Shown piece after piece: positions 1 through 64,000 of a DNA stretch of 64,000 bases (position 1 is the first letter of the stretch; every line of letters starts with the position of its first letter). Where the stretch lies: NCBI GenBank assembly GCA_046045965.1, contig JBJOKS010000026.1, positions 20,141 to 84,140 of the forward strand. The letters are read 5' to 3'. This DNA is from Cyanobacteriota bacterium (GTDB lineage Bacteria; Cyanobacteriota; Cyanobacteriia; Cyanobacteriales; Nostocaceae). The notes below the pieces were generated by a model, which worked only from the letters and a program-made list of their open reading frames with translations, did no database searches and was not told the origin of the DNA. The position numbers and the translations under genes are program-made.

Positions 1-18
1 AAGAAAAGTTAACTGATC

Positions 19-44
19 AGGGTACAGTGCTGTTACTGTACCCT
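19..44. terminator. Hairpin, probable terminator of the gene upstream of the window
   Basis: Perfect 10-bp inverted repeat AGGGTACAGT-N6-ACTGTACCCT. Confidence 0.45.
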
Positions 45-76
45 ATAAATTATTAAATAGTACCCAAAGGTTGAAA

Positions 77-406
77 ATGAAAACATACTATTACGTTTTG
101 GCTAGTCAACACTTTCTGCTCGAAGAAGAACCAATACACGAAGTGTTGAAAGAACGCACCCGTCACTACCACGAACAAGAAAAAGAAATAGATTTTTGGT
201 TAGTAAAAAACCCAGCTTTTCTAGAAGCACCGGAAATGGCAGCAAATAAAGCTAAGTGTCCTAAACCTCCGGTAGCAATTATTTCTACCAATTCTCAATT
301 TATAACCTGGTTAAAATTGCGGTTAGAGTATGTTATCACTGGAGAATTTCAGGCTCCTTCGGCAACAATTTCTGATGCTTTGGCATCTTTAACAACTGTG
401 TCATAA
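77..406 (+). CDS. ycf54: Ycf54, Mg-protoporphyrin monomethyl ester cyclase accessory protein
   Basis: MKTYYYVLASQHFLLEEEP..EVLKER..EIDFWLV..FITWLKLRLEYV is the Ycf54 pattern; ATG at 77 preferred over TTG at 71. Confidence 0.92.
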   Translation: MKTYYYVLASQHFLLEEEPIHEVLKERTRHYHEQEKEIDFWLVKNPAFLEAPEMAANKAKCPKPPVAIISTNSQFITWLKLRLEYVITGEFQAPSATISDALASLTTVS

Positions 407-448
407 ATTTAAGGCAGGGTGTAGGGTGTAAGGGGTAGGAACGGAAAA

Positions 449-520
449 CTTACTTCTTACTTCTTACTTCTTACTTCTTACTTCTTACTTCTTACTTCTT
501 ACTTCTTACTTCTTACTTCT
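449..520. repeat. STRR 7-mer tandem array (CTTACTT)~10
   Basis: Direct reading of the sequence. Confidence 0.9.
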
Positions 521-637
521 GCATTTTGCCTATTGCCTATTGCCTTCTGCCTATTCCCCGTTCCTTGATAACTAGGTCAAAACCAGACTAAACATATAAA
601 TTTAGGATTAATTTAGGATTATACAAGATTAAGTATC

Positions 638-1348
638 ATGTTATTACCAAAAGTTCATTTTTTACCAAGTGCTTTATTATTAGCGATAGCTCCTATAATT
701 GCTGGTATTAGTCCTGTCTTATCCCAACCAGCCATTCCTGCTTGTCAACCTCCAAGTGCTGGGGAATATCTCTTATTAGTTGTTAGTCCCACAGCTAATA
801 ATCAACAACAGTTACGTAGTGCATTGCCGTCAGAGCTTAAAACTGTTACCTGTAAATATCTGAATGAAACAGTAACACGGGTTGGCGGGTTTAACAAAAT
901 TGATGATGCCAACCGCTGGGCAAGGTATGTTAACAATGTTGTTGGCTTGTCTGCTATTATTACGACTCGACCAACAGCAGCAACCACAGCACCAGCAACC
1001 ATCGCACCAACAACCATCGCACCAACAACAGTCACACCAGCAATAATCCCAACAGCAAATTTACCAACTCAGACACTCAGCTATAATCCCAGAGTATTGG
1101 GAGAAGGTTTTGCTGTGTTGGTAGATTATTTCAACCGCCCGGAACTGGCAAATAATTTACAAAGATTGGTAGGAGGTAATGTTGGTCTTGTTTCCTATGG
1201 ACAACGCCCTTACTTGTTAGCTGTTTATACTACTAACCAAACAGAGGCATATAAGACATTACAAAAACTGAATGAAAATGGTTTTTTTGCTCTCTTAGCA
1301 GACGGTAGAAAAGTCATGTTACTGCGTTCAGTTGTCACAGTAAGGTAA
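638..1348 (+). CDS. Conserved cyanobacterial exported hypothetical protein (two SPOR-like halves, Thr/Ala/Pro linker)
   Basis: Signal-peptide-like N-terminus; low-complexity TTAPATIAP linker. Confidence 0.7.
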   Translation: MLLPKVHFLPSALLLAIAPIIAGISPVLSQPAIPACQPPSAGEYLLLVVSPTANNQQQLRSALPSELKTVTCKYLNETVTRVGGFNKIDDANRWARYVNNVVGLSAIITTRPTAATTAPATIAPTTIAPTTVTPAIIPTANLPTQTLSYNPRVLGEGFAVLVDYFNRPELANNLQRLVGGNVGLVSYGQRPYLLAVYTTNQTEAYKTLQKLNENGFFALLADGRKVMLLRSVVTVR

Positions 1349-1418
1349 TTGGTAATTGGTGATTATTGCTCCCCTATTCCCTCTTCCCTTCTTACTGTCA
1401 CCTGTCACCTGTCAACTG

Positions 1419-1883
1419 TCACCTTACAAAATAAGCGGCTCTAGCCAACCAAGAAATGGTAATACCCAAAGCCGAACCAACTATGACTTGAACTGGTGTA
1501 TGTCCAAGTAGTTCCTTGAGACGGTCTTGGAAAAAGTCTGGTTTTTCATGAAATAATTCATCAATCATTTGATTGAGTATCCGCGCTTGCTTACCAGCGG
1601 CTTGGCGCACTCCAGCTGCGTCGTACATAACAATAATGGCAAAAACCGCAGCTACAGCAAAATCAGGAGATGCCCAACCGATAGTCTGCCCAACACCAGC
1701 TGCTAAAGCTGTGACTAAGGCTGAATGGGCGCTGGGCATACCTCCGGTAGTCACTAAAACACGCACATCTATTTTGCGATGTTTGATGACTTCAACGATG
1801 AGTTTTAATCCTTGAGCTACAAAACAAGCTACAAGAGCAACCAGCAGCACCCGGTTGTTGAGAATGTCGCCTATGTCCTGCAT
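1419..1883 (-). CDS. Divergent PAP2 family (DUF212) membrane protein
   Basis: TGGMPSAHSA, VMYDAAGVR and LKELLGHTP motifs; usual position after crtE. Confidence 0.9.
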   Translation of the reverse strand: MQDIGDILNNRVLLVALVACFVAQGLKLIVEVIKHRKIDVRVLVTTGGMPSAHSALVTALAAGVGQTIGWASPDFAVAAVFAIIVMYDAAGVRQAAGKQARILNQMIDELFHEKPDFFQDRLKELLGHTPVQVIVGSALGITISWLARAAYFVR

Positions 1884-2074
1884 GGTTTTTAGTTACGTAA
1901 TGAAATTTGAGCAGTGGTTGTGTGTCGAGGAGCAGTTTTTTACACCAGCAATCAGTATTCAAACCATTTTGGTGGATGATTTGGTGACTAAATTTTGTAC
2001 TCAAGATTTTAAATTTGAGATTGTTTAATCCCAAATCCCAAATCCCAAATCCAAAATTCTTCTGTCTGTTGACG

Positions 2075-3004
2075 TTAGTGATTACGATTGATGATAAAGT
2101 GAGCGATCGCTTGCAGAGGGACTGCTTTTTCTCCAAAGCTTTCGAGTTCTGCACAAGCTTGGTCAACCAGTTCTTTGGCTTTGGTGCGTGATTCTTCAAT
2201 TCCCCACAAGCTGGGATAGGTGACTTTCTCGGCTTTCAGGTCTTTACCTGCGGTTTTGCCTAGTTGTTCTTGGGTAGCGGTGATATCGAGAATATCATCG
2301 ATGATTTGAAATGCTAGACCAATGTTTTGAGAATAACGAGTTAATTTTTGTACGGCTTCGGGAGATACGCCGGCGATAATTCCCCCGCACACAACACAAG
2401 CTTCTAATAGGGCAGCTGTTTTGTGGTTATGAATAAAATTCAGGGTTTCTAAGGAAGTATCCGATTTACCTTCCGATTCTAAATCTACCACTTGACCACC
2501 AACTAAACCAGCAGCCCCCAGTGCCTGAGCCAGACGAGCAATTACTTGTAAAGTTCTTTCTATTGGTACATTTTGGGGGGTTTTAGTAGCTACAAACTCA
2601 AATGCCAAAGCTAACAAGCCATCTCCTGCCAAAATGGCGATATCTTCACCATAGACTTTGTGATTTGTCAACTTACCACGACGATAATCGTCATTATCCA
2701 TTGCTGGTAAGTCATCATGAATCAAAGACATGGTGTGAAGCATTTCTACAGCACAAGCTGTTGGCATGGCCATGTCAATAGTGCCACCAATCATTTCACT
2801 GGTAGCAAGGCAAAGAATAGGGCGGACACGCTTGCCTCCTGCTAAGAGTGAGTAGCGCATAGCTTCGTAAATCTTTTCTGGATAAATGATAGGAATAGCT
2901 TGATCTAATGCAGTATCACAAAGCTTTTGTCGTTCTTTGAGATAGGCAGCGAGGTTAAACTGGGCTGGCTCTGATGTCTTTTGAAAGTTATCTGTTGCTA
3001 CCAT
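2075..3004 (-). CDS. crtE: Geranylgeranyl diphosphate synthase
   Basis: [39 protein letters not shown]. Confidence 0.93.
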
Positions 3005-3322
3005 GCTTACATTCCTAAAATTTTCGGTTTATGGTGATATGTGTGACAATTTTACGTTGCTCTAGGGTTGAAACGCTCAATGATGTTTCAATTTTAGATT
3101 TTAGATTTTAGATTTTAGATTTTAGTCTGATTCCAGAGTTGAAACTAGGGAATTTGACTAAAAAATCTCAAATAGACTCAGTAACTGAGAAATTATCGAA
3201 ACAATCAGGTCTAAAACCGGACTTCGTCCAAAGTTTTTGTAGCTTGGCATCAATCCCCGTTACAAAAACGGCCTCCTGCCCCCTGCCTCCTGCCTCCTGC
3301 CTCCTGCCTTGGTTAACACTGC

Positions 3323-4207
3323 TTAATTCCTGGTTGTCTGCAAATAGCTAGAAACTGTATTTTGCAATAACATGGCCACTGTCATTGGACCAATACCACC
3401 GGGAACTGGGGTAATATATTCTGCCACACTAGCAGTTGCGGCAAAATCGATATCGCCAATTAAACGACTTTTACCACCGCTATCAGTAATGCGATTTATC
3501 CCCACATCTACCACAACAGCGCCCAGTTTCACCATTTCGGCAGTGATTAATCCGGGAATACCTGCTGCTGCAATAAGAATATCAGCGTTTTGGGTGATGG
3601 TTTTGAGGTCTTGGGTGCGTGAGTGGGCAATAGTGACCGTAGCATCAGCCTCTAACAGCATTAATGCCATTGGCTTACCAACTAAAATACTACGTCCTAC
3701 TACTACTGCTTGTTTTCCCACTAGGGGAATTTTATATTCTTCTAGCAGTCGCATCACTCCCGCTGGTGTGCAACTGCGTAAACCTGGTTCACCCCGCACT
3801 AAGCGTCCTAAGTTAATGGGGTGGAGTCCATCAGCGTCTTTATCCGGTGCAATTTTATGTAAAAGGCTTATTGCATCTAAATGACTAGGTAGAGGCAACT
3901 GTACCAGAATTCCGTCTACTCTTTCATCTTGGTTAAGTTCCGCAATTACTTCTTCTAGTTCAGTTTGGCTGGTTTGAGTAGGAAAATGTTTACCAAAAGA
4001 GGTAATTCCCACTTTAGCGCACGCTTTTTCTTTGTTGCTAACATAAGCTGCTGAGGCGGGGTTATCACCTACCATCAACACTGCTAAACCCGGAGGTCGG
4101 CCAATTTTCGGTTGTAATTCTGTAATAGTAGCAGCCAATTCTTTCTGAATTTTAGCGGCTAATGCTTTACCATCAAGGATTTTCGCGGTTTGTGTTTCCA
4201 TTGTCAT
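3323..4207 (-). CDS. folD: Bifunctional methylene-THF dehydrogenase/cyclohydrolase
   Basis: [42 protein letters not shown]; the start may be the second Met at 4201. Confidence 0.96.
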
Positions 4208-4366
4208 TAGTCATTAGTCATTAGTCATTGGTGATTGGTCATTGGTAAAACCTTTTCCCAGTCCCCAGTCAATGACTATTTTCTCAGATTAACTGCGTCA
4301 AATGAAGGATAAAGAATAGATAGTATGAATAAAAACTTGAAGAAACTGGTGACAAGGTAAAGATTA

Positions 4367-4789
4367 ATGCAAAAATTCTCTCAATTGCGTGCTTTTCAAC
4401 AACAAACACAACGTACTTCTCACAGATTCTTTCACCAAGGATTAGCATTTTTTATGGTGGTGGGACTTTGTAGCTGTGCTAACGGTAAACCTGGTGAATT
4501 GAATTTACAAAATCTGAGGATTGGCGCTAATGTTACACCAATTAAGGAAATTACACCAGCACAGGATAACCAAGCTACTGTTTACATTCAAGGGAAAATA
4601 GAACAACACGCTCCTTTCATCAAACAGCAAGCATATCAAATTGCTGATTCAACTGGTAAAATCTGGGTTGTGACTAATCAAAGTAATCTAAAAGTTGGAC
4701 AAGATGTAGTATTAAAAGGTAAAGTAAAATACAAAAGTATCCCGTTGGCTGGACAAGAGTTTGGGGAAGTTTATTTAGAAGAACAATAA
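4367..4789 (+). CDS. Putative lipoprotein with OB-fold-like C-terminal domain
   Basis: Lipobox-like LCSC; VYIQGKI..YQIADSTGKIWV beta pattern. Confidence 0.6.
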   Translation: MQKFSQLRAFQQQTQRTSHRFFHQGLAFFMVVGLCSCANGKPGELNLQNLRIGANVTPIKEITPAQDNQATVYIQGKIEQHAPFIKQQAYQIADSTGKIWVVTNQSNLKVGQDVVLKGKVKYKSIPLAGQEFGEVYLEEQ

Positions 4790-4791
4790 TT

Positions 4792-5253
4792 ATGAATCAT
4801 AAATTACCAGAAGTAGCTATTGCTATTCTCTACCAAGATAACAAATATCTGATGCAGCTACGGGACAATATCCCCAATATAGCTGCTCCTGGTTGTTGGG
4901 GATTATTCGGTGGACATTTAGAACCAGGTGAAACCCCAGAAACAGCACTTGTGCGAGAAGTTATTGAAGAAATTGGTTATGAATTACCATCTTTTGCCAA
5001 ATTTGGAATTTATGCCGATGAAAAAGTTATTCGTTATGTTTTTCAAGCACCATTGTTAGTAGGATTAGATCAACTGGTTTTAAATGAAGGGTGGGATATG
5101 GGATTATTAACACCGGAAGATATTGAACGGGGTAGTTGTTATTCAACAATAGCTGGAGAAGTCAGACCTTTAGGAGTTCCTCAGCAACAAATTATGCTGG
5201 ATTTTATTAATCAAGAATTCAGGAGTCGTTCAATTTTGGATTTTAGATTTTAG
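4792..5253 (+). CDS. NUDIX hydrolase
   Basis: Nudix box GGHLEPGETPETALVREVIEEIG. Confidence 0.93.
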   Translation: MNHKLPEVAIAILYQDNKYLMQLRDNIPNIAAPGCWGLFGGHLEPGETPETALVREVIEEIGYELPSFAKFGIYADEKVIRYVFQAPLLVGLDQLVLNEGWDMGLLTPEDIERGSCYSTIAGEVRPLGVPQQQIMLDFINQEFRSRSILDFRF

Positions 5254-5342
5254 ATTTTGGATTGATGTCATGGATAAATTAACACACCTATTCATAGACA
5301 TTTTCTGCAATAATCAATTAATAAATTTGATAAATATATCCT

Positions 5343-6440
5343 ATGCAAATCACAAATAAACTACCGCGCTGGTTAAGCGTAGGTTTAGCTTTTCCTATTA
5401 TCATTCTTAATGGATGGTTATTAATTCAGGTTGTCAAATATTTTCAACCTTTGGTAAGCGTTATTTCTGTCGCCATCTTGTTATCTTTTGTTTTAGATTA
5501 CCCCATCAAATTCTTTCATAAACGCGGAGTTCCTCGGAATTTAGCTATTGTTGGAGTCTTACTTTTAGCAGTAGTAATTTTGGGGGCTGTCGGGGTAATT
5601 TTAGTACCCTTGATTTTCCAACAACTCAACGAATTAGTTAATATTCTTCCGGTTTGGATTGATTCAGGAACTCAACAATTACAAGCTTTTTTAAATTGGG
5701 CTGCTACACAACAAGATTTACCTGTAAATATTAGTGGTTTGGCTACCCAGTTATTAGAGAAAATATCCAATCAATTTCAGTCTTTTACTGGTAAAATTCT
5801 AGGCTTGGCATTTGATACAATTGGATTTTTAGTTAATTTACTACTGGCAATTGTTTTAACGATTTATTTAATTTTAAATGGTGAAAAATTGTGGAATGGA
5901 ATTTATCTATGGTTTCCCGCACATATTAGTACAAAAGTCAGAACATCACTTAAAGAAGATTTCCAAAATTATTTTATTGGTCAAGCGGTATTAGGATCTA
6001 TTTTAGCTGTCACAGTTACATTAGCATTTGTGGCTTTAAGAATTCCGTTGGCGTTACTTTTTGGAATTGCGATTGGGTTTTTCTCACTCTTTCCTTTTGG
6101 TACGGGAATTGGTATTGGTATTGTCAGTTTATTGGTAGCTTTAGAGAATTTTTGGGAAGGGGTAGAAGTTGCAGCTATAGCGGTGACAATTGATCAAATA
6201 AATTCTAATATTGTTGCACCGAGATTGTTAGGAAATTTAACAGGTTTAAATCCTGTTTGGGTGGTAATTTCTTTATTAATTGGTGCGAAGTTGGGTGGGG
6301 TTTTGGGTTTGTTGGTGGCTATTCCTATCGCTAGTTTTATTAAGGATATTGCTGATAGTTGGCGGGCGGGTGAGTTGAAGAAAGTGGATGAGGTTGATGG
6401 TAGTGTAAGTGAAATTCAGAAAAGTGTGGAAGTAAGTTGA
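5343..6440 (+). CDS. AI-2E family (PerM) transporter
   Basis: Multi-TM profile; APRLLG..GLNPVWVVISLLIGAKLGGVLGLLVAIP. Confidence 0.9.
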   Translation: MQITNKLPRWLSVGLAFPIIILNGWLLIQVVKYFQPLVSVISVAILLSFVLDYPIKFFHKRGVPRNLAIVGVLLLAVVILGAVGVILVPLIFQQLNELVNILPVWIDSGTQQLQAFLNWAATQQDLPVNISGLATQLLEKISNQFQSFTGKILGLAFDTIGFLVNLLLAIVLTIYLILNGEKLWNGIYLWFPAHISTKVRTSLKEDFQNYFIGQAVLGSILAVTVTLAFVALRIPLALLFGIAIGFFSLFPFGTGIGIGIVSLLVALENFWEGVEVAAIAVTIDQINSNIVAPRLLGNLTGLNPVWVVISLLIGAKLGGVLGLLVAIPIASFIKDIADSWRAGELKKVDEVDGSVSEIQKSVEVS

Positions 6441-6565
6441 TTATTGCGATCGCTTGTTTACAACTATCATATCAAAAATGACTGAATCAAGCAGTAACAT
6501 AGAAGCAGAATAAAGACAATTTGATTTATATTACAAATATATCAATTCTTCTGTTACCTGCTACA

Positions 6566-6733
6566 CCCGCAAGGAAATGAATTTCCTTGCTAATAGTTCA
6601 AGTAGGTTAAAACCTACTATTTTTCACTGAAATTGAAACCAGAATTGATGTCAAAATATATTATAATTAATGGAAATAGAAATAGTCGGTTTTAACCGAC
6701 TTCAGCTATGAGACAGGGAATTAATTCCCTGGC
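6566..6733. repeat. Inverted pair of ~55-nt double-hairpin REP-like elements (REPIN/MITE-like)
   Basis: 6566-6620 and 6681-6733 are inverted relatives, each with two palindromes; a third copy lies at ~25352-25405. Confidence 0.7.
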
Positions 6734-6760
6734 TTGATTAAAATATATTTGGTGTTAATT

Positions 6761-8005
6761 ATGTTGAAAAAACTCATTCTCGAAAATTGGAAAAGTTTCC
6801 GTTATGCAGAACTTCCCCTTGATCCTTTAACTGTACTTATTGGAACTAATGCAAGTGGTAAGTCTAATGTGGTTGAAGCTTTGGAATTTTTGCAAAGAAT
6901 AGCTAATGGTGAAAATATTGAAACAGCTTTAGCAGGAGATAGAAGACTTCCTTCTATTCGTGGTGGTGTTGAATTAGCTGCGAGGAAAGGTGAAAATGAA
7001 TTTACTGTAAAAGTATGTTTATCAAATAATAATATGGATGATTATTTATATGTAATAGAATTAAAGACAGTACCTGAAATTCTTATGATAGAAGAATATA
7101 TAGATAGCTATGAATGTGATACAAATAAAATAACAGGGAGATATACCCTAAATCAAGTAAATTTTAATATCAGAAGTGGAATGAAAAGAAAAACCCGTAG
7201 TCTAGATTTAGGTGATCTCAAAATAAGTGGCATTGATGTTATTGTTCAAAATGGTATTCAACTACCAATAGAAGAGTTAGATGAACAATTCTTCCCTGGG
7301 AAATATAAAGCACAAGATATAGTTTTATCCAACTTAGAAAATATCTTAATTCTTAATCCTCTTCCATCTACAATGCGTGATTATTCCAGACTTTCTGAAA
7401 ACCTAGAAAGCGATAGTTCAAATATTGCTGGAGTATTAGCAGCATTACCAGATGACAAAAAAGCAGAAGTTGAAAACACCCTATCTGAATATATTAAATA
7501 TTTACCAGAAGGTGATATAAAAAAAGTATGGGCTGAACCAGTTGGAAGACTGAAAACAGATGCAATGTTATACTGTCAAGAAGAATGGAAACCAGGAGAA
7601 ATTACAGAAATTGATGCTAAAAGTATGTCAGATGGAACATTGCGATTTCTAGCAATACTCACAGCATTATTAACCCGTCCCGAAGGTAGTCAAATTGTAA
7701 TTGAAGAAATAGATAATGGTTTACATCCTTCCCGTGCAGCATTATTAGTAAAAATATTAAAAGAAATTGGTAGTAAACGCAATATTGATATTTTATTAAC
7801 TACTCATAACCCAGCTTTACTGGATGCTTTTGGTTCTGAAATAGTTCCGTTTGTAGTTGTCGCACATCGAGATTTAGAAACTGGAGAAAGTAAACTTACC
7901 CTTTTAGAAGATATTGAAAATTTCCCCAAATTATTTGCTTCCTATTCCCTGGGACAAATGACAACAAAAGGCGCAATTGAACGCAGTCTTTCTCATGGTG
8001 TATAA
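6761..8005 (+). CDS. ABC-type (AAA_21/AAA_15-like) ATPase, putative defence component
   Basis: Walker A GTNASGKS, signature SMSDGT, Walker B/D-loop IVIEEIDNGLHP, H-loop TTHNP; no TM segments; ATG at 6761. Confidence 0.88.
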   Translation: MLKKLILENWKSFRYAELPLDPLTVLIGTNASGKSNVVEALEFLQRIANGENIETALAGDRRLPSIRGGVELAARKGENEFTVKVCLSNNNMDDYLYVIELKTVPEILMIEEYIDSYECDTNKITGRYTLNQVNFNIRSGMKRKTRSLDLGDLKISGIDVIVQNGIQLPIEELDEQFFPGKYKAQDIVLSNLENILILNPLPSTMRDYSRLSENLESDSSNIAGVLAALPDDKKAEVENTLSEYIKYLPEGDIKKVWAEPVGRLKTDAMLYCQEEWKPGEITEIDAKSMSDGTLRFLAILTALLTRPEGSQIVIEEIDNGLHPSRAALLVKILKEIGSKRNIDILLTTHNPALLDAFGSEIVPFVVVAHRDLETGESKLTLLEDIENFPKLFASYSLGQMTTKGAIERSLSHGV

Positions 8006-8026
8006 TTGGGGGAATAATTTAAAAAA

Positions 8027-8542
8027 ATGAGAAAAGTTTTATTAATAGATACGTCTTTATTGTGCGTTTGGTTAAAAGTTCCAGGTAAAGAAACTGCGGG
8101 TAATAATAAATGGGATTTTGAAAGTGTTAATGATAAAATCAAATTAGAAATAGAAAAAGGAACAACCTTGGTACTTCCTTTAGCTACAGTTATAGAAACA
8201 GGAAATCATATTGCACAAGCGAAAAGCGGCGATAAATGGACATCATCTGAAAAATTTGCAAAAATTATGATTTTTGCTGCTGATGAAACCAGTCCTTGGG
8301 CTGCTTTTCGTGAACAAATTATATTATGGGAAGCAGAAGAATTAAAAAAGTTAGCTGCTACATTTCCCAAGCAAGCTGTACAAAATACCTCAATGGGTGA
8401 TGCTAGTATTGTTGTCCTGGGGTGGTATTATTATAGTGAAAAAGGTTTTCATGTAGAATTTCTCACAGATGATGAAAAATTGAAATCTCAAGAACCTCCA
8501 CCACCAACCACACCTACCCGTCGTAGTAGTCGCAGCAAATAA
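8027..8542 (+). CDS. PIN-domain-like protein (putative RNase)
   Basis: PIN acidic pattern LIDTS / VIETGNH / SMGDASI / FLTDD; 21 nt after the ATPase stop. Confidence 0.7.
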   Translation: MRKVLLIDTSLLCVWLKVPGKETAGNNKWDFESVNDKIKLEIEKGTTLVLPLATVIETGNHIAQAKSGDKWTSSEKFAKIMIFAADETSPWAAFREQIILWEAEELKKLAATFPKQAVQNTSMGDASIVVLGWYYYSEKGFHVEFLTDDEKLKSQEPPPPTTPTRRSSRSK

Positions 8543-8673
8543 CAATATCTCTCTTTGCGTCTTTGCGTCTTTGCGTGAGAAAAAAATAAATAAACTTTAA
8601 GCGATCGCCCCCAATCCCCACATCACGCTATCATCAGAAATAGTGCCTAAACTGTGCAACCTCAGCATCTACC

Positions 8674-11328
8674 ATGACGAATTCCACACCAGAACCCCAG
8701 CAACCAAATACACCCCTCAGCGATACAAAACTGGTAGAAGACCGCAGCAAGCTGAGTAAGATGTATCAGCACTACGTAGAAATGAAAGATAAATACCCCC
8801 ATGCGTTGCTGCTATATCGCGTCGGTGATTTTTTTGAAACTTTTTTCCAAGACGCTGTAACCGTCTCTAGAGAATTAGAATTAGTTTTAACCAGTAAACA
8901 TGGTGGTGAACTTGGTCGTATTGCTATGACTGGTGTACCTCATCACGCTTGGGAACGCTACACAACCCTACTGGTAGAAAAAGGTTATGCTGTAGTAATT
9001 TGTGATCAAGTTGAGGACGCATCAGAAGCAATAGGTTTAGTTAAACGCGAAGTTACCCGCATCCTCACACCAGGGACTTTGCTAGAAGAAGGAATGCTCA
9101 AAGCAAGTCGTAATAACTACTTAGCCGCTGTGGTAATTGCGGTTAATCATTGGGGTTTAGCCTATGCTGATATATCAACTGGGGAATTTCTCACGACTCA
9201 AGGCAGTGATTTAGAACACCTCACCCAAGAATTAATGAGGTTACAACCTTCTGAAGTGCTTTTTCCCACTAATGCACCGGATTTAGGTACTTTACTACGA
9301 CCAGGGGAAACTTCGCCATCTCTTCCTCAATGTTTACCACCTACATTTTGTTATAGTTTGCGATCGCAACTTCCCTTTTCTCAAGCCGAAGCTAGAAGTA
9401 AATTATTGCAGAAATTCAAATTGCGATCGCTCGAAGGTATCGGTTGTGAACATCTTCCCCTTGCAGTTCGCGCTGCTGGTGGACTTTTGGAATATCTCGA
9501 AGATACGCAAAAACAAAACCCTGTTTCTCTGCAACTATTACACACCTACACCTTAACCGATTATCTGATCGTAGATCATCAAACCCGCCGCAACTTAGAA
9601 ATTACCCAAACAGTGCGCGATGGCACATTTCACGGTTCTTTATTGTGGGCTTTAAACAGAACCAGCACCGCAATGGGTGGACGAGCTTTAAGAAGATGGT
9701 TGTTACAACCGCTACTTGATATTAAAGGCATTCGAGCGCGACAAGATACCATTCAAGAACTACTGGAAAATACTTCCTTACGTCAAGATTTACGGCAATT
9801 ATTAAGAAAAATCTACGATTTAGAACGTTTAGCAGGTCGCGCAGCTTCTGGGAGAGCAAATGCACGGGATTTAATTGCTCTAGCTGATTCTATCTCGCTT
9901 TTACCAGAATTATCTTATTTAGCTTCAGATGCGCGATCGCCATTTCTCAAAGCCTTGCAAAAAGTACCGAGCGTACTGGAAGAATTAGCGAAAAAATTAC
10001 AACTGCACATAGTAGAATCACCACCTACACATTTAAAAGAAGGTGGTTTAATTCGTCCTGGTATAAATCCGCAGTTGGATGAAAGAAAAGCTACAGTTGA
10101 AGCAGACCAGCAATGGATTGCAACTTTAGAAGTTGATGAAAGACTCAGAACCAGTATTCCTAATTTAAAGGTCGGGTTTAATAAGACTTTTGGTTATTAC
10201 ATCAGTATTTCTCGTTCTAAATCTGACCAAGTTCCTGAAAATTATATCCGTAAGCAAACTTTGACCAATGAAGAACGTTACATTACTCCTGAGTTGAAAG
10301 AACGAGAAGCGCGGATATTGACGGCGCGAGATGACTTAAATCAGCTAGAATATGAGATTTTTGCCACTTTACGGGATGAGGTGGCTGATCATGCGGATAC
10401 TATTCGCAATATTTCCCGTGCGGTGGCTGCTGCTGATGTATTATGTGGGTTGGCTGAGTTGGCTGTACATCAAGGTTATTGTCGGCCGGAAATGGTGGAA
10501 AGACGGGAAATTGAGGTTGTTGATGGTCGTCATCCGGTTGTTGAACAGTCTTTACCTGCGGGGTTTTTTGTTCCTAACTCGACTTGGTTAGGAGGAACGA
10601 ACCACGAAGACACGAAGGACACGAAGGAAGAGGAGAAGAAGAGAGGGAAGAAGAAAGAGAATAGTAATGTAGTCTCTCCACCTCCCCACCTCCCTACCTC
10701 CCTATCTTCTTATCCTGATTTGGTGATTTTGACTGGTCCTAATGCTAGTGGAAAGAGTTGTTATTTACGTCAGGTGGGTTTAATTCAGTTAATGGCGCAA
10801 ATTGGTAGTTTTGTACCTGCTAGTTCGGCACGGTTGGGAATTTGCGATCGCATTTTTACTCGTGTGGGTGCGGTTGATGATCTGGCAACGGGTCAATCTA
10901 CTTTTATGGTAGAAATGAATGAAACTGCAAATATTCTCAATCATGCAACAGCTAATTCTTTGGTTTTATTAGATGAAATTGGTCGGGGTACTGCAACTTT
11001 TGATGGTTTATCAATTGCTTGGGCTGTGGCAGAATATTTAGCAGTGGAAATTAAAGCTCGGACTATTTTTGCTACCCATTATCATGAGTTAAATGAGTTA
11101 GCTAGTATTATTAATAATGTGGCAAATTATCAAGTTACTGTGAAAGAATTACCGGATCAAATTATCTTTTTACATCAAGTTCAACCCGGTGGTGCTGATA
11201 AGTCTTATGGTATTGAAGCAGGAAGGTTAGCGGGTTTACCTACGGTGGTAATTAAAAGAGCAAAACAGGTCATGGGACAAATTGAAAAACACAGTAAAAT
11301 TGCAATGGGGTTACAGAATTTAGAATAA
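8674..11328 (+). CDS. mutS: DNA mismatch repair protein MutS
   Basis: GDFFETF mismatch motif, [37 protein letters not shown]. Confidence 0.97.
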
Positions 11329-11385
11329 TTAACTTTGCGTCTTTGCTCCTTTGCATCTTTGCGCGAAACTCAATAAAAATGTAAC

Positions 11386-13746
11386 TTAACTCCCCAAAAG
11401 TTTCCGTGCTGCTGCTAAAATCAAACGTTGTTCAGCACGAGCGATCGCTTGATAAGTCCTCTCAACAGCTTCCGGTTCCACAGAAATAGAACTTATACCC
11501 CATTCCACCAACTTATCAATAATTTCTGGATATAAAGCAGGTGCTTGACCACAAATAGAACAAGGAATACCCCCATCTTTAGCCATTTTAATTAATTGAC
11601 ATATCGCACCCATCACCGCTGGATGTCGTTCATCAAATATACTTGCTAATTCTCCCTGTTCTCGATCTACTCCTAAAATTAATTGTGTCAAATCATTAGT
11701 ACCAATAGAAATACCCGCTACCCCAGCTTTAATATATTCTGGTAATAAAAATAATACACTTGGTACTTCTGCCATGATCCATAATTGAAAATGCGGATTT
11801 TCCGTTAAACCAGCTTCTTCAACTTGACGACGACAAAATACAAATTCTTCCACAGTTCGCACAAAAGGTAACATCAAATGAATATTACTGTAACCATTTT
11901 TTTGTAATCCTGCCAAAGCTTTCAATTCTAATTCAAAAACAGCCGGATTTCGTAAATAACTCCAAGTCCCATGTTCACCTAATATTGACTGTGATGAAGA
12001 TTGTCTAACATCACTAAAAGATGATAAATCCTGGGGTCGCCAATCTAAAGAACGATATAAAATAGGTCTGGGTGTAAAAGCTCGCGCAAACTTTTTAATC
12101 TGCTCAGATATATTTTCTAATAATTCCGTCTGTCTTCCACCTAACAGCCAAGCATGAGGATTTTCTCCCTCCAAAATATTTAACATCATCAATTCTGAAC
12201 GTAACAAACCTACCCCATCCACAGGTAGACTTTGTACTTTTTCAATTAAATTAGGTTGACTGAGGTTAACTAATAATTGGGTAGCAATCATAGGTAGGAG
12301 TTTAACATTACTAAACCCATCGTGAAACTGTTCTGAATTATCATCAAGTGCCTCATTTATGTGGTAGTGTAAAGAAATTTTCTCCCCATCAGCTAAATTA
12401 TCATCCTCTCCTCTGCAACGATAAACTTCCCCCCTGTCACCATCAAGTAATAGTCTTTCACTAGTTTGAATCTGCTTGGTGGCATTTGTGACGCTGACTA
12501 CAGCAGGAATACCCAACTCTCTAGATAAAATTGCCGCATGGCTAGTTAATCCACCTCTTTCCGTAATAATGCCCCCCAAGTTATGTAGTAAAGGCAACCA
12601 ATCAGGAGTAATGGCTGGAGCGATTAAAATTACTCCCTTGGGGATTTGTTCTGGTTTGAGTTGTGAACTAACAATAACATAAGCAGTAGCCATCACACGT
12701 CCCCTAGCCGCCCCTATACCTTTGAGGATATGCCAACTAGGAATTAAAGATGGAGGGGCGCTAACTTGAGTAATGTAAAGCTTAGGAGCGGGAGTTGTTT
12801 CAATAATTGTCCATTTTATAGTTAATTTTGCACCTAATTCACTCACTAATTGATTGCCTAAAATAATTATTTGTTGTAGACAATTTTCTGATAAAGCATA
12901 CTGTTTTTGTTGATTCTCACTGAGTAAGTAAGATAGTAAACAATTGTGATCTGTGATTAATCTAGACTGGTATTCCTCAGCAGCAACAGATGTAGGATCA
13001 TGAACACAATAAGCGAGAATTTTATTTCCCAATTGTTGTTCTTGAATAACTCCGGTTTTTTCTTCGATGTAGTAAACATCTGGTAATACTTCACCCTTGG
13101 TAATAGCTACTCCTAATCCATAGGTAGCTTCAATTTCTGCTCCTGATGTATTATCTTTAAATGAACCAGAGGCGATCGCATTTTCAACAGGTTGTACTAA
13201 TACCCCTAAATTAATTTGTTTTAAATTAATGCCTACACTCTGCCAATATAGTAAACTTCTAGCACGAAATAATTGACTCCAAGTTTGTTTTAAACCTTGA
13301 GCGATCGCTTCAGGATCACAAACACAAAACACCGACTCCAGCAACCCAGAAATATTTCCCATCACCTGATGACCAGATGATATGCTCAGACTCGGACGCA
13401 AAATTAAACATTTCCCTTCCCAAGTTGTCGCAGCTTGGAAAATCTTACTCACCCAATACTGTGGCACAATACCAGCAATAATTTCCTGACGCAAGCGGCC
13501 AGCCACCTGCTGAAGTTGTTGCCAATTACCCACATCTAAATGTAGAGAAGAATAGGGCAAGTCCGCAACTAATGACTCGGAACTATTGAGGGTTTCTAGA
13601 AATTCTCGCCCAACATCCGCCCCAACTACAAAACCAGGCACTACTGGATAGCCCCTTTGCATAATTCTGCTCAAGTAAAACGCTTTATCCCCAACTTGGG
13701 CGCGGTCTTGTGATTTAATTTGGTCAAGCCAGTAGAGTTTGTCCAC
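11386..13746 (-). CDS. PEP synthase-like / PEP-utilising protein
   Basis: Phospho-His motif GGLTSHAAILSRELGIPAVV; PEP-binding domain DGVGLLRSE, MAEVPS, SIGTNDLTQ, SICGQ; divergent N-terminal ATP-grasp region. Confidence 0.85.
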   Translation of the reverse strand: MDKLYWLDQIKSQDRAQVGDKAFYLSRIMQRGYPVVPGFVVGADVGREFLETLNSSESLVADLPYSSLHLDVGNWQQLQQVAGRLRQEIIAGIVPQYWVSKIFQAATTWEGKCLILRPSLSISSGHQVMGNISGLLESVFCVCDPEAIAQGLKQTWSQLFRARSLLYWQSVGINLKQINLGVLVQPVENAIASGSFKDNTSGAEIEATYGLGVAITKGEVLPDVYYIEEKTGVIQEQQLGNKILAYCVHDPTSVAAEEYQSRLITDHNCLLSYLLSENQQKQYALSENCLQQIIILGNQLVSELGAKLTIKWTIIETTPAPKLYITQVSAPPSLIPSWHILKGIGAARGRVMATAYVIVSSQLKPEQIPKGVILIAPAITPDWLPLLHNLGGIITERGGLTSHAAILSRELGIPAVVSVTNATKQIQTSERLLLDGDRGEVYRCRGEDDNLADGEKISLHYHINEALDDNSEQFHDGFSNVKLLPMIATQLLVNLSQPNLIEKVQSLPVDGVGLLRSELMMLNILEGENPHAWLLGGRQTELLENISEQIKKFARAFTPRPILYRSLDWRPQDLSSFSDVRQSSSQSILGEHGTWSYLRNPAVFELELKALAGLQKNGYSNIHLMLPFVRTVEEFVFCRRQVEEAGLTENPHFQLWIMAEVPSVLFLLPEYIKAGVAGISIGTNDLTQLILGVDREQGELASIFDERHPAVMGAICQLIKMAKDGGIPCSICGQAPALYPEIIDKLVEWGISSISVEPEAVERTYQAIARAEQRLILAAARKLLGS

Positions 13747-13929
13747 TCAAGTCTTTAGGTGTCATTTGTGCAGTTTTTAGGTATCATTTGTCAGTGATCG
13801 ACCAACTGACCTTATAGTAAAATGGAATTGGTAAACCAGTTTCAGGTAAATATTATTGATCACTGACTTTTGAAACTATATTACCAATTAAGGTAGGATA
13901 TAATATTGTTTTTAACAAATAGAAATTAA

Positions 13930-14388
13930 TTGACAAACTCTTATTACATTGCCAGTAATGATTGGCTGAATATCTGCTTTCGGCTCTGTCTAGCATTGCT
14001 AATTGGCTCAATTATAGGCTTAGAACGTCAACTCAAGCATAAACCAGCTGGGTTAAGAACTCATATGTTAGTCAGTTTGGGTTCGGCTGTGTTTACTATC
14101 ACTGCTATCCAAGTCGGTGGAGAAAACATCAGCGCCGACGCTCTCAGTCGCGTTATTCAAGGAATTGCTTCTGGAGTGGGGTTTCTCGGTGCTGGCGAAA
14201 TTTTGCGCGAATCTTCTCAAAAATCAAGGTCAGTTGAAATTCATGGTCTGACTTCGGCCGCAGCTATTTGGGTAGCAGCTGCTTTAGGAATTGCCTCTGG
14301 GTGTGGTTTATGGCAGCTAGGATTAATTGCTGCTTTGTTGACGGTTATCGTTCTCAATATATTTAAAAAATTAGAAAAATTTCATTAG
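13930..14388 (+). CDS. MgtC/SapB family membrane protein
   Basis: IGLERQ..KPAGLRTHMLV, GVGFLGAG, GLTSAAAIW. Confidence 0.92.
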   Translation: MTNSYYIASNDWLNICFRLCLALLIGSIIGLERQLKHKPAGLRTHMLVSLGSAVFTITAIQVGGENISADALSRVIQGIASGVGFLGAGEILRESSQKSRSVEIHGLTSAAAIWVAAALGIASGCGLWQLGLIAALLTVIVLNIFKKLEKFH

Positions 14389-14389
14389 T

Positions 14390-14544
<155 letters not shown>

Positions 14545-14976
14545 CTATAATTCGGGAAAATTAAACAATTTCAATACCTCGGCAAAAATATCTTCATCTA
14601 CTCTTGTTTCCAAAATAGATTTTACTAAATTAATAAATTGTAAATCCGATATATTATCATTGTCTATAATTTTACTGGCTGCATAAAAACTTACATCATC
14701 AATCATTAATTCATTGGTAATACCTGTTTGAAAACCAGCATTTTTTCTTTCCCAACAAAGAGATTTACCACGTAATGTAAATTGAAACCAGATAATTTCA
14801 TCATTTTTTAATTCCAGAAAAATATCAAAATAAGGTTCTCCCCCTTGGAACCAAATTCTCGCTGTATCTGCTTTCTCAGATGGCTTGAGTATTTTTGGCT
14901 CAATAGCTCTCAATGATGCACCTAGTGATGCGATTTCTTCTGGTTTTAACATCATTGTATTTGGCTGCAATTTCAT
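14545..14976 (-). CDS. Conserved hypothetical protein
   Basis: 143-aa ORF with RIWFQGGEPYFD motif and plausible composition. Confidence 0.7.
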   Translation of the reverse strand: MKLQPNTMMLKPEEIASLGASLRAIEPKILKPSEKADTARIWFQGGEPYFDIFLELKNDEIIWFQFTLRGKSLCWERKNAGFQTGITNELMIDDVSFYAASKIIDNDNISDLQFINLVKSILETRVDEDIFAEVLKLFNFPEL

Positions 14977-15024
14977 ATTTTTTCAGTAAGGTAAATAGAG
15001 ACTAAGGAATAATACAGCATAATT

Positions 15025-15059
<35 letters not shown>

Positions 15060-15150
15060 GAAACTGGCTTTATGTATAGGTTTAAATTTTGATTCTGTAC
15101 CTCATTGATCTGCAATCTGCTGTAATTAATTATGAATTATGAATTATGAA

Positions 15151-16266
15151 TTAACTTGATATTTCTCCTGCTTTCACAAACAGAATTTGTGAAGAATTTA
15201 ACCATTGAGAGTCAAAAGCACCCAAATGAGTAGTAGTAATTAAAGTCTGAAACCTGTCTTGAATAGCATCAAGTAATTGATTTTGACGGGATAAGTCTAA
15301 TTCAGCTAAAACATCATCTAATAAAAGTAAAGGAGCTTCATTAACGACTTCTTCAATTAATTGTAATTCTGCTAATTTTAAAGCTAAAACTAATGTACGT
15401 TGTTGACCTTGGGAACCATATTGACGAGCAGGTGTTTGGTTAATAATTAATTCTACTTCATCCCGGTGCGGACCTACTAAAGTAGTACCTCGGTGCAATT
15501 CAATAGTAGAACGTTGTTGAATTTTACTGAAAAAAGATTGTCTAATATCTTCATTATCATCTTTTTTTAGTGGCACATTAGGAGCATAATTAATTTCCAA
15601 AATTTCTGTACTACCACTAATACTAGCGTGCCAAGCTGCGGCGATGGGTGTTAATCTTTGAATAGCTCTGTCACGTCTTCTAATTACCTTTGTTCCAGCG
15701 GTAACTAATTGTGCATCCCAAATAGCTAATTCTTCCTCCCGACTCCTGACTCCTGACTCCTGACTCCTTTTCAAAAAAGCATTACGTTGACGTAAAACCT
15801 GGTTATATTGATGTAAAATGTGAGCATAAACTGGTTCGAGTTGAATCAAAAGTGTATCTAACCAATTACGACGAACTTCAGGACGACCTCTGACCAATTC
15901 TAAATCTAAACTAGAAAATTCTACAGCATTTAAAACACCGAGAAAATCCATTTGTCTGCGGACTATTTCACTGTTTATAGCCACACTACGGCGGCCATGT
16001 CGGCGTAAAGTTAATGTTAAATCACTTATTCCTGCGCTTCTTTCTAGGGTAGCATTAATTTGAGCAATATCTTCACCATCTTTAATAAAATCACGATCTT
16101 TACCCATGCGGTGCGATCGCAATGTCGCTAACAACTCTACAGACTCCAACAAATTAGATTTTCCCTGAGCATTATTACCGACTAAAATAGTTTTCGGGGC
16201 AGTAAAATCAATTTTTTGCTCTTGGTAATTACGAAAATTTCTGAGGTGTATATTTTTTAAGTACAT
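15151..16266 (-). CDS. recF: DNA replication/repair protein RecF
   Basis: GNNAQGKSN, GPHRDE, YGSQGQQR, LLLDDVLAELD. Confidence 0.96.
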   Translation of the reverse strand: MYLKNIHLRNFRNYQEQKIDFTAPKTILVGNNAQGKSNLLESVELLATLRSHRMGKDRDFIKDGEDIAQINATLERSAGISDLTLTLRRHGRRSVAINSEIVRRQMDFLGVLNAVEFSSLDLELVRGRPEVRRNWLDTLLIQLEPVYAHILHQYNQVLRQRNAFLKRSQESGVRSREEELAIWDAQLVTAGTKVIRRRDRAIQRLTPIAAAWHASISGSTEILEINYAPNVPLKKDDNEDIRQSFFSKIQQRSTIELHRGTTLVGPHRDEVELIINQTPARQYGSQGQQRTLVLALKLAELQLIEEVVNEAPLLLLDDVLAELDLSRQNQLLDAIQDRFQTLITTTHLGAFDSQWLNSSQILFVKAGEISS

Positions 16267-16388
16267 CTTGATAAATTAACAATTAAAAATTAAAAATTAA
16301 AAATTCAAGAACTAGGAAGTAAAAGGTAAAAGGCAAAAGGGAGAATAAATTAATTACCGATTACCAATTACCAATTACCAATTACCTA

Positions 16389-19262
16389 TCAAACATTCTT
16401 CTTGCCCATAACGCGGAAGAAAATCTTTTCTCCTTCAATCCAAACAAACATCAAGGCACTGAAACCAATGCAAATTAGTAACTCATTAAAAGGTAGATAG
16501 TGAGTACCAAAAAATGCTCGCAGAGGTGGAACATAAACCAGCATCAACTGTAAAATCGTAGTGGCAACAACAGCCCCCAATACGAATTTATTAGAAAGAG
16601 GATTCATTTCAATTGTTAGTTGATTGTTAGAACGAATAGCGATCGCATGACCCATTTGGGCAAGACATAAAGTAGTAAATACCATTGTCTTCCAGCGTTC
16701 GGGATCTAGACCTTCCCCAGTGGCTACTTTGACGTGAGCATAAGCCCATTGCATGAGAATAATTGTGATAATCGCAAAGACAATGCCAATTCGCACCATG
16801 TAAGCACCCAAACCCCTGGCAAAAATACTTTCACGGGGACTAAAAGGAGGACGCTGCATCACATCTGGTTCTGGGGGTTCTACTGCTAAAGCTAAAGCTG
16901 GTAAACCATCCGTTACCAAGTTCATCCAGAGAATTTGCAAAGGTGAGAGGGGAACACCACCCAACCCCAAAAGTGGCGCTGAAGCAATGGTAAGAACTTC
17001 ACCGATATTACTACCCAGGATGTATTTGATAAACCGCCGAATATTGGTATAAACAACTCTACCTTCTTTAGTAGCAGCAACAATAGTGGCAAAGTTATCA
17101 TCTAACAGCACCATATCACTGGCTTCTTTACTCACATCTGTACCGGTGATACCCATAGCGATACCGATATCAGCTTGTTTGAGGGCAGGAGCATCATTAA
17201 CACCATCCCCAGTCATGGCCACAAATCTACCACGACGTTGCAATGCCTGAACAATTCGTAGTTTGTGTTCTGGGGACACTCTAGCGTAAATACTGACTAA
17301 ATCAACTTGTTGTTCTAGTTCAGGATCACTCATGCGTTGCAGCTCTTGACCGGTGAGAACTCTAGCATCTGCATCAGCGATACCCAAGTCTACAGCGATC
17401 GCCCTAGCAGTTAACTGATGATCACCAGTAATCATCACTGGACGAATACCAGCCTGACGACATTCTGCCACAGCTGCTCGTACTTCAGGGCGTGGAGCAT
17501 CCAACATCCCCACCAAACCCAACCACACCAAATCATTTTCAGAAGTATCTTCTGAAGCTTCAGGGGGTATTTCCGTTAAAGGTTTATAGGCAAAACCTAA
17601 GACCCGCAAACCTTGAGAAGCCATTTGGTCATTAGCTGCTAAAATTTGGGCGTGTCGTTCTTCATCTATGGGGATAGAGCGATCGCCTAAATAAATGTGT
17701 GTGCAACGAGCTAAAGTTAATTCTGGGGAACCCTTGGTAAACATTAAATACTGTTCCGAGTCCACAAAACCAGCAATTACCGGGTCAACCCCAGTCATCC
17801 CCGGATCACCAGTGGCCACTGCTTCCACCTGAGAAATAACACTCATGCGTTTTCTTTCGGAAGAAAAGGGAAACTCAGACACACGGGGTAACTTACTATT
17901 CCATTGATCCTTTTCAAGACCAGCTTTACCCGCCAAAGTCATCAAAGCGCCTTCGGTGGGGTCGCCTAAAATTACCCATTCTCCCGCTTCTTTTTGCAGT
18001 ACCGAGTCATTACACACAGCACAAGCAACTAGCAGGGCGGCTATTTCTGGATGTGCTTCTAAATCTACTTTTTGACCATCTAATTGAAAATCACCTACAG
18101 GAGCATAACCTTCTCCCGTCACCCGGAAATTTTTTTGATTGGTGTAGACTGACTGCACCACCATTTTATTTTGAGTTAAAGTCCCGGTTTTATCAGAACA
18201 GATGGTAGTTACAGAACCGAGAGTTTCCACAGCTGGGAGTTTACGAATTAAAGCATGATGACGCACCATGCGTTGAGTTCCCAAAGCCAGAGTTACAGTA
18301 ATAACCGCAGGTAAACCTTCTGGAACTACCGCCACTGCCATACTCAGAGAAACTTCTACCAACTCTTGTAAATTTTTCCAGCCTATTCCTTTCACTAAAT
18401 CATGGATTAGACCACCACCGACAACCAGAGCAACCAGCACCAAAGAACCAGATACCAAAACATTACCCAGTTGCGTCATGCGTTGTTGCAGGGGAGTAGG
18501 TTCACTTTCCACCGACTGCAACATCGTGGCAATTTTGCCTAGTTCCGTTGTCATGCCAGTATTAGTAACCAGCACCTTAGCGCGGCCTTGGACAACTTCT
18601 GTTCCTTGGAAAACTAAATTAATGCGATCGCCTAAAGACGTATCTTCTGGTAATGTAAGTATGGCTTGCTTATTGACAGCTTCAGCTTCGCCAGTCAATG
18701 CTGACTCTCGCACCTGCAAATTAGACTGTTCTATTAAGCGTCCATCAGCAGCCAACTGTACACCCGCTTCCAGCAGCATCACATCCCCAGGTACAAGATC
18801 CTTCCCCGCTACATCCGTTAGTTTACCGTCACGGATCACCCGTACTGAGGGCGAAGAGAGTTTTTTCAAGGCCGCCAGTGCTTTTTCCGCACGGCTTTCC
18901 TGGACATAACCGAGAATGCCATTCAGGATTACAATCGCCATAATCGCAATTGTGTCTTTAAATGGTACTTCACCAGCTTTTAATGTACCTTGTTGCAAAG
19001 CCAAAAAATCTAACCCACCAGAAATGAGAGCGACACCGATCAGCATCAATAACATAATGTTAGTAAACTGATCGAGTAGAATCTCCCAAGGACTACGGCC
19101 ACCCTGTTCTTCTAGTTCGTTGGGACCGTATTTTTGCAAACGTTGTTCAACTTCTTGGGGTGTTAAGCCGCTGTCTGCATTGCTATCAAGCAGGTCTAAA
19201 GCTTTATCAACCTCTAAACTATGCCAAACTGCGGCACCTTCAGGCAAAGAATGAGCAGACAT
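16389..19262 (-). CDS. P-type IIA cation (Ca2+) transporting ATPase, PacL-like
   Basis: [40 protein letters not shown]. Confidence 0.93.
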
Positions 19263-19489
19263 CGTGTAGGTTACAGGAAATGGTTACAAAATTCGATCAT
19301 AATTGAGTAATGCCAGGAATTCCATCAACTAAAGTTACATTGGGGACTGGGGACTCTTAAGAAAGCAGGGAGAACAGGGAAAACTGGAAAAGTTGGGGAA
19401 GAATATTTATTTATCTTTTGCTTCTTCCACTGAACCAATGACCAATGACCAATGACCAATGACCAATGACCAATGACCAATAAAATAAT

Positions 19490-21160
19490 ATGAGTTCTGC
19501 ACTCCCTAGTTTGAATGTTAGCCAGATGTTTGGGCAAAAAACAATCCGACCGCTTACTGCTGCTACCCTGTATGGTATCGCGTTCATCAAAGATCAACTT
19601 ATTGCGATCGACACTCTCAAAGGGCATCTACTGGAGATTGATCCCATATCTGATAACAGTAAAATTCTTAATCCCCACCAAGTCAAGGAATTTACAGATG
19701 TTACTGGTTTAGCAGTGTGGGAAGATACACTCTGGGTCAGCCGTGGTAATAGTATTTATTTATGTAAGTTGGCCTCTTTGGGTTTGGAGCATTTTGTCAC
19801 TTTACCTTATGCTGCTGATGGTGTTGCTGTTTGGGAGTCCACTGTCTATGTTAGTTGCCAAAGACTAGGCTGTATTCTGATTTTTGATAAAGATACACGC
19901 AAAGAGATTACTCGATTTTATGCCCCTGGTGTGGGGATAGAAAATTTGGCAGTTAGTGAGGAAACTCTCTGGGTTTGCGATCGCACTGAGCAAACAGTTT
20001 ACTCTATGGATCGGGCAACAGGAGAACTTCGTTTTAGCATCCTCACTCCTTTTGCTTCTCCTACAGGTATCGCTATCCATAGTCAGGATCAAACAGGTAA
20101 GGATCTACTCTACGTTGCTTACTCTACTGAAGAGCCTTATATTCGTGATAATCCCAATGCTGACCCTAGTCATGAGCTCACTTACCGGGATATTACTTTT
20201 ATTCATCCCCTGTATTATCATTATCAACCAGATAAACGCTACGCCCTATCTAATGGTTATCTGGTGGAAATGTCCTATGTGGAAGAAATTTCTCCCCTAG
20301 ACGAGGTTTATTTAACCAATGTCGAATGGCGAATTGCTCTCCCTTCAGAAACAGAACGCCAAAAGGTCAAACAAGTTGAAGCTATTGGTTTACCCTTCAC
20401 AGAAGAAATTATCGCAGGACAAAGGGTAGCTGTATTTAAATTTGATTCCCTCGTTCCCGGTGAACGTCATATCTTCGGCTGGAAAGCACTTTTGGAAGTT
20501 CGCGGGATTAAATATCGCATCACACCCAAAGATGTAGAAGAAATACCAGCACTGACACCAGAGTTACAAACTCGCTATTTGGTGGATGATGATGATTTAG
20601 CAATGGACACAACCATTGTCCGCCGTGCAGCCCGTGAAGCTGTTGGTTCGGAAACCAATATGTTACGAAAAATGTATAATATCCGCAACTACGTCTATGA
20701 TGAGTTATCCTATGGTATTAAACCCCACATAGATACACCAGATATAGTTTTAGAACGAGGCGTTGGTTCTTGTGGGGAATATGTAGGCGTATTGCTGGCT
20801 TTGTGTCGTTTGAATGGTATTCCTTGTCGCACTGTCGGCAGGTATAAATGTCCTCCCTACGGTGAACTACAGGGAGTCCCTCTGCAACCCGACTTTAATC
20901 ATGTGTGGCTAGAGTTTTACATCCCTAATTTTGGTTGGTTACCAATGGAATCAAATCCCGATGATATAGGTGATTATGGTCCTTATCCCACACGCTTTTT
21001 TATGGGGTTATGTTGGTATCATGTCGAAATTGGTAAAGGAGTATCCTTTGAAACCCTAACCAGTAATGGCGATCGGTTAACCAAAGAAGACATATCCATT
21101 GGCGAGTTGGCGATTAATCATATTCGGTTTACAATTCTTAAAGAATTACCACCCATTTAA
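19490..21160 (+). CDS. Transglutaminase-like protein with N-terminal beta-propeller
   Basis: GSCGEY (Cys) and FNHVWLE (His) core; repeated GLAV/GVAV/NLAV/GIAI blades. Confidence 0.85.
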   Translation: MSSALPSLNVSQMFGQKTIRPLTAATLYGIAFIKDQLIAIDTLKGHLLEIDPISDNSKILNPHQVKEFTDVTGLAVWEDTLWVSRGNSIYLCKLASLGLEHFVTLPYAADGVAVWESTVYVSCQRLGCILIFDKDTRKEITRFYAPGVGIENLAVSEETLWVCDRTEQTVYSMDRATGELRFSILTPFASPTGIAIHSQDQTGKDLLYVAYSTEEPYIRDNPNADPSHELTYRDITFIHPLYYHYQPDKRYALSNGYLVEMSYVEEISPLDEVYLTNVEWRIALPSETERQKVKQVEAIGLPFTEEIIAGQRVAVFKFDSLVPGERHIFGWKALLEVRGIKYRITPKDVEEIPALTPELQTRYLVDDDDLAMDTTIVRRAAREAVGSETNMLRKMYNIRNYVYDELSYGIKPHIDTPDIVLERGVGSCGEYVGVLLALCRLNGIPCRTVGRYKCPPYGELQGVPLQPDFNHVWLEFYIPNFGWLPMESNPDDIGDYGPYPTRFFMGLCWYHVEIGKGVSFETLTSNGDRLTKEDISIGELAINHIRFTILKELPPI

Positions 21161-21489
21161 TTTGGGAATTCAGAATTGGGAGTTTGTAGTTAGCAATGGG
21201 GTATCAGGTAGGATCATTGTTAAATTAGCTGCAAACGCCCCTGGCTACAAGTTCCCTACCTCGCTTAACCGAAAATTTAACTTGAGGGAGCAAATATTTA
21301 TGCTGTCTTTACTGACAAACTCAGTAATTTTCCGGTTGAAGCTGTAAACTGGTGATATGAACTTCTTCCATAGCAATATGGAGAATAACATTCATCTAAG
21401 CATTGTTGAAACCGTATTAATTCGGTTGACACTACCTTATTTACGTATGAAAAATGACTTATACCCCAATTTGTAAACGGTAATCAAAG

Positions 21490-22851
21490 GTGAAAAATTG
21501 GACGAGTTCTGAATCTGAAAAAACTGTGGAACAAACACCCTCAGCAAAAGTGTATGGTGGTAGACGAGAGTACCTGCACAACTACCACGACTGTTATCAA
21601 GAAGAACAGTGGATATATCAGCATCTGCTTCATTTGGTACAAATGGAATCTCCAGACCAAATGATTGAACGTTTTCGTGCGCTCTTTGTTGAACGTGCGA
21701 ATTATCCTGAGCCAGAAATTATCCCAATTCTAGACAAAATTACAGCTTCCAGGACAGCAACAGAAGATTTTAAATTTTTCCTCAACCGTTGTTGTCACAT
21801 TTTAATTAACCGCTGGTATATGCAGCCTCAATTTCATTATGCTATTAGGGAGTTAATTGGCTTATTTGATTTACCACTGATTAGATTAACAGCAGGTAGT
21901 TTACGTACGCGAGAAATTAGGCGCTTGCGCGAGCTATTGCAGATTTTTACTGAAAGTGAGCAGTATGTAATCTTACGGCGATTTTTGCAATTAGTGAATC
22001 ACACTCCTAATATAAATAGCCGCAAAGATAATCAGCCTTTAATGAATTTGATTAGTCGCTATCCCTATTTATATGAACATTGTTTAATTAGTGAAGATTC
22101 GACTTTTGAACAACAAGAAACAGTTAGAAACTTTCAAGCACAGGTACAAAATAAATTTGAAATTGATTTGTCACAATACATAACATATAAAGTACGTCGA
22201 GTTCAGATTTTAAGAAAAGTTCCCCCATCTGAAGCCAATCGGATTTTACGCCCTATAAATAATCCTACATTGTTAAATGATAGTGATCTCTACAGTAGCG
22301 TAAAACAATTTATTGGTAAAAGTGAAGGTAACTATACTTACCAAGAAAGAGCGCAGCAGTTCTTAAAATATACTAGTCCAACTGCCAAATTCCATGATTT
22401 TAAGGATGATTTATATGAATATTTAATATCCTCAATTGATGGAAAATATGGTAAACGCCAATTTAACCAACGTTTATACACTCATTTACAAAATACATTA
22501 CCGGATGCTGATCAGCAAAAGATCAATGATTTCTTGATTGTGAGAACGTGCAGTCAGCTATTAAACTTTTTAGTTGTCAATAGCCAAGCCTCACCGCAAC
22601 ACTCAACCTTTTTAGATTTAATTAGTAATCAAGGTTCCCTACCCACCATTGGCTTGTTACTAAAAGTGGTGTTAATCTGTAATAAAGTTAAACCATATTT
22701 AGAAAAAAGAGTGGCAATTTTGTTCAATCACTATGAAAATGCGACTACTGATGCTATTGATTGGTTAGTGGGAACATTAGAACAATTAAATATTGCGATG
22801 AGCATTCACTTTGGTAATATTGATTTATCGTTTTTTAAGAGATTTTGTTAA
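21490..22851 (+). CDS. Conserved cyanobacterial helical hypothetical protein
   Basis: 453-aa ORF with FLNRCCHILINRW and RYPYLYEHCL blocks; function not recognised. Confidence 0.75.
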   Translation: MKNWTSSESEKTVEQTPSAKVYGGRREYLHNYHDCYQEEQWIYQHLLHLVQMESPDQMIERFRALFVERANYPEPEIIPILDKITASRTATEDFKFFLNRCCHILINRWYMQPQFHYAIRELIGLFDLPLIRLTAGSLRTREIRRLRELLQIFTESEQYVILRRFLQLVNHTPNINSRKDNQPLMNLISRYPYLYEHCLISEDSTFEQQETVRNFQAQVQNKFEIDLSQYITYKVRRVQILRKVPPSEANRILRPINNPTLLNDSDLYSSVKQFIGKSEGNYTYQERAQQFLKYTSPTAKFHDFKDDLYEYLISSIDGKYGKRQFNQRLYTHLQNTLPDADQQKINDFLIVRTCSQLLNFLVVNSQASPQHSTFLDLISNQGSLPTIGLLLKVVLICNKVKPYLEKRVAILFNHYENATTDAIDWLVGTLEQLNIAMSIHFGNIDLSFFKRFC

Positions 22852-22861
22852 AAGCAGAAGA

Positions 22862-22887
22862 ATGGCTAACGCCACGCTTCGCTATCA
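22862..22887 (-). repeat. 26-nt small dispersed repeat, copy 1
   Basis: Reverse complement TGATAGCGAAGCGTGGCGTTAGCCAT matches 31732-31757. Confidence 0.7.
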
Positions 22888-22919
22888 AGGAGTGAGGAGG
22901 TTCTTCTTCCCAGTCCCTA

Positions 22920-23771
22920 TTACCTATTCTTAGTAATTGGCATTGAGTGTGATTTTGCAGGATTAAAAGTAGAAAATTCACAGATTGAGTTAAACGGACA
23001 AAAACGGCAGTGATTACCGGGATTCGGGGGAAAGATATGATTAAAGTTACTGCTTCTGTCTGCATATTTTTGTAAATCAAGTTGGTGTTTATTCGCTACA
23101 TTAGCCAACTCCAATTCCAGAGATGTTAACTCATGATTATTAATAGTAATTATCTCAGATTTTTGACCAACTTCCAAATTATAAAATGATGCGACAGCCG
23201 TTTTACCGGGATAAAGATAACGTGCGGCTAATAAATAAACCAAAGCTTGTCGTTTATCAAAAGCGGACTTACCAGTTTTAAAATCTAAAATATGCAAAGT
23301 GCTATCAGAATCAATAAACACACAATCCATAGCTGCATATAACCGAAAACAATAATTAGCTTGTTCAATAAAAATGGGTTTGGGAAAACCTTCATCACCA
23401 GGCGTTAATTGCAGAATGCGTTTACCCAAAAGTAAAGGTGATTTTTGATATTTTTGTAAAATTTGTATTACCCGTTGCTTAACTTGAAAAGTGAAGTTAC
23501 TGAGTTTCAGTGACTGAGCTACTTTTTCCACCCCATCAGACTGAGTTAACCAGTTAAGATGATGATGAAATTCATAGATACCCTTTTGAGCTAGGATACC
23601 TATACGCTGCGGTGGTGTAGCTTGTGCTAATAAAGCTTTCACCTCTGGTTCGTGTTGTCGAGCTTTAATAAATCCCCTTCTCATTTGACAATGCCAATGT
23701 TCTTGCCCTCTTGCGGGGGCAATTAAGGACCAAAGGTGGTAACTTACAAAGGGTCTAGCGGGGGTTGACAT
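22920..23771 (-). CDS. PD-(D/E)XK nuclease family protein (RecB/Cas4-like, probable Fe-S cluster)
   Basis: AAMDCVF..ILDFKTG..Q..VY motifs; N-terminal Cys plus C-terminal CRFCPFNSIC. Confidence 0.85.
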   Translation of the reverse strand: MSTPARPFVSYHLWSLIAPARGQEHWHCQMRRGFIKARQHEPEVKALLAQATPPQRIGILAQKGIYEFHHHLNWLTQSDGVEKVAQSLKLSNFTFQVKQRVIQILQKYQKSPLLLGKRILQLTPGDEGFPKPIFIEQANYCFRLYAAMDCVFIDSDSTLHILDFKTGKSAFDKRQALVYLLAARYLYPGKTAVASFYNLEVGQKSEIITINNHELTSLELELANVANKHQLDLQKYADRSSNFNHIFPPNPGNHCRFCPFNSICEFSTFNPAKSHSMPITKNR

Positions 23772-23886
23772 TGCTCAGGTACAGTGAGAGAAATTACCTT
23801 GGGGATACTTGCAGCACAGTGGCTAAACAGTTGCTTTGCGGGATGCTTCCTAATAGTAATGATGATGCACGGGAGAGAGTGGCAAA

Positions 23887-25314
23887 ATGAGTAACCCTGA
23901 CAATTCTGGTAAAATAAAATTTGGTACTGATGGCTGGCGCGGAATAATTGCCGATGATTTTACTTTTCCCAATGTGCGGAAAGTAACCAGGGCAATAGCT
24001 AGTTATCTGGAAACTGCCTACACTAAAGACAGGCCAGTTTTAATCGCCTATGATACAAGGTTTTTAGCTGATGAATTTGCGCGGACATCTGCTGCGGTTT
24101 TAGCTGATTTAGGGTGGAATGTGAAAATTACGGATCGGGATTGCCCGACACCAGTAATTGCCTACAATGCGCGACATTTGAATTCCGCAGGGGCTTTGAT
24201 GTTTACTGCTAGTCATAATCCTGCACCTTATTGTGGGATTAAATATATCCCAGACTACGCTGGTCCTGCCACTCCTGAAATTACTGATACTATTGTGGCC
24301 AATATAGAAACGGCATCGGATGAGTTACCAGGAAGTAACCCATCTGGGACGATTTCTACTTTTGATCCAAAGCCTGATTATTTGCATTTTATCTACACCT
24401 TGCTGGATGTGGAAAAAATTAAAAGTGCGAATTTAAAGGTTAAGTACGATGCTCTCTATTCTACATCTCGTGGCTATTTAGATGAGGTGCTGCAACAGAG
24501 TGGTTGTCAGTTAGAAAGTTTCCACACTTGGAGGGATGTACTGTTTGGCGGTGGGATGCCAGAACCCAAGGGAGATCAGTTGGTTGAGTTGGTGGAAGCT
24601 GTTAAGGCTGATAAAGCTGATTTGGGTTTAGCAACGGATGGAGATAGCGATCGCTTTGGTATTGTGGATGAACTAGGAAATGTTCTCACTCCCAACACAG
24701 TGCTGTTAGTTTTAGCAAGGCATTTAATCAAAAACAAGGGTAAAACAGGCGCAATTGTGAGAACTGTAGCGACTACTCATTTGTTAGATAATTTTGCGGC
24801 TAAAAATGGTCTGCAAATTTATGAAACTGCGGTTGGGTTTAAATACATTGGTGAGAAAATGCGGGAAACCGCTGTTTTGATTGGTGGTGAGGAATCAGGT
24901 GGTTTGAGTATTATTGGCCATATTCCTGAAAAGGATGGGGTTCTAGCTGATATGTTGGTAGCTGAGGCGATCGCTTATGAAGGTAAACCTTTAAGTGTGT
25001 TGGTTCAGGAAGCTATTGCAGAAGCTGATGGTCCTTTGTATAACAACCGCTTGGATTTACATCTTACCGAGTCTCACAAAAACGCTGTAATTGATGCTTA
25101 CACCAAAAATCCTCCTTCCGCAGTAGCAGGAATTAAGGTGAAGGAAGTGGGAAGAAAGGATGGTATTAAACTGTATTTAGAAGAGGGTAGCTGGGTCTTA
25201 TTGCGTCCTTCTGGTACAGAACCTTTGGTGAGGGTGTATATGGAAACTAACTCACCGGAAAAACTTGGTCAAATTGCAGCAACAATGGAAGCTGAAATTG
25301 CTAAGTTAGGATAG
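23887..25314 (+). CDS. Phosphoglucomutase/phosphomannomutase family
   Basis: FGTDGWRG, TASHNP, DGDSDR, GGEESGG, RPSGTEP. Confidence 0.95.
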   Translation: MSNPDNSGKIKFGTDGWRGIIADDFTFPNVRKVTRAIASYLETAYTKDRPVLIAYDTRFLADEFARTSAAVLADLGWNVKITDRDCPTPVIAYNARHLNSAGALMFTASHNPAPYCGIKYIPDYAGPATPEITDTIVANIETASDELPGSNPSGTISTFDPKPDYLHFIYTLLDVEKIKSANLKVKYDALYSTSRGYLDEVLQQSGCQLESFHTWRDVLFGGGMPEPKGDQLVELVEAVKADKADLGLATDGDSDRFGIVDELGNVLTPNTVLLVLARHLIKNKGKTGAIVRTVATTHLLDNFAAKNGLQIYETAVGFKYIGEKMRETAVLIGGEESGGLSIIGHIPEKDGVLADMLVAEAIAYEGKPLSVLVQEAIAEADGPLYNNRLDLHLTESHKNAVIDAYTKNPPSAVAGIKVKEVGRKDGIKLYLEEGSWVLLRPSGTEPLVRVYMETNSPEKLGQIAATMEAEIAKLG

Positions 25315-25351
25315 GTGACTGGGGACTGGGGACTGGGGACAGAATAATAGA

Positions 25352-25405
25352 TAGCCAGGGAATAAATTCCCTGTCTAAAAGCAAAAGTCCGTTAAAACCG
25401 ACTAG
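25352..25405 (-). repeat. Double-hairpin REP-like element, same family as 6566-6733
   Basis: AGCCAGGGAATAAATTCCCTGTCT..AGTCCGTTAAAACCGACTA is the reverse complement of the 6681-6733 pattern. Confidence 0.7.
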
Positions 25406-25463
25406 AAATATATTATTTAACTCCTGACTCCTGACTCCTGACTCCTTTTTTATATCTAAAATT

Positions 25464-25733
25464 ATGAAAAATTTTGTGAATTTATTTATATCTATAGTTA
25501 TAGCTGGTTGGGTGTTGGTGATCGCTCTTATTTCTGTGCAGAATGCAACACCTGTATCTTTGAAGTTTTTGATTTTTCAATCTATACAAGTTCCCTTTGG
25601 TTTGATGTTGGCTTTTTGGGTGGCTGTGGGTTTGGTTGGTGGGGCGGTTTTAGAGCCTCTTTGGGGTTTGGGTGAGTCGAAATCTAGGGTTGATGAGGAG
25701 GCGGAATTTTTTATTGATGATGAGGATTTTTAA
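25464..25733 (+). CDS. LapA/DUF1049 family small membrane protein
   Basis: Two TM helices around SVQNATPVSLKFL; acidic tail. Confidence 0.8.
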   Translation: MKNFVNLFISIVIAGWVLVIALISVQNATPVSLKFLIFQSIQVPFGLMLAFWVAVGLVGGAVLEPLWGLGESKSRVDEEAEFFIDDEDF

Positions 25734-25848
25734 GATTTTGTTTCTCGCAATCTCCGTCAGGAGATCCCGTAGGATTGGTACACAATTTTTAACGCCTACC
25801 TACTTAATTGATAGTTAAGGATTCACTTCGCAAATTCTCGTCATCTCT

Positions 25849-26868
25849 ATGTCCCAGATATCGCTCCCCCAATCGCTTCAGCCAGACCTACCATTGACTG
25901 CACTTGCACCCATGCAAGATGTAACAAATCTCTGGTTTATGAAAGTCATCGCTCACTACGGCAGTCCTGACTACTTCTTTACCGAGTATTTCCGCGTCAA
26001 TGATACCTCACGGCTCAATCGTCACATTCTGTCAGCAATAACGGAAAATGATACCGGTCGCCCCGTTTTTGCTCAAATGATTGGTGAAAGTATTCCCGAT
26101 TTAGTAAGAACAGCAAAAGAACTCTGCAAATATAATATCGCGGGAGTAGATTTAAACATGGGCTGTCCAGCACCTCGAATCTATCGCAAAAATGTTGGCG
26201 GCGGGTTGCTGCGAGAACCGGAAAAGGTAGATCAGATTTTGGGAGAATTGCGTACTGCGGTGAATGATAAACCTTTAACTGTAAAGATGCGCGTAGGCTT
26301 TGAAAATACAGATAACTTTTATGAAATTCTCGATATAATCAATCGCCACAACATTGATTTGCTGAGTTTGCACGGTCGCACGGTCAAAGATATGTATCAT
26401 GGGGAAGTTAAATATGATTTGATTGCGGAAGCGGTGCGACGGGTTCATTGTCCAGTGTTGGCTAATGGCAATATCAACTCGGCGAAAACTGCCCTGGAAG
26501 TGCTTTCTCAAACAGGGGCTGCGGGTGTGATGGTGGGACGTTGGGCAATTGGGAATCCTTGGCTTTTTCATCAAATTCGTCAGGCTTTGCAAGGAGAGGA
26601 GATCACACCTGTTCCTTTAGCAGAGGTACGCAACTATATTGACCGTTTATGGCAAACTCCCACAGCGTCAACTGTACCAGAGCGATCGCGGGTAGCCTAC
26701 CTGAAAATGTTCCTGAACTACATTGCTTTGAGTGTTGACACTGAAGGTCATTTTCTGCGGCTGATGCGACGGGTGCAGACTGAGGGAGAAATGTTTAATT
26801 TGTGCGATCGCTTTCTTCTTAGTGATCTGACGAAAACTTTCGCCCTAACCCCTTCTTTGAGCCTGTAA
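25849..26868 (+). CDS. dus: tRNA-dihydrouridine synthase family protein
   Basis: LAPMQDVT, DLNMGCP, TVKMRVG, LHGRT, ANGNI, VMVGR. Confidence 0.92.
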   Translation: MSQISLPQSLQPDLPLTALAPMQDVTNLWFMKVIAHYGSPDYFFTEYFRVNDTSRLNRHILSAITENDTGRPVFAQMIGESIPDLVRTAKELCKYNIAGVDLNMGCPAPRIYRKNVGGGLLREPEKVDQILGELRTAVNDKPLTVKMRVGFENTDNFYEILDIINRHNIDLLSLHGRTVKDMYHGEVKYDLIAEAVRRVHCPVLANGNINSAKTALEVLSQTGAAGVMVGRWAIGNPWLFHQIRQALQGEEITPVPLAEVRNYIDRLWQTPTASTVPERSRVAYLKMFLNYIALSVDTEGHFLRLMRRVQTEGEMFNLCDRFLLSDLTKTFALTPSLSL

Positions 26869-27002
26869 TTATGGCAATTATTTAGTTTAACTAGAAATGC
26901 AAACTGGTAAATTATGGGCTGCTAATTTGGGAGATTCGGAATTTGAACCCAGAGAAATCTATGCTTTTAAAGCAGCTAAATACACACTCAAGGCTTACCT
27001 GT

Positions 27003-30000
27003 TCAATCACATCCTGTAATGATAAATGCTGCCCAATAATAAGGATGATGATAAGGCTGTTGCTGAGGTGATAATTTTCTCATGTTATCAATTTGCATCG
27101 TTACATAATTCCTCAGTCTCAAATCCTCTGAATGCAGATTAGAAAGTAAATCTTCGTACCAGGTTATTAATTCAGCAACAGTGATATCTCTCAGCCAGTT
27201 GGTAGCTTCAGATAAAGCCATAACTGGAGATTGATGAACAAGTAATCTGCGGTAAAACTCGATAATGACTAAAGCTGTAGCAGATGATTCAACATTCCAA
27301 ATTGTACTCAAAACATAAGGAACACCCCCACAGAGCAACCCAGTTGCTAAACCCACATATTCACTATTGATATTCTGACTGTTATTACTAACATTCTCAG
27401 AATTGGCAAGAATAAAAAGATTGTAATTGTTAAAAGTCTGTTGACTAATTTCTGCTAAAGTCAATTTATCTTCACCTGCCAAAACCAAAGCAGATTTTTG
27501 GACTTCACTTAAATTATTAACAGCATGACCAGTAAAATGTAAGATGTTGTAATCTGCGACTAAGGCATTTTTTAAGTTATCTTTCGTAACTTGAGAACCC
27601 TGGATATGTTGGGCATTATCAAACATCTTTCTCGCAATTACTGCGGCAAAATCAGCAAATTGTATTTCCTCATTAGCTGCGTTTTCTATATTTTCAACAC
27701 TGAGAAATTTTTGTTGTTGCCAATTTGATAAACCATCGGTTTTTAATTCCAGTCCTATTTGAATACTGGGTAAATAATTGATGGTGTAATTTAGTAAATC
27801 CTCCTGATTTAGAGGGAAAAGAGCGTGAATTGGTAATTTGTGTAAATCACGATGGGGAATTAAAATTAGATTGGTAATACCTTCAAGTTCCTGAATAATT
27901 GTGGAAATATTGAGGATGTTTTGCAGTTGTAACAACCTCTGTTGCATATCCAAGCACCAGGAATGATGTTGGTGATTTTCTATGTCTTGATTTTGGCGAT
28001 ATCCCTGATATTCTTTTTGCCAAACTTCAAGCCAATTTTCAAATGCAACTAGGCGTTGTACTGCTTCAGGTATGCCTCCTATATCTTGTATAGGTGTTAA
28101 TAAAAGTATGGGTGATGGGGCTTCATGTTTAATAATGAAAGTGTGTAAAGACACAGGACTAAGATGCCAGTAAATTATGGCAGTTGAAGAATTGAGTAGT
28201 TGTTGAATCGTTTCATAGTTGGGAGAGTAAATTTCATCACTCCAACCAGAAAGCATTAATCTTAAACAGGTATTTTTGGAATGTTCGGCAATTTCCCAAG
28301 CTTCTACTAAATCACCTGCATCTACAGCTAAATCAACTCCTAATTGTTTCCATCCTGCAAATTTCAAAGCTAGTTGTTTTTTACTTTGTTCAGGACGAGT
28401 TATTTGATTAAGCAACTGTTGTAATAAATCTAGACCTTGTTGTTGTAATTCCTGTGCTGCTTCTGTTTGTCCTAAACCTATAAGCACTTTAGTCAGAGAT
28501 TGCAAAACTTCTAAATGCAATTCGGTAAAATCTGCGGACGTGAGAGTTAACAGTGCTTGTTGATATTCAGATACTGCTTTTTGCCAAAAATAGCGGGGTG
28601 AGGGTTGTTTTTTACCATGTTCGTAATGTGTATTACCAAGTGCTAAATGCAATCTTCCCCAACCTTCAGGATAAGTATCTGGACGGAGATGTTTTAACCC
28701 TTCTTGATAGGTGGCTAATTTACCCTCATAACCGCGCTGATTGAGGGCAGGATTAGATATAGCTATGCTACTGGTTAAACTTAGAGATGCTTTGTCATTA
28801 ATTACATTTCCTACTGCCAAAGCACGACCAAGCCAAGCTTCCCAGTAGTCGAGTTTGATTTCTAAGGCGCTATCATAGCAAGAAATGGCTTCTGGTAATC
28901 TGTCTAAATAAAACAGAGCTACAGCTTGATTATACCAAGCGAGGTGAAAATCAGGTTTAATATGGATGGCTTGTTGATAGGAACTAATAGATTCTTCGCG
29001 TCTGCCTAAATTTTCTAAAGCGATGCCTCGGTTATACCAAGCTAAGTAAAAATCAGGTTGAATAGAAAGTGCTTGATCCCAAGATGCAATAGCTTCTGAC
29101 CAGCGTTTGAGGTTAAATAGGACTACACCCCGGTCAATCCAAACTTCATGATAGTCGGGTTGAATTTCCAAAGCTTGGTCATAAGAAGCGATCGCATCTT
29201 CAAACTGCTCAACTACCCCCAAAGCTACCCCTCGGTAATACCAAGTTTCCTGGTCTTCGGGTTGTAAATTCAAAGCTTGGTCATAACTAGAAATAGATTC
29301 CCAGATCAGCCCTAACTTTAACAAAGCTAAACCGCGACTAGCCCAAGCTGCTTGGTAGTCAGGCTTAAATTCAATAGCCTTGTCAAAAGAAGCGATCGCC
29401 CCATCAAAATCGCCCAACTCCCCTAAAACTCCCCCCCGGTTGTACCAAGCTTTAGAGAAATCAGATTTGAGACTAATTGCTTGGTCATAAGAGGCGATCG
29501 CATCCTCAAACCGTTGTAAATGAAACAAAGTCAAACCTTGATTAAACCAATATTCAGAAGATTCAGGTTGCAGTTTAGTAGCTTGACTATAAAAAGCCAA
29601 AGCCCCCAACAAATCACCAGATTTAGCTTGTTGTAAACCTTGGTAAAAAAAGACTTCAGCCTGGTTAGTGACAGTCAGTTGAAAACTAGGTCGTGGAATA
29701 ATAGCTTGGCGTTGATCGCGCAGTGCTAGTTCCGAAGCAAGTTGCTGGACAAGATTGGTACTTTGCTCCAACCTCACCACCAACTCATCCAAAGTTTGTG
29801 CTACCTTCGGCTCCAAATTAGCCAAAGAGTGATCCCAATTCTCAGCCAAGGGAGAGGCTAAAACTTCCTCTACAGCCTCCTCAACAGTCCCTGGATGATC
29901 TTCCCCTGCATACTCATAAATAACAGCCTCAGAAGTCTGTGCTACCGCATCCTGATGACTCAAATGTTGTCGGTTACTTGTCCAAGACTCCTCCAAGTTG

Positions 30001-30572
30001 ATGGATACTGGTGTGATAATTACAGGTTCTTCCTGATCATGCTGCCATAATTTTTCACCCACATCCCGCAGTAATTGTTGTCCTGGAGTGTCTAAAACTG
30101 GCTGTGCTGGTGGTGTAGCTGCGACCTGTGATGTTTCTAGATTTTCCTCATACCTTTGGGCTAAGAACTCCCGGCTTAACAACTGGATGCCAATTTCCGA
30201 GGCCAGTTCACCAACTTTGCCAATATTGAGTTCGCCCAATTTTACCATTCGCGTTGCTATCTGACTATTTGGCGCTGGTGAAGACAGCAACTTTTCACCA
30301 AATATCAGCAACCAATCGATCCAACGCTCAACAGTGATCCGGGGTTCCATCCGCTGCAAATACTTCAGCGCCCATTGTTGTCCCCGTGCTTGATGTACAC
30401 CTTCAAGCAACTCGTTAAACAATACTTCTAGATCCGCATTGCTTAATTCCGGTAGAGACTCCACTACCTCATGACCTTTAGCGCCGTCGAACTCATGAGT
30501 CCGACGACTGTCAGAGGGGTACTTAAAAAACTTGTTAAGCCACTGCAATAGCCACCTGAGCATTTGCCACAT
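27003..30572 (-). CDS. TPR-repeat + CHAT (caspase-like) domain protein, catalytic Cys replaced by Ser
   Basis: About 9-10 TPRs (AWYNRG..AIASYDQAL); CHAT motifs LILIPH..LPIHAL, ILHFTGHA, VLSTIWNV, HPYYWAAF. Confidence 0.9.
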   Translation of the reverse strand: MWQMLRWLLQWLNKFFKYPSDSRRTHEFDGAKGHEVVESLPELSNADLEVLFNELLEGVHQARGQQWALKYLQRMEPRITVERWIDWLLIFGEKLLSSPAPNSQIATRMVKLGELNIGKVGELASEIGIQLLSREFLAQRYEENLETSQVAATPPAQPVLDTPGQQLLRDVGEKLWQHDQEEPVIITPVSINLEESWTSNRQHLSHQDAVAQTSEAVIYEYAGEDHPGTVEEAVEEVLASPLAENWDHSLANLEPKVAQTLDELVVRLEQSTNLVQQLASELALRDQRQAIIPRPSFQLTVTNQAEVFFYQGLQQAKSGDLLGALAFYSQATKLQPESSEYWFNQGLTLFHLQRFEDAIASYDQAISLKSDFSKAWYNRGGVLGELGDFDGAIASFDKAIEFKPDYQAAWASRGLALLKLGLIWESISSYDQALNLQPEDQETWYYRGVALGVVEQFEDAIASYDQALEIQPDYHEVWIDRGVVLFNLKRWSEAIASWDQALSIQPDFYLAWYNRGIALENLGRREESISSYQQAIHIKPDFHLAWYNQAVALFYLDRLPEAISCYDSALEIKLDYWEAWLGRALAVGNVINDKASLSLTSSIAISNPALNQRGYEGKLATYQEGLKHLRPDTYPEGWGRLHLALGNTHYEHGKKQPSPRYFWQKAVSEYQQALLTLTSADFTELHLEVLQSLTKVLIGLGQTEAAQELQQQGLDLLQQLLNQITRPEQSKKQLALKFAGWKQLGVDLAVDAGDLVEAWEIAEHSKNTCLRLMLSGWSDEIYSPNYETIQQLLNSSTAIIYWHLSPVSLHTFIIKHEAPSPILLLTPIQDIGGIPEAVQRLVAFENWLEVWQKEYQGYRQNQDIENHQHHSWCLDMQQRLLQLQNILNISTIIQELEGITNLILIPHRDLHKLPIHALFPLNQEDLLNYTINYLPSIQIGLELKTDGLSNWQQQKFLSVENIENAANEEIQFADFAAVIARKMFDNAQHIQGSQVTKDNLKNALVADYNILHFTGHAVNNLSEVQKSALVLAGEDKLTLAEISQQTFNNYNLFILANSENVSNNSQNINSEYVGLATGLLCGGVPYVLSTIWNVESSATALVIIEFYRRLLVHQSPVMALSEATNWLRDITVAELITWYEDLLSNLHSEDLRLRNYVTMQIDNMRKLSPQQQPYHHPYYWAAFIITGCD

Positions 30573-30727
30573 TCTTGGATTTTCTTTCTCCTAGATTGTA
30601 GCTATCGTTGTGTCAAAAAAATCATTTAATCACCTAACAGACTAATCAATTAAGTTGGGAACGCGTTGATCTAGCCACAAAAACTATACAAAACCTGATC
30701 AGTAAATAGAATTTAGTGCTGCTGATG

Positions 30728-31381
30728 TCAATTTTCCGAGGCAGCAGATTCACCAAAGGCCTGTGATTGATGGATCAGTGTCTGAATAATCATTTGTGGA
30801 TCATCAGTTTCAATTCCCCAATCTTGGGTAATTTGCTGGCGCAAGCTCTCATTCTCCTGCAACATCACCAATAATTCATCCCAAGTCACTGTTTGGTATT
30901 CTTCCTCTGGTAAATTCTCATCAGGGGGAAGTTGGCTGACAGCATCTGGTCCGTCATATTCCCAAATAGGTTCGCCTTGGGTGCGCGTCAACAATTGCAT
31001 CCCAATGTCATATGCTAAGTCGCCAACTTCACCAACTCCCAACTCACCAAACTGTACTAACCGCGCTGCTAATTCGTTATTAGGTTTCTTGGATGCTAAT
31101 AATCTCTCGCCAAATCGATTTAGCCAATCTAGCCAGCGTTGAGTGCTGACGCGATGCTCAATTTTATCAAACCAGTTTTGCGCCCAAGTTTGGCCTCTGG
31201 CTTGATGAACTCCTGCTAACAGTTCTGTAAACAGAAATTCTAGATCCGTATCACTCAGGGGTGGTGCTACAGTTTTTTCCTCATCCTTTTTGACTGGGGT
31301 AGGACTATATTTCCTGCCAAACAAACCCTGAAACAATCTTTTCAGCCACTGAATTACCCGCTTGAGCATCTGCTTCACCAT
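30728..31381 (-). CDS. Stand-alone paralogue of the N-terminal domain of the adjacent TPR-CHAT protein
   Basis: LSDTDLEFLFTELLAGVHQARGQ aligns with LSNADLEVLFNELLEGVHQARGQ over ~90 aa. Confidence 0.85.
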   Translation of the reverse strand: MVKQMLKRVIQWLKRLFQGLFGRKYSPTPVKKDEEKTVAPPLSDTDLEFLFTELLAGVHQARGQTWAQNWFDKIEHRVSTQRWLDWLNRFGERLLASKKPNNELAARLVQFGELGVGEVGDLAYDIGMQLLTRTQGEPIWEYDGPDAVSQLPPDENLPEEEYQTVTWDELLVMLQENESLRQQITQDWGIETDDPQMIIQTLIHQSQAFGESAASEN

Positions 31382-31731
31382 TGAGTGCTGCTGATTAAAA
31401 TTTTAGCGATGTTCGGTAACAAGCTGCTATTGAGTTGTTTCCAGGTTTAGAAGGCAAGACAAGGTAACAAGGGAGGAAACTTTACAAAATCACGACTTAC
31501 CCAGAGGTGTAGGGGTGTACGGGAAAAAATTACCCATTACCCATTACCAATTTATCACCTGACCCCTTTTTGCAAACCCTTAATTTTTCGTGTTTTTGCG
31601 TAATTTCTATAGATATTTAGTGTGATACTTGCTGAATTTCTATACTAAATATTTATGATTAATATCTTGTGGATACAAGTATGCTCAGGCTATACTATAG
31701 CCATAAAAATATATAGCTATTTAAGGCTTGC

Positions 31732-31757
31732 TGATAGCGTAGCGTGGCGCAACCCAT
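31732..31757 (+). repeat. 26-nt small dispersed repeat, copy 2, nested in a TATAGCT..AGCTATA inverted repeat
   Basis: TGATAGCGTAGCGTGGCGCAACCCAT. Confidence 0.65.
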
Positions 31758-32197
31758 ACAAACCTAAAAGCTATATAAATCAATGCCTGTATGGAGATAA
31801 AATTGGCATAAGGTGCAAGGTTTTTGACTAGTAAAGTGGCAAAAGGCTGCATTTTGACTTCCAGAAACTAAAAAATCTGACCGCAACAGACAATCTTAAC
31901 TCTTGCCTGTTTCCTGCTGCTTCTTGCCTACCCTCACAAAAAGACTTTTTCAGCACACCCTATTCAGCTAATCAATATTGCATTTTATGATTTCTGATCT
32001 GCTGGATATCTGTTCCCAGCATTGAGAAGCTGTTGATGCTCGATATTTTCATCAGATTTAGTTAATGCAGACACTAACTTAGGTTGTCAGTTAGTGTAGC
32101 TTCTGATGTCTCATATAATCAGAACTTATTTATACATGGCTTATACTGCCACCGAATTAGTCACCATCAGCAATAAATAAAGGAAAAACAAGAATTT

Positions 32198-35100
32198 ATG
32201 GATAACTTGCACATTAACACTAACGAAGATAATTTGCTATTTCCAACATCTGTGTTGAATATCCCAGATCCATTGCAAAATCTTCATCCCAATGTATCTA
32301 GACAACAAATAGGTTTTGAACAGATTCCTGACTCTTTACCTATTGTTACTCCTACTCAATATCTCTATCAGGAAATTCTTCCTACTCCCCAACTGATACT
32401 TCAAGAATCTTTCAACTCTCCCAATGTTAATGCACTCAACACCGCATTGGATTTTGTCCAGGGTCAGCTTCAGGAGTTTGCGCTGGCTCCCAATGCTTAT
32501 GAACAGCTGAACTTTGTTTTTAATGTTACAGATCCCAGCGCAGTCCAAACTCGTTTATCAGACTGGCAAAATAGCATTTTCACAGATCGTCCAGATATTC
32601 TCTTTTTGAGCAATGAGGTGTTGCAGGGCGCAGCAGGTGCTTATTCTGCTTCACGCAATACAATCTATTTGTCAGAAACTCTTACCCAGCCGGATGAATT
32701 GACAAGACTAGCAAAGGTATTGCTAGAAGAGTATGGTCATGCCCTGGATCAACAGTTTAATCCTGGTGACGACACAGCAGGAGACGAGGGTGAACAGTTT
32801 AGTCGGATGATTTTGGGTGAAGAAATTAGCGATGAAGAATTGGCTCAGTTAAGGAGTGAAGACGACGGAGGTACTTTAAACTTAAATGGTGTAGACGTTG
32901 CAGTTGAGTTTGACAACAGCATCGGAACAGCTTTCAATGTTGGCACGCTCAGTGGTACTCGATCCTATTCTGGCTTTGTGGGTAGTACCGACACGAATGA
33001 TTACTATAGTTTTAATCTGAGTAATACCAGCAACTTCAGCTTGAGTTTAACTGGACTGTCTGATGATGCAGATGTCATGCTGCTCAACAGCAGTGGAGGG
33101 ACGATAGTTAGCTCAGTAAATGGTGGGTCAATTTCTGAAAGCATTAGCCGCCAATTAGGTGCAGGTACTTACTATGTCAGGGTATATCCTTACAGCAGTA
33201 ATACAAACTACACTCTAGCTCTCTCTGCAACCGCAGTTCCCACCACAGTTGATGGTGCAGGAAATACCCTCACCTTGGCACGTAACATTGGCACATTGAG
33301 CGTTACTCAAACATTCAACGATTTTGTCGGCAGTACCGATACGAATGATTACTATCGTTTTAGTCTGAGTAATACCAGCAACTTCAGCTTGAGTTTAACT
33401 GGACTGTCTGCTGATGCAGATGTGGCGTTGCTCAACAGCACTGGAGGGACGATAGTTAGCTCGGTAAATGGTGGGTCGAGTTCTGAAAGCATCAGCCGCC
33501 AATTAAGTGCAGGTAATTACTATGTGCGAGTTTATCCATTCAATGGTGCTAATACTAATTACAATCTCAATCTGAGTGCTAGTCTACTCGATGGAGCAGG
33601 TAATAGCCTCACCTTAGCTCGTAACATTGGCACATTGAGCGGTACTCAAACATTCAACGATTTTGTCGGCAGTACCGACACCAATGATTACTATCGTTTT
33701 AGTCTGAGTAATACCAGCAACTTCAGCTTGAATTTAACTGGACTGTCTGCTGATGCAGATGTGACGCTGCTAAATGGTAGTGGTGTTGTCATTCAAAGCT
33801 CTGCCTTGGGCGGAACAGCATCAGAAAATATTAGCCGTCAGTTAACTGCTGGGAATTACTATGTCAGGGTATATCCTTTCAGCGGTAATACAAACTATGC
33901 TCTAGCTCTCTCTGCAACCGCCGTTCCCACCATAGTTGATGGTGCAGGAAATACCCTCAGTACCGCCCGGAATCTTAGCATCCTTAGCGGCAGTCGTTCT
34001 TTTCAAGATTTTGTTGGCAGTAGCGACACCAACGACTATTATCGCTTTGACTTGACCCAGAATAGCAATTTTAGTCTCGGATTGAATGGACTGAGTGCAG
34101 ATGCAGATGTACAACTATTAAACAGTAGTGGTGTTGTAATTCAAAGTTCGACCGTTGGTGGATCATCAGCTGAAAGCATCACCCGTCAGTTGACGGCTGG
34201 GAGGTATTATGTTCGAGTGTATCCCTACAGTGGCAATACGAATTACAACTTGACAGTTTCTGCTACGGCAGTTGCTCAACCAGATGGCGCTGGTAATACA
34301 TTAAGCACAGCGCGAGACATTGGACTTTTAAGTAGTAGTCGTTCTTTCCAAGACTTTGTGGGAACAATAGATACCAATGACTACTATCGTTTTAACCTCA
34401 CTCAAACGAGTAACTTTAACTTAAGCCTCAATGGTCTGAGTGCGGATGCCGACGTACAACTTTTGGACAGCAGCGGTGCAGTCATTCAAGGCTCTTACGG
34501 AGTATTTTCTCTCTCCGAATCCATTACCCGTACTTTGAATGCAGGCACATACTATATTCAGGTTTATCCTTTTAGTGGTAGCACCAACTACAACTTAACG
34601 GTTGCTGCCACAGCAGTTACGTCAGCAGATGGTGCTGGCAATACTTTGACGACTGCTCGGAACATTGGCATTCTGACTGGTAGCCGTTCCTTCCAAGATT
34701 TTGTTGGTGTCAGTGATACGAACGACTATTACCGCTTCAATTTGACCCAGAACAGTAATTTTAGTCTGACATTAAGCGGTCTAAGTGCAGATGCAGATGT
34801 GCAATTGCTCAACAGCAGTGGTCAGGTGATTGATAGTTCCGTAGCCGGTGGATCAGCTTCTGAATTGATTGCCCGTTCCTTGGGAATTGGAACCTACTAT
34901 GTTCGAGTTTATCCTTATCTTAGTGCCAACACCAACTATCAATTGGTTCTGACAGCAACTGCAGGATCTGCTGGTTTTAGCTCCACCTATGGATATGGTC
35001 TTGTGAATGCTGCCTCGGCTGTAGCAAGGGCAATTGGGCAGACAACTCCCTTTGCCAACGTTGCTGACTTAGGAGGTAACAATTGGGGGAACGATATAGT

Positions 35101-35947
35101 CAATGCTCCTGAAGCTTGGGCAAGGGGTTATACAGGGCAAGGCATTGTCGTTGCTGTGATTGACTCAGGGGTTGATATCAACCACTCTGACCTGAGAGAT
35201 AATATTTGGCGTAATACTGGGGAAATTGTTGGTAATGGGATTGATGACGATAGAAATGGCTACATAGATGACGTGAATGGTTGGAATTTCGGTAGCAATC
35301 AAAACAACAATAATGTCCTACCAGGAACTACTTCTCAAGGTCAAGGACATGGAACTCATGTAGCTGGAACAATTGCTGCTAGTAACAATGGCATAGGTGT
35401 TACGGGTGTTGCTCACCAGGCTCGCATCATGGCGATTCGGATGGGAGATGTTGATGACCAGGGGCGATTCACGAATGCTGGCAGTCTCGCAACGGCAATT
35501 CGCTATGCCGTAAATAATGGTGCCAATGTGATCAATATGAGTTTGGGATGGACTGATTCACAAGAACTGAGAGATGCTCTAGCTTATGCTGCAAGCCGCA
35601 ACGTGATCACGGTAAGTGCCGCAGGTAACAGTAGTCTATCTTCTCCTGGCACTCCTGCCCAGTATGCCACTCAGTATGGTCTTTCAGTCGGTGCTGTTGA
35701 CATTAACCGAACTATTGCAAATTTCTCAAATCGAGCAGGTTCTAATAGTGCTATGCAGCACGTAGTTGCTCCTGGGGTAAATATCTACTCAACTACTCCA
35801 GGAAATACCTATGGCTTTTCCAGTGGTACATCTATGGCTGCTCCCCATGTGGCTGGTGTGGTGGCACTCATGTTAAGTGCGAATCGCAACTTGACCCATG
35901 CTCAAGTTCGAGAAATTCTCACTAGCTCTGCTGTGAGACTATCCTAG
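32198..35947 (+). CDS. S8 subtilisin-like protease with six PPC (pre-peptidase C-terminal) repeats
   Basis: Triad VIDSG / HGTHVAG / GTSMAAP; six ~115-aa repeats with DTNDYY.F and G.YYVRVYP. Confidence 0.93.
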   Translation: MDNLHINTNEDNLLFPTSVLNIPDPLQNLHPNVSRQQIGFEQIPDSLPIVTPTQYLYQEILPTPQLILQESFNSPNVNALNTALDFVQGQLQEFALAPNAYEQLNFVFNVTDPSAVQTRLSDWQNSIFTDRPDILFLSNEVLQGAAGAYSASRNTIYLSETLTQPDELTRLAKVLLEEYGHALDQQFNPGDDTAGDEGEQFSRMILGEEISDEELAQLRSEDDGGTLNLNGVDVAVEFDNSIGTAFNVGTLSGTRSYSGFVGSTDTNDYYSFNLSNTSNFSLSLTGLSDDADVMLLNSSGGTIVSSVNGGSISESISRQLGAGTYYVRVYPYSSNTNYTLALSATAVPTTVDGAGNTLTLARNIGTLSVTQTFNDFVGSTDTNDYYRFSLSNTSNFSLSLTGLSADADVALLNSTGGTIVSSVNGGSSSESISRQLSAGNYYVRVYPFNGANTNYNLNLSASLLDGAGNSLTLARNIGTLSGTQTFNDFVGSTDTNDYYRFSLSNTSNFSLNLTGLSADADVTLLNGSGVVIQSSALGGTASENISRQLTAGNYYVRVYPFSGNTNYALALSATAVPTIVDGAGNTLSTARNLSILSGSRSFQDFVGSSDTNDYYRFDLTQNSNFSLGLNGLSADADVQLLNSSGVVIQSSTVGGSSAESITRQLTAGRYYVRVYPYSGNTNYNLTVSATAVAQPDGAGNTLSTARDIGLLSSSRSFQDFVGTIDTNDYYRFNLTQTSNFNLSLNGLSADADVQLLDSSGAVIQGSYGVFSLSESITRTLNAGTYYIQVYPFSGSTNYNLTVAATAVTSADGAGNTLTTARNIGILTGSRSFQDFVGVSDTNDYYRFNLTQNSNFSLTLSGLSADADVQLLNSSGQVIDSSVAGGSASELIARSLGIGTYYVRVYPYLSANTNYQLVLTATAGSAGFSSTYGYGLVNAASAVARAIGQTTPFANVADLGGNNWGNDIVNAPEAWARGYTGQGIVVAVIDSGVDINHSDLRDNIWRNTGEIVGNGIDDDRNGYIDDVNGWNFGSNQNNNNVLPGTTSQGQGHGTHVAGTIAASNNGIGVTGVAHQARIMAIRMGDVDDQGRFTNAGSLATAIRYAVNNGANVINMSLGWTDSQELRDALAYAASRNVITVSAAGNSSLSSPGTPAQYATQYGLSVGAVDINRTIANFSNRAGSNSAMQHVVAPGVNIYSTTPGNTYGFSSGTSMAAPHVAGVVALMLSANRNLTHAQVREILTSSAVRLS

Positions 35948-36073
35948 AGTTATGTACAACATCTGTCACCAATTGGTGTATTAGTTGCCGGGAGCAAAGC
36001 GGAACATGAGTAAATTCAGAACTTTGATGTTCCGCTTGCATTAATTCTAGTTGCGATAGCAGCAGTTTAACCC

Positions 36074-36622
36074 ATGAAATCTATGACAAAGTTTGGCAAA
36101 ATCAAACAAGGAATGTTGGTTTTAATTCTTGGGTGTAGTGCCTCGTTAACAGCAGTAAATTTGGTTGGAGGCTATGATACGATGACACAGGTAAGTTTGT
36201 CTGGTCCTATAACTCCTGCCAAACAACAACTCCCTCATCAATCTCAAGGGATTAGCGGTTTTGTTTTTTCCCTCAATGGTAATCAAATGCCTATAAATCA
36301 ACCTGATGAATCAAGATCAAATTCTCAGCCAGTAAGTACCAAGGTCTGGATCTTTGCTGGTAAAATTATAGGTACTGGTTCTCCTCGTTGGCCGCTAGAG
36401 AAAGCGCAACAACATCCTGGTTTGATTGGATGGACAGTTAGTGACTCTAGTGGACAATTTAAAGTAGGATTGCCTCCGGGAGAGTATACTGTATTAGCAG
36501 AGTATGGTTCTGATCTTTATTTGAATAAATTCTCAGCAGATGGGAGCTTTGCTTCGGTTCAAGTTACTGCTAATCAAGTGACTGAAGTTAAACTTATTAA
36601 CACTGAAAATGCAGTATTCTGA
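36074..36622 (+). CDS. Exported protein with carboxypeptidase-regulatory-like beta-sandwich domain
   Basis: Hydrophobic N-terminus; SDSSGQFKVGLPPGEYTVLAE. Confidence 0.7.
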   Translation: MKSMTKFGKIKQGMLVLILGCSASLTAVNLVGGYDTMTQVSLSGPITPAKQQLPHQSQGISGFVFSLNGNQMPINQPDESRSNSQPVSTKVWIFAGKIIGTGSPRWPLEKAQQHPGLIGWTVSDSSGQFKVGLPPGEYTVLAEYGSDLYLNKFSADGSFASVQVTANQVTEVKLINTENAVF

Positions 36623-36726
36623 GCATATCATCGTTTCCCTTGAAGCAAAGTCGCTAATCTTGTAGGCTGCAAACATAAAATGTAAAGTACCTGATTTTTC
36701 TCTTAAGACTTTGGTGCATAAAGTTG

Positions 36727-36832
36727 TGCAGCAGATTCCTTTGTTATGAGGTACAGTTTAATCTTCTGGGTTTTTGACTTCTACCTTATGTCTTAAAATA
36801 AAGTGTATCTCATTACACCGAGAAGTGCTGTA
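36727..36832. mobile_element. MITE-like element with imperfect terminal inverted repeats
   Basis: CAGCA-N12-ATGAGGTACA ... TGTATCTCAT-N12-TGCTGTA; a related right end occurs at ~15095-15124. Confidence 0.55.
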
Positions 36833-37021
36833 ATAAGACTAAATTCTCTATTTAAATTTTTGTACTTTTTGTTACTAAAAATACGTTCTTTATTAAGAAA
36901 TGCGTAATAATACTGAAATTAATTTTTCCTCAAGGAAATGGTCTTGAGTTGTTAAAATGGTTAAACCTAAATCTTAATGGGTGCTACAAATCAAGTACCC
37001 AAGGCATTGAAATTTCTCTCC

Positions 37022-39043
37022 ATGTCTTACGAACCCCTGCACCACAAGTATCGCCCCAAAAGTTTTGCTGAACTAGTGGGACAAGAGGCGATCGCAACTA
37101 CCCTGACTAATGCCATTAGCTCGTCAAAAATCGCCCCTGCCTATTTGTTTACAGGTCCTAGAGGTACGGGGAAAACTTCTAGCGCCCGAATTTTGGCTAA
37201 ATCTTTAAATTGTCTTAAAAGTGACAAGCCAACTGCTGAACCTTGTGGCGTTTGCGATATTTGTCAAGGTATTACTAAAGGTTATTCCCTGGATGTAATC
37301 GAAATTGACGCTGCTAGTAATACTGGTGTTGATAACATCCGGGAATTGATTGAAAAGGCACAGTTTGCCCCGGTGCAGTGTCGGTATAAGGTTTATGTGA
37401 TAGATGAATGTCATATGCTCAGTACCGCTGCGTTTAATGCGTTACTGAAAACATTAGAAGAACCACCGAAGCACGTGGTTTTTGTTCTAGCGACAACGGA
37501 CCCCCAGCGAGTATTACCAACAATTATTTCTCGCTGTCAAAGGTTTGATTTTAGACGCATTCAGTTAGAAGCGATGGTCAAACATTTAGGTGCGATCGCC
37601 TCTCAAGAAAACATCAGTATTGCCCTGGATGCCCTCACCTTGGTAGCACAAATAGCGCAGGGAGGCTTGCGAGATGCAGAAAGTTTACTGGATCAACTAG
37701 CTTTGTTTCCTGGGGAAGTCTCACCAGATCAAGTTTGGGACTTGGTGGGTTCAGTCAGTGAAAAAGATTTGCTGGCTTTGTTAGAGGCGATCGCTCAAGA
37801 TAATTCCGAAGTAGTATTAGATGCTACCCGACAAATCCTAGATCGGGGACGGGAACCCCTGACAATTCTCCAAAATTTTGCCGCCTTCTACCGAGATTTA
37901 CTCATTGCCAAAACCGCCCCAAATCGTCAAGATTTAGTTGCTTGTACCCAACAAACCTGGACAGAATTAGTTAACTTTGCCCACAGGTTAGAGATAACTA
38001 CAATTTTGCGCGGACAGCAGCATCTCAGAACAGCAGAAGTCCAACTCAAAAACACCACCCAACCCCGTTTGTGGTTAGAAGTCACATTACTTGGGTTATT
38101 ACCCAGTGCCAATATTCAGCCACAAGCCCCGAATATCCCCCAAGCTGCCAATACACCTGCTGTATCTCCACCCCCATCGGCTTATAGCCAAACAAATTAC
38201 AATTCTCCAGTATCTTCACCACCAGCAGCTTATCCCCAAGCAAATCATAATTCAACGCCTAATACAGCATCCCCACCACCAGCAGCTTATCCCCAAGCAA
38301 ATCATAATTCAACGCCTAATACAGCATCTGCACCTGCACCAGAACCTGTGTATACTCCTCCAGAACCTGTGACAACACCTACAGCACCCGCACAGGAAGT
38401 TGTAGCCGGATCACAGTATGACTTAACTCAGATTTGGCAACAGGTACTTGCTAATCTCCAACCACCATCAAGGAGGGAAATGCTACGTCAAATGAGCCAA
38501 CTTCTGGACTTTGATGGCGCTTTTGCTCGTATTGCTATTAAACAGGCATGGTATGAGAAGGGTAAATCGGATTTGCCAATAATTACAACTGCTTTTCACC
38601 AAACTTTTCAGCGGGAAATTCAAGTAAATCTCGAAAAAGCAACTTCATCAACCTCTACTACAACCAGAAGAAATCCTCTCCCACAAGATTCTACTCGTGT
38701 TCAGCAACCACCGACGACACCCATTTATAACCAGCCACAACCAGCACCACAACCAGCACCACAACCCACCCAACCACCACAAAAAATCGAGCCTGTAGTC
38801 ACAAACACAGCCCCAGTGCAGAACTTTGCACCCCCACCAAGTCAAGCACCTATATCACAAGCACCCAAATTACAAGCACCTGTATCAACTTGGGATAATG
38901 ATGAAGTAGCAAAGGCGGCTAAAAGTCTGGCAGATTTTTTCTCTGGGGAAATCATTCGCCTCACAGATGATACTTTTGATTTGTCTGATACTGGAGTTTC
39001 CCCAGATGTTGAGATATATGAATCTGATTATGATTATGACTAA
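37022..39043 (+). CDS. dnaX: DNA polymerase III subunit gamma/tau
   Basis: HHKYRP, GPRGTGKT, EIDAAS, IDECHML, SRCQRF; Pro/Gln-rich C-terminal linker; ATG at 37022. Confidence 0.96.
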   Translation: MSYEPLHHKYRPKSFAELVGQEAIATTLTNAISSSKIAPAYLFTGPRGTGKTSSARILAKSLNCLKSDKPTAEPCGVCDICQGITKGYSLDVIEIDAASNTGVDNIRELIEKAQFAPVQCRYKVYVIDECHMLSTAAFNALLKTLEEPPKHVVFVLATTDPQRVLPTIISRCQRFDFRRIQLEAMVKHLGAIASQENISIALDALTLVAQIAQGGLRDAESLLDQLALFPGEVSPDQVWDLVGSVSEKDLLALLEAIAQDNSEVVLDATRQILDRGREPLTILQNFAAFYRDLLIAKTAPNRQDLVACTQQTWTELVNFAHRLEITTILRGQQHLRTAEVQLKNTTQPRLWLEVTLLGLLPSANIQPQAPNIPQAANTPAVSPPPSAYSQTNYNSPVSSPPAAYPQANHNSTPNTASPPPAAYPQANHNSTPNTASAPAPEPVYTPPEPVTTPTAPAQEVVAGSQYDLTQIWQQVLANLQPPSRREMLRQMSQLLDFDGAFARIAIKQAWYEKGKSDLPIITTAFHQTFQREIQVNLEKATSSTSTTTRRNPLPQDSTRVQQPPTTPIYNQPQPAPQPAPQPTQPPQKIEPVVTNTAPVQNFAPPPSQAPISQAPKLQAPVSTWDNDEVAKAAKSLADFFSGEIIRLTDDTFDLSDTGVSPDVEIYESDYDYD

Positions 39044-39107
39044 TCTCTTGTTAGTAATATTTGTTTAGGCTGGTAATGGGTAATGGGTAGTTGAGTTGTT
39101 CATTCTC

Positions 39108-39177
39108 CCAGTCACCAGTCACCAGTCACCAGTCACCAGTCACCAGTCACCAGTCACCAGTCACCAGTCACCAGTCA
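39108..39177. repeat. STRR (CCAGTCA)x10
   Basis: Direct reading; the last unit overlaps the stop codon of the adjacent gene. Confidence 0.9.
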
Positions 39178-39993
39178 GGCATAATATTGAGACATAAACT
39201 TGTCGGTAATAGTCCAAAGATGATCATCTAATTTAGTGAATACCCATTCAGCAATATCTTCGGGAACACCACCATAAAATGCTTCGGCAATACCACCTGT
39301 AATACAAGCAATGGTGTCACTATCTCCACCAATAGAAATAGCATTGCGAATTGCATCTTCAAAATCAGTTGATTCTAAAAAAGCGATAATAGCTTGAGGA
39401 ACAGAACCTTGACAGGACATATCATATTCATAGGTAGGTCTAATTTCGGCTAAGGTTTGTTCTAAGTTATAACCAAAAGTATTTTGGATATAGGATTTGA
39501 TGGTAGTTTTATCATAGCCAATACGAGCTAAAAAGATAGATGCGGCTGTTGCTTGTGCGCCCTTAACGCCTTCAGGATGGTTATGAGTAACTTCTGCACT
39601 ATGTCTTGCTTCTTCTAAGACAATATCTAGGTTATCAAATGCAGATGCTATAGGACTAACCCGCATAGCTGCACCGTTACCCCAGCTGTTGTATGGTTCG
39701 GTACTACTGGAATTTGCCCATTTCATAAAATGACCGCCATAACTAGCATGGGGATATTCTCCATAATAAGATTTGAATTGCTGAATATATTGGAATTTAT
39801 CAATATACTTAGTTTTATCAGGGAATTCGTCTGCATTGAGAATAACCTCAGCAACCGCTAGGGTTAATACTGTATCATCTGTGAAATGACATCTATCATC
39901 GAAAAGGGGAAAGTCCTTAGTTTTTATATTGTAAAACTCATAAATTGAGCCAATAATATCACCTGCGATCGCACCTAACATACTTGTCTCCAT
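39175..39993 (-). CDS. ADP-ribosylglycohydrolase family protein
   Basis: GAIAGDIIG, FTDDT, GNGAAMR, GGDSDT. Confidence 0.94.
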   Translation of the reverse strand: METSMLGAIAGDIIGSIYEFYNIKTKDFPLFDDRCHFTDDTVLTLAVAEVILNADEFPDKTKYIDKFQYIQQFKSYYGEYPHASYGGHFMKWANSSSTEPYNSWGNGAAMRVSPIASAFDNLDIVLEEARHSAEVTHNHPEGVKGAQATAASIFLARIGYDKTTIKSYIQNTFGYNLEQTLAEIRPTYEYDMSCQGSVPQAIIAFLESTDFEDAIRNAISIGGDSDTIACITGGIAEAFYGGVPEDIAEWVFTKLDDHLWTITDKFMSQYYA

Positions 39994-40291
39994 GTAATAT
40001 TTAAGTTAATTATTTCAGATGTAAGTATATTGGCACAAAAAAACCAAACTATGTGAAGAAAGATGAACTGAGGCTAAAACCCTCTTTCCCCCTGCCAGAA
40101 AGCCCCTTGCCTGAACCTCATGACAAATATTCACGCCTACCTACTTATCATATCTGTGAAGGGAGGTAAAAGGCACTCATGCAAGAAGCAATAGGAAGAG
40201 CTAGTCCTAAGCTGACGATTTTCTAGACAAAGCTATACTTATGTAGACAAAAATCAATTTCTCTTTAGTTAAAAAATCAACTATTTGATAT

Positions 40292-40410
40292 ATATAGCAA
40301 TCCTATTTGATTTGTGAACGAAATTTTAAAACGAACCGCTCCAGACGCAGAGAGCGCAGAGGTAGAGAAGAAGAGAGAGGTGTTCATATCTTATTTCGGA
40401 TTGCTATATA
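40292..40410. mobile_element. MITE-like element
   Basis: Terminal inverted repeats TATAGCAATCC..TGAAC / GTTCA..GGATTGCTATA enclosing CGCAGAG repeats. Confidence 0.6.
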
Positions 40411-40535
40411 ATCCTAAGATATCAAGTATTGAATTAAGACTATTGCCGACGCGAAAACCAAAACCCAGTAATAGCATCCTTGCATTCCTGTAACATAGCC
40501 CAAAAATCAACCTTGCTGACTTTGGGCTACTGGTA

Positions 40536-40662
40536 AGGGACTTCCAGGAAATAAATTATCCAATTTTGTGGGATGGGCTTCTAGTCCGTCCAAGTTTAAG
40601 GGCAGGCTGTCCGGCCTACCCCACAAGAATTAATTGAATATTTTTTTATTTGGAAGTCGCTA
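40536..40662. mobile_element. MITE-like element with nested REP-like palindrome
   Basis: Ends GGGACTTCCA / TGGAAGTCGC; internal TGTGGGATGGGC..GCCTACCCCACA. Confidence 0.6.
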
Positions 40663-40709
40663 AACTCAAATTTTTCTCTCCGCTTTGAACAGCGAATAGT
40701 CAAAATCAG

Positions 40710-41315
40710 TTATCGACACCTGCGATATTTGATGTGATAAACTAAACCACGGTGGGCAAGGTCAAAGGAGTCAACAGTTGCCATCCCTTGACCATTAGCG
40801 ATCATTGCAGCATTCACGCGCATATTTACACTATCGCCACAGGCTGACCAGATATCACCCACAGTCACTAATTTATCTCGAACGTTGTAGTCAGTTTCGC
40901 CGCGAAATGTTCTAGAAAAAACAGGTCCACGCTGGCCTGCAAAAAAGTATTCTGCTCTTAGTCTTCCTGTTGTTGCGGGTGCAACATATCCCCGATAATC
41001 AGCATCATAGAAGGAAATTTGAAAGCCTTGGGGTACTTGAATGGGAATACTTAAGTTACAACTTTTGCGTGTTTCTGCTGATTTATTCCCTACAGCTATA
41101 AATTTATCAAAGAGAATACTTAACTCTTGACCATCAGGACTGACGTTGACACTAGCAGATCCTTCAGGACAACCGTTACCACCATATTCTGCACCTTTAA
41201 TTTTAACTTTTTCGTTAGCAAAGGCTGGTCCGACAGAGGCCGTTATTAGTGTAGCCGCAGCCAGAAAAGCTTGCATCAACTTGAGAGATGTCTTCTTGAA
41301 GCTTTGATGATTCAT
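40710..41315 (-). CDS. Secreted DUF4360-family protein
   Basis: Signal peptide; YGGNGCPEG, RKSCNL, DYRGY, WSACG pattern. Confidence 0.8.
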   Translation of the reverse strand: MNHQSFKKTSLKLMQAFLAAATLITASVGPAFANEKVKIKGAEYGGNGCPEGSASVNVSPDGQELSILFDKFIAVGNKSAETRKSCNLSIPIQVPQGFQISFYDADYRGYVAPATTGRLRAEYFFAGQRGPVFSRTFRGETDYNVRDKLVTVGDIWSACGDSVNMRVNAAMIANGQGMATVDSFDLAHRGLVYHIKYRRCR

Positions 41316-41757
41316 AGTTCACCTGTTTTGGGTATTTTCACTACTACTCAGTGCAAAATTTTGAACTAGAGTTGTTATGTCAACAACTCTATGCTTATCA
41401 GACAGACATTGGTGTGAATTTAGTTCCAAGCAAACCAAATTAGTAAACAAACTCGGACTTTTTAGAGCAAATTTAAATGGATACTAGCAATTTAACTGCT
41501 TAAATTTTACATTTTTACCAGTGTAATATGCAGTAAAAAGCACAAAATGACTCAGGGAGACTGAGTTGAGAAGAATCAAAATTTGAAATTTTAAATATCA
41601 GCAATCAATATCTTTACGAACACCTCGAAATATTTTTTAATTACATCTACCTATTGATATATATCTTGGGAGAGTGACACAATTTTCGTTTTCAAGACCT
41701 AAATAGTAATAGTTTCTAACCAAACAAATTCTCTGCGTTCTCTGTGTAAGTAAAAAT

Positions 41758-42840
41758 ATGACTACAACCTTATTACAAACCAATTTCCTGGAATCATTGC
41801 TAGGTAAAGAAGCCGAAGACTTGCTGACATACAAAGCCAAAGTTTCTTCAGAATTGCTGCATTTACCAGGAGCAGATTTTATAGATCGAGTGTGGATAAA
41901 TAGCGATCGCTCTCCCCGTGTGGTGCGAAATTTACAACAAATCTATTCTACTGGACGTTTAGCAAATACTGGCTATCTTTCTATTCTCCCTGTAGACCAA
42001 GGTATTGAACATTCAGCGGGTTCTGCTTTTGCAGCTAATCCTATTTATTTTGACCCAGAAAATATTGTTAAATTAGCAATAGAAGCTGGTTGTAATGCTG
42101 TGGCGACAACTTTAGGTGTATTGGGCAGTGTTTCCCGCAAATATGCCCATAAAATCCCTTTTATTGCTAAGATAAATCATAATGAATTGTTGACTTATCC
42201 GAATCAATTTGACCAAATTATGTTTGCTGATGTTTGGCAAGCTTGGCATTTGGGAGCAACCGCAGTCGGGGCAACTATTTATTTTGGTTCAGAACATTCT
42301 AGCAGACAAATTCAGGAAGTAAGTCAAGCTTTTAAACACGCCCATGAATTGGGTATGGCAACTGTGCTTTGGTGTTATTTAAGGAATAGTAATTTTCAAC
42401 AAGATCAAGATTATCACTTGGCGGCTGATTTAACTGGACAAGCGAATCATTTGGGTGTAACTATTGAAGCCGATATCATTAAACAAAAGTTACCAGAATG
42501 CAATAATGGTTATGGGGCAATTGCTAAAGCTGCTGGTAAAAGTTACGGTAAAACTGATGAGCGAGTTTACACAGAATTAACAACAGAAAACCCCATAGAT
42601 TTAACTCGTTATCAAGTTTTAAATTGCTATGCTGGACGGGTAGGATTAATTAATTCTGGGGGTGCTTCTGGTAAAAATGATTTTGCGGAAGCTGTGCGTT
42701 CTGCTGTAATTAATAAACGTGCTGGTGGTACTGGTTTAATTTCTGGAAGAAAGACTTTTCAGCGTCCGTTTGAGGAAGGAGTAAGGTTGTTTCATGCCAT
42801 TCAAGATGTTTATTTATCGCCTATGGTAACTGTAGCGTGA
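41758..42840 (+). CDS. fbaB: Class I fructose-bisphosphate aldolase
   Basis: [45 protein letters not shown]. Confidence 0.95.
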
Positions 42841-42954
42841 TTTTGCTTGGTCGCAGATACCCGACTATTTTCAGAAGTTGGGTATCTTGTTGTTCAATTA
42901 TTTACATTACTCTTTATCCCACATTCCGCACTTCAATTTGTAGTACATATACAA

Positions 42955-43612
42955 CCCACATTCCGCACCCTCAACTGTCACAAGGTAAAAAAGCCATTAA
43001 AGTAGTACACAAAAACTAAAGTCAATCCAAAGATTAAGAGACTTAATGAGAAATAATAGCATTAAAAGGGAGATGGTGTGAGAAAGTGAAGCTTGGTAAC
43101 AAAAACAAAATAAAAAAATGAATTGATAACCAAATAAGAAATAATTGAACTTAAAACAATTCATCATAGAAATGATATGTTCAGGAGATGGAGATATACC
43201 AATATTTTTGAAATTAGCATCGGGAAATCAAGCAGATTCATCATGCTTTGGTAAAATAGCAGTAGAATATCAAAAACAATTAGAAGTTAATAGTCTCATT
43301 GTTGCTGACTCTGCTTTATATACAGAATCAAACCTGAAAATGATGTCAGAATTGCGTTGGTTATGTCGAGTACCATTAAGTATAAAAGCAGGGAAATCAT
43401 TAATTTCAACAATCCCCGAATCAGAATTTATTGATAGTAAAATACCAGGATATAAATTAGCATCAAAAACCGAAAATTATGCCGGAATAGAACAGAGATG
43501 GTTAGTAGTGCAAAGTCAAGAAAGAAGAGAATCAGACCTGCGTAAGCTCACACAATATGATATACGTGGATACATGATGTCCAATTCCGATTGGCAAAAA
43601 AGAAAGCATTAG
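42955..43612 (+). pseudogene. IS1634-family transposase remnant, internally deleted and 3'-truncated
   Basis: LKQFII..GDGDIP..SGNQAD..VADSALY..WLCRVP..EQRWLVV.SQ; terminal motif CCCACATTCCGCA at 42955; similarity ends near 43555. Confidence 0.85.
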
Positions 43613-43700
43613 CTAATGATTAGCAGCGAAAATAAATCCAGATTTTTACCTAAAATGGGCAAAATCTGGACAAGGCTGATATTTAATTTTCTAGAACGTA

Positions 43701-43773
<73 letters not shown>

Positions 43774-43855
43774 GTGGGGCTTTTTTTATGTGCGCCACGA
43801 TTACTAAATGTAGCAAAAGAAAATGGATTTGTCAAGGGGTTTATAGAAAAAAGTT

Positions 43856-44725
43856 TTATGCTGCTTTGACTCCTAACTTCACCCAGGTGAAAACGACGAC
43901 GAACACGAGGAACTGCACCAGAACAATACTCGGACCAGAAGCCAGGTTAAACACCCCAGAAACCATCATTCCAGCGATGCTGCTGGTGGAACCGACTATG
44001 ACCGAAAGAATGAGAAAACGGCTAAAATGGTGACTCATCAGTTTAGCAGTAGCAGCGGGAATGACTAAAAAGGCATTTACCAATAAAACCCCAACGGCTT
44101 TAATGGCCACAGCAACGGCTAAAGATAGTAAGATTACAAACCCATAGCGATATAATTGCACAGGAACGCCTTGGACTTGGGCAACATCGGGGTTAAGGGT
44201 TAACAAAATTTGCGATCGCAGAGTTGATAATAAAAAAATGCTGCTACCTACCAGCACCAGCAGCGTCAACATTAAATCTGTGGTATCAATGGCCAAAATA
44301 TCGCCAAATAGTACAGCCATCAAGTTACCACGATATCCCTTAATCATGCTGCTGAGAATGACACCTATGGCTAATGCTCCTGATAGAACTATACTCAGAA
44401 CGCTATCACTAGCTAAATCTGTTTTGTCAATTAAATAGAGGACAATTACACCAAAAATTAAAGTAAATGGCAACAACATCCAGTGAGGATTTGTATTTAG
44501 TAACACTCCTAATGCTACACCTACTAATGCTGCATGACCTACAGCATGACTAAAAAATGATAACTGGCGTAGAGTCACAAAGCTGCCTAATAAACCGCCT
44601 AGTATTCCCATTAATACAGCACCGATAATGGCACGTTGCATGAACGGGAATTGTAGCAAATTTATTAACTCATTAATATTAGTAATACCTAACCAGTCGC
44701 TTTGAACATCAATCAATATATCCAT
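43856..44725 (-). CDS. znuB: Zn/Mn ABC transporter permease
   Basis: HAVGHAAL, LFGDIL, VGVLLVNAFLVIPAATA, SGPSIV. Confidence 0.9.
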   Translation of the reverse strand: MDILIDVQSDWLGITNINELINLLQFPFMQRAIIGAVLMGILGGLLGSFVTLRQLSFFSHAVGHAALVGVALGVLLNTNPHWMLLPFTLIFGVIVLYLIDKTDLASDSVLSIVLSGALAIGVILSSMIKGYRGNLMAVLFGDILAIDTTDLMLTLLVLVGSSIFLLSTLRSQILLTLNPDVAQVQGVPVQLYRYGFVILLSLAVAVAIKAVGVLLVNAFLVIPAATAKLMSHHFSRFLILSVIVGSTSSIAGMMVSGVFNLASGPSIVLVQFLVFVVVFTWVKLGVKAA

Positions 44726-44954
44726 ATCTCTGGTTTGACGGCTATTTTTATCTATCCTGTCAATAGATTATCTTTCATTTGCTCATTAAATTTAAATTTA
44801 AAATTTTAGTCCATATATTTACAGTTAAAGTTTTTCGCTTTTTTCCATAAATAAATTGACTTAACAAAAACCTTTATCAAGCTGTAGCTGAACATATAGA
44901 TGAAAAAGATTAATTCTTTCTCCTGACTCCTGACTCCTGACTCCTTGAACTCCT

Positions 44955-45758
44955 TTAATGATGATGTTGATAACGACTAAAACCAGGACCATAAGTTGCT
45001 AAGAGATTTTGCGGTGAAAGGGCAATTTCTGGATGACCACTACACACAACAGTTTGATTAAGACAAAGGACGCGATCGCAATGACGGTTTACCATATCAA
45101 TATCATGGGAAACCTGTAAAATTGTCCAATTCTCCTCCCGTTTTAACTCATTTAGCAAGGCATAAAAATCAGCCGCACCTTGCATATCTACCCCAGCAAA
45201 AGCTTCATCCAATACCAACAATTTTCTCGTTGTTACCAAACAATAAGCCAATAAAACTCGTTTCAATTGACCACCACTGAGAGTACCAATAGCTTGATTT
45301 CGTAGGTGATAAGCATCTGTTCTTTGTAAAGCTGCTTTAACTGCGGCTGAATTCTCTCGTTTATTTTGCCAAAAATTGGAGAAAAATAAATGTTTATTCC
45401 TAGCTGTCACCCTTCCCTTATCACCTATTCCCAGTTCTACTAACTCGCTCACAGAAATGGGAAAACTACGATCAAAAATAAAGTTTTGTGGCATATAGCC
45501 CAACTGATTACGCAAACTCCCTAACCTGGAAATGGGACGACCAAAAATTTCAATTGTCCCAGCACTGCGGGGAACTAAATCTAAGATAGCTTTAACTAAG
45601 GTACTTTTACCTGCGCCATTTGGTCCTACTATAGCTGTATCTGTTCCTGGAAATAATTCAAAGGAAACATCCCTTACAGCTAGATAGCTTCCTTGATAGA
45701 CGGTTAACCCTTCAACTTTTAATATCGGCAATGTCATTAATTGTTGATCTTCATTCAT
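44955..45758 (-). CDS. znuC: Zn/Mn ABC transporter ATP-binding protein
   Basis: GPNGAGKS, LSGGQ, LDEAF, VSHD; C-terminal HHH. Confidence 0.9.
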   Translation of the reverse strand: MNEDQQLMTLPILKVEGLTVYQGSYLAVRDVSFELFPGTDTAIVGPNGAGKSTLVKAILDLVPRSAGTIEIFGRPISRLGSLRNQLGYMPQNFIFDRSFPISVSELVELGIGDKGRVTARNKHLFFSNFWQNKRENSAAVKAALQRTDAYHLRNQAIGTLSGGQLKRVLLAYCLVTTRKLLVLDEAFAGVDMQGAADFYALLNELKREENWTILQVSHDIDMVNRHCDRVLCLNQTVVCSGHPEIALSPQNLLATYGPGFSRYQHHH

Positions 45759-45832
45759 TCAATTTTGGATTTTGGATTTTAGATTTTAGATTTTGAATTA
45801 TCAATTATCAATTATCAATTATCAATTATCAA

Positions 45833-46834
45833 TTATTTACATCCTGCTGCTAAATTCTGTAAATTAGCTTTCATTGCTTGAAAATAATACTGCGGATTTG
45901 TTTCCCCATTTTCTAAAGAATTTAGAGGATACAACGTTAATTTCAAATCTTGAGAAAGGCTGGTTAGTAATTTGTTATCTACTCCTGGTTCACTAAATAA
46001 GGCTTTGACTTTGTACTTTTTTACTGTATTTATAGCTTTCTGCACATCCGCTGGTGAAAGCTGGTCTTCGGGAATTTCTACTACTGCAACTTGTTTGAGG
46101 TTGTAGCGTTTGGCCATGTAAGGAAAGGCATCATGAAAAGTGATAAATGTACAGTTAGGAGTTTTGCTTAAAGTCTGCTGAAATTCATTATCTAACTTTT
46201 CTAATTCCTGAATATAAGCTGCTGCATTAGCTTGATAAACTTCTTTATTTACAGGATCAGCAGTAATTAAACCATCTCGAATATTGATAACTTGCTGTTT
46301 AGCAAAAACTGGATCTAGCCAAACATGAGGATTACCATCTGCGTGATTATGTTTATCTTCTTGTTTGTGTTCATGTTTGTGGTCATGGTCTTGATGTTTT
46401 TTTTCCTCATCTATCACTTTAATACCTTTGCTGGCATCAATTTCTACTAATTGAGAATTTTGAGCATTTTTCACAGTATCTTCAAGAAATTCCTCCAAAC
46501 CTAAGCCATTTTTTACGAGAATATTGGTAGTGGCGATCGCTTTCACGTTATCTGGTGTGGACTGATATTCATGCACATCAGTACCTGGTGGCACTAAAAT
46601 ATCTACATCTGCTACATCCCCAACCACAGCTTTAGTAAACAAGAAAACTGGCAAAATTGTTGTCACAACCTTAGTTTTACTTAATTTTGCCTCTGGTGAT
46701 TGTTCAGAATTTATATCGCTTTTAGAGTTCGATTCATTACATCCATAAATTGGTAAAAATATTAGCAGTGCCATTAAAGCCAGGATCTTGCTTTTTTGTT
46801 TGTTTACTGTGAGTCTTAAATAATTCCTCATCAT
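45833..46834 (-). CDS. znuA: Zn/Mn ABC transporter substrate-binding lipoprotein
   Basis: DVHEY, His-rich loop, NPHVWLDP, TFHDAF; start set at ATG 46834 behind a GAGGAGG RBS. Confidence 0.9.
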   Translation of the reverse strand: MMRNYLRLTVNKQKSKILALMALLIFLPIYGCNESNSKSDINSEQSPEAKLSKTKVVTTILPVFLFTKAVVGDVADVDILVPPGTDVHEYQSTPDNVKAIATTNILVKNGLGLEEFLEDTVKNAQNSQLVEIDASKGIKVIDEEKKHQDHDHKHEHKQEDKHNHADGNPHVWLDPVFAKQQVINIRDGLITADPVNKEVYQANAAAYIQELEKLDNEFQQTLSKTPNCTFITFHDAFPYMAKRYNLKQVAVVEIPEDQLSPADVQKAINTVKKYKVKALFSEPGVDNKLLTSLSQDLKLTLYPLNSLENGETNPQYYFQAMKANLQNLAAGCK

Positions 46835-46918
46835 CTGGTTTCCCCTCCTCAATGATACTGTTTTTAGCTGTATGCAAGATTCTTGTTGACAAGAAACCCG
46901 ATTGGACAAATAATATAA

Positions 46919-46933
46919 TAATTATCATTATCA
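46919..46933. promoter_or_regulatory. Putative Zur (FurB) box
   Basis: Minus strand TGATAATGATAATTA versus the 7-1-7 consensus TGATAATnATTATCA; lies between divergent znuA and porin. Confidence 0.7.
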
Positions 46934-47166
46934 TGCAATACTAACAACAATATCATGTAATATTCACAAAAATTGGTTGTGTCAGTAATGACAACCAACT
47001 TTTTTCAGTGCATACTGCTTTTATTGACTGTCCAACTGATTAGGGTTTGTTGACCTATAGATAAAACAACTCTTATTTTTGTGATTAAATTGACAGAAAT
47101 CTTTAGTAATTTTACCATTCTATATTGGTGGTGAAGGTGACATTTATAAACAGGTGTGAGGGTAAA

Positions 47167-48708
47167 ATGCAAAAATTTTGGGCATATCTACTGACAAGTC
47201 CGGCAGTTTGCAGCGCAGTGCTTTCTATTACCACTGTTGCCTCAGCAGGGGAAGTAGCAAAGACAACGGAAACTGAACAGCTTTCCCAACAGGAAATATC
47301 ACAAGTAACATCAGTATCTCAGCTATCAGACGTGCAGCCTGGAGATTGGGCGTTTCAAGCGTTACAATCTTTAGTAGAACGTTACGGTTGTATTGCAGGT
47401 TATCCTAATGGTACATACCGTGGTAATCGGGCATTAACCCGGTATGAATTTGCAGCAGGTTTGAATGCTTGTTTGGATCGGGTTAACGAATTAATTGCCA
47501 CAGCAACTGCTGATGCGGTAACAAAACAAGATTTAGCAACAATTCAAAAACTGCAAGAAGATTTTTCTGCGGAACTAGCAACCTTGCGGGGACGTGTGGA
47601 TGCGCTAGAAGCAAGGACATCTGAGTTAGAAGCAAATCAATTTTCGACTACCACCAAACTGCAAGGACAAGTAGTTGCTGTTGTTAGCGATGTTTTGGCA
47701 GGTAATAATGCTACCAACCAAAATACTACACTGGGTGCAAGGGCAAGAATTGAATTTGTCAGCAGCTTTACGGGTAAAGATACGCTGTTTACCAGAATTG
47801 AAAGTAATAATATCAATACTCCTCCTCTGACTACTCAAGAAGGAAATTTGTTTTTTCAAGGTCCTAATGGTGATACCAACGCTTTCTTAGGTACACTGTG
47901 GTACAAATTCCCCGTAGGCGAAAAAACACAGGTTATAGCCATTGCTGAAGGTGGTGCAGCAGACGATGTTACCAGTACAGTTAATATCTTCGATGGTGAT
48001 GGTGCGTTTGGTGCTTTGTCCACTTTTGGTACACGCAACCCAATTTATGGACAACTAGGTAGTAAAGGACTGGGAGCCACTCACCAGTTTAGCGATAAAT
48101 TAGGACTAAGTTTAGCCTATTTGAGTAGTGATGCTAACAACCCCAGTGCGGGAAGTGGTTTGTTTGATGGTCCCTATGGTGCTTTGGCACAGTTGACAGT
48201 AAAACCAAGCGATCGCATTACCCTTGGTTTCACTTACATCAATTCCTACAACATATCACTCGCTACAGGTAGTAGTCGAGCAACTTTTGATGGTATTAGT
48301 GACAATTTTTCCAGTAATTCCTACGGTGTACAAGCATCCGTTGGTATTAGTGAGAAATTTGTCTTAGGTGGTTGGGCTGGATATACCAATAGCAGTACGT
48401 TGACAGGTATTAGGGGAGATGTTGACATTTGGAACTATGCCGTTACCCTTGGTTTCCCAGACTTGGGCAAAAAAGGTAACTTAGCTGGTATTATCGTCGG
48501 TATGGAACCGAAAGTTACAGGCACAAGTTCCAGTTTGGCACAATTGAGAGACGGAGATACCTCATATCACGTTGAGGCATTTTATCAATATAAAGTTAGC
48601 GACAATATCACCATTACCCCTGGTGTTATTTGGTTAACAGCACCAAACCATAACACTAATAATAATGATGTGGTAATTGGTGCTTTGAGAACTACCTTCA
48701 GTTTTTAA
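47167..48708 (+). CDS. SLH-domain OprB-type outer-membrane (metal uptake) porin
   Basis: QVTSVSQLSDVQP.DWAFQALQSLVERYGCIAGY; ends GALRTTFSF; ATG at 47167. Confidence 0.93.
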   Translation: MQKFWAYLLTSPAVCSAVLSITTVASAGEVAKTTETEQLSQQEISQVTSVSQLSDVQPGDWAFQALQSLVERYGCIAGYPNGTYRGNRALTRYEFAAGLNACLDRVNELIATATADAVTKQDLATIQKLQEDFSAELATLRGRVDALEARTSELEANQFSTTTKLQGQVVAVVSDVLAGNNATNQNTTLGARARIEFVSSFTGKDTLFTRIESNNINTPPLTTQEGNLFFQGPNGDTNAFLGTLWYKFPVGEKTQVIAIAEGGAADDVTSTVNIFDGDGAFGALSTFGTRNPIYGQLGSKGLGATHQFSDKLGLSLAYLSSDANNPSAGSGLFDGPYGALAQLTVKPSDRITLGFTYINSYNISLATGSSRATFDGISDNFSSNSYGVQASVGISEKFVLGGWAGYTNSSTLTGIRGDVDIWNYAVTLGFPDLGKKGNLAGIIVGMEPKVTGTSSSLAQLRDGDTSYHVEAFYQYKVSDNITITPGVIWLTAPNHNTNNNDVVIGALRTTFSF

Positions 48709-48761
48709 GAACAGGGAACAGGGAACAGGGAACAGGGAACAGACAAAAGATAAATATTTTC

Positions 48762-48879
<118 letters not shown>

Positions 48880-49136
48880 GAAATTCTTTTAAACTCATCT
48901 TGTTAAGTAAAAGACCAGCCCTCCCACAGGCTGGTCTAAATGTAAAAAAACGTTGTTCGTGTTGTCTTCTCAGTAGAGTCAAAACCAAATTGCGCGTTCC
49001 CAAAATGCAACGGGCAACTTTTCTTAACAAGATTGTAACAGTCAGTACAGTTTTTTCATGTAAAATTCTCAAAAAATATCTGTCCTTGGGTAAGTCAGTC
49101 TTTATATTTCTGGGAGGATGGGGAAGAAAATTAATT

Positions 49137-50888
<1,752 letters not shown>

Positions 50889-51031
50889 AACAATTAGTCA
50901 TCCGAATTTTAGATTTTGGATTTTGGATTTCAGCAAAAAGCGTCAGAGATTCCGATTTCCTTGAGAATTATTCTAACGGTTACTTTTGATGATTGATTTA
51001 ATTTTTTCACAATAGATTTTAGCTAACCTGA

Positions 51032-51832
51032 CTAAGCAGCTACTTTCTTTCTTCTACTCACAGCAGCACTCATAGTAACAGCCAAGCATATACCACCTAA
51101 CATACCCGGTTCTGGAACAGATGTTGATTTTGGGGAAGTTCCCACTTTAATCTGAAAGGCCAGATGAGAATTTGTAGGAGCTGTACCTGTCCAGTTAAAT
51201 GACGTTTTACCAGTTAAGGTAAAGTTAGTGGTGATATTACTAAGGTGCAAATAGTCTATATCTCTGGTAGCTGAACCAAGAGAGGAGAGATTACCTATTG
51301 ATGTACCGTTGAAAACGAGGTCGCTCAATGTAATTGAGTTACTGGTCGTGCTAGAGTTGTTATCTCTGGCACGAGTACGTAAGAATATATCTGTTGCTGG
51401 TCCAGTAAATTGAGTAGAATATAGTGTTTTTGTGGCAGTAGAATTACCAGACTCGAAAAGTTTGTAAGTCACCTGGCTGCCATCATATTGCAAGCTGAAA
51501 TCCCATAACTTTCCATTTACCCAGTTCAACTGATCTTGAACAACTGGTTGACCAGGATTTATCAATGCTTGCACATCTTGGTTAATGCTTAATTCTTGAG
51601 TTCCGTTGCCGGCATTATTCCCAATTCGACCTTCAGCAACAAAAAGTTCTTTAAAATCTCCGTTGTCGAGCAATAAATTAAAGTCTGTATCATCAAAACC
51701 AGGAGTAGCATCTTGAGATGTTAAAGGAGTTATTGTCACAGCCTTTGCCTGGTGGGGAGTGATTAATAAACCCAGCGTAACTAATGCAAAAACTAAAGAT
51801 TGGGTGGTATTTTTGTGGAAACTTAGCATCAT
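51032..51832 (-). CDS. PEP-CTERM sorting-domain surface protein
   Basis: Signal peptide; C-terminal VPEP + TM helix + RRKK. Confidence 0.88.
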   Translation of the reverse strand: MMLSFHKNTTQSLVFALVTLGLLITPHQAKAVTITPLTSQDATPGFDDTDFNLLLDNGDFKELFVAEGRIGNNAGNGTQELSINQDVQALINPGQPVVQDQLNWVNGKLWDFSLQYDGSQVTYKLFESGNSTATKTLYSTQFTGPATDIFLRTRARDNNSSTTSNSITLSDLVFNGTSIGNLSSLGSATRDIDYLHLSNITTNFTLTGKTSFNWTGTAPTNSHLAFQIKVGTSPKSTSVPEPGMLGGICLAVTMSAAVSRRKKVAA

Positions 51833-52023
51833 GCCTCCTAAAGACGATAAAATATACGTCGGTAATTATTTAAGTAGTTTTACTGTGGGAAAGTTATATT
51901 ATATATATAGTTTACCCTTTATAAAGAGCGATATTAACAGCTTTAAACAAAGATTATTTTCTTTTTACATAAATTTTATATTCAATGTTGATAAAATCTT
52001 TCAAACATTCTGCATAAATAAAA

Positions 52024-52050
52024 AACCCAGAAATATAACATTTCTGGGTT
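52024..52050. terminator. Rho-independent terminator
   Basis: AACCCAGAAAT-N5-ATTTCTGGGTT with an A-run on the left (U-tail on the minus strand). Confidence 0.65.
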
Positions 52051-52124
52051 AAATTATTAGCCTTTAAACAAGGCGTATTTTTTTGTCATAGCAGACACGA
52101 ATGTTTCTTGACAGGAAATAGCTT

Positions 52125-52397
52125 TTACTGCCAAGGTGAAGGAATAGCAGTAGTTGACAGGACTTTATCTGCCATTAATCTTAAAGCTGTTTTACCACAA
52201 TTGGGGCAGGTAATTTCTAGATACTGTGAAGTGGTGACATCTACTTCACTCAAGAGTCCTTGTTTACAATGCCAGCATTCAAAAATCACTCTACTAACAG
52301 GTTCATTGCAATCTAATATCTTGATATGTTGAGAGGGGGTTGGTTCACTGTCTAGTTTTCTGGGTTTGGGGAATTTTTTGATTTCTTGAACTTCCAT
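52125..52397 (-). CDS. Small Zn-ribbon hypothetical protein
   Basis: CWHC and CPNC pairs. Confidence 0.75.
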   Translation of the reverse strand: MEVQEIKKFPKPRKLDSEPTPSQHIKILDCNEPVSRVIFECWHCKQGLLSEVDVTTSQYLEITCPNCGKTALRLMADKVLSTTAIPSPWQ

Positions 52398-52886
52398 CGT
52401 CTTACCTGCTTAACTCTCTATATAACTTTACCTTTTGCGCCGGGAGTGAACCAGGGGAAACGCATCAGTTTTTGGACTTGATCAGAAAAAAGGCTGAAAC
52501 CCCAAGTATTCAGCCATAAAACTATATTTCTGACTTCTGTCCAAGTTTGGTCATTTATTTACATCTTTAAAAAAAGAAGTGGGTGATCTTCAACCCTGCA
52601 TTTATGAAACTCCTGAATACTTACTAAAATACATTTTTTTATTTCACGCAGAGGAGGACACTTGCTTGGGCGGGTTTCCCGACTTGTGCAAAGTGTCCGT
52701 CGCGCAGAGAACGCAGAGAGAAATATGTGTAATATTGGAGTGCTAAGAAAGTATTTTTTATTAATTTTTTTGACAAATGTGTTAATTTTTGAATATATTA
52801 TGTGATATTATAAACAACGGCAATTTCACAGAAATTTCTGAGTATTATATTAGTCAGGAATTGAATATTTATAACGGTTAAAGAAG

Positions 52887-54257
52887 ATGAGTAATATTTT
52901 CGGTGATTTTGATTTATCGTCTCTGAAACACAACTCTGATTTTAAAGAAGATAGTGTCAGAGAAGTAATTATTCTACCTATTTTAAAAGCACTTGGTTAT
53001 ACAGAAATAAATATAGTTCGCAGTAAAACATTACAACATCCTTTTTTGAAAATTGGTAGTAAAAAACGTCCTATCAATCTTATTCCTGATTATGTCTTAA
53101 AGGTAGAAAATAATTTTGCTTGGGTACTGGATGCAAAAGCACCAAATGAAAATATCAAATCAGGTGATCATATAGAACAAGTTTATAGTTATGCTACCCA
53201 TCCAGAAATTAGGAGTAATTATTTTGCTCTTTGTAATGGTGTGGAGTTTTCTATATTTAAAACTACTGCAACTAATATACCTGTTTTATTTTTCTCCCTT
53301 GATGAAATTGAGTATCATTGGGAAAAATTAACTCAATATCTATCACCTAACAGTTTTCAATCTGGCAAAAACTTTAGTTATGAAACTACCATAGCTACAG
53401 CTAAACCCAAAGGTGACTTTGATTATAATAATCGTCCTTTATTAGCAGAAATTCCAGTTAAAAAACAATCTGCTAAAAGACATTTTGGTGTTCATGGATA
53501 TTTTACTAAACAAGCTTGGAATGTAGTTGCTGAATATATTAAAAATTTTAGTCAACCTGGAGATTTAATTCTTGATCCTTTTGGTGGTAGTGGAGTTACA
53601 GCAATTGAAGCTTTAATGAATAACAGAAAAGCCATTAGTACAGATATTAACCCTATGGCTGTTTTTATTGTTAATTCTTTAATTGCTCCTGTAGATTTTG
53701 ACGATTTTTCAGCAGCTTTTGAAAGAGTAAAAACAGAATATCAAAAGAAAGAACCAACCACAGAAGCAGAAATTCAAAAAGCATTAACCAAATATCCCTA
53801 TCCTCAAGGTTTACAATTACCTAAAGGTTCAGATGTAGAAACAGTAGAACAGTTATTTAGTGATAAACAATTAGCACAACTATGTTTATTAAAGTCAATT
53901 ATTAAAAAAGAGAAAGATAAAAATATTAGAGATTCATTAATGTTAATGTTTTCTGGATTACTTAATAAAATAAACTTAACTTATCATGCTTCAGAAGGTA
54001 GAAGTGAGGGAAGGGGAAATAGTAGCGTTTTTGCATATTACCGATATAGAATAGCAAAAGAACCGGCATCGATTGAAATTTTACCTTATTTGCAATCAAG
54101 ATTTAAAAAAGTTAGTTCTGCTACCGCTTTTGAAAAACGGAACTACACCAGAAAATCAAACTATTTTGAGTGTATTAGAAGATATTGGAGAAGGGATAGG
54201 GGAAGACAGTTGGATACTAAAAAGAGAAGGTCAACTTTCGTTATTGTAGTAAATTAA
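52887..54257 (+). pseudogene. Restriction endonuclease (HsdR_N-like) + DNA methyltransferase fusion, disrupted
   Basis: KEDSVRE..IPDYVL..LDAKAP..QVYSYA..LCNG nuclease; motif I DPFGGSG; no DPPY/NPPY motif; probable native C-terminus in another frame at 54121-54249. Confidence 0.8.
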
Positions 54258-54380
54258 GACCTCCTTTCCTTCCTTTCCTTCTTTTCCTTCCTTTGCTCCT
54301 TTGCGACTTTGCGCGAAAAAAAATATCCCCTTCCAAAACCAGGGGATATCAAAAACCTGTCGAAAAAAATTATTAATTAA

Positions 54381-55646
54381 CTAACCAGCAACCAAAGCCG
54401 GCTCTTTCACAGGTTGCAAAAGTTCGCTATATAGTGCATCCAACTGACTTGCTACACCATCCCAGCTAAACTTACTCATAACCCGCATATTTGCAGTTTT
54501 ACCCAATTCTGCACGCCATTTAGGATTACTAAGAATACGGTCAATAGCATTACTAAACGCAGCTACATCCTGGGGTGGTACTAATAAACCAGTGTTTTCA
54601 TTAACAACTGTAAACTGAAGTCCACCCACATCACTAGCTATAACTGGTGTTCCGCTGGCCATCGCTTCTACTGCTACTAGTCCAAATGGTTCATAATGAC
54701 TAGGAATAACGCAAACATCAGCCGCAGCGTAATAAGTTGGCAGAATTTCCTGTTTAAGCAGACCTGGAAATTCAGTAAATTCACTCATTCCCAATTCTTT
54801 AACTATTCCCTCAATGCGATCGCGTTCTCTACCGTCGCTGTTACCTGGTGTACTTCCACCACCAATAATTAACTTCAAGTTTTCATCACCATAAAACTGT
54901 GACTCACGCACCGCACGTACCAAGGTTTCTATCCCTTTGCGTGGGTCAAACCGTCCTACATATAAAACAACCTTATCTTCTGGTTTAATTCCTAATGCGG
55001 TTCTTGCTGTTTCTCTATCAACTGAACCAAAACGACGAATATCTGTACCACAAGGAATAATATCAATGTTTCCTTGATGGGAAACCAAGGTTCTCATGTG
55101 TTGCTTTTCTTGTGGACTTGTAGCCACAATTCTTTCCGCAGTTTCTAATACTTCTTTTTCTACAGCTAGACGCTGACTAGCGACTAAAGGAATATTTTCG
55201 ATGGTGTTGTATTTGACTATTCCTAAAGAATGATATGTGTGAACTTGTTTACTTCCTTGAATTTGTTTTAACTGCAAACCTACCCAGCTAGATAGCCAGT
55301 AGTTAGTATGAACAACCTCATATTTAAAGCCGTTTTCTTTTTGAAATTTCAATAACTGTTCTACGAATTCTGGCAAGTATTTAAAGCCGTTATCCCGTGG
55401 GACAAATTCTACAGGTCCGGCTGTTAACCGAATGGTTCGACATCGGGGGTTATGTTGAACAATATTTTCTTGGTCAGCACTCACTTTACGGCTAAACATA
55501 TCAACTTGCCATCCTAGCTGGGACAGTGCTTCACCCACTTGACGGACATAAACGTTTTGTCCTCCAGCCTCCTCTCTCCCAATTTCAATCGCCGGATCAC
55601 CGTGGACTGAAATTAAGGCAATGCGTTTGTTAGTGGTAGAGTTCAT
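54381..55646 (-). CDS. sps: Sucrose-phosphate synthase (GT4 glycosyltransferase, filamentous-cyanobacterial type)
   Basis: IALISVHGDP..EAGGQNVYV, HTNYWLS, VGRFDPRKG, YEPFGLVAVEAMASG; ATG at 55646 preferred. Confidence 0.82.
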   Translation of the reverse strand: MNSTTNKRIALISVHGDPAIEIGREEAGGQNVYVRQVGEALSQLGWQVDMFSRKVSADQENIVQHNPRCRTIRLTAGPVEFVPRDNGFKYLPEFVEQLLKFQKENGFKYEVVHTNYWLSSWVGLQLKQIQGSKQVHTYHSLGIVKYNTIENIPLVASQRLAVEKEVLETAERIVATSPQEKQHMRTLVSHQGNIDIIPCGTDIRRFGSVDRETARTALGIKPEDKVVLYVGRFDPRKGIETLVRAVRESQFYGDENLKLIIGGGSTPGNSDGRERDRIEGIVKELGMSEFTEFPGLLKQEILPTYYAAADVCVIPSHYEPFGLVAVEAMASGTPVIASDVGGLQFTVVNENTGLLVPPQDVAAFSNAIDRILSNPKWRAELGKTANMRVMSKFSWDGVASQLDALYSELLQPVKEPALVAG

Positions 55647-56159
55647 AAGTTGTGTGTTGCTGATTATCACAAGGTATTATGCGGTTCCAAGTTTGCGTTG
55701 TTCACGCTTACCTGAATTCTTTAGAAAGTTTTAGTAATCTTTATTTTAAATGAATAATGATGATTTAATTATTTATATTTTAGTCAAATCTACTTAATTT
55801 AGTATATTAATTTTCAATGTCTTTGATAGATGAAATTCTATTTTTTAATAGAATAGACAAACAAATTTTATTCATGATACATGAGATATTCATGACTTCA
55901 TGATTCAAGGTTGCAGTGGTAATAACCCTGCATAAAAAAATAAATTTTAAAGATTTTGATTCAGCAAGTTAAATGCTTTTTTTTTCAAAAGACTCATGCT
56001 CATTATCTGTGATTTTATGGCAATGAGTTATAAATAACTCTACCATCGTCACAGGAGTTTTTTGAGTAAATTACTCCTTTTATAATTGTATTGACTTATA
56101 CTATTATTATGAATTATTTTTTTTTGTTAAATAAGATACAGTTTTGTAAAAAACTTAAA

Positions 56160-56278
<119 letters not shown>

Positions 56279-56529
56279 ATCTTTACTGTGGGGACTAGAA
56301 AGTGACCAATGACCAATGACCAATGACCAAAAAATTAAGCAGTGCTGAAGCCAGATATAGCTATCAACACTGCTCAATACCTCTGTTATTGTTGGTTGCT
56401 TGCACAAAAAACAGTCCACGAGGGCTGGTGATTTCAGATCAATTTAGTAGCCTAGCCATCAGAGAACAATGAAAAATTAAAACTCAGCATACTTTGTGAT
56501 TTTTAATTTTTAGCTCTTGCCCTAGAGGA

Positions 56530-57018
56530 TCAGTTGGTAGTAGCAGCTAACATCTGTTTGAGTTGTTCTAACTTATCAGCCCAACGTGGATCTGGACGAA
56601 TTGCGTCTGAATCAACTGTGGTAGTTGTTTCACGAGATCCACCACCACCACCACGGCGAGACTTTTTAGCGCCTTTTTCACGGCGTTCTTTGTTGGTATT
56701 GGGCGCAGGAGTGCTAGTAGCTTGACTAGCAGCTTTGGGTGCTTGATCTTCACCTTCGTCACCTTTGGTACGAGGTAATGCCTTTTCTAGTTTGATGGCG
56801 GTGTCTTTGAACATTTGACCATTATATTTTTCAATAATTTGGTCTGCTTGTTCGTCATTGTTCACCGTCAGAAAACCGAAACCACGACATTTGCCTGTTT
56901 TTCGGTCTTTAATCAGTTTGGTGGTGACAGCATCGCCTTCAGCTGCAAATACAGCTTGCAATTCTTGACGATCTATTTCTTCTTTGGGCAAATTACCTAT
57001 GTATAGGCGAACAGACAT
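56530..57018 (-). CDS. rbpG: RRM RNA-binding protein, long C-terminal class (RbpG/Rbp3-like)
   Basis: RNP2 LYIGNL, RNP1 RGFGFL, C-terminal PDPRWA..LEQLK. Confidence 0.85.
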   Translation of the reverse strand: MSVRLYIGNLPKEEIDRQELQAVFAAEGDAVTTKLIKDRKTGKCRGFGFLTVNNDEQADQIIEKYNGQMFKDTAIKLEKALPRTKGDEGEDQAPKAASQATSTPAPNTNKERREKGAKKSRRGGGGGSRETTTTVDSDAIRPDPRWADKLEQLKQMLAATTN

Positions 57019-57147
57019 GAACTATACCTCCAGAGTTGACATGAACATGAGAAAACAAAAGCAATCACTTGGCTTTGGCTTATAAATAGATGCTATTAAC
57101 AAAAATCGCCATAAACCAATTTTTTTAATCCAAGCTATCCACCTATA

Positions 57148-57270
57148 GTTTCAAACTACATGAACATATATTTATATCATGCTGTTTGTTCGCAGGGAAT
57201 AACCCCGACAGGGCAAACTACAACGCCCTATATCCCTTGGCTTAAAGCTGTCAGGAATACTTTTATTAAA
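57148..57270 (-). ncRNA. Putative omegaRNA scaffold / right end of the TnpB element
   Basis: Minus-strand stems AGGGA..UCCCU, AUAGGGC/GCCCUGU and AAACAGCAUGA/UCAUGUAGUUU followed by GAAAC; overlaps the vestigial tnpB 3' end; boundaries approximate. Confidence 0.5.
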
Positions 57271-58189
57271 AAATTTACACTACCATTAACATCTGCCATT
57301 TAGATGTCTTTTGATGATTCGGTAGTAAAGATTTTAATTTAGTTATTTGTTGATTGTAATAACGATTAATTGACTTGATAATCTGCCCTTTGACAAGAAC
57401 TGGCACAAATCCAGGCTTGTTAGAAGTTAAAGTTGCTAGGTTATCTATGCCTAAATCAATCGCTGCTATTGAATCTTGCTCTAATCCATGATCTAACTCC
57501 TCTTTTTCATAAACAACTTCTACCACATAATGGTCAATCTTGGGTACAATCCTGACTTGTTGCAGATGGGAATCATCTAAAGAAGTAGGAATATAAATAT
57601 GGGTTTGTGGCAGATGAATCAATCCTGCTTTCATGATCGGTTTATTCACTGCTTGAGCCGTATAGACTAATAAATGTCTACCCTTTTCTTTGTGTTTATA
57701 CTTGGGTAATTTGGGTCTGCCTAAAAATTTATTTTGATCAAAAAAGGTAGAAGGAAAACTGCTCTCTACTTCTGGCTGTAAACAAATAGATGAAGGTTTG
57801 AAAACATCCGCGTAACTCCCGTTCATTGTCTCAAAATCAGGATGGGTAAAATTACCTTCTAATTTACTAATTCTGTCTTCTGTGTCCTGCCTCTTGCCTT
57901 CTTCAATTTCTTTATATGCCTTAATTTCTGCCAAAAATCTTAACCAGTTGTGATGTAAATCTAATAATACTTGTTTTGCTACTTTAGTGGGTAAATATTT
58001 ATAAGTTTCTGAAGATTTTAGCTGTTTAGCTAGTAAATTGTAATCTATATATTTATTCTTAAAAATAAAACTTTGGCGAATATGGAAGTTAGCATAATTG
58101 TAGAGGTTTTTAGCGGACAAACACAAAGAGTCAATCTCGTGATAATGGGGATGATTGCTTTGAATAATATGCCGCTCAACTAATTGCAT
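57177..58189 (-). mobile_element. tnpB: TnpB (IS200/IS605-superfamily) gene with internal deletion; 304-aa ORF at 57275-58189
   Basis: MQLVERHII..KNLYNYAN..RQ, RPKLPKYK, QVRIVP..VEVVYE, RuvC-I IDLGIDNLA; out-of-frame ADVNGS..GVVV.PV tail; no tnpA. Confidence 0.88.
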
Positions 58190-58215
58190 GATGTTGTTAA
58201 AAAATATGCTTATAT

Positions 58216-58244
58216 ATACTAACTTGGGACTATAACGCAGTCAA
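58216..58244 (-). promoter_or_regulatory. Putative sigma70-type promoter of tnpB
   Basis: TTGACT-N17-TAGTAT on the minus strand, 26 nt upstream of the ATG. Confidence 0.5.
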
Positions 58245-58816
58245 GACCTTCAATACTAATTTTTGTAGCAATAATTCCTGTGCTACGAAATTTATGGGTA
58301 TGAATAATCATGTTTGTCTATAGATTGGGAGAATTTTTCCCATACAGTTGTTTGTTGGGATGATGCTTATTTAAGACTAAATTTCCAGTACGCCCAGCTA
58401 ATACCATCTTAATTCTCAGAATTATCAATTTAATAGCCCACCGTCCACCACAGTAAATGAATTCTTCCTAGCTTTGAGCCGCCGAATAAAATACCATCTC
58501 TTAACATTATCACGGTATTTTCTGCGTAGCCAGTTCAGCACCTACATTTTTGCCGATAGTATTATTGCATCGTAGCATACAATACATTTTCTGCACAAGG
58601 GATTTTTTGGAAACAAAAACCAGCCTTTGGCTGGTCGATTTGCTGCTGTGTTGGGAGGATTAAAGGAGATGAACTAGTAGCAGCGGCCAGACTACTAACC
58701 AAGTTGGGAGACCCAGTTAGGTCATTTGCTATTGATTTCATGAATAAATGTAACATTCTTGGATAGAGTTGGCAACTTGTGTTTGCATTTATAGGGTTCA
58801 GTCTGTAATGAAAGTT

Positions 58817-60979
58817 TTATCCTGTTATAGATTGGGTTGTAAGCATAATATATGCACCCCAGGCTTGGGCTACGACTGCCAAAACAGTAGACCAAATGGG
58901 ATGAGGACTATGAATGACTGTGCCGCTTTGAATTTCTAAGGTTTGGATGTCGATCCAAGGTGTTGCGCCTCGTCGTAACCAACCGGTAACGATAATTTGC
59001 CGACCAATCCATTCTTGGGGATTGGCTGAGAGTTCTAACCAAGGAATATGGTGTAATTTTACCAAACCGATGCTGGACTCTAGGATCAGGTCTTGGGCTA
59101 GACAGTTGCTAGTGCCTCGACGACCTAACAGTTTACCACCAATACGGACGCTGATGCTATCAATTGGTAAAACCGAGGGGTCTGTTAATAGCTTCAATAT
59201 TTTGTCATCATCTTGTAAACTTAAGGGTCTGATTTCCGGAAAAAAGGTATTAAGCCGCATGACTGTACCGATGCTAAAGCCAATCATTAAGAAACCTGTA
59301 AGGAACGACCAATCATCATAAATCCATTTCAGGTTGAATAAGTTCATGGTGTATGCAGTTTGCCAACTTAACCAAAACAGTCCAGCTAATACCAAACCCA
59401 AAGGAATGCCCAGGTAAGGGGCAATTTGTAATAGAAAGGATTGCGGTTTAACTTGCAATAACTCTGGGTTGATAAAATGTAATTCTGTTTCTAAGTGCCA
59501 ATGACGGGCTATTTGACACAGGCGTTGGAGGCGATCGCCCAATAAAGGATGACTATTATTAATAGTAAACCATCGCCGATAAGGATTGCTGTTTTCCCAT
59601 GTTAATAATGATTCCCAAGGTAGATGACCTGCAATGCTGCCTAAACAGAGGCTTTGTTGGTAGCTGACTGGGGCGAGGAGATTCAGGCTTTCTAATTGCC
59701 AGCTGGTATGTTCTTGTTTTTTGATATCATTAGCAATGCCAATGGTAATTTTGAGTAAGGCACGAATTAGCCCGTTAGGATTACCTGTAATTTCGGCTGC
59801 ACGGCGATCGCTATAGTTAAGCCGAAAGCGAGAATTAAGCAAAGTTGTACCAGTTAATAAACACCAAAGTCCATAACTTAAACAAGCCAAACCTGTAGCA
59901 GTCCACCCCCAGATTGGCTTTTCGCTTTTGTTTGCCCAGGTCGATGCTTGCTGATAAAGTTGATAAATTGGTAAAGTCACCAGCAGCGCCAAGGACATAA
60001 CTAGAAAATCCCAGCGGCCAATTTGTCCTAAAGCCAAAGCATAGATAGTAGCTATTTCATCATCAGTTAGTGCTTCTAACAGTCCTTGACTGACAACAAT
60101 TCTGGCTGTGCGGGGTAGATTACCATAGGTGAGCATCATTGGTGCTGTGATTGGTAAAATCTGGAGATTGGGAACAGGCCACTGTTTTTGCTGACAGGTA
60201 CGTTGTGTTATTCTAAGTGCTTCACGACTATGGGTATGCAGGACTTCTTTTGATAATGGCTGTTGACCATAAAATTTTGCTAATAACCAATCTAATAACC
60301 AGGGAGACAGTACCAACAGAACAAACAATAGGACTAATATTAATGAACTAGGATTGCTATATAAAAATGGCAATGGATTTACATAAGGAAGTTTATCTAA
60401 AATCTGGTTGGTTAAGGCCATTACTAACTCAAGCATGGCTCTTAATACCCAAAACAAAGCCATGAAAGTTACTAAGGCTAGTAAACGGGAAGGTATTAAG
60501 TTATATTTACGCAGGGGTTGCCATACTTTCGCACGTCTAGCTTGTCGCCAATAAATGCTGGCTGTTTCTGTGGTGCTATTCCCAGAAATATTCAAGCCTG
60601 TTTTTGACCGATAGATTTTATGGCTATGATTGTTAGATATGCTTTGTTGTTGCTTTGTTGGTTGAGTAGAATTGACAATATTCTGTGATTTGGATTTGAG
60701 CCGTTTTTGACGTTTAATCAATTGTTCAAGTGCGCGTTTTGCCCATTCTTGAACTTGGGAATTATCACTCTCAATTAAATTTCTGCACAAGGCGATCGCT
60801 TTTGAGATTTCGCCGGTGTGTGCATAAGCCATGACCAAACCAACCTGAGCTTGCAAGCTAATATTACTGTCTTCTGGGCTGTTGGCAATAGGCAAAAGTT
60901 TAGTAATTGCTGCATAGTAATTTTCCTCTTTGAGGGCAGCTAAACCCGCCTCCAAAGATAAATTTTGAGATGAAAGCAT
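58817..60979 (-). CDS. M48/HtpX-like membrane protein with N-terminal TPR-like helices, lacking HEXXH
   Basis: RIVVSQGLLEALTDDEIA, ITGNPNGLIRALLKI, SHPLLGDRL; LALGQ in place of HELGH. Confidence 0.85.
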   Translation of the reverse strand: MLSSQNLSLEAGLAALKEENYYAAITKLLPIANSPEDSNISLQAQVGLVMAYAHTGEISKAIALCRNLIESDNSQVQEWAKRALEQLIKRQKRLKSKSQNIVNSTQPTKQQQSISNNHSHKIYRSKTGLNISGNSTTETASIYWRQARRAKVWQPLRKYNLIPSRLLALVTFMALFWVLRAMLELVMALTNQILDKLPYVNPLPFLYSNPSSLILVLLFVLLVLSPWLLDWLLAKFYGQQPLSKEVLHTHSREALRITQRTCQQKQWPVPNLQILPITAPMMLTYGNLPRTARIVVSQGLLEALTDDEIATIYALALGQIGRWDFLVMSLALLVTLPIYQLYQQASTWANKSEKPIWGWTATGLACLSYGLWCLLTGTTLLNSRFRLNYSDRRAAEITGNPNGLIRALLKITIGIANDIKKQEHTSWQLESLNLLAPVSYQQSLCLGSIAGHLPWESLLTWENSNPYRRWFTINNSHPLLGDRLQRLCQIARHWHLETELHFINPELLQVKPQSFLLQIAPYLGIPLGLVLAGLFWLSWQTAYTMNLFNLKWIYDDWSFLTGFLMIGFSIGTVMRLNTFFPEIRPLSLQDDDKILKLLTDPSVLPIDSISVRIGGKLLGRRGTSNCLAQDLILESSIGLVKLHHIPWLELSANPQEWIGRQIIVTGWLRRGATPWIDIQTLEIQSGTVIHSPHPIWSTVLAVVAQAWGAYIMLTTQSITG

Positions 60980-61212
60980 AGATTTTTTCGTACTCCAATT
61001 TCTTCTAGGTCAGACACGCTATCTAATTCAAAATTCACAAAATAGATGCGAGTTCCTGAAAAATTCAGAAGTCAGGAGAAGGCAGGAGGCAGGAGGCAGG
61101 AGGCAGGAGGCAGGAGGCAGAAGGCAGGAGGTAGAAGGCAGAAGGCAGAGGGGAATTAATCAGCTTTTACCTGTTCCCTGTTCCCTGTTCCCTGTTCCCT
61201 ATTTTTAATTGT

Positions 61213-62841
61213 TTATTTCTCAACTGTTTGTTGACTAGAAAAGACTGGAGCGATGGCGCTTAATTTTAACTCTGGATGATCTCCCTGTAATTGTTGACAA
61301 TTCCATTCATTACGGAATAATAAAACTGGTCTTCCCATGCTATCTTTGACTGTAGTAGTGTTAAATAAACGCCCTACTTTTTCCAAAGCTTCCCAACCAC
61401 CTTCCACCCAACGAGCCACACTGTATGGTAATAAATCAAGAATGGTTTCTACACCATATTCATTTTGTAAACGGAACTGCACAACTTCAAATTGCAACTG
61501 ACCAACCGCTGCCAAAATTGGATCACGTTTGGCTTCATCTGTTGAATACATGATTTGTACAGCACCTTCTTCTCTTAGTTCAGAAACACCTTTTTGAAAT
61601 TGCTTAAATTTTGAGGGGTTGGGGTTTCTGAGAGTGGCAAACAGTTCTGGTGAGAAATAAGGAATTCCCTCATATTCCAGTTTTTGTCCTGTATAAATCG
61701 TGTCGCCAATCGCAAAAACGCCAGGATTGTTTAAACCAATTACGTCTCCAGGATAAGCGACATCAATTGATTCTCTCTCTTGAGCAAAGAGTTTTTGCGG
61801 TCGAGATAGACGGACAGCCTTACCTGTGCGAGCATGGTTCACTGTCATATCTTTTTCAAACTTTCCTGTGCAGACCCGGACAAAAGCTATTCTATCTCTG
61901 TGTTTCGGGTCCATGTTGGCTTGGAGTTTGAAGACAAATCCTGTAAACTCTGGGTACGTCGGCGGAATTTCGCCAGCAGTGCTGCTATGTGTACCAGGTT
62001 TGAGGGCATAGTCCAAGAAGTATTTGAGGAATAACTCCACCCCAAAGTTAGTCATGGCGCTACCAAAAAACACCGGAGTCATTTTTCCTTGATGCACTAA
62101 GTCTAAATCTAGTTCCCCACCTGCTCCTTCTAATAGTTCTAACTCATCTTTAAGTTGATGGTAAAGGTCTTCTTCCAGTAGTTGTTCAATTCTGCTATCA
62201 CCTAAATCAACGATAATGTCACGGGCTTCTTTACTACCGTGGGCGCTGCGTTCAAATAAATGGATTTGCTGTTGGTGACGGTCAAATACGCCTTTAAAGC
62301 GATCGCCCATGCCTATCGGCCAATTTACCGCATAGGTCTGTAATCCCAATTCTTGCTCAATCTCATCTAACAGTTCTAACGGTTCCCGTCCCGGACGGTC
62401 GAGTTTATTCACAAAGGTGAAAATGGGAATACCCCTAAGTTTACACACTTCAAACAGTTTGCGGGTTTGGGGTTCTAACCCTTTCGCCGCATCAATCAGC
62501 ATTACCGCGTTATCGGCTGCTGCCAAAGTTCTATAGGTGTCTTCACTAAAATCTTGGTGTCCAGGGGTGTCAAGTAAGTTAATTTGACAATTGTTATAGA
62601 CAAATTGTAACACTGTGGAGGTAATAGAAATACCCCGTTGTTGTTCCATTGCCATCCAGTCGGAAGTTACTTTACGCTGGTCTCTTCGGGCTTTTACCGC
62701 CCCTGCTTCGTGAATAGCACCTCCGTATAATAATAGTTTTTCTGTTAACGTAGTTTTACCAGCATCAGGGTGAGAAATAATCGCAAAGTTGCGACGCAGT
62801 TCCACCGCTTCACCTAGTTCTTCAATTAGTTCAGTAGCCAT
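61213..62841 (-). CDS. prfC: Peptide chain release factor 3
   Basis: [48 protein letters not shown]. Confidence 0.97.
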
Positions 62842-63073
62842 AATTTGTAATTTGTTTTTAACCTTACTTAATTAAATGTAATCTTTTTCAGGACTAAGAA
62901 AACACATTTGTCTATTCTATTAATTTTCACCTCTGAATTCATCAATATTGAGAATTTTATGGGTGAGGTAGTTGACAAATTTCAGATTTTCCATTATTAT
63001 TTTATTATAGTGGGAATTTGTGCGCGCATATAGGGTCTTATTTTAGATTTCCCAGATTGTAATATTGTCAGAA

Positions 63074-63265
63074 TCAGGATTTACAGGATTTCCAAGATGT
63101 GAGTTTGTAATACGGCATGATATCTGTACCATCTAATAATTCTCCAAGGATGATAGAATTAATGGCAATAATATCTACATTTCCAATTATTGAAACTGCT
63201 TCCTTTTGATTACGTTTAAAAGCAGTATAAGCATTGGTATCTAGTAAGATTGATTTTATTGCCAT
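63074..63265 (-). pseudogene. Truncated VapC/PIN toxin
   Basis: ILLDTNAY..IILGELL, then similarity is lost and the frame runs into a repeat; only 63 aa. Confidence 0.75.
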
Positions 63266-63435
63266 AAATTTTGATCTATTTCATTAAAATGTTGAGTATT
63301 CAGTAAAAATTCTGTTTCATCTTCTTTTGTCCATGTTCCAGCAAGATAATCTAAATCATGGTAAGGATAAGAATTAGTGAGATGATGCGGTTGTGCTATT
63401 ATCAAAATAATATTAGTATCAATTAAATATGCCAC
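63256..63435 (-). pseudogene. 59-codon chimera: PIN-toxin N-terminus fused to an antitoxin C-terminus
   Basis: Hand translation from GTG 63435: VAYLIDTNIILIIAQPHHLTNSYPYHDLDYLAGTWTKEDETEFLLNTQHFNEIDQNLWQ*. Confidence 0.65.
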
Positions 63436-63716
63436 TATATTTCCTCATCTTCATAAATACCTGCTCGACTTATAGCGTAGTCAGATAAAATAGGTGTATT
63501 TTTGGTATGACTAGAACTCCATTCATTTAGTGCTGTAATCCATTCTTCATCGGAAGCTGTTTGATAAAATGGAAGTTCTGTAGTTTTAACTAATTGTTCT
63601 AACATTGCATCAAGATGAGGTTTTACTGCTGCTGGAAGTTGAGTTATTTTTGCTAATGTTTCGGTAATTTGTTGTATTTCTTGAAAATGAGTTTGTTGCC
63701 ATGTTTGCAAGATCAT
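63435..63716 (-). CDS. Putative antitoxin of a PIN-toxin module
   Basis: 93 aa, acidic, ends LSDYAISRAGIYEDEEI; its TAG overlaps the GTG of the PIN-like start. Confidence 0.6.
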   Translation of the reverse strand: MILQTWQQTHFQEIQQITETLAKITQLPAAVKPHLDAMLEQLVKTTELPFYQTASDEEWITALNEWSSSHTKNTPILSDYAISRAGIYEDEEI

Positions 63717-63765
63717 AATTTTGAAAATATGATTTTTTACAGATTATATTTTAGCACAATATGGT

Positions 63766-64000
63766 CTGAATCAGGATTTCCAGGATTTAAGGATTTACAG
63801 GATGTTATTGAATGATTATTTTTTGGGAGTTGGGGATTTTATTTGTCTGAATCAGGATGTCCAGGATTTGAGGATTTTCAGGATGTTATTGAATGATTTG
63901 GGGTGGGGAGTTGGGGGTTTTTGAGGATGTTATTGAATGATTGTTTTTGGATGTTTATAAACCCTCTAGAAATTCCCATCCTGTACATCCTAAAATCCTG
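63766..64000. repeat. Dispersed repeat family TCTGAATCAGGAT..AGGATTT(A/T)CAGGATG
   Basis: Copies at ~63766, ~63846, inverted at ~63977-64000, and at ~63067-63097. Confidence 0.75.

Follow-up and report, generated by a model that had tools for sequence, protein, structure and literature searches.

An IS607-type tnpB remnant in the rbpG promoter region of Nostocaceae keeps its frame open while the protein drifts

The window, that is, the whole 64,000-nt stretch of a Nostocaceae genome analysed here (G000, 92% complete), holds in front of rbpG the remnant of an IS607-type tnpB element. The remnant goes back to a single old insertion, has one deletion in common with copies in a sister genus, carries a changed left core, lies beside a decayed motif of the host, and has kept its frame open while its protein drifted neutrally. 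Our preferred reading, to which we give about an even chance, is that the remnant became fixed in the rbpG promoter region and now supplies the gene with a promoter and a translated leader, translation and not the protein being selected. An earlier sequence-only reading had left two options, an RNA-guided regulator or guide donor linked to rbpG, or a decaying IS that shapes rbpG transcription, and it is the second that receives good support, the insertion lying at the ancestral promoter. The features of the locus are as follows, in window coordinates.

56530..57018, minus strand: rbpG, encoding an RRM protein of 162 aa with a match to RRM_1; gene order as for all4377 in PCC 7120
57019..57125, minus strand: conserved rbpG 5' leader
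57126..57145, minus strand: host sequence in the position of a guide, from around the ancestral start site of rbpG; varies among carriers and has no target in the searches described below
57146..57296, minus strand: out-of-frame tnpB tail with omegaRNA-scaffold-like stems and the right end (GAAAC plus core TA)
57296..57297, minus strand: junction of a 394-nt deletion, with frameshift; common to G137, G257, L160 and the named record L161
57275..58189, minus strand: truncated tnpB frame with REC, WED, RuvC-I and bridge helix, then 7 out-of-frame residues ending MLMVV
57740..57907, minus strand: 168-nt in-frame insertion with a degenerate heptamer repeat at its start; low model confidence
58190..58339, minus strand: element left end (core TA changed to GA) and 5' region
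58216..58244, minus strand: predicted tnpB promoter TTGACT-17-TAGTAT, a candidate for the present-day rbpG promoter
58265..58286, minus strand: palindrome GTAGC..GCTAC, which is not an element end; all six in-place copies retain it in part and mobile copies lack it
58340..58346, minus strand: left half of the insertion site and family target motif, reading TGTATGG here and TGTATTG in the ancestral state
58358..58368, minus strand: AAGCATCATCC, the decayed form of an upstream motif of the ancestral rbpG promoter that reads AAGCTTGATCC in empty alleles
58618..58636, minus strand: terminator-like stem-loop after the upstream htpX-like gene

The TnpB-like open frame (58189-57275, 304 aa) matched PF01385 over the cut-off in a profile search and reached 75 bits against NF040570, under the cut-off of 100. 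Alignment against C76, an intact paralogue from G000, and against congeners revealed two lesions. The deletion, with 3-nt microhomology at its junction 57297/57296, removed 394 nt relative to the congeners, including RuvC-II and the region before RuvC-III, and put ADVNGS of RuvC-III out of frame, so that deletion and frameshift together inactivated RuvC in the window allele; RuvC-I is still present, its IDLG starting at 57460. The in-frame insertion (about 57907-57740) makes up 56 of the 304 codons and is absent from all aligned relatives, and the environmental strains X6 and X7 also carry it. As to its source, 151 genomes gave only short matches to the heptamer repeat, a protein search found only the insertion itself, and a six-frame genome search found nothing. 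The sequence-only reading had correctly described the 304 open codons with the N-terminal part and IDLG, the out-of-frame deletion into ADVNGS near 57296 and a premature TAG in the out-of-frame tail (57230-57228), and had overlooked the insertion. A structure model of the window allele gave the TnpB REC/WED fold at a pLDDT of 85, with ISDra2 TnpB as best match and low confidence in the insertion; this confidence reflects the deep family alignment, and an alignment of 14 sequences gave a pLDDT of 38.

Homologues of 46-52% identity adjoin IS607 serine recombinases, the serine-recombinase tnpA profile NF033518 being matched over its cut-off beside the homologues in L036, L037 and L041, and the element is therefore assigned to the IS607 type; tnpB had been recognised earlier, the IS607 type and its TA core had not. 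As had been stated before, no tnpA accompanies it: none of the IS607 kind scored over the cut-off at the locus or elsewhere in the 92%-complete G000, and one occurs somewhere in the genome in four of the five other carriers. The right ends of 23 close copies (about 18 sites) read ..AC then TAT (GAAC-TA-T), the left ends of mobile copies read GTATTG-TA-AAACTT (four, plus a fifth found later), and the empty site reads GTATTG-TA-TAGG. Since TA is common to the target and to the left and right junctions, we take it as the core dinucleotide. The element then spans 58339-57146 (minus strand) and a guide would begin at 57145, two bases later than in the previously proposed guide at 57128-57147; GTAGCA..TGCTAC (58286-58265), formerly taken for a left hairpin, is an internal palindrome. 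In five carriers the left core now reads GA, GA, AA, CC and CC, and G002 has lost it by deletion. In another IS607 element, the IStron, the shared core is GG and core mismatches abolish excision (PMC10690162); because the left core is mismatched here, this element is probably locked in and no longer excisable. The matching cores and intact TnpB of a mobile copy are replaced in the window by a GA left core and a deleted nuclease. Most other copies of the family in G000 survive only as 3' fragments.

Several further observations concern the same family or the same stretch of DNA. A short non-autonomous element with both family ends lies immediately upstream of the start codon of a hydrolase-like gene at G000:C31:41570-41836 and L070 (in G000 and G001) and is possibly a second promoter-region insertion. 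Small dispersed repeats of 23-98 nt have inserted into the 3' tail of tnpB at matching positions in the in-place copy of G001 (L051) and in L077, L078, L073, L075 and L076. In another part of the window (52887-54257), a 456-aa frame combines a restriction-type N-terminal part and a DNA methyltransferase domain with an odd C-terminus, and is possibly frameshifted or truncated.

The element occupies the same site in 6 of 52 rbpG loci (the 30 best of one protein search plus the 30 best of 242 matches, eight being shared; two of the 52 have short flanks), namely in all four genomes of the window's genus (G000-G003) and two of a sister genus (G137, G257). The linkage of tnpB to rbpG noted before is thus real and old, and strain-specific neutral decay does not describe an element shared by two genera. 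The in-place tnpB frames of G001-G003 are full-length; G137, G257 and the metagenome record L160 have the same deletion junction as the window, lack the 168-nt insertion, and contain open frames of 248 aa ending in MLMVV. Among 389 genomes of the family the junction was found in three; it also occurs in L161, from Sphaerospermopsis kisseleviana, which may duplicate another entry and was not counted apart. At least four further 90% protein clusters have the MLMVV tail, their named members being Sphaerospermopsis, and in a representative search P0001 and P0003 fell into separate 50% clusters. Environmental contigs of X4 hold an allele identical to the window, and X6 and X7 are diverged strains with both lesions. 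In prfC and htpX trees G000 is sister to G137+G257 (support 100 and 78), a grouping which fits one insertion followed by one deletion; trees built from rbpG or from the downstream gene branch differently, and the tnpB tree alone leaves a single clade of truncated alleles undecided (AU p 0.22). G212 (L150) has an empty site; its place among the carriers in the rbpG tree, against a position outside them for prfC and htpX, points to local recombination at rbpG.

We take rbpG to be the orthologue of all4377 from its RRM_1 match and from the gene order prfC, all4378, all4377, which matches the PCC 7120 table; the label prfC was assigned in the window from the sequence. Loss of rbpG causes a clear thylakoid phenotype and segregates slowly (PMC11500504). 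In Nostoc PCC 7120, all4377 is monocistronic and has one listed start site, at -126 relative to the ATG; 322 nt separate this site from the end of the upstream unit (PMC10287535). The distance from the element to the rbpG ATG is 129 nt, the figure of about 110 nt given earlier holding only if 20 nt of guide are counted, and with the PCC 7120 start at -126 the ancestral rbpG promoter has therefore been split. The insertion divides TATTG/T, a hexamer whose last base lies 127-135 nt upstream of the ATG in 86 of 90 empty alleles; we infer it to be the ancestral -10 box by position, the loci compared including no named PCC 7120 record, and a 126-nt leader would place the start just 2-4 nt after it in most empty alleles. 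The left half of the insertion site is likely the -10 box of the old rbpG promoter. Because the insertion separates all upstream sequence from the start site, the split holds whether or not the hexamer is the -10 box.

The ancestral promoter motif upstream of the element has decayed. The columns of AAGCTTGATCC are 76-98% conserved across the 90 empty alleles, and the motif is lost in all six carriers, being altered in five and deleted in G002. The empty-site motif TGTATTGTA or AGTATTGTA is present in 40 of 41 non-carrier loci of the family fetched by protein search; another 120 loci fetched by the motif were left out of this frequency as self-selected. Further upstream, read-through into rbpG is probably blocked by the stem-loop that follows the htpX-like gene. 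A second copy of the target motif, TGTATTGTAT, lies at 58586-58577 and is kept in carriers; the genome contains 30 GTATTGTAT sites.

Inside the element, the promoter proposed earlier at 58216-58244 is a scan match at chance level (9 found, 9.1 expected), and its boxes are conserved: TTGACT-17-TA(G/A)TAT is kept in four of four congeners and similar boxes occur in mobile copies, with altered boxes in G137 and G257. No same-strand terminator came up within the element in the scan. Contigs assembled from two RNA runs are identical to the window over 56400-57492 (X5) and 56839-58094 (X3) and span rbpG, the right end and the deletion junction; we do not count them as transcription because the libraries may hold DNA, and depth per assembled contig cannot rank regions.

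Selection on the frame was estimated by our own counting method over 241 codons with bootstrap, leaving out rows L081 and L082 because extraction had failed for one and gone wrong for the other. When truncated alleles from different species were compared, dN/dS was 1.03-1.23 (intervals 0.6-2.3). The full-length alleles at this site gave 0.44-0.51, intact copies that are mobile 0.23-0.37, and four host genes 0.03-0.29; the window allele against full-length G001 gave 0.41. The differences between truncated alleles are spread evenly over codon positions, and the purifying selection on the protein for which a check had been suggested is not seen among them. Of 71 residues conserved in 104 family proteins, the sister lineage has lost 23-29, the window allele 5, and the full-length in-place alleles 1, 2 and 6. 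The catalytic triad is intact only in G003, and the nuclease was lost in three separate ways at this site: E to K with D to N in G001, E to V in G002, and the deletion in G000. The sister lineage has also changed the RuvC-I D to N.

In spite of this drift, the frame of the truncated alleles is kept open. In neutral simulations from extant tips, about 2, 6-8 and 7-9 stops were expected at the three tips, and all three remained open in 0 of 3000 runs under each of six settings, in 0 of 4000 under the fitted model and in 8-12 of 4000 with branches halved; the window allele alone was open in 8-16% of neutral runs, which is not significant. The sole indel within the frame among the three alleles is the one of 168 nt, and the flanking non-coding parts contain indels of 1 nt and 33 nt. 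For the diverged strain X7 the comparison lists 27 differences, of which 9 are synonymous, 18 missense and none a stop, at a depth of 2-8, with 57452-57744 uncovered; an X7 contig at 87% identity has a 1-base gain at 57476 and a loss at 57479, lies below the threshold and may be another copy of the family. Gene conversion from intact paralogues was rejected as a cause of the open frame, the truncated alleles being farther from the paralogues than the full-length in-place copies are. Between G137 and G257 (L096, L097), 24% of the left-end and promoter sequence and 19% of the first 300 coding bases differ, with 0-4% beside them; this tract suggests either recombination or diversifying selection, and P0003 looks like a mosaic of the G137 and G257 sequences.

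Under the reading we prefer, the insertion would have separated the ancestral -10 region from the start site, and rbpG would be read from the element's promoter as one presumptive RNA of about 1.7 kb. With excision presumably prevented by the mismatched core, the nuclease would have become useless, or harmful if TnpB cuts its own mRNA, and could for that reason have been lost three times. TnpB is able to generate its guide by cleaving the mRNA that encodes it (PMC10278001), and a tnpB mRNA that is at the same time the rbpG mRNA would give a reason for nuclease loss. Our guess is that ribosomes travelling along the 750-900-nt frame shield the shared RNA from decay, in which case stops and frameshifts would be purged and missense changes would be free. 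The stop codon lies 256 nt from the rbpG ATG, and an untranslated stretch of this length is tolerated. Rho-dependent polarity was considered and discarded: classical polarity cannot be the reason for the open frame because no Rho scored over the cut-off in G000 and no terminator was found inside the element.

The truncated protein might instead be selected for a new and loose role, such as binding the omegaRNA-like stems in the rbpG leader and stabilising or tuning the mRNA in cis, which we consider unlikely. It would explain a frame open against neutral expectation, the MLMVV tail of at least four further protein clusters, the nearly unchanged bridge-helix stretch (13 of 423 nt differ) and tail (0 of 183) between G137 and G257, and the predicted REC/WED fold of the window allele, and a dN/dS near 1 can average positive and negative selection. 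Nevertheless, the sister lineage has lost invariant residues about as often as variable ones (27 of 71 versus 32 of 64), 56 aa were inserted here and a four-fold 11-nt repeat lies in the terminal stem of G137 and G257, and the confidence of the fold model comes from the family alignment.

It is rather improbable that rbpG is read from a new right-end promoter or a surviving upstream one and that the frame is open for an unrelated reason. The right end does contain the TAnnnT hexamers TATGTT and TAGTTT (57166-57152), TATGTT lies within the unit repeated four times in G137 and G257, and a second conserved promoter-like motif, CGTGATAATGT (about 58515-58505), remains upstream in carriers; the scan, however, lists no promoter at the right end, PCC 7120 has a single listed start site, and the open frame is left unexplained. 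There is also a small chance that the dead TnpB, made from the rbpG transcript, clamps the omegaRNA scaffold in the leader and acts as a cap or autoregulatory switch for a thylakoid mRNA-targeting protein. If so, a transposon nuclease would have been domesticated for control at the RNA level, and its fast evolution would follow from DNA opening being no longer needed.

A plain neutral pseudogene, open by luck or through the way relatives were found, would agree with a dN/dS of about 1, with changes even over codon positions, with decayed ends and with the lack of a target in the genomes and viral contigs searched. We regard it as decidedly improbable, since G137 and G257 were found through rbpG and not through an open frame, all three junction carriers among the 389 genomes are open, the simulated probability is below 1 in 3000, and IS607 tnpA copies in G257 do carry stops.

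The 3' RNA of the element folds better than shuffled sequences (z -2.4; 2 of 200), and five family stems pair in 95% of cells. The earlier statement that the omegaRNA stems still pair stands as far as folding goes; covariation in the family alignment was not above shuffles (41 of 500), and an Rfam scan returned one chance match and no omegaRNA-type family. The right-end terminal stem of G137, G257 and L160 contains an 11-nt unit, GTATGTTCATG, repeated four times, with a TAnnnT hexamer within (L096:1300-1360). In the 20 nt equivalent to a guide, G000 and G137/G257 disagree at 5 of the 19 positions compared. Following the suggestion to search the genome and phages for this guide, we found no motif-flanked target above chance: the best matches in the 92%-complete G000 were 7-nt seeds (5 found, about 3 expected), and viral contigs held none with the family flanking motif, which is predicted to be TTGTA. 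The three carrier genomes contained no exact target, and their near matches (29, 27 and 29) were close to the control (21, 21 and 19). The only full target is the empty allele of other species.

A repressor of the TldR type, in which dead TnpB and its RNA would bind a promoter beside the flanking motif and block transcription, could point to the dead RuvC and truncated C-terminus seen in described TldRs (10.1101/2023.11.30.569447), to the stable association with a host gene, to stems that can still pair and to the D to N change of the sister lineage, but is very improbable because dN/dS is about 1, the sister lineage has lost conserved residues, the guide varies between carriers and the searches of carrier genomes and viral contigs yielded no target; the same results speak against the RNA-guided regulator or guide donor of the sequence-only reading.

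The main text of the two TldR papers does not contain "cyanobacter". We found no paper on this locus in the literature on rbpG/all4377, TldR and cyanobacterial TnpB domestication, and the published TldR list of 506 dead TnpBs could include the clade. The locus may represent a route of TnpB retention other than RNA-guided repression, in which landing in the promoter of an important gene is irreversible, the nuclease is lost several ways, and retention of the element may depend solely on its promoter and on its translation. Since the clade holds empty-site, intact, point-dead and truncated stages, the steps before or beside TldR domestication can be tested in culturable strains. For genome mining the locus is also a warning: conserved synteny, an open frame and an RNA that folds are not enough to call a dead TnpB a TldR.

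Among known systems, IS607 elements such as the C. botulinum IStron resemble the remnant in having homologues beside tnpA and a two-base core at the target and both junctions; here the core is TA and the target GTATTGTAT, and this copy, unlike the IStron, lacks tnpA, is mismatched at its left core and encodes an inactive nuclease. With the TldRs, of which fliC-, csrA- and oppF-associated clades have been described, it has in common the origin from TnpB, a RuvC that is inactivated and truncated, a stable place beside a host gene and an adjacent putative RNA scaffold. In contrast to them it is cyanobacterial, sits inside the host gene's own promoter, shows no sign of constraint on the fold, and has no conserved guide and no target in the sequences searched: a protein conserved after nuclease loss does not agree with a dN/dS of 1.03-1.23, nor a guide with a motif-flanked target with the results for the 92%-complete genome and the viral contigs. 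An IS upstream of a gene can supply or reshape its promoter; in this case the insertion is fixed across two genera, the native promoter is apparently removed, and a drifting frame is kept open. In leader and upstream open frames it can be translation and not the product that matters, the frame being conserved and the amino acids not; the present frame differs in its length of about 250-300 codons and its origin from a transposon nuclease, and its effect on rbpG is presumed. By analogy, the locus would work like an IS promoter capture combined with a translated leader.
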